In this document: positions 1 through 64,000 of the stretch, in pieces
Layout: every line of letters begins with the position of its first letter
Numbering within the stretch: position 1 is the first letter of the stretch
From: Eledone cirrhosa
Lineage: Eukaryota
Reading direction: 5' to 3'
DNA length: 64,000 nt
NCBI GenBank assembly: GCA_964016885.1
Contig: CAXHJY010001609.1
Span: 1-64,000, forward strand
The notes under the pieces: model-generated
The model's database searches: none
What the model saw: only the letters and a program-made list of their open reading frames with translations
What the model was told of the DNA's origin: nothing
Translations under genes and position numbers: made by a program

Positions 1-500
<500 letters not shown>

Positions 501-900
501 TTAATTTTGATAGTTTGTATAATTTTGTATAATTTTGTACATAGATCTGTTAAATATACATGCCAATTCTAACACACATATATATCCCAGAAACGATCGT
601 TAAATAATGAACTTTTTTTGTTTAATATAAGGAACTGTCTCATTGTTTTAGTCATTATTTTTTTAATATTTTATATATATATATATACATTTTTCATTCA
701 TATATATTTTTATTTGTTTGACCCGAATTTTCTTGGTCCTAGTTTTGGCTGTGCGAATGATTGTTTAAGCATCGTCTCAGTGTGTTGGTATTAAACGTTA
801 GTTATAGCTCTGGTTTATCCGAACCATTGAGCACTTTGCCGCACATTTCTAAGATTGTTTTTTCGTTATTTCGTGGGCCGAAGTTCCGATTCTCGATAAT

Positions 901-931
<31 letters not shown>

Positions 932-1042
932 CTATTTATTATTGCCTTTCAGGCTATAACAGAGGAGTTCAAGACCGGCTGCCCATGGGAACTCCTACTG
1001 CCCATGGGAACTTCGTGGGCCGAAGTTCCGATTCTCGATAAT

Positions 1043-1094
<52 letters not shown>

Positions 1095-1096
<2 letters not shown>

Positions 1097-2726
1097 TATT
1101 TATTATTGCCCTTCAGGCTATAACAGAGGAGTTCAAGACCGGCTGCCCATGGGAACTCCTATACGCAGATGATCTAACGCTCATAGCTGAATCAATGACC
1201 GAACTAGAGAAGAAATTCCAAACATGGAAGCACGGCCTAGAATCAAAAGGCCTTAAAATTAACCTGGCTAAGACTAAAGTTCTAGTTTGTAGGAAAGAAA
1301 ATAAGGCGGCAGTCCCATCTGGGAAATGGCCATGCTCAGTGTGTAGGAAAGGCGTAGGTAGAAACTCCATTTTATGTCCCAAATGCAAAGTATGGGTGCA
1401 TAAAAGATGTAGTGGGATCACAGGTAAGCTAACTAAGAACATAGATTTTACATGTGGCCGGTGCTCTGGTGCAATAAGTAGCAGCAAGTGCCCCAAAAAT
1501 ACTAGCTCCTTCAACTGCGCAGAGGGTTCTATAGAAATAGTGGACAGCTTCCGTTACCTGGGTGACAAAATCAGCAGTGGGGGAGGGTGCTCTGAAAGTA
1601 CAGTAGCTAGAGTCAGAACTGGATGGAAAAAGTTCAGAGAGCTTATACCACTATTAGCCGCTAGAGGGTTCTCCCTAAAAATGAAAGGCGGGTTATACGA
1701 TGCCTGCATACGATCAGCAATGCTGCATGGCAGTGAGACCTGGGCATTGTGTGCAGAGGATATACGCAGACTAGAGAGGAACGAAGCTTGCATGCTCCGC
1801 TGAATGTGCAATAGTAATATACGTGAACGGCAAAGCATAAACGAACTAAGGAAAAAATTAGAAATAAGAGGGATCAGATGTTGTTTACTCGAGAGAAGGC
1901 TACGTTGGTACGGTCACGTGATGCGCATGAAAGACGACAGTTGTATAACAAAGTGCAGGGCAATAAAGATAGACGGTAGCCACGGAGTAGGCAGACCCAG
2001 AAAAACATGGGACGAGCTGATAAATTCCGACCTCACACGCTTACACCTCTCCAAGACAATGTCACTGGACCGAGACCTTTGGCGGTACTCAGTAATAGAG
2101 AAGACCCGCCTTACCTAAATACAAAGTAAAAACCTACTACAGTCAGTCGGCATCTCTATCAAAACACCCCCCCGTCCCACCACCTCCACCCCATCCACAC
2201 CGCTCCTTTCAATGTACAGTTATGTTGGTCCCACAACATCCAGGCCGAAACAAATGAGATCGTGTAGGTGTCACGACAAAAAACACACAGTCCACGCTGT
2301 AAATGTGGCCGTGTAGGCAACACGGTAAAAACCTCCCAGCCCCACACTGTAAGTGTGGTTGGTGTTAGGAAGGGCATCCAACTGTAGAAAACCCGCCAGA
2401 CAGTCCACGCTGTAATGTGGCTGTGTAGGCAACACGGTAAAAACCTCCCAGCCCCACACTGTAAATGTGGTTGGTGTTAGGAAGGGCATCCAACTGTAGA
2501 AAACCCGCCAGACAGTCCACGCTGTAATGTGGCCGTGTAGGCAACACGGTAAAAACCTCCCAGCCCCACACTGTAAATGTGGTTGGTGTTAGGAAGGGCA
2601 TCCAACTGTAGAAAACCCGCCAGACAGTCCTATGCGAGCAAGACAACCACTCTTGCCTCAAGTGGGAAAACCCCCGTCCAAACCCATGCAAGCGTGGAAC
2701 ACGGACGCTAAACCTGGTGATGATGA
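1095..2726 (+). mobile_element. 5'-truncated RTE-clade LINE (RT C-terminus with PHD finger, 3' UTR, (GAT)n tail)
   Basis: Encodes LFIIALQA..WELLYADDL..PHD..GRPRKTW; in-frame TGA at 1801-1803; closely similar to 12975-14380. Confidence 0.93.
2288..2624 (+). repeat. Triplicated 112-bp unit inside the RTE 3' UTR
   Basis: Units start at 2288, 2401 and 2513, bounded by ACAGTCC; single copy in the sister element at ~14168-14285. Confidence 0.9.
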
Positions 2727-3729
2727 TATATATATATACATATATATATATATTTATATATATATATAAATATATAAACATACATATATATATATAAATA
2801 TATAAACATACATATATATATATAAATATATAAACATACATATATATATATAAATATATAAACATACATATATATATATATATATACACTCATATGTTTA
2901 TATTTATATATACATATATATATATACACTCATATGTATGTTTATATATATATATAAAGATATATATACTCTTACATGTATACATCTGAAAATGTATATA
3001 TGTATGTAAACACATACTTAAACGTACATGTACATACATATAGATGGACAGTTATACATATACAATAACTTATTTCTATACATACATATACCACAAGTAA
3101 GGCATTGTGCTGCCAACTAACCAGACCTCCCTCATAATGGACCAGCTAGATCCCAAAATACAGGCCTGCTAGCCAACACACAGTCCCAATAAGTGTAAGT
3201 TACAGCACAGCTATCTTGACAGACTTGTCTTAAGACTACTCTTTATCCCACTACATCTTTTGTATACTATATATATACTGTATATATACTGTTTATATAT
3301 ATATATATACACATATAATTGTGTATTCACACATTATCTTAGTAATGAAATAATTAATAATTTTAGTAAATTGTTCAACATTCTTCATTAACCCTTTAGG
3401 TAGAAACACAGCCAAAATTGGTTCTCGTTCTATGGAAATGGTTCCTATCTAAATTAAAGTCTTCCAACGAAATTCTATATAACAACCATACGTTAAGTTA
3501 CTATGTTAGTAATTAACTAACAATTGTGAGAAATAGCTCAAAATTATTCATAATTAATTGAAGTACGAGGTTCATAATTATAATAAAATCTTCGAATAGG
3601 CTACGAAGCCGGTAAACCGTAAAGGTACGCAACACACACATCGCTATAGCGTTTCACCAGCCCCTTCCTTTCTCAATCATTACATAGATGTGTGTGTATG
3701 TAATAATTATTTTGTATTGTGTGTCTATT

Positions 3730-4790
3730 TATGAATATGTATGAGTAGATGTGTAACGCAGTAGATGTGTGTGTATGTAACACAGTAGATGTGTGTGTAT
3801 GTAACATGGTAGATGTGTGTATATAACACAGTAGATGTATGTGTATGTAACACAGTAGATGTATGTGTGTAACTCAGTAGATGTGTGTCTATGTAACGCA
3901 GTAGATGTGTGTGTATATATATAACACAGTAGATGTTTATGTAACAGATGTGTGTGTATGTAACACAGTAGATGTGTGTATATGTAACACAGTAGATGTG
4001 TCTGTATGTAACTCAGTAGATGTGTGTATATGTAACACAGTAGATGTGTCTGTATGTAACTCAGTAGATGTGTGTGTATGTAACACAGTAGATATGTGTG
4101 TGTAACACAGTAGAAGTGTGTATGTAACACAGTAGATGTGCGTGTATGTAACACAGTAGATGTGCGTGTATGTAACATAGTAGATGTGTGTGTATGTAAC
4201 ACAGTAGATGTGCGTGTATGTAACACAGTAGATGTGCGTGTATGTAACACAGTAGATGTGTGTGTATGTAACACAGTAGATGTGCGTGTATGTAACACAG
4301 TAGATGTGCGTGTATGTAACACAGTAGATGTGTGTGTATGTAACACAGTAATGTGTGTGTATGTAACACAGTAGATGTGTGTGTGTATGTAACATAGTAG
4401 ATGTGTGTGTATGTAACACAGTAGATGTGTCTGTATGTAACCCAGTAGATGTGCCTGTATGTAACACAGTAGATGTCTGTGTATGTAACACAGTAGAAAT
4501 GTGTATGTAACACAGTAGATGTGTCTGTATGTAACCCAGTAGATGTGCCTGTATGTAACACAGTAGATGTGTCTGTATGTAACCCAGTAGATGTGCCTGT
4601 ATGTAACACAGTAGATGTATGTGTATGTAACACAGTAGATGTGTCTGTATGTAACCCAGTAGATGTGCCAGTATGTAACAAAGTAGATGTGTATGTATGT
4701 AACCCAGTAGATGTGCCTGTATGTAACATAGTAGATGTGTATGTATGTAACACAGTAGAAGTGTGTATGTAACACAGTAGATCTATATGT
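3730..4790. repeat. 24-bp minisatellite (ACACAGTAGATGTGTGTGTATGTA)
   Basis: Direct tandem repeats; 8-aa periodicity in the spurious ORFs. Confidence 0.95.
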
Positions 4791-5289
4791 AACTAAAGTG
4801 TAACGTACGTTGCGAATGGACGACAAAATGAATTTAACTTGTTTTTTTAACAATTGATGGTGGAAAAACTTTTAAATTGTCTTAACTCAAACCATAAAGG
4901 GCCGCAACGCATGGAGTCTGACACTCTTACCGGCTACATAGCGTGGGAGTCTATTTTACCGAGACCGACTACATAGCTTCTTCCTAAAATCTTCCAACAT
5001 AATTTTATACAAGAACCACATGTTAAGTTACTAATAAAATAATTAATAATTAAAAACTTTAGTAAATCCTTCCAATGATATCTCAGTAATGAAATAATTA
5101 ATAATTGTTATAAATACCTCAAAATTCCTCATTAATTAAACCCAAGACAGGTAAAAACTCCAGATTCTTTCAGCCGGACATGAAACAAATTAATTTCTAA
5201 TGGAAGAAAAGATGTTAAAGTCAGCGGCTTATTGTAATTCTTGTTCGTGAATTAATCCGGATTAAATTATTCCGGTGTATTTTGTGTGG

Positions 5290-5530
5290 AGGAAACCGGG
5301 TTTACGCGGTGATAGCGCGTAATTCCCGAACGTATGGTTCGTGAGTTCGAATCCCAGACCGGGCGGTCTGTACGTTGGGGCCTTGAACAAGACACTTTAT
5401 TTCTCAATGTTTCATTTCACCCAGCTGGCAAAAATAATAGGTTGTACCAGTAATTATAGGGGGTGGTTGTTACATAGAATTGTCACACTGAATCTCCCTG
5501 AGAATAATGTCAACGGTACACGTGTCAATA
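5290..5530 (+). mobile_element. tRNA-derived CORE-like SINE (diverged)
   Basis: B-box GTTCGAATCC at ~5345 followed by CCTTGAACAAGACACTTTATTTC, shared with other SINE copies. Confidence 0.7.
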
Positions 5531-5629
5531 ACCAGGCATATTATAATATAAGATGGGTTCTATATGTATTTAAATAGGAGGCCATGTCACAAGTTTTGTC
5601 TCGCTGAATCTCCCTGAGAACTACGTATA

Positions 5630-7558
5630 TACTAGTGACTATCAGACACAGTATATCTAGGACTACATTATCTAATGTACAGTACAGTAGTGAGTATTAG
5701 TGATTATCAGACAGTGTATCTTGGACTACATTATCTTATGTACAGTATAGTAGTTAGTATCAGTAGCTATCAGCACTAGTGTCTCTAGGACTACATTATC
5801 TAATGTACAGTAGTTAGTATTAATGGCTATCAGACATGGTTTATCTAGGACTACATTATCTAATGTACAGTATAGTAGTTAGTATTAGTAGCTATCAGAC
5901 ATAGTATATCTAGGACTACATTATCTAATGTACAGTACAGTAGTTAGTATTATTTGCTATCAGATATATTGTATCTAGGACTACATTATCTAATGTACAG
6001 TACAGTAGTTAGTATTAGTGGCTATCAGACATAGTGTATCTAGGACTACATTATCTAATGTACAGTACTGTAGTTAGTATTAGTGACTATCAAACATAGT
6101 ATATCTAGGACTACATTAACTAATGTACAGTATAGTAGTTAGTATAGGTGGCTATCAGACATAGTATATCTAGGATTATATTATCTAATGTACAGTAGTT
6201 AGTATTAGTGGCTATCAGACATAGTGTATCTAGGACTACATTATCTAATGTACAGTATAGTAGTTAGTGTTAGTGGCTGTCAGACATAGTGTATCTAGGA
6301 CTACATTATCTAATGTACAGTAGTTAGTATTAATGGCTATCAGACATGGTTTATCTAGGACTACATTATCTAATGTACAGTATAGTAGTTAGTATTAGTA
6401 GCTATCAGACATAGTATATCTAGGACTACATTATCTAATGTACTGTATAGTAGTTAGTATTAGTAGCTATCAGCCATAGTGTATCTAGGACTACATTATC
6501 TAATGTACAGTACAGTAGTTAGTATTAGTGGCTATCAGACATAGTGTGTCTAGGACTACATTATCTAATGTACTGTATAGTAGTTAGTATTAGTGGCTAT
6601 CAGACATAGTATATCTAGGACTACATTATCTAATGTACAGTACAGTAGTTAGTATTAGTGGCTATCAGACATAGTGTGTCTAGGACTACATTATCTAATG
6701 TACTGTACAGTAGTTAGTATTAGTGGCTATCAGACATAGTTTATCTAGGACTACATTATCTAATGTACAGTACAGTAGTTAGTATTAGTGGCTATCAGGC
6801 ATAGTATATCTAGGACTACATTATCTAATGTACAGTACAGTAGTTAGTATTATTTGCTATCAGATATATTGTATCTAGGACTACATTATCTAATGTACAG
6901 TACAGTAGTTAGTATTAGTGGCTATCAGACATAGTGTATCTAGGACTACATTATCTAATGTACAGTATAGTAGTTAGTGTTAGTGGCTGTCAGACATAGT
7001 ATATCTAGGACTACATTATCTAATGTACAGTAGTTAGTATTAGTGGCTATCAGACATAGTGTATCTAGGACTACATTATCTAATGTACAGTACAGTAGTT
7101 AGTATTAGTGGCTATCAGACATAGTGTATCAAGGACTACATTATCTAATGTACATTATAATGGTTGGTATTAGTGGCTATCAGACATAGTGTATCTGGGA
7201 CTACATTATCTAATGTACAGTAGTTAGTATTACTGGCTATCAAATATAGTGTGTAGGAGTACATTATCTAATGTAAAGTACATTAGTTAGTATTAGTAGC
7301 TATCAGACATAGTATATCTAGGACTACATTATCTAATGTACAGTACAGTAGTTAGTATTAGTGGCTATCAGCCATAGTGTATATAGGACTACATTATCTA
7401 ATGTACAGTATAGTAGTTAGTATTAGTGGTTATCAGACATAGTAATCTAAGACTACATTATCCAATGTACAGTATAGTAGTTAGTATTAGTGGCTATCAG
7501 ACATAGTGTATCAAGGACTATATTATCTAATGTACAGTATAGTACTTAGTATTAGTGG
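5630..7558. repeat. 65/60-bp tandem satellite, ~30 copies
   Basis: TAGGACTACA recurs at 5911, 5976, 6041 (period 65); some units lack 5 nt. Confidence 0.95.
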
Positions 7559-8660
7559 TAATGTTGTTATATATATTTTCACTTGTATATAATTACTGTA
7601 TCGTTGAAAGATTCACATAATTATATTATTTACATTAATATAGACATTAAATAAATCTTTGTCAACTTACTTTTTCACATATAATCAATGTGTTGTGTTA
7701 GTTTTTATTAAACAACCAAAGACAAATTCATTCTTATAGGACTTTCTAACATAGCTATCATCTCCTCTCCTGATGACATGTCAACACCAGTTTAACTTCC
7801 ACCTTTTTATTAGTAGGAGTCAATTCTTTCTCAATATCTTTTTCTCACTTCTCTCTCCTTCTCCGGGAGGAATCAGCTGTGCTTAGACCAGGAGTCTAAT
7901 GAATCTATATGAATCCTTACAATATTTGATTTCACTTGAAGTTTTATTCAGATCTCAATTGTGTTCAGACCTGGAGGAGATGGGCTCCATCAGGTTTTAA
8001 AATATGTGCAACAAAGACTGAAATCCACTAGAGTACCCCTACGACTACCCCAAGATTTACAGGTCCATACAATATATATATATATATAAATATATATCCC
8101 TTTCTCTGGAAGAAATCAAGTGTATTCAGATCTGGAAGAAGGGTGTGGTCTCCACCAGGTCTAAAATACCCAATAAATGTTATATGTCACTAAGGTACCC
8201 CTATGATTCCACAAGGATTTACTTTCTTTGGGACTATGTCTGGGTCAACCTGTGAAATAGGGATTGAGTAACTGTATTTCAGGGAGCTGTTTTGATATTG
8301 AAGGGACATCTGTTGGTGTAGGGTTTCGTTGGTGACATAATAAGGTTCTAATACTGTAAAGAGCTACCTGAAACACTGTCTGGTACATGTTTTGGAGACA
8401 TGATCATAAAGCCATGTATTGAGAAGCAGTCAGCAAAGTTAGGATTAACATTGACTATATTGAAGAAATATATTTTTCCAATGTTGTTATATTTTCACTT
8501 GTATATAATTACTGTATCGTTGAAGGGTTCACATAATTCTATTATTTACACACATTAATATAGACATTAAGTAAATCTTTGTCAACTTCCCTCCTTCAGA
8601 TGTAATCAATGTGTTGTGTTAATTTTTTATTAAACAACCAAAGAAATAATCTCTTGTATT
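7558..8660 (-). other. Remnant 5' exon/intron sequence of a further ZNF gene unit
   Basis: 7558-7720 and 8465-8660 match the donor region at 27050-27240; 7735-8230 matches ZNF intron 51955-52290. Confidence 0.7.
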
Positions 8661-8679
8661 TGTGAGTTCACTAAAACTA

Positions 8680-8930
8680 GATGGTGTCTGACAAAACACA
8701 GGAGAGATACTAAATAACAGCCTTGTCACTGAGGAGGTTATATAATGTGTGACAAAAGAGCTTTGACAATAAACAAATAAACTAACCAACTGGATGTTTA
8801 TAATAAATGGAAGAGTAAACCAACAATTGCATGAGTTTTTATTAGCAGCATGACTCCCCCAAAGTATAACAATATGTTTCAACACAAGTTTTCAGATAAG
8901 AAACCCTGCTTGACAAATACAAAAACGGAG
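8680..8930 (+). mobile_element. Penelope-like element terminal-repeat fragment with decayed hammerhead (8723-8769)
   Basis: Homologous to the reverse complement of 53025-53280; TTGTCA-CTGAGGA-stemII-(G>A)AAA-GAG-CTT-TGACAA. Confidence 0.75.
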
Positions 8931-8942
8931 TGGGTGTGTGTG

Positions 8943-8989
<47 letters not shown>

Positions 8990-9177
8990 ATGTACACTCA
9001 CACACACACATATATATATATACACATATGGACATACACTCACACACACACACACATATATATATACACAAAAGACTATAGACATTTTTCTGAGGCAAGA
9101 CAATCTGTTGTAATAATCTATATGTATGATTATGTTTGTAAATAAAAACCATTAATCTGGATACCTAAATATGGAAT

Positions 9178-9265
9178 GTTACGTGATGGGGCCCCCCACT
9201 GCCCCGGCGGACAGGATGGAGAAGGCGTTCCCACGGAGGACGGCAAGGGAGACGCACTGGAATAT
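9178..9265 (-). mobile_element. 3' fragment of the CRE-clade retrotransposon family seen at 61-63.8 kb
   Basis: Reverse complement closely matches 63665-63750; GC-rich island in microsatellite context. Confidence 0.85.
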
Positions 9266-9304
9266 GGGCGTACACTCACACACATATATACACAGACACA
9301 CATA

Positions 9305-9471
9305 TATATATATAAGGTAAACAGAAATAACAACACAATCAGTACAGTACATGGAAGGAATACATTAGGTTAACACTTGAAATAACAGGTGCTATTTCAA
9401 GTGTTAACCTAATATATTCCTTCCATGTACTGTACTGATTGTGTTGTTATTTCTGTTTACCTTATATATAT
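9305..9471. repeat. Near-perfect ~165-bp palindrome
   Basis: AAGGTAAACAGAAAT...CACTTGAAATA, spacer ACAGGTGC, then the exact inverse with ~1 mismatch. Confidence 0.92.
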
Positions 9472-9599
9472 CAACTCTTACGTGGACCTCTCAAATTCAT
9501 TGGATTTTCACCCTGAACCTGGATACCCACCCAGAGTTTACCTGAACTTCCACCAGGAAATATTTACATATCACTGATATTTTCTTTGCTCCTCGTATT

Positions 9600-9742
9600 A
9601 TATAGAGTTACCTCCCTTTATGATCTGAGTTCAAATCCCACTGAGGTTAACTTTGCCTTTCATCCTTACGGGGTTGATAAAATAAAGTACCAGTAATGTA
9701 CTGAGATAATTGCTGGCCTTGTGCCAAAAGTAGTAACAATTA
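9600..9742 (+). mobile_element. Truncated tRNA-derived SINE (second family)
   Basis: GAGTTCAAATCC...GACTTTGCCTTTCATCCTTACGGGG..GATAAAATAAAGTACCAG-like block matches 21061-21247. Confidence 0.85.
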
Positions 9743-10240
9743 TATATATATCTATCCAAGAGCTGAACTGAGGGTCTGGTGTGGCCAACTGGCCCCTTTG
9801 TATGGTGGTGCCATCCAACACCAGACTCCCAAACTGTGGTACGACATCTGTCCCTCCTCATAGAGATGTTATTCAGTACCGGGCCCCCAAACTGTGGTAA
9901 TTTTGTGTGTTGGGTTTGGCCACCCCTCATCACGGTGCCACACCGTACCAGGCCCCCAAACTGCGGCTACCCTGTGAGATAGGTTAGGCTCTGAAAACGT
10001 GGTTCCGTTGTGAGACAGGTTCGGCGGGGCCAACTGGTCTGTTGCTCCTCATAATGGAGCCATCCAGTTCCACACTGTAAACGTGGTTGGTGTTAGGAAG
10101 GGCATCCAGCTGTAAAATACCCTCCAAATGTACAGTCCTCACTCTAGTGAGGACTGTACATTTGGAGGGTATTTTACACAGGTCCAACCCTGGCCAGACT
10201 TGCAAGCATGGAAAAATTGACATTAAATGAAAATGATGAT

Positions 10241-10271
<31 letters not shown>

Positions 10272-10382
10272 TTATTTATTTATTTATATACATTCACACG
10301 AAACAATTATACATACACAAACATATTTAGATAGATGTATCCACATATATTCCTATACCTAGGTGTGTGTATGTATATATAT

Positions 10383-13300
10383 AACTCTTATTAATGGTCA
10401 GACCTGCTCGCTCTCCTAGAAATGTAATGTAAAATGCCATTTTTTCTTGTCCCTCCATCCTCTCGGTCCATTCATTCATATATCCGTATCATCGCCCAGA
10501 ATCCAATCTTTTGCTCTTTCTCAATGCTATTCTATAATTCTGTCTGGATGTTCTAAATAATCTTCTTGTATTTTAAAATCCCATTATTCGCTTATTACTT
10601 ATATGCTTGTCCAATTATGCCCAAAATTCGAGGATTTTATTTAAACCCTCTCGCTAACTACCCCATACCCCTCCCAACCGCCCCCACTCGCCACCATTAT
10701 TATTTGGATCAATCATAAGTCAGCGGCCTATGCTATCACTTCTCCTGGTTGCTTTTCGATATGATGGATGGACTAAGGAATTCTGGAGAGTCTGAAAAAT
10801 CTGGACACTCAGTGACAATGCCAAAGATAAAGACAAATTCACATGCTGCCAGACGAAAAGGCAAGGACCCCTCCTCTTTGTTTCAGCCGCAGATGGCAAC
10901 ATAACCCCAACCACATCCCCCCCCGGCACCCCACCGTTTCCACCCACCAAACGCAATCCAAAACTTCAGAGTTGGTACCATGAATGTAGGGACCTTAAAA
11001 GGCCGCTCTAACGAGGTTGTAGAAATGCTTGAACGTTAGGAGGTTGATGTTTGCTGTATCCAAGAGACCAGGTGGAGGGGCGGGTCTGCTAGATTCATTG
11101 TGGGTAAAATACGATGCTATAAGCTTTTCTGGGTGGGAAATGACAATGGGCTGGGTGGGGTAGGAATCATGGTAGCAGAAAAATGGGTAGATAAGATAAT
11201 AGACGTAAATAGAGTCAACGACAGAATAATTAAAATAAGACATGTCCTAAATAGAACTACTGTGACAGTAATATCTGCATATGCACCCCAATCCGGACTA
11301 CCCGGCGCTATAAAAGACAGATTCTACGAGACATTGATGCTCACTACCTCCCAAATAATCGACAGTGACTACATAGTTATCGCTGGCGACCTAAATGGTC
11401 ACGTTGGACAACATTGTGACGGCTATGACGGAATCCATGGAGGCTATGGGTTTGGTACTAGAAATGAGGAAGGCTCCAGAATCCTGGAATTCTGTGACCC
11501 AAATAACCTAACTATCTGTAACACTAACTTCAAAAAACGAGACAATCACTTGATCACCTATAGATCAGGGGAACACGCCAGTCAGATAGATTATATCCTT
11601 ACCAGAAGACGTGATAGAGTGTCTTTTGTAAACACTAAATCCCTCCCCCATGAAGAATGCACCTCCCAACATAGACTGATATTTAGCGACCTCATAGTCA
11701 GGACGAGACGTATTCGACAACAGAAGAGGTCTATCCCCAGGAGAAAAATATGGAAATTAAAGGACCCCACAGCCAGTCATAAATTTAAAAGCATACTACT
11801 TGATGCTTTCGACAGTAAGGAAGAGCAATTAGAGTCGTACAATATAGAGGAACAATGGGTATTCCTGAAAGCTAACCTGCTGAAGGTGGCAGATGAAGTA
11901 TGTGGCTGGAGCAGGCTTATAGGCAGGAGGAGAGTAACGTGGTGGTGGAACAGTAAAGTGGAGGAGTCAATTAAGGCCAAAAAGCAGGCTTCGAAAGTAT
12001 GGCGGGATGGGGGAAGTAGAGAAGACAATCAAGTGGCCAGGAGGGAAGCTAGGAAACAAGTGTACTTTGCAAGAAAGGAAGCAGAGGAAAGAAGGTTCAA
12101 GCATGTTCTACAACGCGAGGAACAAAAATGTGAGGTGTTCAGGATTGCTAGGCAATGTGTCAAGGAAAACCGTGATATTGTCGGGGAGAAGTGTGTCCTT
12201 AATGATGATGGTGTACTTGCCATCACTGATGCTGATAAGAAGGTAGCTTGGAAGTGTCACTACGAAAGGCTACTAAATGAGGAGAATAAATGGGAGAAAG
12301 ACAATCTCCCCCACATCGACCCAATAGAGGGACCAGCAGTGTTAGTCGAAGATAGTATAATAAGTAAGGCAATCAAAGATATGAAGACGGGTAAGGCGGC
12401 TGGGCCTTCGGAAATAGTTGCTGAAATGCTGAAAGCTTCTGGAACGGTGGGACACATCATGGTCACCCGGGTAGTAAACCAAGTCACAGAATGGGGTTGT
12501 TCCGAAGGACTGGCGTAGCAGCATCATCATTAACTGCTACAAGGGTAAAGGAGATGCCCTAGATAGGAGTAACTATAGAGGCATTAAATTAATCGACAAG
12601 GTCATGAAGGTCACAGAAAGAGTTATAGCGCAACTAATCAGACAGAGAATTGATCTAGATGAAATGCAGTTCGGGTTTGTGTCAGGTAAAAGTACCACAG
12701 ACGCTCTTTTCATTGTACGACAACTACAGGAGAAGTACCTAACTAAAAGTAAACCCCTATACTTAGCTTTTGTCGACTTGGAGAAAGCCTTCGACAGAGT
12801 CCCCCGTTCCATTATCTGGTGGGCTCTTAGAAAACTAGGTGTTGATGAATGGCTTGTGAGAGCTATACAAGCCATGTATAAAGAAACAGTCAGCAAGGTT
12901 CAAAGTAACAACGAATATAGTGAAGAGTTTAGCGTAAAAGTTGGTGTTCATCAGGGCTCCGTTCTTAGCCCCCTACTATTTATCATTGCCCTTCAGGCTA
13001 TAACAGTGGAGTTCAAGACCGGCTGCCCATGGGAACTCCTATACGCAGATGATCTAACGCTCATGGCTGAATCAATGGCCGAACTAGAGAAGAAATTCCA
13101 AACATGGAAGCATGGCCTAGAATCAAAAGGCCTTAAAATTAACCTGTCTAAGACTAAAGTTCTAGTTTGTAGGAAGGAAAATAGGGCGCCGGTCCCATCC
13201 GGGAAATGACCATGTTCAGTGTGTAGGAAAGGAGTAGGTAGAAACTCCATTTTATGTCCCAAATGCAAAGTATGTTAGCATAAAAGATATAGTGGGATCA

Positions 13301-14379
13301 CAGGTAAGCTAACTAAGAACATAGATTTTATATGTGGCCAGTGCTCTGGTGCAATAAGTAGCAGCAAGTGCCCAGAGAATACTAGCTCATTCCATTGCAC
13401 AGATGGTTCTATAGAAATAGTGGACAGCTTCCGTTACCTGGGTGACAAAATCAGCAGTGAGGGAGGGTGCTCTGAAAGTACAGTAGCTAGAGTCAGAACT
13501 GGATGGAAAAAGTTAAGAGAGCTTATACCACTATTAACTGCTAAAGGGTTCTCCCTAAAAATGAAAGGCAGGCTGTATGATGCCTGCATACGAACAGCAA
13601 TGTTACATGGCAGTGAGACCTGGGCATTGTGTGCAGATGTTGTATGCAGACTGGAGAGGAACGAAGCTTGCATGCTCCACTGGATGTGTAATAGTAATAT
13701 ACGTGAACGCCAAAGCATAAACGAAGTAAGGGAAAAATTAGAAATAAGAGGGATCAGATGTTTACTTGATAGAAGACTACGTCGGTATGGTCACGTGATG
13801 CGCATGAAAGACGACAGCTGTATAAAAAAGTGCAGGGCAATAAAAATAGACGGTAGCCACGGAGTAGGCAGACCCAGAAAAACCTGGGACGACTTGATAA
13901 ATTCCGACCTCACACACTTACACCTCTCCAAGACAATGTCAGTGGACCGAGATCTTTGGCGCTACACAGTAATAGAGAAGACCCGCCTTACCTAAGTACA
14001 AAGTGAAACCTACTACAGTCAGTAGGCACCTCTAACAAAATACACCCCCATCCCACTACCCCCACACCATCCACACCACCCCCCCTTTCAATGTAAAGTT
14101 ATGTTGGTACCACAACATCCAGCCCGAAACAAATGAGGTCGTGTAGGTGTCACGACAAAAAAACACACAGTCCACGCTGTAATGTGGCCGTGTAGGTAAC
14201 ACGGTAAAAACCTCCCAGCCCCACACTGTAAATGTGGTTGGTGTTAGGAAGGGCAACCAGCCGTAGAAAACGCGCCAGACAGTCCTATGCGAGCAAGACA
14301 ACCACTCTTGCCTCAAGTGGGAAAACTCCCGTCCAAACCCATGCGAGCGTTGAATATGGACGTTAAATGATGATGATGA

Positions 14380-14384
<5 letters not shown>
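10383..14384 (+). mobile_element. Near full-length RTE-clade LINE (5' UTR, APE endonuclease, RT, PHD finger, 3' UTR, (GAT)n tail)
   Basis: Endonuclease motifs LRVGTMNVGTL, QETRW, AYAPQ, GDLNGHVG, SQIDY, SQHR; RT motifs QFGF, DLEKAFD, GVHQGSVLSP, YADD; ends TAAATGATGATGAT; flanked by (TA)n; 5' boundary approximate. Confidence 0.95.
10960..13995 (+). pseudogene. Disrupted RTE APE-RT ORF
   Basis: Frameshifts near 11036 and 12490, stop at 13207-13209; track ORFs 11100..12518, 12604..13209 and 13420..13995 are its pieces. Confidence 0.93.
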
Positions 14385-14434
<50 letters not shown>

Positions 14435-14471
14435 GAAAATAAACCAAAGAAGCCTTCAATACATCAAAAGT

Positions 14472-14525
14472 CTTTATTAGTCAACAATGTTTCGTCCTAT
14501 TAAGGACTCATCAGGGCAGTTAAAG
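14472..14525 (-). ncRNA. Minimal type I hammerhead ribozyme motif (Penelope type, partly decayed)
   Basis: Minus strand CTTTA..GCC-CTGATGA-GTCC-TTAATA-GGAC-GAAAC-ATT-GTT-GAC..TAAAG; core and stem II intact, proximal stem I imperfect. Confidence 0.6.
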
Positions 14526-15234
14526 CTACAAGAAGCACTATCAGCCAATACAAGCCGAAAACTCAGAAGAATATGGAGTGTACATAGATTAAAGCATGGG
14601 AAAATAAAAAATATCAAGTGAAAAATTGCTAAGGAAGTAACATTTTGAACCATATTTACAAATATAGTCCAAAGTAGAAACTAGAGCTAAAACAGAGGTG
14701 GTGATATAGAGCGGGTATTATTGTACTATATATAATATAATATAATATAATATAATATATATATATATATATATGAATAAAATTAGTCCTTCATCAGTGA
14801 TCTTCCAGCCTTCATTGGTATTTCATCACTTTAAAGACCATATACCTCTGGTTGGTGTGAGCAACGGCTAAAGAAAGTCGTTGGGACACGTAAATAGGGG
14901 GAAGGAGCGAGACAGTAAACAAACAAAGATGGTAATGCAACGAAAAGTGAGGAAGAAGGAGTCAAGTCCCTGAAATTGATGAACATAAGTTCTGTGAAAT
15001 CGTAGACGAGAGAATAAAGATCATCCGACCTGGTCGAAATGTGAGCGAGGAAAGAGTCTCGCACAGGTCAAACGGGAGGAAGTGATGGAGAGGGAGTAGC
15101 AGAGAATATATATATATATATACATATATCTCAAGGGCAGTGCCCCAGCATGGCCTCAGCCTGATGGCTGGAACAGGTATAAGAATTAAAGAATATAATA
15201 TATATGTGTATATTCATATATTGTATTTATCCTT

Positions 15235-16960
15235 ATCACAATTTAAACTCCATTTTACATGCTAGCATGGGTCAGACAAGTTGTCCTATTGTGTGAAAAC
15301 TTAGATCAAATAACCCTGCCTTGCTCATGCAATAACCATTTCTGGTTGGTTTCTATGGCTGGATGCCCTTCCTAACTCCAACCACATTTACAGGGTGGAC
15401 TTGGTATTTATTGTTGTGTTGCTAACATGTCCAACTCACAGGGTGGACTGGGTGCTTTTTGTCATCATCATGAAAACCACCAGCTAAGAAAGCAGACTTG
15501 GTGCTCTTTGTCGTGTCACCAATTTGACCACTTTGAAGGGTGGTTCGGGTGCCTTCAGTCTTAGCACTAGCATGACCACTTTACAGGGTGGTCTAGAGGC
15601 CTCTTGTCATGTCTACATCACTGGGTGAACTGGGTGCTTATTTGTCATGTCACCAGCATGACTACCTTGCAGGGAGGGTTAGGTGCTCTTTTGTCATATT
15701 ACCTAACAGAGAGGACTCTGTGTTCTTTTGTCATGACACTTGCATGACCACCTTACAGGGTTGCCTGAGGGTTTAGCCATTTAAGCAGCATTGGAGGAGA
15801 GCATGTTAAGCTTTCCATACTTGTATACATGGGTTGGTCAAGAGAGGTGAATCAGATGTGGAAGTGGGGGTGTGGTTGTGTGTATGTAGGGTGGAGATTG
15901 GCGAGGTAGGTCAGGGTGGTGTACTTAGCTGGTAAGGGGGTGGAGTGTTAAGATGTGGAGAGGAGGAAAATTGGACCATACTTCAAACCACTTAATGTTG
16001 CTTCAACCCGTGGACATGGGAATGCAGGTCTCCTGCAGTACTGTATAACGCCAGAGATTTCAATCCTGTGTCATCACCTTTGAGAGGTACAATGGTGTCA
16101 GGTCAGTTTTTACCTCCTCATCCCAAGCTTTCCTAGGTCTTCCTCTTCCATCAATTTCAAGCGGTCAACCTTTTATACAGCATCTCTACCTTCATACACA
16201 TCACATGTCCATACCACAGCAATCTCCTCTCCTGCATACTGTATCTTATCCCTCTCATGCCCAGGTTCTCTCTCAGTTTATTTACACTTTGCTCTTCATG
16301 TATATTAATATTACACATCCATCGGAGATTCAAGCTTCATTTCTATCCAATCTTCGGAGGTCCTCTGCACACACCGCCCAGATCTCACTGCAATGCAGCA
16401 GTGCTGTTCATATACAGACATCAATTTGATGAAACAACCTTTTGTAGCTAGCAGCAGTAGTAGCACCCTAAACCTCTGCCATCTTGTTCAACTCTGGTTA
16501 CTGTACTTTCAGTACACCTACCTCCACTGCTTATTTGGTCACCCTGGTAAGAGAAACTGTCAACTGTTTCTATGGAACCCTTTAAATATTTGATAGAGCT
16601 TGTCTCCTAAAGTGATTGCGTCTCACTGCTCCAGTGCAGTGACCCCATGTAAAACCTACATTCTTAGCTAACTCACCTTGTATCCCACTAAATCTCTGGT
16701 GTACCCATAGTCTCTTTAGTGTAAATAATTGTTTCTACTTTTGGCACAAGGCCAGCAATTACCTAGTACATTACTGGTACTTTATTTTATCGACCCCGTA
16801 AGGATGAAAGGCAAAGTTAACCTCGGCGAGATTTAACTCAGATCATAAAGGGCCATAACTATGCTAGAAAGCATGACTTCTGACCCTCTACCGATACTGC
16901 CAATTCACCACCCTTTAGTGTAAATAATGTTTCATACACAGAACATGTATGTGTGACCAT
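15235..16960 (-). mobile_element. Degenerate RTE 3' portion with repetitive 3' UTR (paralog at ~31110-32790)
   Basis: Reverse complement resembles the RTE PHD/C-terminal region and carries the AGGAAGGGCATCC block and tail. Confidence 0.8.
16730..16912 (-). mobile_element. tRNA-derived SINE with 16-bp TSD (paralog at ~32564-32749)
   Basis: Flanked by the direct repeat CTTTAGTGTAAATAAT; inserted into the RTE fragment. Confidence 0.9.
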
Positions 16961-17199
16961 TGGTTTCTGAGTCCACTTATGGCTACCACTGTTTAATGGG
17001 GGGAGGCACTTCCAAACAGACCCTTCCTTAGGCATGCTGACAAATATATTAAAAGGAAGTTCTTTCCTCCAACAATTTTCACCCAAAACAGAGGAGAGTT
17101 TCATTTTGTCAAAAAGGGAGGTAAATCCTTAGTGGTGGAATTGTCAGGCTTAATTATATATGTAATTAGACACACACAGAAGTGGTTGATTGCTTTTAC

Positions 17200-17765
17200 A
17201 ATCTAGGTGACTTAATTAGCAGTGGAGGAGGCTGCTCTGAAAGATGAATAGCTAGAATAAGGATAGGATGGAAAAAGTTTAGAGAGCTACTGCAACAGTT
17301 GACCACAAATGGTTTCTCTCTCTGTAAAAAAGGACAACAGTATGACACATGTGGGTGATGTGCAATGATGCATGGTAACGAAACAAGGGTGTGACTGCAG
17401 AGGATATGTAGACTGGAGAGAAATGCAACAACCATGTTTTGTAGGATATGTTGTGTAAGTGTGAGAGAAAGGGAGAGCTTGGACAAGTTCAAGAAGAAGC
17501 TGGGTTTAAGAGTGAGCTGAAGTGGTGTGTAAGAGAGAAGACTGTGTACGGACATGGGATGAACATGGATAATAACCACTGGGTGATGAAGTGCCAGGAA
17601 ATCCCTGTAGAAGGAAGCCATAGTAGAGGTAGACAAAGAAAGACAGAGGAGATGACAAAGGAACACAACAAGTTGAAAGATGCCGTGCTGAGAAGGACCT
17701 GTACAATCAAAGGAAGAATGGAAAAACGGACATAAAAACAGTGATGATGTAGATGAAGATGACGT
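17200..17765 (+). mobile_element. RTE 3' fragment downstream of the ZNF gene (homologs at ~33035-33650, ~35845-36345, ~48855-49350)
   Basis: YLGD.ISSGGGCSE..GWKKFREL..GRPRKTW-like sequence and GAT-rich tail. Confidence 0.85.
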
Positions 17766-18498
17766 ACATATACACACATATATAATCAAATACTTATATA
17801 CAAACACAGATAAATCAAATACAGATATACACATACTTATATACAAACACAGATACGAACATATACATAGACACAAATTTCTACACACATACATTCACAT
17901 ATATATAGCGTATGTAAATTCTGAACAATACAGTTTTGTCAGCACAAGTCTTGGTTACAACTTCTACAAATAAAATGAAAGGAGAATAATTTCTTAGTAA
18001 AACAGTTTTATTCAAAATATTAACAACATTGGTGGCATTCTTTTAGGTGAATGACATGGTTTTTATCTTGTCTAATTGTGTTGCATTAAGTAATCTTTAG
18101 AAGTTAATTACTTACCACAGACATCACGGTGATATAGTTCCTCTCCTGTAGATGTTAGTGTGTAGTGAAGTCACAGAATTTAGAGAAGCATTTACCACAG
18201 ATATCACAGTGATATGGTTCCTCTCCTGTATATGTTAGTGTGTAGTGAAGCGACAACATTTAGACAATGAATTATCACAGACATCACAGTGATATGGTTC
18301 CTCTCCTGTATGTATATTTAGAGAATGATTTACCAAATATATCAAAGTGATATGGCTTCCCAGCTGTATGTATGTGTGTGTGTGTAGTTAATGTAACATT
18401 CAAAGAGAAAGATTTCCCTCAGATGTCACAATGATATGTATTTGCATTCTCATTAATTCACAAATTTGAGGGAATGATTTATTTTTGATGTCAATGCC

Positions 18499-19850
18499 TT
18501 ATGATTTCTCTTCTGCATGTATAAGTTTGTGAGTAGTTAAGCTACTTTTACCAGAGAATGATATACCACAGATATCACAGTGATATGGCTTCTCTCCTGT
18601 ATGTGTACGTATGTGTCTAGTTAAGGTACTACTTTCAGAAAATGATATACCACAGATATCACAGTGGTATGGCTTGTCTCGTGTATGTATACGATTGTGA
18701 GTAGTTAGGCTACTTTTCCCAGAGAATGATATACCACAGATATCACAATGATATGGCTTGTCTCCTGTATGTGTACGCATGTGTCTAGTTAAGTGACTAC
18801 TATCAGAGAATGATATACCACAGATATCACAGGCTTGTCTCCTGTATGTGTACGTATGTGTCTAGTTAAGTGACTACTTACAGAGAATGATTTACCACAG
18901 ATATCACAGTCGTATGGCTTGTCTCCAGTATGTATACGTTTGTGGCTAGTTAAGTTACCACTTTGAGAGAATGATAAACCACAGATCCCATAGTGATATG
19001 GCATGTCTCCTGTATGGGTATGCTTGTGGCTAGTTAAGTTACTACTATCCGAGAATGATATACCACAGATATCACAATGGTATGGCTTGTTTCCTGTATG
19101 TGTACGTTTATGTCTAGTTAAGGTATTACTTTGAGAGAATGATTTACCACAGATATCACAGTGATATGGCTTGTCTCTTGTATGTATACGTTTGTGGCTA
19201 GTTAAGGCACTTCTTTGAGAGAATGATATACCACAGATATCACAGTGGTATGGCTGGTCTCCTGTATGGGTACGTTTGTGAGTAGATAAGTTACTACTAT
19301 CAGGGAATAATTTACCACAGATATCACATTGAAATGGCTTGTCTCCTGTATGTATACGTTTGTGGACAGTTAAGGTACTACTTTGAGAGAATGATTTACC
19401 ACAGGACTCACAATGATATGGCACGTCTCCTGTATGCATACGTTTGTGCTTAATTAAGGTACTACTTTCAGAGAATGATTTACCATAGATATCACAGTGA
19501 TATGGCTTCTCTCCTGTATGTATACGTTTGTGATGAGTTAAGCTACTACTTTGAGAGAATGATTTACCACAGATATCACAGTGATATGGCTTCTCTCCTG
19601 TATGTATACGATTGTGGTTAGTTAAGGCACTACTTTGAGAGAATGATATCCCACAGAACTCACAATGATATGGCTTATCTCCTGTATGTATACATTTGTG
19701 TCTAGTCAAGGCACTACTATCAGAGAATGATTTACCACAGATATCACAGTGATATGGCTTCTCTTCTCTAACCTTCGTCATCTCACCAGTAATACTAAAC
19801 ATTTTCGATTGTGTTTCACATTTAATCTTTTCACTCAATTCATTTTCCAT
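18499..19850 (-). pseudogene. C2H2 zinc-finger gene A (15 fingers, frameshifted after finger 11)
   Basis: ATG at 19850; CxxC-x12-HxxxH repeats with TG(D/E)KPY linkers; 7-nt deletion at ~18830; C-terminus HAEEKS; a 353-aa truncated product remains possible. Confidence 0.9.
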
Positions 19851-20197
19851 AATGATTTCTTCTTCAACAGAATATACAAATGTTTTACTTGTAATATTTT
19901 TTATATTATATTCCTTAAAAATATATCTTCTATATTTCCCTCAACTATATTTCAGTTAATATCTGAAGATAATACAAGCTTCTTTTTCATCCAAGTTTAG
20001 TTAAAATACAAAATCATCTCATAGTTAAGAAAATAAACTCAGTTTTGAGGAAATATTTCACAGTAATTCAATGACAGATTTATATAAACAGTGTTATATA
20101 AGTTCTGTTAAGAAAGTTTTAGTCTTCAAATGATGATAAATAGAGGTGATGTATCCGAGATTGAAAATAATAACTTATCCCAATGTCATCTGATATT

Positions 20198-20222
20198 CTG
20201 AAATAAGAAAGAAACAGTATGA
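20198..20222 (-). promoter_or_regulatory. 3' splice acceptor of the ZNF coding exon (paralogs at ~38847 and ~51724)
   Basis: Minus strand CTGTTTCTTTCTTATTTCAG|AATATCAG, conserved in three units. Confidence 0.7.
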
Positions 20223-20955
20223 GATAATACAGAATACTTAAGAAGCAGAGATAGACTTAACAGTGGAAATTTTTTATTTCTATATTGGTAAACTGTAGAT
20301 ATCAACTTTACTGTCCAGAGCAATTCTCTCCAATGTAGGCACTGGTATTCCAGCATGCTCTATAAATTATATCCTTCTATCTCTTCAGAGGGCCAACCCT
20401 GGCCAGACTTGCCTCCTGGCGTGGATGACCCATCTAACCCATGCAATAATGGAAAAGTGGACGCTAAATGGTGATGATACATATATATATCTATATCCCA
20501 CTCACACTGGACATGTAAAAGACACAGCAAAAAGCACCCAGCCGACACTGTAAAGTGGACATGTAGGTATCTTAGGCACCCAGTCCACACTGTCAATGTG
20601 GTTGGCGTTAAGAAGGGCATCCAGCCATAGAAAGCTAGCCAGAAACACCCCTATATGAGTGAGACACGGTCACCTGACCCAACTTGCCTCTAAATGGGAC
20701 CCGTCTAACCCATGCTAGCGTGGAAGATAGACATTAATTGATGATGATGATATATAATTAAATGTTGTAGTTTGCTTGAAGCATTCTATATAATATATAA
20801 CGTTGAAAGAGATAGAAGGCTAAACAATGCAAAATGGACTGTAAGATGAGGTAAGGAAAAGTAAAAGTTACCTGGTAATCTTTGTTTGTTTTTTATTGTT
20901 GTTCTTTTATTTGTCCAATATTTTGGGACCTAAAAGTCCTTTCTTCAGGGTTTAA

Positions 20956-21421
20956 CCCTTTAGCATTTACACTACTCTATATATACTATTATATTTCCAT
21001 GGTAATGTCTTTATCTCACATAACATTTACACTACTCTATATATACTATTATATTTCCATGGCGGTGGATTGGCAGTATCGGTAGAGGGTCGGACGCCAT
21101 GCTTTCCAGTATAGTTACGTCCCTTTACGATCTGAGTTCAAATCCCGCCGAGGTTGACTTTGCCTTTCATCCTTACGGGGTCGATAAAATAAAGTACCAG
21201 TAATGCACTGGGTAATTGCTGGCCTTGTGCCTAAAGTAGAAACAATTATATTTCCATGGTAAAGTCTTTACCTCACATATGTCACGAATCTTTGAGATTT
21301 TGATATTATTTACATTGAGAACAATACCTTAACATCAGTATGAGTGGCCAATTACAGCTGTTTTAAAAAGAAAAGGTGGACAAAATTCTGGCTAGTTATG
21401 GCCAGTTTAAATGTGAAAGGG
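20956..21421. mobile_element. piggyBac-like TTAA MITE carrying a SINE insertion
   Basis: TTAA|CCCTTTAGCATTTA...TAAATGTGAAAGGG|ATAA; uninterrupted homolog at 56886-57090. Confidence 0.75.
21061..21247 (+). mobile_element. Full-length tRNA-derived SINE (second family) with TSD
   Basis: A-box-like TGGCAGTATCGG, B-box GAGTTCAAATCC, TSD ATTATATTTCCAT; further copies at ~46335-46520 (-) and ~60638-60790 (+). Confidence 0.9.
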
Positions 21422-21526
21422 ATAATCAACTTTCAGTGGATAATGTTCCAATTTCCTCTCTTTGGGATTAAATTTTGATTTTGATTAAAAAGTTTTCTAA
21501 GTCGTTTTCAAGCATTTTATAAAATT

Positions 21527-21800
21527 GATGGAAGATGTGAAGTAGGAAGACCTGGGATGAGGTGATAAAAGCTGACCGCACACAATTGATGGGAGCTGTG
21601 AAGTAGGAAGAGCTGGGATGAGGTGATAAAAGCTGACCGCACACAATTGATGGGAGCTGTGAAGTAGGAAGAGCTGGGATGAGGTGATAAAAGCTGACCT
21701 CACACAATTGCACTCCTCAAAGACAATGACACAGGATTGAGATATTTGGTGTTATACAGTAATATAGAAGACCAGCCTTCCCTAGCATGGGTATCAATAA
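21527..21800 (+). repeat. RTE 3' end with ~61-bp unit tandemly triplicated
   Basis: CTGGGATGAGGTGATAAAAGCTGACC x3, corresponding to the RTE 'TWDEVIKADL' codons. Confidence 0.8.
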
Positions 21801-22055
21801 CTCCCACATGGACATCAATACACATCTATATATACACACATTACTATATACACACCTAACATATCGAAGACACCCGTCGAACACGAATGACCATGTGATT
21901 GGCAACTAGAAAGTTCCCCTCTGAGGCACAGGTCTGGTTGTTTGAGGAAGACCAGCAGTCACCCAAGTATACCAGTCTACCCTCTCCATGCCACAGATGT
22001 TGTCCAAGGGAAAGGTAATGGCTGATACAGCTTGGAACTTCACTACATATATATA

Positions 22056-22951
22056 AGAGGTGTGTCAGAAAAGTTCCAGGACTGATGTCACAAAAGATTT
22101 ATTTCAAACCCAAACTTCACACTAAGAGTTATCTCCTTCAAAGTAATCCCCCTGGAGTATGTAACTGTAATCTTAGCTCTCTGCAGCAATCAAACTTTTT
22201 TCTTCATAATTTTATATACATGTCCTCTGTTTCAGGTCGTCAAGCAATGAGCACAGAGCAACGAACAAACTTGAAAACTCCGTCAGAAACACTGGGATTG
22301 CTGCAGCAAGTGTATGGAGATGAGACGATGTCACGCTCACGTGTTTTTGAGTGGTGCAAGAGGTTTAAAGAAGGATGTGACGACATGGAAGATGACCCCA
22401 GGAGCGGAAGGTCCTCAACAACCAGGACTGAAGTCAACATTGAGCGCGTCAGGCAGATGGTGCGTAGCAATCGTCGGCTGACTGTTCGACTGATGGCAAA
22501 TGAGCTGGGCATGAATCGGGACAGCGTGTGGAAGATTCTCACTGAAGATTTGGACATGCGGAAAGTCTGCGCGAAGATGGTGCCAAAACTGCTGAACGAT
22601 GACCAGAAGGGTCAACGCGTGCAAGTGTGCCAGGACATCCTCGAGTGGCTTGAAACTGAACCAGACTTGCTAGGGACAGTCACCACCGGTGATGAGTCAT
22701 GGATCTTCGAGTACAACCCGGAGGGGACCCGTTTTGAAGACGTGGACAACATCAAAAATGCTATGATGATGGAACTGTGGAGGGTCCTGGAAGAATCCTT
22801 CCAGGAGTGCATGCAAGCGTGGTAGAAAATGATGGAAAAGTGCATTAGACTCCAGGGGGATTACTTTGAAGGAGAAAACTCTTAGTGTGAAGTTTGGGTC
22901 TGAAATAAATCTTTTGTGACATCAGTCCTGGAACTTTTCTGACCCACCTCA
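22056..22951 (+). mobile_element. Internally deleted mariner DNA transposon with ~100-bp inverted ends
   Basis: TA-flanked TIRs GAGGTGTGTCAGAAAAGTTCCAGGACTG; ORF 22085..22825 has the HTH region (SRSRVFEW..GR), KVCAKMVPKLL and TGDESWIFEYNPE; most of the catalytic domain is deleted. Confidence 0.93.
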
Positions 22952-23194
22952 TATATATATTATATATATATATTTACACTGTCTACATTATATATCATAC
23001 ACTATATATGTTGTCCATGGGAAACTCAATGGCTGATAAGCTTGATACTAGTGACATCACAACATATATATACACTATATTATATATACACTGTGTACAA
23101 TATATATATACAATATATATGATGTTGTCCAAGGGAAAGGCAATGGCTGACACAGCTTGACACCAGTGACATCACAACATATATATATATAACT

Positions 23195-25320
23195 TATATC
23201 CCAGACTTCCATAGATTATTTCTATTCTACAGCTATCTCTCTTCCCCAGTTTCAAAATGTTCTGTTTACGTTATTATTATTATCATTTACTTGTTTCCAC
23301 AATGTATATACTTAGACCTTGTTTTTGATATAAACCATGTTGGACATTGTCTCTTTCTCTACAAACTCATCCCTAACCCCCACCATTACCTCCCCTTTCT
23401 CTTTCGGTGTTTACGAAGCTAGGTGACCATCTTCGAAATTCTTGCATACTTGCCTTGTCTAATATGTCTACTTATATCTGCTTATTTCACCCAAATCTCC
23501 TGTGATGATATATGTCATGATGGCTACTTATCTCACATTTTCCCACTCCCCACCATAGGCTATTTGACCAATCAAACCTCAGCGACATGTCCTTACCTAT
23601 TACCAGCCCCAGCAAACTCTGCCATTACTACTACTGTCCTTCTAGCCCTTACCAGCCCCAACAAACTCTGCCATTAATACTACTGTCCTTCTAGCCCTGC
23701 ACCAAAGAATTCTTGTTCACCATTATGTATGGAGGAGCGAAGGATAAATGGAACAACCCCGAATAAATAAATGAATATGAATCCGCAAGTTACCAAGCAC
23801 CCATGCGAAGCTTTAATTCAGAGACAGGAAGCATACACACTCCCCCGCAAAAATTCACCCTCTCCCACAAATGATGGCAAATGTTCAAAACTCTGAGTTG
23901 GCAGCATCAACATAAGCACAATGGAAGGAAGGGAAGGAGAAATTATAGACATGCAAGAGTGAAAGGATATTGACGTATGCTGTGTGCAAGAGACTAGATG
24001 GAGAGCACAGTCCACTAGAGTCCTTGCAGGCAAAAGTCAGTGCTATAAATTTTTCTGGGTGGGAAATGACAAAGGGATGGGTGGTGTAGGTATACTATTA
24101 TCTGACAAATGGGTAGATAAGGTAATAACCACACATATTGTTAACCAGGTAATACTAGAGGGTGTCATACCAAAGGATTGGTGCAGCAGCATCATCGTCA
24201 ACTGCTACAAGGGTAAAGTAGATGCACTAGATAGAATAAACTATAGAGGTATAAAGCTGATGGACCAGGTCATGAAAGTAATGGAAAGAGTCATAGCACA
24301 GTTTATAAGGGACTGGGTAAAACTAGATGAGATGCAGTTTGGGCTTGTGACAGGAAAAAGCACCACTGATGCCCTCTTCCTTGTGATGCAGTTACAGGTA
24401 AAGTACCTAGCTAAAAGTAAGCCGCTCTACCTGGCTCTTGTCGATATGGAAAAAGTCTTCAACAGAGTGCCCGTGTTATAAGCTGGTCGTCTCTTAGAAA
24501 ACTAGGTGTAGATGAATGGCTTGTGAAAGCTGTACAAGCCATGTATAGGGGAGCAGTCAACAAAGTTAGGCTTAACAATGACTCTGGATGTTCAGAAAGT
24601 ACAATAACTAGGGTAAGAACTGCTAGCTGCAAAAGGCTTTTCCCTCAAAATAAAAGGCAGACAGTATGATGCGTGCATACGAACAGCAATGTTACATGGT
24701 TGTGAGACCTGGGCGCTGTCTGTCGAAGACTTGCGTAGATTAGAAAGAAACGAAGCCTGCATGCTCCGATGGATGTGTAATAGTAATATACGCGAACGGC
24801 AAAGCATTAACGAATTGAGAGAGAGACTGAGCATAAGAGGAATCAAATGCTGTGTGCAGGAGAGGCGGTTGTGTTGGTATGGACATGTGATGCGTATGAA
24901 GGATGACAGCTGCATAAAAAAGTTCAGAGCACTAGAAGTCAATGGACACCGCGGAGTGGGGAGACCCAAGAAGATCTGGGACGAGGTGATAAAAGCCGAC
25001 CTTACCCAATTGCACCTCTCAAGAGCGATGACACAAGACCGTGACCTCTGGCTTCATGCGGTAATACAGAAGCACATAGACAATATACCCCTACTCCCTC
25101 TCACTGTAAAGTGGCCCTGGAGGTGTCACAACAAAAAAGCACCCATCACTCACTGTGAGGTTGGTGTTAGGAAGGGCATCCAGCTGTAGAAATCAAGCCA
25201 AAATCAGTTCCCATCTGAGCAAGACAAGGTCACCCCACCTGGCACTGCCCACAACAGGACAACCTGTCTAACCCATACTACCGTGGAAGAAGGGACGTAA
25301 AACGGTGATGATGATGATAT
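23195..25320 (+). mobile_element. Internally deleted RTE LINE (second lineage) in the ZNF intron
   Basis: 5' UTR, QETRW endonuclease start fused to RT (QFG..DMEKVF), 3' end GRPKKIWD, (GAT)n tail. Confidence 0.88.
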
Positions 25321-25994
25321 ACATATATTTACACTGTGTACAGTATATATACACTATATATAGATTATACAGTATATATACACTATATATATTATACAGT
25401 ATATATACACTATATATGATGTCCAAGAGAAAAGCAATGGCTGATACAGCTTGGTACCAGTGACATCACAACATATATATATACTATATATATACACAAT
25501 GTATATATTATATATACACTGTGTACAGTATATATACACTATATATATGTCCAAGGGAAAGGTTATGGCCGATACAGCTGGGGACTAGTGACATCACAAC
25601 ATATATATATACAATATATATTATACAGTATATATACACTATATATATTATACAGTATATATACACTGTATATATTATACAGTATATATACACTATATAT
25701 ATTATACAGTATATATACACTGTATATATTATACAGTATATATACACTATATATATTATACAGTATATATACACTGTATATATTATACAGTATATATACA
25801 CTGTATATATTATACAGTATATATACACTATATATATTATACAGTATATATACACTGTATATATTATACAGTATATATGTCCCACCCTTGCAAGCAGGGA
25901 AAAGTGGACGTAAATGAAATGAAATTGAAATGAAATATACACTATATATATATATACAATATATATATTATACAGTATATATACACTATATATA

Positions 25995-26180
25995 TGTCCA
26001 AGGGAAAGGCTATGGCCGATACAGCTTGGCACCAGTGACATCACAACTCATTTCTACAGCTGAGTAAACTGGAGCAACGTGAGATAAAATGTCTTGCTCA
26101 AGGACACAACACAACACCCTGTCCGAGAATCGAACTCACCAACTTTTAATTGTAAGCCCAATGCTCTAACCACTAAGCCA
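25995..26180 (-). mobile_element. CORE-like tRNA SINE head (paralog at ~42482-42665); its probable tail lies at 21865-22040
   Basis: Minus strand GGCTTAGTGGTTAGAGC..GAGTTCGATTCTC..TCCTTGAGCAAGACA. Confidence 0.85.
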
Positions 26181-26189
26181 GGATACATT

Positions 26190-26765
26190 CCAGAACCAAC
26201 CGTGATATAGAGACCATAAAGACGGCCGTCGTTTTCATAGTTAAAGCCTTAAATTACCTCTCATACATGCTTTAAGTACATATAAACTCATTAAATCACA
26301 CTTTTGTATTTAAACACCAAAAACAACCAGTAACGATCGTATAGAAACTACCACCAACTATCATACCACTAATTACCAATGAGGACTATTGCCAGCCACG
26401 GTAGCCACTTGGTAATACACTGCACATCTCCCGTCAATCTATGAAGGCTTTGTAGTAGATTAGAGCAAAACACAATCAGTAAAACAGTAATGGAATGAAA
26501 AATATAAACATTTGTTCATAATTAAAGCCTTAAGATGTCCCTTCCTTACGATATACACTTTAATAACATTGAAACTTATTTAATAAGTGTAAAATTTAAA
26601 CACTTTTTATTCAGACGTACCGCGATAAGAAACTAGATATGTTCTAACGAATAATCCGCGATGTGGCGAGGATTACCGCGATAGGAAATTAGATACGTTC
26701 CAAAGAAATATCCGCGATGTAACGGGACCGCGAAAAGTGTACCGCGATATAACGGGGGATTACTG
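26190..26765. mobile_element. pogo/Tigger-like DNA transposon end (paralog at ~42670-43247)
   Basis: Terminal CCGCGATATAACGGGGGATTACTG|TA with subterminal CCGCGAT repeats; only one end seen. Confidence 0.6.
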
Positions 26766-27173
26766 TATATATACACACACAACATACATCTATCTATATA
26801 CACTCATAACATTTATTTTGATCTCTTACATTAAAATGTTGACTGAGGGTGTGACAACTGTTTCTTGTTTGAGGTTGTTCCAGTGGTTGAAATATTGACG
26901 GAAGTATTTTAAATAATAAAGACAGTCATGATAACAATATATTTTATATCACATGTAACAGTAGAATCTGATGATTGAAAAATATCACATCAACATTTCA
27001 GTTTGGAAGTTTTTTTTTCTATATATAAAAGTGGAGGAAGAAATATATTTTTCTAATGTTGTTATATATATTTTCACTTGTATATAATTACTGGGTCGTT
27101 GTAGGGTTCACATAATTATATTATTTAAAGATTTACATCAATATAGACATTAAGTAAATCTTTGTCAACTTAC

Positions 27174-27372
27174 CTCCTTCACATATAATCAATGTGTTGT
27201 GTTGTTAGTTGTTACGAAACAACCAAAGAAATAATCTCTTTGTTATCAACTTAGAAGTTTCAATGTTAACAGCTTTATTTCACAACATTAACGTTGGTGT
27301 ATCTTCTTCATCTTTAGTCATAAATTGATATCTTGTCAGAATGAATTAGTGAGGCTGACTTTATGTCTTTAG
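27174..27372 (-). other. 199-nt non-coding 5' exon of ZNF gene A
   Basis: Minus strand acceptor TGTAG|CTAAAG and donor GAG|GTAAGT; identical length at 44279-44477 and 59624-59822. Confidence 0.7.
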
Positions 27373-28365
27373 CTACAGATTTGATAGGAAATATATATAT
27401 ATTAGGTTGATATGTGGTCTAAAATATATATATTGTCTATAAATGACTGATAGCAGATGTTCTGGTGAAATAGTAGTTTTACTACTACAGATTGTGATGG
27501 AACTCTTAGTAGACACAATTGTAAAGTAAGAATAGATATGACAGTGTAAGACTGATGTCGGGGAATTAATATATATATATATATATATATAATTGTTACA
27601 CAAGATATAATTAGATTAATTAAAGTTATAATGAAGACAGCAGGTACTCGGTGTCGTTGGTAATGTTTCAACTCTCGTGCCGGTGTCATACGTTAACAGT
27701 CCCTGATATAGTTTAATACCTTCAGACACAGTTCCAATCGTATTTAATTCATTGTAAATCAGAAAGTATCACTCAGTAAAATATCAATTATATATCAATA
27801 AGAAAACCTCTACGTAGTCTCACTGACTGCTAGAAATAGTAGTGATATTATACAATACAACTGTTCTCTCTCTATATATATATATATACACATATATGTA
27901 CGTATGTATGTATATGTGTATAATGGGTATGAATGAGCGTGTAAGTGTGTATATGTGTACATAGGGTTTTGGTATATGTACGTTTGGTGAACATATGTGT
28001 ATTTACCTGTGGGTATGTGTGAGTGTGCGTTCTATACGCATTTATGCGTGTATATTTATATATGTATATATAATTATATGTAGACAAACATATATTTATA
28101 TATGTATTTGGTGTATATGTTCGTACGTGTGCGGGTATATGTGTCGCGCCGGTTTACGTCTGTGTGTGCGTGTTTATGTGTACGTGCATGTATATGCATG
28201 CATGCCGTGTGTTTTCGTATATGCACCTGTATAAATGTGTGTATGTATATATTTAATTATTATTACTTTTATGATTATAATAACCTCTGTCATTTTCGTT
28301 CAACTAACTTATTTACATTATTCTGAACTCCGAAGCCGAGAATCATTCAGTTTCCTAAATAGTAT

Positions 28366-30495
28366 TGTAGCGGTTGTCTCCCTTGTTTTGATTGGGATCT
28401 AGACGGGAGGTAGAACCCTTTCTGCAACTTCCGGTCAGAGCCCTATAAAACTAACAACTTTAAGCTTTCTAACTCTCTTTGCCTTTTCGGCACCAGGTCA
28501 AGAGCCTCTCATTTGGCTCTGCCATTAATTTGGCCAACAGGCGCCTGGCCTTAGCCAGGCGTCCTCTGCCAGCCGCGTTTGCCTGGCAATCAAAACGGTA
28601 ACTACTAACTTTGTTTCATTCTAACATCTATCTTTGACATGTCAAGTATACTATCTACCATTGTTAATTAAATATTATACACCAAACCATGTATTCCTTG
28701 TTACATTCATACAACCCAGTATCCTCGCTATATTGGTAACCCTGACGTGATACGAACACGCAGCCGTTCATCGCTATAAGTGGTCACCCCCCCCCCCCCC
28801 CCCAAAAAAAAAGAAAAAAATAGCACATCTGGTTTTGTGAGTAACATTACGAATACACAGCAAATTTAGCGACAAACTATGAAAATACTCAAGGACACGC
28901 ACACACGCACATGTGGAATTCGCACAGGCATACTTTTTCTCTCACGCATCAATTAACTGTCACATTTCACCAATATATATATATGTTTCTCGTTTCTTAC
29001 AACGAACACTTTCAAAACAAAAAAAAAAAAAAACATTTCACGATATATATATATATGTTTCTCGTTTCTTACAACGAACTCTTTCAAAACACAAAAAAAA
29101 AAAAAGAAATTTGATATTCTTTAAAAAACATTTCAACAGGAACATTTATTTTTGATGAACCATTGCCTTTTTGTTCATCGTTTTCTTCATCGTTCAAGTT
29201 TTTTGTTTTTTTCCAAAGTTCACACCAATAATTATGCTGAGTGAAGCCTTTCTTTTTCATCATTGTCACTTTCAAAATTGCACTATCATTTTCTCGCGCG
29301 TTAGAAATATTATTTTTTTCAACCTTGTATTGGCACGTGTAGGCAGCACAAATTCTCGATTCACAGAGATGTCTCTACTCACAGACAGCCGCACGCCAGA
29401 GATAACATTTCTCACCAGGGATTATTCAGCCTTAAGCTATATTCTTCTATTTGCCGGTTTATAAATTTACAATGTAAATTTACCGTTGATAACCGCGCAT
29501 TTATTGGGAATGCTTATTTCTCTGGTCGCTGGCCTCTTGACCCTTCCAGGTCAACGCATTCTCAACATCGACCATCAACTTCGGCTGCTATTTCTAGCCC
29601 TTTGCGCAACTCATTTTTTCTAAAAAAATTTTTTTTTTACTGTGAATTTAAACACCGAATACGCTCACTCAGCGAGACAACAGCAGCAGCAGCAATACAT
29701 CAACACAGCTTCACCAACAACCAGCAGAACGCCAGAGAATTTATTTTTGCAGCACTCTCCCTGTGAGAAAATCCATTCGGAGGTTGGAAATTTCACGATA
29801 TACCACAGAACAGAGACCACCTGCATTCATTCTCTGGAACACACTTTCTTTCCTGCTGTCATGTGATTGCACACCTGTGAACTATATTTTGTACATTTGA
29901 ACTTTGAGCTCTTCTATTACTTTTACTTTATTACATTGTATCTTTGGGTGATGGATAGATGGATGTCCAGTCGTTCTCTGGCCAAGAGCGGTTGACTACC
30001 TTGATATCTATCATTGATTTTTCCAAACATTCTTTTGTCGTAATTTTCATGCCTGTTACAACATTCTCGCCAACTTGCTACATATTTTCATTTCGATTTT
30101 TATACACTAAAATTCTGGCGGGAGGTTATGTAGCGGTTGTCTCCCTTGTTTTGATTGGGATCTAGACGGGAGGTAGAACCCTTTCTGCAACTTCCGGTCA
30201 GAGCCCTATAAAACTAACAACTTTAAGCTTTCTAACTCTCTTTGCCTTTTCGGCACCAGGTCAAGAGCCTCTCATTTGGCTCTGCCATTAATTTGGCCAA
30301 CAGGCGCCTGGCCTTAGCCAGGCGTCCTCTGCCAGCCGCGTTCGCCTGGCAATCAAAACGGTAACTACTAACTTTGTTTCATTCTAACATCTATCTTTGA
30401 CATGTCAAGTATACTATCTACCATTGTTAATTAAATATTATACACCAAACCATATATTCCTTGTTACATTCATACAACCCAGTATCCTCGCTATA
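28366..30495 (+). mobile_element. Non-autonomous LTR retrotransposon (2130 bp)
   Basis: 367-bp LTRs at 28366-28732 and 30129-30495 with ~2 differences; 4-bp TSD GTAT; PBS TGGTAACCCTGACGTGAT (tRNA-Trp-like); PPT GGCGGGAGG; no gag/pol. Confidence 0.95.
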
Positions 30496-30678
30496 GTATA
30501 TTAGTCTACGACTCCATTTATACCATAAACGTGGTTTTGTCTTTACGTGTAATTGTTGTTCCCGCTCCACATAACGACGTATTATCTTCGCTTTTTTCCG
30601 TTCATTGCGAACCAAAGTATCGTCTTCCTGTATTTAACTGGGCTGCAACGTTTTTCGTAATATTTACTTCTTCGGTCA

Positions 30679-30754
30679 CAGATTGATTTTTTTTTAGTTT
30701 CAGAAGATCCCGTTAAGGGTGAAAGCAGCAATACTTTGCTTAAACTTTAATCTG
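30679..30754 (+). ncRNA. Variant type I hammerhead-like fold (core CAGAAGA)
   Basis: Stem I AGTTT/AAACT plus CAGATTGA/TTAATCTG; stem II CCC/GGG; GAAA; stem III AGCAG/TTGCT; CUU triplet; second copy at 60906-60979 (-). Confidence 0.5.
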
Positions 30755-31014
30755 TTATTTTAATATATATATATATATAAATTAATAAAACAATGAATAA
30801 ACAAAGAAACAGTTCCTTATATTAAAAAAATTCATCATTTTACGATCGTTTCTAGGATATATATGTTTTAGAGTTGGTATGCATATTCTATAGATCTATG
30901 TACAATATTTATACAAACTATCAGAGGGAATATACATACCTACACATATATATGCTGTCTTCAGAAATAATCGCCCATGATATATATATATATATATATA
31001 TATATCATGGGTGG

Positions 31015-34000
31015 TGCCCAAGTGTGCCTCAGCCAGATGGCTGGAACAGGTATAAGAATAAAAGAATATAATATATATGTGTATATTCATATATTGTATT
31101 TATCCTCATCACAATTTAAACTCCATTTTACATGCTAGCATGGGTCAGACGACTTGTCCTGTTGTGTGAAAACTTAGATCAAATAACTGTGTCTTGCTCA
31201 TGCAAGAACCATTTCTGGTTGGTTTCTACAACTGGATGCCCTTCCTAACTCCAACAACATTTACAAGGTGGACTTGGTATTTATTGTTGTGTTGCTAACA
31301 TGACCAACTTACAGGGTGGACTGGGTGTTTTTCGTTGTGTCGTCATCATGACAACCACCAGCTAACAGAGCAGACTTGGTGCTCTTTGACATGTCACCAA
31401 TTTGAAGGGTGGTTCGGGTGCCTTCAGTCTTACCACTAGCATGACCACTTTACAGAGTAGGCTAGAGGCCTCCTGTCAAGTCTACCTCACAGGGTGGACT
31501 GGTTGCTTATTTGTCATGTCACCAGCATGACTACCTTGCAGGGAGGGTTAGGAGCTCTTTTGTCATGACATCTGCATGACCACCTTATAGGGTTGCCTGA
31601 GGGTTTAGCCATTTCAGCAGCATTTGAGGAGAGCATGTCAAGCTTTCCGTACTTGTATACATGGGTTGGTCAAGAGAGGTGTATCAGATGTGAAAGTGCG
31701 GGTGTGGTTGTGTGTATGTAGGGTGGGGATTGGCGAGGTAGGTCAGGGTGGTGTACTTAGCTGGTAAGGGGGTGGAGTGTTAAGATGTGGGGAGGAGGAA
31801 AAGTGGAGCATACTTCAAACCACTAAATGTTGCTTGAACCCGTGGATATGGGAATACAGGTCTCCTGCAGTACTGTATAACGCCAGTGATTTCAATCCTG
31901 TGTCATCACCTTTGAGAGGTACAATGGTGTCAGGTCAGTTTTTACCTCCTCATCCCAAGCTTTCCTAGGTCTTCCTCTTCCATCAATTTCAAGCAGTCAA
32001 CCTTTTATACAGCATCTCTACCTTCATACATATCACATGTCCATACCACAGCAATCTCCTCTCCTGCATACTGTATCTTATCCCTCTCATGCCCAGGTTC
32101 TCTCTCAGTTTATTTACATTTTGCTCTTCATGTATATTAATATTACACATCCATTGGAGAATTCAAGCTTCATTTCTGTCCAATCTTCTGAGGTCCTCTG
32201 CACACAGCACCCAGATCTCACTGCAATGCAGCATTGCTGTTCATATGCAGACATCAATTTGATGAAACAACCTTTTGTAGCTAGCAGCAGTAGTAACACC
32301 CTAAACCTTTGCCATCTTGTTCTTACTCTGGTTACTGTACTTTCAGAACACCTACCTCCACTGCTAATTTGGTCACCCTGGTAACAGAAACTGTCAACTG
32401 CTTCTACAGAATCCTTTAAATATTTGATAGAGCTTGTCTCCTAAAGTGATTGCTTCTTACTGCTCCAGTGCAGTGACCCCTTGTAAACCCTACATTCTTA
32501 GCTAACTCACTATGTATCCCACTAAATCTCTGGTGTACCCATAGTCTCTTTAGTGTAAATAATTGTTTCTACTTTTGACACAATGCCAGCAATTATCCCA
32601 GTGTATCACTGGTACTTTATTTTATCGACCCCGTAAGGATAAAAGGCATAGTTAACCTCGGCGGGATTTGAACTCAGACCATAAAGGGCCGTAACTCTTT
32701 GCTGCAAAGCATGGCGTCCGTCCCTCTACCGACACTGCCAATCCGCCGCCTTTAGTGTAAATAATGTTTCATACACATAACATGTATGTGTGACCATTGG
32801 TTTCTGAGTCCACTTATGGCCACCACTGTTTAATGGGGGAGGCACTTCCAAACAGACCCTTCATTAGGCATGCTGACAAATATATTAGAACGAAGTTCTT
32901 TCCTCCAACAATTTTCACACCAAACAGAGGAGAGTTTCATATTGTCAAAAAGGGAGGTAAATCTTTAGTGGTGGAATTGTCAGGCTTAATTATATATGTA
33001 ATTAGACATACATAGAAGTGGTTGATAGCTTTTGCAATCTAGGTGACTTAATTAGCAGTGGCGGGGGCTGCTCTGAAAGATGAATAGCTAGAATAAGGGT
33101 AGGATGGAAAAAGTTTAGAGAGCTACTGCAACAGTTCACCACAAAAGGTTTCTATCTCTGTACAAAAGGACAACTGTATGACACATGTGGGTGATGTACA
33201 ATGATGCATGGTAACTAAACAAGGGCTGTGACTGCAGAGGATATGTAGACTGGAGAGAAATGCAACAACCATGCTTTGTCGGATATGTTATGGAAGTGTA
33301 AGAGAAAGGCAGAGCTTGGACGAGTACAAGAAGAAGCTGGGTTTAAGAGTGATCTGAAGTGGTGTGTAAGAGAGAAGACTGTGTTTGTACGACATGTGAT
33401 ACACATGGATAATGACCGCTGCGTGAAGAAGTGCCAGGAAATCCCAGTAGAAGGAAACCATAGTAGAGGTAGACCAAGAAAGACCTGGACAGAGGCTGTG
33501 TGAACTGACTGCAAAGAACTGACTCTCACAGAGGAGATGACAAAGGAACACGACAAGTTGAAAGATGCCATGTTGAGAAGGACCTGTCCGACCCAAGGAA
33601 TCATGGCAAAACGGACATAAAAACAGTGATGATGTTGATGAAGATGACGTACATATACACACATCCATACACAAATAAATCAAACACAGATATGAACATA
33701 CGTATATACAAACATAGATACAACATATACATGGAGACAAATTTCTACACACATACATTCACATATATATAACGTGTGTAAATTCTGAACAATACAGTTT
33801 TGTCGGCAAAACTCTTGGTTACAACTTCTACAAATAAAATGAAAGGAGAATAATTTCTTAGTAAAACAGTTTTATTCAAGATATTAACAACATTGGTGGC
33901 ACTATTTTGGGTGAGTGACATGGTTTTCATCTTGTCTAATTGTGTTGCATTAAATAATCTTTAGAAGAGAACGATTTATCACAGACATCACAGTGATATG

Positions 34001-34860
34001 GTTCCTCTCCTGTAGATGTTAGTGTCTAATGAAGTCACAGAATTTAGAGAAAGATTTACCACAGACATCATAGTGATATGGTTCCTCTCCTGTAGATGTT
34101 AGTGTCTAGTGAAGTCACAACATTTAGAGAAAGATTTACCAAATATATCAAAGTGATATGGCTTCCCAGCTGTATGTATATGTTTGTGTGTAACATTCAA
34201 AGAGAATGGTTTCTCTCAGATGTCACATTGATATGTATTTGTATTCTCATTAATTCACGAATTTGAGGGAATGATTTATTTCTGATGTCAATGCGTTATG
34301 ATTTCTCTTCTGCATGTATAAGTTTGTGAGTAGCTAGGCTACTTTTCCCAGAGAATGATATACTACAGATATCAGTGATACGGCCTGTCTCCTGTATGGG
34401 TACGTTTATGGCTAGTTAAGGTACCACTGAGAGAGAATGATTTACCAGAGATATCACAGTGATATGGCTTGTTTCCTGTATGGGTACGTTTGTGGCTAGT
34501 TAAGGTCCCACTTAGAGAGAATGATTTACCACAGATATCACAGTGATATGGCTTGTTTCCTGTATGGGTACGTTTGTGGCTAGTTAAGGTACCACTTAGA
34601 GAGAATGATTTACCACAGATATCACAGTAATATGGCTTGTCTCCTGTATGTGTACATTTATGTGTAGTTAAGTTACTACTTAGAGAGAATGATATACCAC
34701 AGATATCACAGTGATATGGCTTGTCTCCTGTATGTGTACATTTATGTGTGGTTAAGTTACTACTTAGAGAGAATGATATACCACAGATATCACAGTGATA
34801 TGGCTTGTCTCCTGTATGTATATGTTTGTGTCTAGTTAAGGTACTACTTTTATTGAATGA
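31015..34860. repeat. Segmental duplication of ~15120-18800 (3' flank and 3' end of ZNF gene A)
   Basis: Same nested RTE/SINE/RTE order and same TSD; high identity by eye. Confidence 0.92.
34296..34860 (-). pseudogene. 5'-truncated C2H2 zinc-finger copy B' (~7 fingers)
   Basis: Fingers with TGDKPY/TGNKPY linkers; 2-nt deletion at ~34372 creates a stop; 5' end replaced by a retroposon tail; no ATG. Confidence 0.88.
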
Positions 34861-35232
34861 CCCGTGCCACCCTTGCAAGCAGGGAAAAACAGACGTAGAA
34901 TGATGATGATGATGATGATATATATATATTCATCAACACTGTTTTACGTCCGTTCTTCTATGCTAGCATGGGTTAGACGGGTTGTCCTGTTGTGGGCAAT
35001 GTCCAGTTGGCTGACCTTGTCATGCTCATACGGGAACTGATTTTGACTTGATTTCTACAGCTGGATGCCCTTCCTAACACCAACCTCATTTACAATGCGT
35101 GCTGGGTACATTTCTTCCATGGTGCCTACATGTCCACTTTATAGTGTGGGTTGATATATATATAATATATTTAATATATATATATGTGATATATATATAT
35201 CACATATATATATATATAATATAATATATATA

Positions 35233-35409
35233 TCTATATATCTAAAATAGAGAATGCCTAAAACTCAAGAACCACCCAACCGATTGTTTTCAAACTTTAC
35301 GTATGTAATACTTATAGTCCTGTGAGTGTTTTGAGGAGAAAAATTTCAAATTTTCAATGCCCTAGAGACCGCATGAGGCAATTTAGCGATCTCTGGGCCA
35401 TTCTGCTAG
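35233..35409 (+). mobile_element. Non-autonomous Helitron-like element (paralog at 48140-48318)
   Basis: 5' TCTATATATCTAAAA and 3' CTAG in AT context. Confidence 0.55.
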
Positions 35410-35429
35410 GAATATATATATAATACATA

Positions 35430-35640
35430 TGGCTTAGTGGTTAGAGCACTGGGCTTGTAATTGAAAGGTTGTGAGTTCAATTCTCGGACTGGGTGATGTG
35501 TTATGTCCTTGAGCAAGACACTTTATTTCATGTTGCTCCTTCTACCTGGAGTTGTGACCAATAGATAGTATTAGCAATTGGAAAGACCAATGGAAACATT
35601 GTTTCTTTGGTCCAATTTGACGAAAGTCGATCGACTGACG
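35430..35640 (+). mobile_element. CORE-like SINE variant with hairpin tail (copies at ~48340-48550 (+) and ~52530-52745 (-))
   Basis: GGCTTAGTGGTTAGAGC head, GAGTTCAATTCTC, CCTTGAGCAAGACAC. Confidence 0.8.
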
Positions 35641-37227
35641 ATATATATATGTATATATATATATATTATACATATATATATATGTGCCACTTGCTGGATC
35701 TGCTAGAAGGACCCAGATAATATGAGATGTTTTCCCGGCTGTATCATATACTGCAAATCTATGCAGATGTATACACATATATACACAAACACATAAAGAT
35801 ACACATGTAATTATACACACATAGAAGTGGTTGATAGCTTCTGTGATTTAATTAGCAGTGGAGGATGACTGTATAACACCTGCCAATAAAATATGATGCT
35901 GCATGGTAGTGAAACAAGGGCTGTGACAGTAGAAAAAAAGTGTAGACTGGAGAGGAATGAAGCAACCATGCTTCATTGGATGTGGCATTTAAGTGAGAGA
36001 GAAAGGCAGAGCTTGGACAAGTTGAGGGAGAAGCTGGGTTTAAGAGGGATCTTAAGAGATGTGTAAGAGAGAGGACTGCATTGGTACGGACATGTGATAC
36101 ATATGGATAATGTCAGCTGGGTGAAGAAGTGCCAGGATATCCCAGTAGAAGGAAGCCATAGGAGAGGTAGACCAAGAAAGACCTGGACAGAGGCTGTGTG
36201 AACTGACTTCAAATGACTGACTCTCACAGAGGAGATGACAAAGGAACACGACAAGTTGAAATATGCCATGTTGAGAAGGACATGTCCAACCCAAGGAAGC
36301 ATAGAAAAACAGACATAAAAACAGTGATGATGTTGATGAAGATGACATACATATACACACATACATAATAAATAAATCAAATACAGATATGCACATACAA
36401 ACATATACATGGACACAAATTTCTACACACATACATTCACATATATGTAGCGTATGTCATTTCTAAACAATACAGTTTTGTCAGCACAAGTCTTGGTTAC
36501 AACTTCTACAAATAAAATGAAGGAAGAATTTCTTAGTAAAACAGTTTTATTCAAAATATTAACAACATTGGTGACACAATTTTAGGTGAGTGACATGGTT
36601 TTTATCTTGTCTAATTGTGTTTGTGTTGCATCAAGTAACCTTTACAAGAGAATTATTTACCACAGACACCACAGTGATATGGTTCCTCTCCTGTATATGT
36701 TGGTGTGTAGGGAAGCCAAAACATATAGAGAATTATTTACCACAGACATCACAGTGATATGGTTTCTCTCCTGTATATGTTAGTGTCTAGTCAAGCCACA
36801 ACATTTCAGAGCAGGATTTATTCAGACATCACAGTGATATGGTTCCTCTTCTGGATGTTAGTGTCTAGTGAAACCAAAATTAGAAAATGATTTACATGGG
36901 CTGAGGTGGTAAGGGCAAACCTCTGAAGCTCACGGTGTAGATGACAAAGGACCGTGACAAGTAGAGAGATGCTTGCAGGGAAAAGCGGACGTAAAATGAT
37001 GATGATGATATGGTTTGCCTCATCTATGCATATATTTAGTTAAATTGCTGCATTAAAAGATATATTTTGCAAACATATCAAAGTGATATGGCTTCCCACC
37101 TGTATATGTTTGTGTGAAGTTAATGTAACATTGAAAGAGAATGATTTACCATAGATATTACACCGATATATATTTGTATTCTCATTAATTCACAATTTTG
37201 CGAGGATTTGTCACTGATGTCAATGCA

Positions 37228-38160
37228 TTAAGATTTCTCCTCTGCATGTATGAGTTTGTGAGTAGTTAGGCTACTTTCCCCAGAGAATGATATACCACAG
37301 ATATCACAGTGACATGGCTTGTCTCCTGTATGGGTACGTTTGTGGCTAGTTAGGGGACCACGTTGAGAGAATGATTTACCACAGATATCACAGTGATATG
37401 GCTTGTCTCCTGTATGGGTACGTTTGTGGCTAGTTAAGGTACTACTTTGAGAGAATGATTTACCACAGATATCACAGTTATATGGCTTGTCTCCTGTATG
37501 TATACGTTTGTGTCTAGTGAAGGTACTACCATCAGAGAATGATTTACCACAGATATCACAGTTATATGGCTTGTCTCCTGTATGTATATGTTTGTGGCTA
37601 GTTAAGTTACTATTTTGAGAGAATGATTTACCACAGATATCACAGTGATATGGCTTGTCTCCTGTATGTATATGTTTGTGGCTAGTTAAGTTACTATTTT
37701 GAGAGAATGATTTACCACAGATATCACAGTGATATGGCTTGTCTCCTGTATGTATACGTTTGTGTTTAGTTAAGTGACTACCATCAGAGTATGATATACC
37801 ACTGATATCACAGTGATATGGCTTGTCTCCCGTATGTGTGCGTTTGTGTCTAGTTAAGGTACCACTTACAGAGAAAGATTTACCACAGATATCACAGTGG
37901 TATGGCTTGTCTCCTGTATGTGTACGTTCATGTGTAGTTAAGTGACTACTTTGAGAGAATGATATACCACAGATATCACAGTGATATGGCTTGTCTCCTG
38001 TATGTGTACGTTTGTGTCGAGTTAAGTGACTACGTTGAGAGAATGATTTACCACAGATATCGCAGCGATATGGTTTCTCACCCGTATGGGTATGTATGTG
38101 AGAAGTTAGGGTACTACTATTAGAGAATGATTTACTGCAGATATCACAGTGATATGGCAT
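37228..38160 (-). CDS. C2H2 zinc-finger gene B, open 310-aa frame with 11 fingers (upstream part to the ancestral ATG at 38495 is frameshifted)
   Basis: ATG at 38160; 11 tandem fingers, one with C>S; HAEEKS terminus; indels between 38160 and 38495. Confidence 0.7.
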   Translation of the reverse strand: MPYHCDICSKSFSNSSTLTSHIHTHTGEKPYRCDICGKSFSQRSHLTRHKRTHTGDKPYHCDICGISFSQSSHLTTHERTHTGDKPYHCDICGKSFSVSGTLTRHKRTHTGDKPYHCDISGISYSDGSHLTKHKRIHTGDKPYHCDICGKSFSQNSNLTSHKHIHTGDKPYHCDICGKSFSQNSNLTSHKHIHTGDKPYNCDICGKSFSDGSTFTRHKRIHTGDKPYNCDICGKSFSQSSTLTSHKRTHTGDKPYHCDICGKSFSQRGPLTSHKRTHTGDKPCHCDICGISFSGESSLTTHKLIHAEEKS

Positions 38161-39708
38161 GCCTCCTGTATGGGTAGGTTTGTGATCAGTTAAGTAACTG
38201 CTGAGAGAGAATGATTTACCACAGATTTCACTGTGATATGGCTTATGTCCTGTATGGGTACGTTGTGAGAAGTTAAGTCACTACTTCGAGAGAATTATTT
38301 ACCACAGATATCACAATATGGCTTATCTCCTGTATGTATAACTTTGTGAGTAGTTAAGGTACTAAGTTTATTAAATTATTGACCAGATATCACAGTGATA
38401 TGGCTTCTCTTCTCTAACCTTCGTCGTCTCAGCAGGAATACTAAACACTTTAGATTGTGTTTCGCATTTAATCTTCTTTGTCAATTATTTTCCATAATTA
38501 TTCCTTCTTCAACAGAATATACAGATGTTTTCCTTGTAATTTTTTTTATATTATATTTCTTATAAAATATTTCTTCTTCTATATTTCCCTCAACTATATT
38601 TCAGTTAACATCTGAAAATAATACAAACTTCTTTTTCATCCAAGTTTAGTTAAAATACAAAATCATCTCACAGTGAAGAAAATAAACTCAGTTTTGAGGA
38701 AATATTTCACAGTAATATTACGAGAGATTTATATAAACAGTGTTATATAAGTTCTGCTTAGAATGTTTTAGTTTTAAAATGATGATAAATAGAGGTGATG
38801 TATCCAAGATTGAAAATAATAATTTATCCCAATGTCATCTGGTATTCTGAAATAAGAAAGAAACAGTATGAGATAATACAGAATACTTTAGAAGCAGAGA
38901 TAGATTTAACAGTGGAAATTTTATATTTCTATATTGGTAAATTGTAGACTACCTTGAGTAGAAGATTATGGAAGTTAAAGGACCCCATAGCCAGTGACAA
39001 ATTTAAAAGCCTATTACTTGATGCCTTTGACAATAAGGAAGATCAATTAGAGACATGCAATATAGAGGAACAGTGGCAATCCTTGAAAGTGAACCTGCTG
39101 AAAGCAACAGTCAGTAGGCACCTCTAACAAAATACACCCCCACCCCCTTAAATGTGAAGTTATGTTGGTACCACAACATCCAGTCTGAAACAAATGAGGT
39201 CGTGTAGGTGTCACGACAAAAATAAAAACACAGTCCACGCTGTAATGTGGCCGTGTAGGTAACACGGTAAAAACCTCCCAGTCCACACTGTAAATGTGGT
39301 TGGTGTTAGGAAGGGCATCCAGCCATAGAAAACCCACGTCCAAACCCATGGATAGACGTTAAACGATGATGATGATGATGTATATATACACTGTGTACAG
39401 TATATATAATACCCTATATATGTTGTATGTTGTCCAAGAGAAAGGCTATGGCCGATACAGCTTGGCACTTGTGACATCACAACATAAATATACACTATAT
39501 ATATTATACAGTATATATACACTATATATATATGTCCAAGGGAAAGGCAATGCCTGACACAGCTTGGCACCAGTGACATCACAACATATATATACACTAT
39601 ATATATATATACACTGTGTACAATATCTATCATACATTATATATGTTGTCCAAGGGAAATGTAATGGCTGATACAGCTTGGCACCAGTGACATCACAACA
39701 TATATATA

Positions 39709-39761
<53 letters not shown>

Positions 39762-40284
39762 TACACTGTGTACAATATCTATCATACACTATATATGTTG
39801 TCCAAGGGAAAGGCAATGGCTGATACAGCTTGGCACCAGTGACATCACAACATATATATATAACTTATATCCCAGACATCCATAGATTATTTCTATTCTA
39901 CAGCTATCTCTCTTCCCCAGTTTCAAAATGTTCTGTTTACGTTATTATTATTATCATTCACTTGTTTCCACAACGTATATACTTCGACCTTGTTTTTGAT
40001 ATAAACCATGTTGGACATTGTGTCTTTCTCTACAAACTTATCCCGAACCCCCGCCATTACCTCCCCTTTCTCTCACTCATTCATTTCGGTGTTTCCAAAG
40101 CTAAGTGTCCATCTTCGAAATTCTTGCATATTTTCCTTGTCTAATATGTCTACTTATATCTGCTTATTTCCCCCAAATCTCCTGTGATGATATATGTCAT
40201 GATGGCTACCTATCTCACAATTTCCCACTCACCACCATAGGCTATTTCACCAATCATACCTCAGCAACATGTCCTTACCCATTA

Positions 40285-40722
40285 CTACCCCAACAAACTC
40301 TGCCATTACTACTACTGTCCTCCTAGCCCTTACTAGCCCCAACAAACTCTGCCATTACTACTACTGTCCTCCTAGCCCTTACTAGCCCCAACAAACTATG
40401 CCATTACTACTACTGCCCTTCTAGCCCTTACTAGCCCCAACAAACTCTGCCATTACTACTACTGTCCTTCTAGCCCTTACTAGCCCCAACAAACTCTGCC
40501 ATTACTACTACTGTCCTTCTAGCCCTTACCAGCCCCAACAAACTCTGCCATTACTACTACTGTCCATCTAGCTCTTACCAGCCCCAACAAACTCTGCCAT
40601 TACTACTACTGTCCATCTAGCTCTTACCAGCCCCAACAAACTCTGCCATTACTACTACTGTCCTTCTAGCCCTTACCAGTCCCAAACAAACCCTGCCATT
40701 ACTACTACTGTCCTTCTAGCCC
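40285..40722 (+). repeat. 49-bp tandem repeat (~9 copies) in the RTE 5' UTR
   Basis: CAACAAACTCTGCCATTACTACTACTGTCC.. at 40291, 40340 and onward; only ~2 copies in the paralog at 23605-23700. Confidence 0.9.
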
Positions 40723-43300
40723 TGCACCAAAGAATTCTTGATTACTGTTATGTATGGAGGAGTGAAGGATAAATGGAACAACCCCGAATAAATAAATGAA
40801 TATGAATCTGTGAGTTACCAAGCTCCCATGCGAAGCTTTAATTCAGAGACAGGAAGCATACACACTCCCCCACAAAAATTCACCCTCTCCCAGAAATGAT
40901 GGCAAATGTCCAAAACTCTTAGTTGGCAGCATCAACATAAGCACAATGGAAGGAAGGGAAGGAGAAATTATAGACATGCTAGAGTGAAAGGATATTGATG
41001 TATGCTCTGGGCAAGAGACTAGATGGAGAGGAGAGTCCACTAGAGTCCTTGTAGGCGATCTGGAAAAAGTCTTCGACAGAGTGCCCCTTGCTATAATCTG
41101 GTGGCCTTTTAGAAAACTAGGAGTAGATTATTGGCTTGTGAAAGCTGTACATGCCATGTATAGGGGAGCAGTCAGCAAAGAGTTAATAATTACTATAGCG
41201 GGGAATTTAGCATACAGGTCGGTGTCCACCAGGGCTCTGTTCTTAGCCCTCTCCTGTTTATTATAGTATTGCAGGCTATAACAGAAGAGTTTAAGACCGA
41301 ATGCCCATAGGAACTCCTATATGCGGATGATCTTACACTTATAGCTGCATCTATGGCAGAACTAAAGAAACAAGCACCACCAAACTCTGGGAGAGCTCTG
41401 TAGAAACAATAGACAGCTTTTGCTACCTAGATGACCGAATAAGCAGCGGAGGTGGTTGTTCTGAAAGTACAGTAACCAGGGTAACGACGGGATTGAAGAA
41501 ATTCAGGGAGCTATTGCCACTGCTAGCTACAAAAGGCTTTTCCCTCAAAATGAAAGACAGACAGTATGATGTGTGCATACGAACAGCAATGTTACATGGT
41601 AGTGAGACCTGGGTGCTGTGTGTAGAAGACTTGCGTAGATTAGAAAGAAACGAAGCTTGCATGCTCCGATGGATGTGTAATAGTAATATACGCGAACAGC
41701 AAAGCATTAACAAATTGAGAGAGACTGAGCATCAGAGGAATCAAATGCTGTGTGCAGGAGAGGAGGTTGTGTTGGTATAGACATGTGATGTGTATGAAGG
41801 ATGAAAGCTACATAAACAGATGCAGAGCACTAGAAGTCGATGGAAGCCATGGAGTGGGGGGACCCAAGAAGACCTGGGATGAGGTGATGAAAGCTGACCT
41901 TACCCAATTGCACCACCCGAAGGCGATGACACCGGACCGTGACCTCTGGCTTCACACAGTAATATAGAAGACCCGACTTCTCACGGGTACAAGCCAAAGC
42001 TGAAGCATATAGACAATATGCCCCCACCCTCTCCCACTGTAGAGTGGCCATGGAGGTGTCACAACAAAATAGCACCCATCACTCACTGTGAAGTTGGTGT
42101 TAGGAAGGGCATCCAGCTGTAGAAATCAAGCCAAAATCAGTTCCCATCTGAGCAAGACAAGGTCACCCTACCTGGCACTGCCCACAACAGGACAACCTGT
42201 CGAACCCATACTACCTTGGAAGAAGGGACGTAAAACAGTGATGATGATATACATATATACACTGTGTACAGTATATATACACTATATATATATTATACAG
42301 TATATATATACACTATATATGATGTCCAAGAGAACGGCAATGGCCAATACAGCTTGGCACCAGTGACGTCACAACGTATATATATATACTATATATATAC
42401 ACAATGTATATATACACTATATATATTATACAGTATATATACACTATATATATTATACAGTATATATACACTATATATATATGTCCAAGAGAAAGGTTAT
42501 GGACGATACAGCTTGGCACCAGTGACATCACAACTCATTTCTACAGCTGAGTAAACTGGAGCAACGTGAAATAAAGTGTCTTGCTCAAGGACACAACACA
42601 TCACACGGTCCGAGAATTGAACTCACCACCTTTTAATTGTAAGCCCAATGCTCTAACCACTAAGACAGGATACGTTCCAGAACCAACCGTGATATAGAGA
42701 GACCATAAAGACAACCGTTGTTTCCATAGTTTAAGCCTTAAAATACCTCTCATACATGCTTTAAGTACATATAGACTCATTAATACACACTTTTGTATTT
42801 AAACACCAAAAACAGCCAGTAACGATCGTAGAGAAACTACCACCAACTATCATACCACTAGTTACCAATGAGGACTATTGCCAACCACGGTAGCCACTTG
42901 GTAATACACTGCACATCTCCCGTCAATCTATGAAGGGTTTGTAGTAGATTAGAGCAAAACACAATCAGTAATGGAATGAAAAATATAAACATTTGTTCAT
43001 AATTGAAGCCTTAAGATGTCCCATCCTTACGATATACACTTTAATAACATTGAAACTTATTTAATAAGTTTAAATTTTAAACACTTTTTATTCAGACGTA
43101 CCGCGATAAGAAACTAGATATGTTCTAACGAATAATCCGCGATGTGGCGAGGATTACCGCGATAGGAAATTAGATACGTTCCAAAGAAATCCCCGCGATG
43201 TAACGGGACCGCGAAAAGTGAACCGCGATATAGCGGGGCATTACTGTATATATACACACACAACATACATCTATCTATATACACTCATAACATATATTTC

Positions 43301-43920
43301 GGCAGTGTCATGGTATTAGCTGTCAGAAGTGAAAGTAGAAGAAGGTGACGTCATTCGTCAACCTTCTCAATCCTTTATTTCCGTATCACTATTCCCTTTA
43401 TTTATGTTTAGGATTTTCTAAGAGATACGTTTACGATGAGATACACTTATTAAAAAATAATATGGGGACCAAATAACCCCGTAATTTTCGAGAGAAACGA
43501 TAATATACAATCTTATTTAACATGTGTATTAAAAACTACACTAGCTGTTACAATTGTAATTAACGTGCAAGAACTTAAATGAAAATATAGGTGGCCCTTA
43601 AAAGGGCCGGTGTTGAACTTAAATTTGTTTTCTAATTTGATAACCATGACTTGTTTCAACACCGGCCCTTTTAAGGGCCACCTATATTTTCATTTAAGTT
43701 CTTACACGTTAATTACAATTGTAACAGCTAGTGTAGTTTTTAATGCACATGTTAAATAAGATTGTATATTATCGTTTCTCTCGAAAATTACGGGGTTATT
43801 TGGTCCCCATAAATAAAATCATAAACGTAAATAAACGGAATAGTGATACGGAAATAAAGGATTGAGAAGGTTGACGACTGACGTCACCTTCTTTCTGACA
43901 GCTAATACCACGACAGTGCC
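43301..43920. mobile_element. Fold-back non-autonomous DNA transposon (GG..CC termini, 8-9-bp TSD; Merlin- or Mutator-like) with histone stem-loops
   Basis: Long inverted arms GGCA(G/C)TGTC.TGGTATTAGCTGTCAGAA; TSD ~TTTATTTC; absent from the paralogous site at ~26810. Confidence 0.9.
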
Positions 43921-44278
43921 CTTTATTTCGATATCTTACATTAAAATGTTGACTGAGGGTGTGACAACTGTTTCTTGTTTGAGGTTGTTCCAGTGGTTGA
44001 AATATAGACGGAGGTATATTAAATAATAAAGACAGTCATGATAACAATATATTTTATATCACATGTAACAGTGGAATCTGATGATTGAAAAATATCACAT
44101 CAACATTTCAGTTTGGAAGTGCTTTTTCTATCTATAAAAGTGGAGGAAGAAATATATTTTTCTAATGTTGTTATATATATTTTCACTTGTATATAATTAC
44201 TGGGTCGTTGTAGGGTTCACATAATTATATTATTAACACGCATTAATATAGACATTAAGTAAATCTTTGTCAACTTAC

Positions 44279-44477
44279 CTCCTTCACATATAATCAATGT
44301 ATTGTGTTGTTAGTTTTTACTAAACAACCGAAGAAATAATCTCTTTGTTATCAAATTAGAAGTTTCAATGTTATCAGCTTTATTTCACGACATTAACGTT
44401 GGTGTATCTTCTTCATCTTTAGTCATAAATTGATATCTTGTCAGAATGAAGTAGTGAGGCTGACTTTATGTCTTTAG
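44279..44477 (-). other. 199-nt non-coding 5' exon of ZNF gene B
   Basis: Same splice signals and length as 27174-27372. Confidence 0.7.
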
Positions 44478-45422
44478 CTACAGATTTGATAGGAAATATA
44501 TATATATTAGGTTGATATGTGGTCTAAAATATATATATTGTCTATAATTGACTGATAGCAGATGTTCTGGTGAAATAGTAGTTTTACTACTACAGATTGT
44601 AATGGAACTCTTAGTAGACACAATTGTAAAGTAAGAATAGATATGACAGTGTAAGACTGATGTCGGGGAATTAAAATTGTGTATATATATATATATATGT
44701 AATTGTTACACAAGATATAATTAGATTAAAAGACAGCAGGTACTCTTTGTCATTGGAAATGATTTAACTCCCTTACCGGTTTCATTAGTTAAAAGTCCCT
44801 GATATAATTTAATACATTCAGACAGTTCCAATCGTATTTAATCGATAGTAAATGAAAAGGTATCACACAATAAAATATCAATTATATATCGACGTAGTGT
44901 CACTGACTGCTAGAAATACCAGTGAAATTATCCATTACAGACTTTCCTTTCTTTAAACTCTTACGTTTAGTAGATGTTTGTGTTGAGAATGTGTGTATTT
45001 GTGTATTGTATGACGGAAGTCACCATTGAAGATGTTAAAAGCAATGTTGTGGAAAATAGCATCGTACGACTTTGTAATTGTTTATATATAATTTATTTAC
45101 AGATTACAAAGGTTAGAAGAATGTCTCTTGAGCTGCAAGAGAGAGAGAGTTTCGAATCTCCGCTGGAATTTTTCCTTCTGGGCGAAGGTCGAGATACATT
45201 TTCCTACGCTGGTAGTGATTGGTTGAACTGAGCCAAACAACGCACAGAGAATGTATCCATGAGCCCTCTGAATGTAGGTCACTACAATACCCCCTATTTA
45301 GCCTGCAAGACGATATATAAGATTGAATCAGCAGGAAAAAGGCTTAAAGAGAGGACATCAATGAATATATATGTATATATATATTTATGGATGTATATAT
45401 GTATATATGATATATAAATATA

Positions 45423-46299
45423 CAGCTGTGGACGATATTTGGTCGCAATTTTCAACTGCTAATTTTATGCAAATTTCTTTTACTTCCGTTGTCACTCTTG
45501 TCCTCATAAAAACAGTGACTATATTTCCATTATTTTCAGAATAATTGATTATGAATAACTTTGAACCTCCAAATTTGTGGAAGAGACACAGAGTTCTTCT
45601 TGGACTCAGCGCCGAGAGGACAAATAAGACCAGAAAATCAACTCCCAGAACAACATGTGGCTCGCTGTCTCATCCAAAGCCGTGCCAAGAGTCATGCAGA
45701 TAAAGTTTCCAGCGACAACATTGGTCTTAGGTGTCGTCAGCAGTCAAGGTGACATAATATCCCCTCACTGCTTCCCTGAAGGTCTCAAGCTGAACACCGA
45801 TGGCTACATCCGCGTTCTGAGCGAGGTAGTAAAGCCCTGGATCGACCAGGTAGCTGCAGGTAGGCCGTACGTGTGGCAGCAAGACTCAGCGCCCTGCCAT
45901 ACCAGCCGAAAGATCCAAGCCTGGCTGTCAGAGAACTTCTTCGACCACACTTCCCCTGATATCTGGCCTCCCAGCTAGTCTGACTGCAACCCCCTTGACT
46001 TCTTTGTGTGGGGTGCAGTGGAACGAGACACTAACAGATCCAGCTGCAATACGAAAGATGATCTGAAGCCCAGGATCACAAGTGCCTTTAGGGGCCTAAG
46101 TCACGAAGGCCTGTAGCCAGTTCCGAGGCTGCCTTGAGGCCATCATCAAAGCCAATGGCGGGTTTATCGAGTGAGATTGAAAGAACAAGTCATGAAGACA
46201 AACTGACCCAAGTTTGATAAATAAATCTTAAAAAATAAAACTACTGTGTTATTTTTTTCTTAGATAGTAATCTTGCGAACAAATATCGTCCACAGCCTG
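45423..46299 (+). mobile_element. Internally deleted Tc1/mariner element of the maT (DD37D) type
   Basis: TA-flanked TIRs CAG(G)CTGTGGACGATATTTG; YVWQQDSAPCH...WPPS*SDCNPLDFFVWG with 37 residues between the second and third Asp. Confidence 0.88.
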
Positions 46300-46784
46300 T
46301 ATATATATATATAATATATGATATATATACAATAATTGTTTCTACTTTTGGCACAAGGCCAGCAATTACCCAGTACATTACTGGTACTTTATTTTATCGA
46401 CCCCGTAAGGATGAAAGGAAAAGTTGACCTCGACGGGATTTGAACTCAGACCATAAAGGCACGTAACTATGCTGGAAAGCATGGCGTCCGACCCTCTACC
46501 GATACTGCCAATTCACCATAATATATATATACCATCATCATCACTGTTTTACGTCCGTTCTTCTATGCTAGCATGGGTTAGACGGGTTGTCCTGATGTGG
46601 GCAGTGTCCGGTTGGCTGACCTTGTCTTGCTCATACGGGACCTGATTTTGGCTTGATTTCTACAGCTGGATGCCCTTCCTAACACCAACCTCATTTACAC
46701 TGAGTGCTGGGTACTTTTCTTCTGTGGTGCCTACATGTCCACTTTATAGTGTGGGTTGATATATATATAATATATATATATTAT

Positions 46785-47125
46785 GGAGGCACATGGCTTA
46801 GTGGTTAGAGCATTGGCCTTGCAATCGAAAGGTTGTGAGTTCAATTCTCAGACCGGGTGATGTGTTGTTTCCTTGAGCAAGACACTTTATTTCACATTGC
46901 TCCAGTTTACTCAGCTGTAGAAATGAGATGATAGGGAATGGGGTCCCTATCATTCCACTGCAAAGTGGTCGTGGAGGTGCCATGGCAAAAAAAGCACCCA
47001 GCACTCACTGTAAATGAGGTTGTCGTTAGGAAGGGCATCCAGCTGTAGAAATCAAGCCAGCATCAGTTCCCATCCCACCCCTGCAAGCAGGGAAAAAGTG
47101 GACGTAAAATGAAATGATGATGATA
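46785..47125 (+). mobile_element. Full-length CORE-like SINE with RTE-derived 3' tail
   Basis: tRNA head, CORE-like block, AGGAAGGGCATCC block, CCCACCC..GCAAGCAGGGAAAA..GACGTAAAATGA tail. Confidence 0.88.
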
Positions 47126-47589
47126 TTATATATAAATCCTAGTAGTCAGTAGGCATCTCTAACAAAATACACCCCCGTCCCACCCCATCCACACCGCCCC
47201 CTTCAATGCAAAGTTATGTTGGTGCCACAACATCCAGGCCGAAACAAACGAGTTTGTGTAGGTGTCACGACAAAAAAACACACAGTCCACGCTGTAATGT
47301 GACCGTGTAGGCAACACGGTAAAAACCTCCCAGTCCCACACTGTAAATGTGGTTGGTGTTAGGAAGGGCATCCAGCTGTAGAAAACCCGCCAGACAGTCC
47401 TATGCAAGCAAGACAACCACTCTTGCCTCAAGTGGGAAAACTCCCATCCAAACCCATGCAAGCGTGGAACAGGGACGTTAAACGATGATGATGATGATAT
47501 ATATATATAATATAATATATATATATCATATAATATATATAACATATATATATATATTTGAAAATTGCAAACTCGACTGTCACCACATA

Positions 47590-47635
47590 TCATGAACCTG
47601 AAGATTGCGAAAGCATGAAAGTACTTGTTCAATGA
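47590..47635 (+). ncRNA. Minimal type I hammerhead ribozyme
   Basis: TCATGAAC-CTGAAGA-T-TGC-GAAA-GCA-T-GAAA-GTA-CTT-GTTC(A)ATGA; intact core, GNRA loop II, palindromic AAGTACTT stem III. Confidence 0.75.
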
Positions 47636-47771
47636 ACACTTAGAATTTAATATTCTATCATACTATTTCATTATAATACCATATTATATATATTTTAAAG
47701 GATTGTAAATAAAACGAGTAAATCAGACAAAGTTGGAATTCCTCTTATTAATATATAATATAATATATATA

Positions 47772-48029
47772 TCTCCTTATAATATATAACCAGCAATCTC
47801 TGTGTGTCTGTCTGTCCGACAGTGGGAACATGTGTGCGCGTGCGAATGTTTTTTGCGCACGCGTAGAGAGAGAGTAAGAGTGAAAGAAAGAGACAGACTA
47901 CAAGAGGGGGATAGCGGGAGGGAGAGAGGGGGGAATTGAGGAGTGCTACAGAAACATATATACATTTCTGTGTGTGTGTAATATATATATATATACACAC
48001 AGAAATATATATACATTTCTGTGTGTGTA

Positions 48030-48062
<33 letters not shown>

Positions 48063-48139
48063 GAAATATATATACATTACTGTGTGTGTAATATATATAT
48101 ATACTAGCAGAAAACCGCCCACAGATGGTTTTCTGCTAG
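47772..48139 (+). mobile_element. Helitron-like element
   Basis: 5' TC(C)TTATAATATATAA start, microsatellite-rich body, 3' hairpin plus CTAG. Confidence 0.45.
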
Positions 48140-49404
48140 TCTATATATCTAAAACAGAGAATGTCCCTAAAACTGAAGAACCACCCAACCGATTGTTTTC
48201 AAACTTTACACATGTAATACTTATAGTCCTGTGAGTGTTTAGAGGAGAAAAATTTCAAATTTTCGATGTCCTAGGGACCGCATTAGGTGCTTTAGCGATC
48301 TCCGGGCCATTCTGCTAGTAATATATATATAATATATATGGCTTAGTGGTTAGAGCACTGGGCTTGTAATTGAAAGATTGTGAGTTCAATTCTCGGACCG
48401 AGTGATGTGTTATGTCCTTGACCAAGACACTTTATTTCACGTTGCTCCTTCTACCTTGACTTGTGACCAATAGATAGTATTAGCAATTGGAAAGACCAAT
48501 GGAAACATTGTCTCTTCGGTCCAATTTGACGAAAGTCAATCGACTGACGATATATATATATATATATATGTATATATATGTATATATATATTATACAGTA
48601 ATATATATAATAAAAGCGATTCTTTGCTTAAACTTTAATCTGTTATTTTAATAAATATATATTATACATATATATATAATATATATATATATATGTCACA
48701 TGCTGGATCTGCTAGAAGGACCCAGATAATATGAGATGTTCTCCCGGCTGTATCATATACTGCAAATCTATGCAGATGTATACACATAAATATACAGACA
48801 CATAAAGATACACAAGTAATTATACAGACATAGAAGTGGTTGATAGCTTCTCTGACTTAATTAGCAGTGGAGGATGACTGTATAACACCTGCCAATAAAA
48901 TATGATGCTGCATGGTAGTGAAACAAGGGCTGTGACAGCAGAAAAAAGTGTAGACTGGAGAGAAATGAAGCAACCATGCTTCATTGGATGTGCCATTTAA
49001 GTGTGAGAGAAAGGCAGAGCTTGGACAAGTTGAGCGAGAAGCTGGGTTTAAGAGGGATCTTAAGAGATGTGTAAGAGAGAAGACTGCATTGGTACTGACA
49101 TGTGATACACATGGATAATGACAGCTGGGTGAAGAAGTGCCAGGACATCCCAGTAGAAGGAAGCCATAGTAGAGGTAGACCAAGAAAGACCTGGACAGAG
49201 GCTGTGTGAACTGACTTCAAATAACTGACTCTCACAGAGGAGATGACAAAGGAACACGACAAGTTGAAAGATGCCATGTTGAGAAGGACATGTCCAACCC
49301 AAGGAAGCATAGAAAAACAGACATAAAAACAGTGATGATGTTGATGAAGTTGATGTACATATACACACATACATAATAAATAAATCAAATACAGATATGC
49401 ACAG

Positions 49405-49745
49405 TGGAGGCACATGTCTTAGTGGTTAGAGCATTGGCCTTGTATTCGAAATGTTGTGAGTTCAATTCTCAGACTGTGTGATGTGTTGTTTCCTTGAGCA
49501 AGACACTTTATTTCACATTGCTCCAGTTTACTCAGCTGTAGAAATGAGATGATAGGGACTGGGGTTCATATCATTCCACTGCAAAGTGGTCGTGGAGGTG
49601 CCACGGCAAAAAAGCACCCAGCACTCTCTGTAAATGAGGTTGGTGTTAGGAAGGGCATCCAGCTGTAGAAATCAAGCCAGAATCAGTTCAGTCCCACCCT
49701 TGCAAGAAGGGAATAGCAGACGTAAAATGATGATGATGATGATGA
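49405..49745 (+). mobile_element. Full-length CORE-like SINE with RTE tail and TSD GATATGCACA
   Basis: Near-identical to 46785-47125; absent from the paralogous site at ~36390. Confidence 0.9.
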
Positions 49746-50622
49746 TATGCACATACTTATATACAAACATATACATGGACACAAATTTCTAACACATACA
49801 TTCACATATATATAACGTATGTCAATTCTGAACAATACAGTTTAGTCAGCACAAGTCTTGGTTACAACTTCTAAATGAAAGGAGAATAATTTCTTAGTAA
49901 AACAGTTTTATTTAAAATATTAACAACATTGGTGGCACTATTTTAGGTGAGTGACATGGTTTTTATCTTGTCTGATTGTGTTTGTGTTGCATCAAGTAAC
50001 CTTTACAAGAGAATTATTTATCACAGACACCACAGTGATATGGTTCCTCTCTTGTATGTGTTAGTGTGTAGTGAAGCCACAACATTTAGAGAATTATTTA
50101 GCACAGACACCACAGTGATATGGTTCCTCTCCTGTATATGTTAGTGTGTAGGGAAGCCACAACATTTAGAGAAGGATTTATCACAGACACCACAGTGATA
50201 CAGTTCCTCTCCTGTATGTTAGTGTTTGGTGAAACCAAAATTAGAAAATGATTTACATGGGCTGAGGTGGTAAGGGCAGACCTCTGAAGCTCACGGTGGA
50301 GATGACAAAGGACCGTGACAAGTGGAGTGATACTGTGTTGAATAGGACCCATCCCACCCTTGCAAGCAGGGAAAAGCAGACGTAAAATGATGATGATGAT
50401 GATATGGTTTCCCTCATCTATGCATATATTTAGTTAAATGGCTCCATTAAAAGATATATTTTCCAAACATATCAAAGTGATATGGCTTCCCACCTGTAAA
50501 TGTTTGTGTGAAGTTAATGTAGCATAGAAAGAGAATGATTTACCACAGATATTACACTGATATATATTTGTATTCTCATTAATTCACAATTTTGAGAGGA
50601 TTTATCACTGATGTCAATGCAT

Positions 50623-51543
<921 letters not shown>

Positions 51544-52324
51544 TTTATTTTCTATAATAATTTTATCTTCAACTTGTAATACTTTTTAGATTATATTCCT
51601 AAAAAATATATCTTCTATATTTCCCTCAACTGTGATTTCAGTTAATAGTCTTCAAATAATGATAAATAGAGGTGATGTATCCGAGATTGAAAATAATAAT
51701 TTATCCCAATGTCATTTGGTATTCTGAAATAAGATAGAAACAGTATGAGATAATACAGAATACTTAAGAAGCAGAGATAGATTTAACAGTGGAAATTTTA
51801 TATTTCTATTTTGGTAAACTGTAGATATCAACTTTCCTGTCCAGAGTAATTCTCTCCAATGCAAACAGTAGTATTCCAGCATGCTCTATAAATGTTATCC
51901 TTCTATCTCTAGAGAGGTCTGCTCTATGGCAGTTTAGTGAAAAATTCATTCTGATAGGACTCTCTAACATAGCTATTATCTCCTCTGCTGGTGACATGAC
52001 AACAACAGTTTAACTTCCATCTTTTTATTAGTAGGAGTCAATTGTTCCTCTACATCTTTTTCTTACTTCTTTTCTATCTTCATCTGGGAGAAATCAGCTG
52101 TGTTTAGACCAGGAGTTATGAGTCTATATGAATCCATACAATATCAGATTTCACTTGAAGTTTTATTCAGATCTCAATTCTGTTCAAACGAGAGAGGTGA
52201 TGGGCTCCATCAGGTTTTTAAATATGCCTGAGAAATACTGTATGTCACTTAGAGTACCCCTACGACTCCACTAGTATTTCATTTGTTGAGGACTAGATCT
52301 GGGTTAGCCAGCCAATTATCAGTA

Positions 52325-52975
52325 GAAGGGAAAACAGAGCCCTGATCCCCTCAGAAAAATCGCCTTGCTCTGTGTGCTAGAAAGGTGTAGGTAGAAATTC
52401 CATTCTCTGTCCAAAATACAAACAATGGGTACATAAGAGATGTAGTGGGATCTCAGGTAAGTTAGCTAAGAATATAGGTTTTACATGTGGCCATTGCACA
52501 GGAGCAGTAAGCAGCAAACATTCACAGGAAGCAACGATTGACTCTCGTCAAATTGGACCGAGGAAACAATGTTTCCATTGGTCTTTCCAATTGCTAATAC
52601 TATCTGTCAGTCACAACTCCAGGTAGGGGAGCAATGTGAAATAAAATGTCTTGCTCAAGGACATAACGCATCACCCGGTCAGTGAATCGAACTCACAACC
52701 TCACGATTGCGAATCCAATTCTCTAACCACTCAGCCACACGCCTTCACAGGAAACAAGCCCTAACAAACTGTTGGTGGGTCACATAGAAGAGGTAGACAG
52801 CTTCTGTTACCTGGGTGATGATATCATCAGTGGAGGGGGGGGGGTTCTGAAAGTAGAGCAGCCTGAGTAAACATGGCATGGAAAAGGTTCAGGATGCTAC
52901 TACCATGGCAACTTACTAAAGGCTTTTTCCTCAAAACAAAGGGCAGGTTGAATAATGCGTGTATATAAACAGTTT
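52325..52975 (+). mobile_element. RTE fragment (PHD region) interrupted by a SINE
   Basis: GVGRNSILCPK..WVHKRCSGISGKL; FCYLGD. Confidence 0.75.
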
Positions 52976-52976
52976 A

Positions 52977-53024
<48 letters not shown>

Positions 53025-53232
53025 CGTCTCTGAATTTGTTTAGCAAGATTCTTTATCTGAAATCGTGTGTTGAAACCGATATTGTTATACTTTGGGAGGG
53101 TCATGTTGCCAATAAGAAACACACGCACCAGTTGCTTTCACTTCAATTCATTATATATTTATAAATTTACAAATTTACAAACTTATAAATTTCTGGTTGG
53201 TTGGTTCCACAACCAGATAGTTGTTTATATAT

Positions 53233-53277
53233 AGTCATAGTCCTTTCGTCACACACTCTGTGACCTCTTCAGTGACT
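53233..53277 (-). ncRNA. Minimal type I hammerhead ribozyme in the Penelope terminal repeat
   Basis: AGTCA-CTGAAGA-G-GTCACA-GAGTG-TGTGAC-GAAA-GGA-CTA-TGACT; perfect stems I and II. Confidence 0.85.
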
Positions 53278-53483
53278 GGGGATTCCTTTCTTTGTTTCTG
53301 TGCCTTTCCTTTCTTCTGTCCTACGCCATTTTGTTTCTGTGTGTGTGTTGTGTGCTCAGTTTGGGCATGCGCCACATCCGGGTGTCTGTGTGTGTTTGTG
53401 TTCATTTATCTATTTGTTTATTTATTTACATGTTGTTGGTTGGTTGTTTGTTCTATGTGTGTGTGTGTGTTTTCATTTTGTCC

Positions 53484-54155
53484 TTAATTGTAAGTTGTGA
53501 TGATGCTGTTCCACTCATATTTTCTATTTAATTTTGGTTGTAATTCTTTTATGCTTACTGCCTCTGTAATTTGCCTAAACATTACATCTTTTCTGTGTGT
53601 GGATTCTATTTTTATTTCTATGTTCTCTAATTTACCCTTGTGTTCTATCTTAGCATGTTGGTAGAGTACAGATGATTCTTTATTATCTTGAAGGTCTCGC
53701 CAGTGTTCATTTATCCGTTCCCCTATACTATGAGCTGTCTCACCTATGTACACTATATTTTTGTTTCTACATTGTCCTTCAGTACATCTTATGCTATACA
53801 CTACATTTCTAGTTTTACAGTTAATATGGGGGCTTATTTTACAGGTTATACATTTCTTATCTATGCATGAGGGTCTTTGGAACGGGTATGTCTTGCTAAT
53901 AAGTGTTTTTACGGAGGTACCTGGTCTTTCCACTATCTTAATATTGAGTTTATGTTTATTTAGGGCCCTTCTAAATTTGTAGGCTAGTTCGCCTCTAGGG
54001 GTTGTATTGATGAACATTACACTCTGGTATTTATTGCTATCATACCATGAGTTTATTCTATTGGCCTTGTTCCTAGTTCTTTCTATTCTATTCCAAAATT
54101 TGCTCCTATACAAGGGGCAGGTCCCATTTATGTCATTATTTACCATTTTTTCCAA
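53484..54155 (-). pseudogene. Penelope-like ORF C-terminus: linker, Cys-rich region, GIY-YIG endonuclease
   Basis: NVVYSIRC..IVYIGET..RINEH..RQITEAVSI..LN. Confidence 0.9.
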
Positions 54156-54317
54156 TTTATAAATTAATAAATATATTTATAAATATATAATAAATTGAAG
54201 TGAAAGCAACTGGTGCGTGTGTTTCTTATTGGCAACATGACCCTCCCAAAGTATAACAATATATATATATATATTTATATATATATAATTGTGTGTATAT
54301 ATATATATATATATACA

Positions 54318-56320
54318 TTAAGACAATGTCACTGGACTGAGATCTTTGGCGTTACTCAGTAATACAGAAGATCCGCCTTGCCTATGTACAAAGCGAAACC
54401 TACAGTCAGTAGGCACTTCTTAACCAAATATACACCCCCATCCCACTATCCAACCCCCACCCCCATCAACACCACCCTATCTCTGTATAGTTATGTTGGT
54501 ACCACAACATCCAGTCCTAAATAAATGAGATTGTGTAGGTGTCACGACAAAAAAACACACAGTCCACGCTGTAATGTGGCCTTGTAGGTAACATGGTAAA
54601 AACCTCCCAGTCCACACTGTAAACGTGGTTGGTGTTAGGAAGGATATCCAGCCATAGAAAACCTGCCATCTAGTCCTATACAAGTGAGATACAGTCACCC
54701 GACCAATCTTTCCCTCCAGTGGGACAATTCCCATCTAAACCCATGCCAGCGTGGAAGGTAGACGTTAAACGATGATGATGATGACAAGCAATATATATAA
54801 TCTAAGTAGAATGGTATAATGAAAGCATATAATGTAGGTACAGCAGTATTCTTATAAATTGCTACAAAGGTAAAGGGGATGCTCTAGAGAGGAGCAATTA
54901 GAGGGGCATAAAGCTGATGGATCAGGTTATGAAAGTGGCAGAGAGAATATTAGCGCAGCTAATTAGAGAAAGGGTCAATTTAGATGAGATGCAGTTTGGT
55001 TTTGTGCCTCGGTAAAAGTACAACAGAAACCCTCTTCATAGTGAGGCAACTACAAGAGAGGTTCTTAGAGAAGAATAAGTCACTATACATATCTTTTGTT
55101 GACCTAGAGAGGGCCTTTGATAGGGTACCCTGATCTGTCATCTGGTGGTCCCTAAGGAAACTAGGTGTAGAGGAATGGCTTGTGAGGACAGTGCTAGCTA
55201 TGTACAGGGGTGCTGTCAGTAAAGTGAGGGTAGGAATGGAGTTTAGTGAGGAATTCCAGATACAAGTAGGTGTACGTCAAGGTTCGGTCCTCAGCCCACT
55301 CTTGTTCGTTATAGGCCTAAAAGCCATAACAGAGGAGTTTAAGACTGGATGCCCATGGGAACTTCTCTATGCTGATGATCTGGTTCTTATAGCAGAATCA
55401 GTGAATCAGTAGAGGGGTTAGAGAATAAATTCTGGCTATGGAAACAGCAGTTGGAATCAAGAGGCCTGAGAATGAACATAGCTTAAACAAAAGTGTTGAT
55501 GAGTAGAAAAGAGGACAAAACTATGATTCCATCGTGGAAATGGCCATGTTCGATATGTGGGAAAGGAACTGGCATAAATTCCATAAAATGTACGCAATGT
55601 AGATGTTGGGTACACAAGAGATGTAGTGGGATAGCAGGCAAACCAACAGGTAGGGATAACTATGTATGCAGTAGATGTATAGGGAAAGTTGGCAGTAGTA
55701 ATCGCAGTGATAAACACATTTTTCAAATACAGGTGGGTTCTAGAGATATGGTTGATAGCTTCCGGTACCTAGGTGATCAGAATATCATGGGAGGGGTGTT
55801 CCGAGGCCATAGTATCTAGAATAAGGACGAGTTGGAAGAAGTCTAGGGAGCTGCTTTCTCTGTTGACAAAGAAGAGTTTGTCCCTGCATACGAAAGGATG
55901 GTTATATGATGCCGATGTGCGATGCTGCATGGTAGTAAGACATGGGCAGCAACTGCAAAGGATATGTGACGGCTGGAGAGAAGCAAGCATGCTCCGTTGG
56001 ATGTGCAATGTCAATGTGTGTGAACGACCAAGCATAGACGAGTTGAGAAAGAAACTGGGTATAAGAGGGATAGGTTGTGGTGTGCAGGAGAGAAGACTGA
56101 GATGGTATAGACATGTGACCACTGGGTAAAGAAGTGCCAAATAATCCCAGTAGTAGGAAGACGCATAAGAGATAGACCATGTAAAACATGGGCGGAGGTG
56201 GTGAGAGAAGACCTCAGATCGGTGAAACTCACCAAGGAGATGACAAGTGGAGAGATGCTGTGCTGAATAGGACCCGTCCCACCCTTGCAAGCAGGGAAAA
56301 ACAGACGTAAAATGATGATA
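54318..56320 (+). mobile_element. Two adjacent RTE fragments (3' end at 54318-54785; RT-PHD-3' end at 54850-56320)
   Basis: GVRQGSVLSP, YADDL, WPCSIC..CTQC..HKRC..CSRC, GAT tails. Confidence 0.88.
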
Positions 56321-56467
56321 TATATATACTAGTATTCAAGATAACATTGTTAGAACACATTGCAGCCTTGAAGAGATGGTTTCAACAAGATTGGGTGATG
56401 AAAGTTATAGTTTTTGTAGTAGGATCTCATCACATAAGGTTCCTTCAAAGATTCTTCTAGAGTTACA

Positions 56468-56785
56468 GAGTCATTTATATATATGTGTGTGTTTTGAACA
56501 ATAAAAATAAAACTAGAGACAAAGATATGTTCTTAATTAGTTCATTGTTTTACGATCATTTCAGAGGTTTGATTGATCATGGTAGATTGATATATTGACA
56601 AACAGGTAGTTGTTATGTCACTAACTATTTCTAGTCTCAAAATCCCTGATCAATCACACTGTATCAATATATTGATTTACCATGATCAATCAACCCTCTG
56701 AAACGATTGTAAAACAATGAATCATATCTCAGACTTTTGTTTTATTTTCAATGTTCAATACCCACAAACACACATATAATTGACA
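56468..56785. repeat. Imperfect inverted repeat (~130-bp arms)
   Basis: TTCATTGTTTTACGATCATTTCAGAGG.. inverted at ..CCTCTGAAACGATTGTAAAACAATGAA. Confidence 0.75.
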
Positions 56786-56799
56786 ATTTCTTTGGAATA

Positions 56800-58407
56800 A
56801 TTGATAAGACTTGTGGCTGGAACAAAGTACCAGCCAGACAGAGGGTGACCTAGTGGTGAAACAGCACAGTAGATAGAGCTATTAACCATGTAGCATTTAC
56901 ATTACTCTATATTTACTATTATATTTTCATGGTAAAGTCTTTATCTCACATAATATTGAATCTATGAGACTTTGATATTACTTATTTTGAGGACAATACA
57001 TTAACATCAATATGAGCAGCGAGTTACAGCCGGTTTGAACAGAAGGTGAGAGAATTTTGGCTGGATATGGCCAGTTTAAATGATAAAGGGTTAAAGACAA
57101 GTGACAGGCATGGAAAGACTGGAAAAATAGGGGCGTCAGACCAGGGCCAGGTAGCTAAGAGAGAAGCTAGAAGACAGGTATACATAACACAGAGAGAGGC
57201 TGAAAAAAGAAAGTTTACCAACGTATTGAGACATGAGAATGAGAGGTGTGAAGTGTTCCACATTGCAAGACAGGGAAAGGTGTGTTAGAAATGACATTGG
57301 TACACTCAGCACCACTGATGCTCAAAAGAAAGAGGCCTGGAAATGTTACTATGAGAGATTGATGAATGTAGAGAATAAATTAAGAAGCAATCTTAGACTT
57401 TTGTTTTATGTTCATTGTTCAACACACACACACATATAATTGACATTCTCTTTGGAATTACTGATGAAACTTGTTAGTGACACAACTACAAGAGAGGTTC
57501 CTAGCCAAGATTAAGCTGCAATATTTAGCTTTTATAGATCTAGAAAAGGCCTTTGACAGAGTACCTTACTCTATTATCTGGTGGTCCTTCAGAAAATTAG
57601 GTGGAGAATGGCTTTTGAGAACAGTGCAAGCCATGTACAGAGGAGCTGTCAGTAAAGTGAGAGTAGGAAGGGAGTTTAGTGAAGAATTCAATGTACAGGT
57701 AGGTGTTCATCATGGTTCAGTTCACAACCCACTGCTGTTCATCATAGTTCTCCAGGCCATAACCAATGAGTTTAAGACTGGCTCTTCACGGGAAACAGTC
57801 TATGTGAATGATCTGGTCCTTATAGCTGAATCCATAAAAGAACTAGAGAATAAGCGACCCTACTGCATATGTAGGAAAGAAGTAGGCATAAACTGTACAC
57901 AATGATAGCTTCTGCTATCTAGGTAACCTAATTAGCAGCAGAGGAGGGTGCCTCGTAAGAGAGGATAGGATTGTAGTTTAGAGAGCTACTTACACTGTTG
58001 GCAAATACAGGTTTCTCCCTACGTACAAAGATGTTGGCTGTACAATGCTTGTGTGTAAAGTGCAATACTGCATGGAAGTGAAATATGGGCAGTAACTGCA
58101 GAAGACATGCATAAGCTGGAGAGAAATGGAGCAACCATGCTTCGTTGGGTGTGCAACATAAATGTGAGAGGAAGGCAGAGCTTGGATAAAATGAGGAAGT
58201 AATTGGTAATCACTGGTTAAAGAAGTGCCACGGAAAACCAGAGAAGGGAAGCCATACTAGAAGGAGACCAGGGTAGATGTGGTGAGAGCTGATCTCAAAT
58301 TGCTGAGACTCACAGATGACAAAGGAACAAGCAAGTGGGGAGATGTGCTTAAAAGGAACCACCAACCCATGCCAGGATTGAAAAACGGACGTAAAACGAT
58401 GATGATG
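56800..58407 (+). mobile_element. Degenerate RTE fragments interrupted by a TTAA MITE (56886-57090)
   Basis: RTE sequence is contiguous across the TTAA-flanked insertion; DLEKAFD and GVHHGS motifs. Confidence 0.8.
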
Positions 58408-58415
58408 GTGTAGAT

Positions 58416-59218
58416 CAAAGGTTCTCAATGGGGGGGCATATGCACAGCGAGTAGAACACACATCCAGGACCACATACAACACATAATCAGATAATACACA
58501 CATCTAGGACCACATACAACACATAATCAGATAATACACACATCTAGGACCACATACAACACATAATCAGATAATACACACATCTAGGACTACATACAAC
58601 ACATAATCAGATAATACACACATCTAGGACCACATACAACACATTATCAGATAATACACACATCTAGGACTACATACAACACATAATCAGATAATACACA
58701 CATCTAGGACCACATACAACACATAATCAGATAATACACACATCTAGGACTACATACAACACATAATCAGATAATACACACATCTAGGACCACATACAAC
58801 ACACAATCAGATAATACACACATCTAGGACCACATACAACACATTATCAGATAATACACACATCTAGGACCACATACAACACATAATCAGATAATACACA
58901 CATCTAGGACCACATACAACACATAATCAGATAATACACACATCTAGGACCACATACAACACATAATCAGATAATACACACGTCTAGGACCACATACAAC
59001 ACATAATCAGATAATACACACATCTAGGACCACATACAACACATAATCAGATAATACACACGTGTTTGGAATATTGTTAATCAATTTTTTAGTAAACTAC
59101 TGATATAAAAATCAGTAGTATATTGAAAAATTGAAAAAATGGGGGGGGGGGGCGTTTCATGAATTCTAGGGACAAAGGGGGAGGGGGGCGTTTGGCCTAA
59201 ATGGGTTGAGAACCTGTG
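58416..59218. mobile_element. hAT (Charlie-like) non-autonomous element carrying a 40-bp tandem array (~58455-59062)
   Basis: TIRs CAAAGGTTCTCAA / TTGAGAACCTGTG; 8-bp TSD GTGTAGAT; ~15 copies of CATCTAGGACCACATACAACACATAATCAGATAATACACA. Confidence 0.9.
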
Positions 59219-59623
59219 GTGTAGATGAAGTAAATTAAATCAAGATAGATTTAGACTAGAACGAACAAAACTTCCCTGAAACAACAAGGTACAGCTAAAT
59301 ATAAACTATATTTTATAATGTAAGGTAATGAACCACATAATTAAATAGACGGAGGTAATTTAAATAATAAATATATCTTTAATTTATTTAAAGCAATAAC
59401 AAGGTACAGTTAAATATAAAATATATTTTATAATGTAAGGTAGTGAACAAGATAATTAAATATACGGAGATAATTTAAATAATAAAGACAGTCATGATAA
59501 CAATATATTTTATATCACATGTAACAGTGGAATCTGGTTAATTACTGGGTCGTTGTGGGGTTCACATAATTATATTATTTACACACATTAATATAGACAT
59601 TAAGTAAATCTTTGTCAACTTAC

Positions 59624-59822
59624 CTCCTTCACATATAATCAATGTGTTGTGTTGTTAGTTGTTACTAAACAACCAAAGAAATAATCTCTTTGTTATCAAA
59701 TTAGAAGTTTCAATGTTATCAGCTTTATTTCACGACATTAACGTTGGTGTATCTTCTTCATCTTTAGTCATAAATTGATATCTTGTCAGAATGAAGTAGT
59801 GAGGCTGACTTTATGTCTTTAG
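59624..59822 (-). other. 199-nt non-coding 5' exon of ZNF gene C
   Basis: Same splice signals and length as in the other two units. Confidence 0.7.
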
Positions 59823-60426
59823 CTACAGATTTGATAGGACATATATATATATTAGGTTGATATGTGGTCTAAAATATATATATTGTCTATAAATGACTGA
59901 TAGCAGATGTTCTGGTGAAATAGTAGTTTTACTACTACAGATTGTAATGGAACTCTTAGTAGACACAATTGTAAAGTAAGAATAGATATGACAGTGTAAG
60001 ACTGATGTCGGGGAATTAAAATTGTGTATATATATATATATATATATATAATTGTTACACAAGATATAATTAGATTAATTAAAGTTATAGTAAACAGCAA
60101 GTACACGGTGTCGTTGGAAATGATTTAACTCCCTTACCGGTGTCATACGTTAACAGTCCCTGATATAATTTAATGTATTAAGACACACTTCCAATCGTAT
60201 TTAATTCATTGTATGTCAGAAAGTATAACTCAGTAAAATATCAATTATACATCAATAAGAAAACCTCTACGTCGTCTCTCTACCTGCTAGAAATAGCTGT
60301 GATATTATCCATTACAACTTAGTTTTTTGTTTAAAATCTCCAAAGTTTAGTTATACAATCAACAGTAAATCTTTTATACAGACTTCGGAATAAACTGGAA
60401 GACCGTCAGAATATCATTCTCCCTGT

Positions 60427-60460
<34 letters not shown>

Positions 60461-60823
60461 CATTTAGGTTTGTTGGCTCACCACTGGATAGAACTGGTCA
60501 TTCCGTATAGTCAACCTTGATGTAATATTAGGGAGAGCACCCGACGTAATTCTATATTTCAGGTTATTGTTATCATGACTGTCTTTATTATTTGGTCTGA
60601 GAGTCGGCCCTTGTGGCCAATAAATGGAATCATTATTTGGTCTGAGTTCAAATCCTGCCGAGGTTAACTTTGCCTTTCATCCTTACGCGGTCGATAAAAT
60701 AAAGTACCAGTCACGCACTGAGGTCGATTTAATCGACTTTCCCCTCCCCCCAAATTGCAGGCCTTGTGCCTAAATAAGAAACCATTATAACTTTAATTAA
60801 TCTAATTATATCTCTTGTGTAAC

Positions 60824-60897
<74 letters not shown>

Positions 60898-60905
60898 TAA
60901 AATAA

Positions 60906-60979
60906 CAAATTAAAGTTTAAGCAAAGAATCGCTGCTTTCACCCTTAACGGGATCTTCTGAAACTAACAAAGTCAATCTG
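60906..60979 (-). ncRNA. Second copy of the variant hammerhead-like fold
   Basis: Same CAGAAGA core and stems as 30679-30754; a distal stem change retains a G-U pair. Confidence 0.5.
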
Positions 60980-61126
60980 TAAACGCAGAACTGGATATTT
61001 CAAAAAACGTTGCAACCGGAGGAAGACAGGAAGACGATACACACAATTTTCTCTCCCCGACATCAGTCTTACACTGTCATATCTATTCTTACTTTACAAT
61101 TGTGTCTACTAAGAGTTCCATTACAA

Positions 61127-63826
61127 GGACTCCAATCGAGCCAGTGACTGGGAGCGGCTGTTCTATTTCGCCCCATTCGCCCTCGGCCTCCCCAGCTCTG
61201 GCGCTGACCGGTTAACAGCAGCCTTCGTCAAGGCCAATGTCTCGTCATTTGGGCGAGCGCCCATTCTAAGCGTGCCCAGGGACGCCACACACCCCAACCT
61301 CAGCTACCCCCTCTCCTCCACCCCCGAGGCCAGCGCCAAGCGTTTGCGTGACCAGGTAAACGCAAATCTTATCATGGGTGATGTCTCGGCCGCAATCAGA
61401 GTTGTTGCCTCAGAGGACACTGTCCTCGAACCCACCGAGGAAGTCCTGGCTGCTCTGCGGCTCAAACACCCTGAGCCACCCACTGCTCTCAGACCTATAC
61501 CCCCACCCGACCCCCACGTGCTCCTTGTGGCTACTGATGCAGATATCATGCCCGCCGTCAGGTCCTTCCCAGCTAGCAGCTGCGGAGGTGTTGATGGTCT
61601 CCGACCAGGCCACCTCAGGGAGTTGACATCCCCCCTCTCTGCTGAGGCCGGGCGCCGCCGTTCTGAATGCAATTGTGACGCTCACCAATAGGCTCATTCA
61701 TGGTGCTCTCGACCCTTACGCCCGAGGCCTTTTTTTTCAGCCAGACTCACCGCTCTCAGGAAGAAAGAGGGTGGCATACGCCCCATTGCTGTGGGCAATG
61801 TCTTCCGGAGGCTGGCTGCCAAGGTGATCTGCAAGTCCGTAACACTCGAACTTGGTGAGGAGTTTATTCCGGTGCAACTGGGTGTCGGCGTGTCCGGTGG
61901 CTGTGAGGGAGCCTCTCATGCAACCAGGCAGTTCTTCAGCAGCTGCCCATCGGTACCGGCATCCAGGGACTCCAGGCACCTCGTTGTCAAGCTTGACATG
62001 AGGAATGCCTTCAACTCTTTACGCAGGGATCATCTGCTCGAGGCCTGCCTCAGCGGAGCCCCCTCTGCCTAGCTCCTGGCCTACCTGTCATATGGAGCCC
62101 CGAGCATGCTCCTAGCTGCTGATACGGTTATACTCTCGGCTACTGGGGGTCCAACAGGGCGACCCTTTGGGACCCCTCCTGTTCGCCCTTGGTGTTGACC
62201 ACATCGCCCGGAGTATCACCGCCCCTCTCAACGTTTGGTATCTGGATGATGCTACGTTGGGCGGGCCCGTACGGACGGTCTGCCAAGACCTTCAATTGGT
62301 GATTCCTGCCCTGGCGGGAATCGGCCTCCAGGTCAACTCGGCTAAATCGGAGGTGGTGAACGTCAGCCTCGATGCTGGGAGCTTTGCAGCCTCTGTCTTG
62401 GACGTGCGGTCCATTCTCCCCCAGGTTCAGGTGACCCCCTAAAGAGGATGTCCTCATCCTCGGGTCACCGATCCATCCGCCGGCCATCCGCTGCACCATC
62501 AGGTCCAGGCTTCAAAAGTTCCAGACTCTCACGAGCCAACTGGGCTTGATTGACGGCCACCCAGCTCTCTTTCTGCTGAGGAACTGCTTCGCCATGCCGA
62601 AGCCCCTCTATACACTCCGCAGCGCTCCATGATACACCCAGACATCTCTCCTCGCTGACCTCGATACTTGTATGCGAGCAGCAGCCGGGGGGATATGCAC
62701 CGTCAAGTTTGACGACATAGGGTGGCAACAGGCCACTTTACCGCTCAGGTATGGCAGCCTTCGCCTCCAGTCCCCGATCTCACTAGCTTTGCCGGCGTAT
62801 CTTTCGTCGGTAACCTCGTGCCGCGTCCTCGTCAGCAGAGTTCTTCAAAACACAACAGAACCCTATGTGTTCAGAGAACGTGTGGCCGCCTGTGAGACGT
62901 GGGACCGGCTGGGACTTAGCCCAGTAGACGTCCCTCCTCCTTCTTCTCCTGTTGACGTCAAGTCCCCCAATGCACATGGGATGCCATCCAGTGCAGCTTG
63001 GCCTCAGACAGGCTCACGCGCCAGCTCGACCAGCACCGCCTTGCTTGTTTTCGTGCGGCCTCCAAACCCCACAGTGGTGCCTGGCTCCATGCTCTGCCTT
63101 CCTTCTCCACTGGCACGCAGCTAGACAACCATAGCCTGCGATTCGGCGTTTCCCTGAGGCTCGGCCTCTGGATCTGCCAGCCACACCAATGTAGCTGCGG
63201 TTCCACCGTGAACTCTTTCGGCCTCCACCCGCTTTCCAGTCGCCACAGTGCCGGCCGCATTCCACGCCATGCTGCCCTCAACAAGGTTATTAAGCGTGGC
63301 TTGGACGCTGCAGGCTTCCCTTCCCAGCTCGAACCGGTGGGGCTGGATCGAGGGGACGTCAAAAGGCCAGATGGCATGACCATCTTCCCGTTGCGCGGTG
63401 GCAAACTCCTCGTCTGGGATCCACTTGCACCGACACTTTCTGCAGCCGCAACCTGGTGCAGTCTGCGACTGACCCAGGTTCTGCTGCATGTCGGGCTGAG
63501 GGGGCCAAACTCCTCAAATACCGGTCGCTCTCCGACAGGTTTGTAGTCGTACCCCTGGAAGTGGAAACTTCTGGTGTCCTCGGCTCCAGGGCTACCTCCT
63601 TACTCACCACCATAGGCGCTGAGGTGGCCAGCCGTAGGTGTGAGCCCCACGAGTTGGAGTGGCTTTTCCAGCGCGTCTCCCTTGCCGTCCTCCAGGGAAA
63701 CGCCTTCTCCATTCTGTCCGCCGGGGCTGTGGGTGGGCCCCATCACGTACCAATACATTAGTTAAATTCCATTCTTTCATCTGATACAACACAATAAAAC
63801 CGCTACAATATTAAACAAAAAAAAAA
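61127..63826 (+). mobile_element. 5'-truncated, disrupted CRE-clade non-LTR retrotransposon (RT, zinc knuckle, restriction-like endonuclease)
   Basis: GVDGLRPGHL, RPIAVGNVFRRL, QLGVG..GCE, KLDMRNAFNSL, QQGDPLGP, WYLDD, CSCG..H..RH, RPDG..VWD, KLLKY, VPLEVETSG; A-rich tail; several frameshifts and stops. Confidence 0.88.
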
Positions 63827-64000
63827 GTTTATTCAAATGGAATTAAGTGTAATTTAATAGGAAATAAGACGCTAGAGCAGCGAATGTTTACATAAAATAA
63901 AAGAACAACAAACAAGATGGCGACACGACAGGGAAATTTTTGTTTTTTTCTCAATATAAGCTTTATTTTAGCGCGGTTTGCCTTGTTGCCCGGGTTGTTC

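Follow-up and report, generated by a model that had tools for sequence, protein, structure and literature searches.

Pack-type elements, of the Pack-MULE kind, carry and amplify host fragments between or inside their terminal inverted repeats (TIRs). The Merlin superfamily of DNA transposons, related to IS1016 and IS1595, is described with TIRs of 24-462 bp, terminal GG and target duplications of 8 or 9 bp (PMC8101967), while Dada DNA transposons are described as targeting multicopy small-RNA genes (PMC3706591, PMC8869645). Histone mRNAs have been termed the only non-polyadenylated cellular mRNAs (PMC4604434, PMC9745837), and a distance of 25-60 nt from stop codon to hairpin is reported to be critical for the control of their stability (bioRxiv 10.64898/2026.10.14.759114). 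The Merlin paper (PMC8101967) contains neither ‘stem-loop’ nor ‘histone’, and bioRxiv 10.64898/2026.10.14.759114 does not contain ‘transpos’. A literature search with most subscription journals, Repbase and supplements outside its scope returned no report of transposons with histone 3′ ends and, within the same scope, none of a Merlin preference for histone genes.

We analysed a stretch of DNA of 64,000 nucleotides (the window), which at 43301..43920 holds a non-coding element without an ORF. The element has GGC...GCC termini and inverted arms of ~300 bp, which are complementary over 157 nt (99%), 79 nt (95%) and 28 nt (93%). The original prediction, made without database searches, had placed a histone hairpin on each strand, and both are present exactly where it put them: GGCCCTTTTAAGGGCC lies at 43664-43679 (plus strand) and at 43593-43608 (minus strand), flanked by CAACACC and ACCTA. 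The Rfam Histone3 model, which had been proposed as a check, matches both arms above its gathering score of 34 (43659-43703, plus, 40.5 bits; 43568-43613, minus, 40.9 bits; E ~1e-8), and these are the only two Rfam matches across the 64-kb window. The element had also been described as absent from a paralogue near 26810, and an empty site was indeed found at 26811/26812. The filled site is 9 bases longer than this empty paralogue; its left side has TATATTTC and its right side C+TTTATTTC, which makes the target duplication imperfect at the window's site. In agreement with the statement that no histone gene lies nearby, tblastn with host H2A, H2B, H3 and H4 finds none in the window. A histone gene or pseudogene body was considered for the feature itself and rejected, with no tblastn match in the window or in 169 loci. 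Elsewhere in the window (22047-22960) is a mariner-like element whose inverted ends are 112 nt long and whose ORF is internally shortened; the ends have 2375 exact matches genome-wide. The features of the locus are listed here.

26811..26812, no strand: empty paralogous insertion site; the joined flanks align at 95% across 26520-27091
37228..38277, minus: C2H2 zinc-finger (ZNF) coding exon, gene B; ORF and zf-C2H2 domain
43293..43300, plus: left copy of the target duplication, TATATTTC; the empty site has TTTATTTT once
43301..43920, no strand: non-coding fold-back Merlin-derived MITE with GGC...GCC ends, recognised by its arms, the empty paralogue, termini common to PF12762-coding elements, and sister insertions with 8-bp duplications
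43301..43417, plus: left Merlin terminal region (TIR proper), matching the ends of coding copies and the right end
43415..43454, minus: in the left arm only, distal part of the captured H4 3′ flank, which matches L088:2817-2854 at 95% over 40 nt
43461..43571, minus: in the left arm, middle part of the captured H4 3′ flank, identical to that flank in 87 of 96 ungapped columns
43572..43615, minus: histone 3′-end cassette, with hairpin 43593-43608 and AAGT box 43573-43576; 43/44 nt as in L088
43618..43654, no strand: 37-nt spacer between the arms, without ORF; a remnant of the family's internal repeats, resembling those of transposase-coding copies
43657..43700, plus: histone 3′-end cassette, with hairpin 43664-43679 and AAGT box 43696-43699; 43/44 nt as in L088
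43701..43810, plus: in the right arm, middle part of the captured H4 3′ flank, collinear with L088:2613-2719
43815..43920, minus: right Merlin terminal region, from arm complementarity and coding-copy ends
43922-43929: right copy of the target duplication, TTTATTTC, after one extra C
44279..44477, minus: putative non-coding upstream ZNF exon, with AG/GTAAGT edges; the region is repeated in paralogues

A PF12762 profile search of the genome gave 448 candidates, and among the 150 that were scored, one PF12762 family has both termini and hairpin in common with the MITE. L133 (68.8 bits; G000:C3:15.913 Mb) and L132 (70.4 bits) both have the MITE's termini, and L132, L133 and L134 contain open frames of 300-302 aa, the closest named proteins being ISXO2-like transposases of Octopus bimaculoides and O. 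sinensis (73-85%), which makes an octopus the likely host. We classify the element as a non-coding fold-back derivative of a Merlin (IS1595-type) DNA transposon; hAT, Mutator and P were dropped on the termini and the PF12762 partner, with the features of these superfamilies taken from general knowledge. The autonomous parent that had been postulated does exist as a Merlin transposase (PF12762), with its ORF ending 137 nt upstream of a sense hairpin, and the claim that a gene between the arms would end in a hairpin either way fits the divergent two-transposase fold-backs L075 and L076, in which each gene is followed by a hairpin.

The hairpin is not general among Merlins. Other Merlin families in this genome showed no histone hairpin after the stop in 24 correctly oriented copies (from a sample of 30 rows, 4 mis-oriented rows being left out), and one hairpin-less family outnumbers the cassette family by 818 to 490 exact ends. 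A partial copy of the hairpin, comprising its first 11 nt, recurs subterminally in transposase-coding copies. This partial copy, together with the symmetry of the full hairpin in both arms, could be read as a near-palindrome that serves as a DNA-level subterminal transposase-binding site and owes its histone likeness to its origin only. That is the least probable of the explanations weighed here: sister Merlin families transpose without the hairpin, and L171, L211, L232 and the Helitrons described below show it once in the stretch examined, behind the stop.

Merlins in this genome also take larger forms. L075, L076, L077 and L078 are head-to-head dimers with two divergent transposase genes, and the dimer form is also found in the hairpin-less family (L077). 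Like the other elements, the dimers are bounded by 8-bp target duplications, which are perfect in L076 and in 6/6 giant elements (one of low complexity). The giants are composites, observed as six inward-facing end pairs of 23.6-26.7 kb with matching 8-bp duplications, and more such end pairs are present.

Giant Merlins (L151-L168) on C1: G000:C1:72240579-72267247; C1:392475292-392498874; C1:155773155-155798795
Giant Merlins (L151-L168) on C2: C2:132649602-132675648; C2:101129692-101155195; C2:36344524-36369827

All six have a collinear interior of minisatellites and retrotransposon pieces in common, and a transposase is retained at one end in three of them. The idea that the giants carry histone or other host genes found no support: there was no histone match, and in one giant (36 of 49 listed ORFs) we found transposase and retrotransposon-type domains only, a VPS9 match being weak and below cut-off. 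The left end of the Merlin monomer appears to be damaged, which would favour composites. When GG..CC elements bounded by exact 8-bp duplications were sought de novo, none came up, not even the known ones, so the criteria were over-strict; viral contigs gave one distant match, without the hairpin.

The cassette can be traced to a host gene. Host histone genes end in GG(C/T)CCTTTTHAGG(G/A)CC, 19-38 nt past the stop, and over 40-41 nt three H4 genes each show a single difference from the MITE. The closest, L088 (G000:C7:67.458 Mb), is intact and agrees with the element at 43/44 nt at the hairpin; its match continues in collinear blocks to ~350 bp downstream, of which the window arms are a deleted version, and sister MITEs retain the segment deleted from them (67-68/70 nt). 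The 21 nt 3′ of the window hairpin are those behind host H4 genes, AAGT box included, with AGT at +18 in the element as in host H4. The original caveat that a downstream element is missing therefore does not hold, since a host-type AAGT box, a candidate downstream element, follows the hairpin. Because the first 40 nt of the flank are common to H4 paralogues, the flank is native to H4, and this, together with the finding of no Merlin end within 20 kb around L088, indicates a direction from host to transposon. A Merlin would have landed behind an H4 gene, captured ~350 bp of its flank, and copied the flank into both arms. The captured sequence is ~90-97% identical to the donor; the capture is thus recent, and an intact hairpin needs no selection.

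Two further observations concern the host histone genes. The H4 ORFs in L111, L115, L121-L124, L127 and L130 all start MTGRGKGG, while H2A starts MSGRGKGG; residue 1 of H4 is usually Ser, and these H4 ORFs have Thr instead. Histone clusters also occur as inverted duplications, at G000:C14:40.848-40.862 Mb and C2:142.162-142.166 Mb.

We then compared transposon ends in 406 kb around histone genes with an expectation taken from the genome average. For the cassette family, 9 exact ends were found against 0.066 expected, all of them ≤5 kb from a histone gene; for the cassette-less Merlin family, 7 against 0.11 (818 genome-wide); and for mariner, 0 against 0.32 (2375 genome-wide). Arbitrary control stretches amounting to 200 kb held no such ends. 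Both Merlin families are thus ~60-130-fold enriched near histone genes, where ends come in pairs and independent events number about half to two-thirds of the end counts, and one control element is apparently nested in a cassette-family copy.

Histone loci with Merlin ends, C2: 142.16, 153.61, 321.54-321.57 Mb
Histone loci with Merlin ends, C7: 7.88, 79.68-79.75, 93.73 Mb

At one of these loci a Merlin end lies 62 bp past an H3 hairpin. The cassette was considered as the cause of this enrichment and rejected, as the cassette-less family is enriched too; the histone-locus bias is a property of Merlin, not of the cassette. This bias explains the capture, and it strengthens the alternative that a Merlin near histone genes took up H4 flank as a passenger, the cassette being functionless and the mRNA using AATAAA. 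Enrichment of the cassette-less family, set against its absence in mariner, means that capture needs no benefit; the MITEs hold 100-200 nt of H4 flank past any signal; the capture is recent enough for the hairpin to be intact without selection; and the same family hauls 23-27 kb of repeat cargo. We nevertheless consider such a passenger rather unlikely, for reasons that emerge from the coding copies and from other transposons.

The signal that the host itself uses was drawn from 36 distinct histone 3′ ends (L081-L130). WAGT occurs at +14 to +22 in 26/36 of these (shuffle mean 3.1, max 10), and a second motif, GAT(A/G/T)(T/C)(G/A)C, occurs near +35 to +44 in 11/36 (shuffle mean 0.39, max 3), including 6 of the 28 ends that remain without H4. 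The host box near +16 reads WAGT (or TTGT) and the second motif is GAT(A/G/T)TGC-like; neither is of the purine-rich vertebrate type. We infer that these boxes pair with U7. The Rfam U7 model had no match in the genome and none in any control either, and a guessed U7 pattern gave 7 matches against 6 in the control. SLBP is encoded in the host genome, at G000:C13:30.099 Mb.

Of the captured flank, the coding copies retain just 64 nt (95% to H4), made up of hairpin, AAGT and second motif. Wherever a hairpin follows the stop, this 64-nt cassette is present (24/24 rows, from 22 distinct copies), in sense orientation and at a stop-to-hairpin distance of 137 nt in 16/24 rows (range 115-458). The native A/C-rich 5′ flank is replaced in coding copies by T-rich TCTAATTT, and Rfam Histone3 scores 34.0 bits behind the transposase, equal to the cut-off. 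The hairpin in the transposase 3′ UTR is predicted to fold, with pair probabilities of 0.85-1.0 (0.83-1.0 for H4). A further class of hairpins upstream of the gene faces away from it and is cut before the second motif in 18/20 rows, against 3/43 rows in the downstream class (repeated loci included in both counts). A passenger leaves unexplained why the cassette of the coding copies is trimmed to the conserved host signal.

We think it on balance probable that the transposase mRNAs would be ended through the SLBP/U7 pathway and would thereby be coupled to S phase or to oocytes. The cassette behind the transposase stop would end the mRNA as histone mRNAs end, with SLBP binding and U7-type cleavage giving a non-polyadenylated transposase mRNA. 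Such an mRNA would be produced and translated chiefly during S phase, or be kept in oocytes, the times at which a cut-and-paste element gains copies, and lineages keeping the hairpin and downstream boxes behind the transposase would be favoured. The argument rests on the repeated sense placement of the hairpin behind the stop in unrelated elements, and our confidence is held down by an AATAAA, by the long distance and by the many Merlins without the hairpin. The AATAAA stands ~71 nt past the stop and ahead of the hairpin in 21/24 rows, so that the transposase mRNA may be polyadenylated upstream of the hairpin, as a passenger cassette would have it, and the 137-nt distance falls outside 25-60 nt. 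Hairpins occur, moreover, at places that require no mRNA end, namely in antisense orientation ahead of the gene and in each of the two MITE arms.

The presence of both AATAAA and hairpin, which C. elegans histone genes also have (PMC1924863), suggests another way in which the hairpin might work without being a cleavage site, namely by SLBP binding or as a fail-safe terminator for transcripts that read through or are polyadenylated. It would then serve maternal storage, control translation or dampen the read-through that comes from both element ends, which would suit the outward-facing hairpins that coding, dimeric and giant elements have at each end. We judge this improbable, given that prior cleavage at AATAAA would leave the hairpin outside the mRNA and that the retained downstream boxes favour cleavage over binding alone.

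Processing of the transposase mRNA by the histone route gains from the recurrence of the hairpin in other Merlin lineages. From 522 metagenome relatives the best 80 were taken, giving 56 usable loci, three of which have a perfect sense hairpin past the stop, at 18 nt (L232), 56 nt (L211) and 84 nt (L171); the other 53 are without a histone hairpin. No antisense hairpins were found among the 56 loci, and 344 kb elsewhere held no canonical hairpin and six weak non-canonical matches. The hairpin rule was loosened after two of the three matches (L171 and L232) had been seen by eye, and the stricter first rule (U at loop position 1) gave 1 match, missing these two. The three hairpins have Rfam E-values of 2e-6 to 4e-5, below the gathering score, and at the gathering score there was none in 20 of the 80 loci, L171 being among these 20. 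No histone coding sequence lies in the three hairpin-carrying loci. L171 and L232, both metagenomic loci, have the CTTT loop given for C. elegans histone hairpins (PMC1924863), and the hairpin of L211 is followed by a purine-rich GAGGAAGA. The four carriers, with the octopus family, are 39-49% identical; on a quick tree three changes are needed, and a single clade is rejected (AU p=0.005). The quick trees were made after near-copy removal, first with 64/107 rows and then with 32/87 rows for the AU test, the 64-row tree having been inspected before that test was made. L171 is sister to the octopus family (99), yet its loop type differs. With an octopus H4 locus as the source of its cassette, the octopus family either acquired the cassette anew or replaced an older one.

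Some details of these loci were also observed. In L211, degenerate AACCCT repeats lie past the transposase 3′ end (L211:2505-2958). In L232, the CTTT-loop hairpin is followed by AAAAGT and TTGATGTCG (L232:1041-1085), which resembles the octopus two-part signal; the closest named protein is an Octopus bimaculoides Merlin (65%), and the family was not found at high identity in G000.

Histone hairpins also occur outside Merlin. A generic hairpin pattern matches the genome 786 times and its reversed control twice, so the hairpin is not a chance occurrence. We examined 20 matches with variant loop or stem, drawn from the first 100 listed in the genome pattern search, of which 14 were in one repeat family, three in a second, two in a third and one in a Merlin. 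The first two families encode a PIF1-type helicase, and in these PIF1-coding Helitrons the hairpin lies 275 and 499 nt past the helicase stop. In the second PIF1 family it stands 275 nt after the stop and ~200 nt ahead of a terminal hairpin and CTAG, which we take to be a typical Helitron end. The histone hairpin is separate from this terminal hairpin and CTAG end. In an alignment of nine Helitron carriers, the hairpin together with the two bases that follow it is the sole invariant block, and the flanks are unlike host histone flanks (tested for the first PIF1 family). Among L299-L318 (e.g. L313:4009-4024, L318, L300), the two PIF1-coding families and one other carry histone hairpins; L303 and L307 are family B, and in L313 the segment from stop to hairpin contains a GTGAGT...CCATAG pair suggestive of a 3′ UTR intron.

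That the hairpin recurs in three other Merlin lineages and in Helitrons, sense-only, behind the stop and in unrelated flanks, is left unexplained by passenger capture. We tentatively extend the reading of an mRNA ended by the histone route, as something that may well be so although we would not assert it: unrelated DNA transposons would repeatedly have taken a host-matched histone 3′ end, so that their enzyme is made from a non-polyadenylated, SLBP/U7-processed mRNA and transposition is coupled to DNA replication and egg provisioning, and the bias of Merlin for histone loci would supply the signal and renew it once a new host has been reached.

The copy in the window is a different matter. A search of the 3.0-Gb genome gave 866 candidate MITE copies, 40 of which were scored. 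Among the best 30, 25 have the same two flanks as the window copy, 4 lie at a second site with the 8-bp duplication CAATTATT, and 1 (L005) is a recombinant whose left flank belongs to one insertion site and whose right flank belongs to the other, and which likely arose by recombination between two MITE insertions of the ZNF cluster. With 25 of 30 at the window's site, most near-identical copies reflect segmental duplication, and the window copy appears to have spread mostly via a duplicated ZNF-cluster segment and not via transposition. Dispersed insertions of the same MITE subfamily have ≥7/8 duplicated bases in 8/12 rows (two rows being one site). Exact genome matches number 66 for a window-type 31-mer and 490 for the family terminus.

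The MITE RNA is predicted to fold into one duplex (-429 kcal/mol, z -45). By equilibrium prediction, the pair probability of the hairpin within it is 0 on both strands, and it is still 0 when the RNA is ended 40 nt past the hairpin; the paired arms are thus predicted to hide both window hairpins. The second host downstream motif is deleted from both window arms. In 26 copies (the 25 at the window's site and the recombinant), the sense and antisense hairpins each have 6/416 bases changed, and with divergences of 1.4% for the hairpin and 1.9% for the whole element, the hairpin is not clearly better kept than the remaining element across these duplicated copies. It is likely that the cassettes of the window copies are inert.

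The minus-strand hairpin is sense to ZNF gene B, as had been noted, the C2H2 exon being on the minus strand as well, and from the splice-like edges of the upstream exon the MITE likely sits in a ZNF intron. The MITE might on this ground truncate the ZNF pre-mRNA at the sense hairpin and have been co-opted as an attenuator across the ZNF cluster, where 25 of the 30 best copies stand at one site. We regard this as very unlikely in view of the predicted hairpin probability of 0, the deleted second motif, and the equal decay of sense and antisense hairpins, near the element mean. The same evidence of a masked hairpin, a lost second motif and no clear extra conservation speaks against a working RNA end being handed to the ZNF intron by this MITE, as the earlier suggestion on MITE copies and host introns would have it. 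What the window itself holds is a modest finding, a MITE that is likely inert and owes its spread to segmental duplication.

If the transposase mRNAs do end by the histone route, they would be a natural exception to a stem-loop/SLBP/U7 route held to be for histones only, with non-histone substrates, and the hairpin would be a simple way for cut-and-paste or rolling-circle elements to act at DNA replication or in oocytes without poly(A). Even if the cassette is a passenger, its capture is traced to one H4 locus, and histone-type ends are scattered through the genome by the hundred. There also remain a candidate downstream element in two parts for the histone genes of the octopus, the histone-locus bias of Merlin and the giant composite Merlins.

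Compared with described systems, the family shares with Merlin its GG termini, 8-bp target duplications, long TIRs and single ~300-aa PF12762 transposase. It differs from described Merlins in that a captured H4 3′ end is present in its arms and follows its transposase, in the enrichment of insertions near histone genes, and in composite forms of 23.6-26.7 kb. Like Dada, it is a DNA transposon tied to a multicopy gene family (PMC3706591, PMC8869645); unlike Dada as described there, its bias is regional only: about nine of several hundred cassette-family insertions lie near histone genes, at varied distances and with no fixed target site. Unlike that of Pack-type elements, its cargo is an RNA-processing signal behind its own gene and not a coding fragment. 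With the metazoan histone 3′ end (RF00032; SLBP, U7 snRNP) it has in common a stem of 6 bp with G-C at its position 2, a loop of 4 nt with U at its position 3, ACC past the stem and a downstream box at the distance found in H4. It departs from that signal in having a non-histone ORF upstream, at 137 nt, and an AATAAA before the hairpin.
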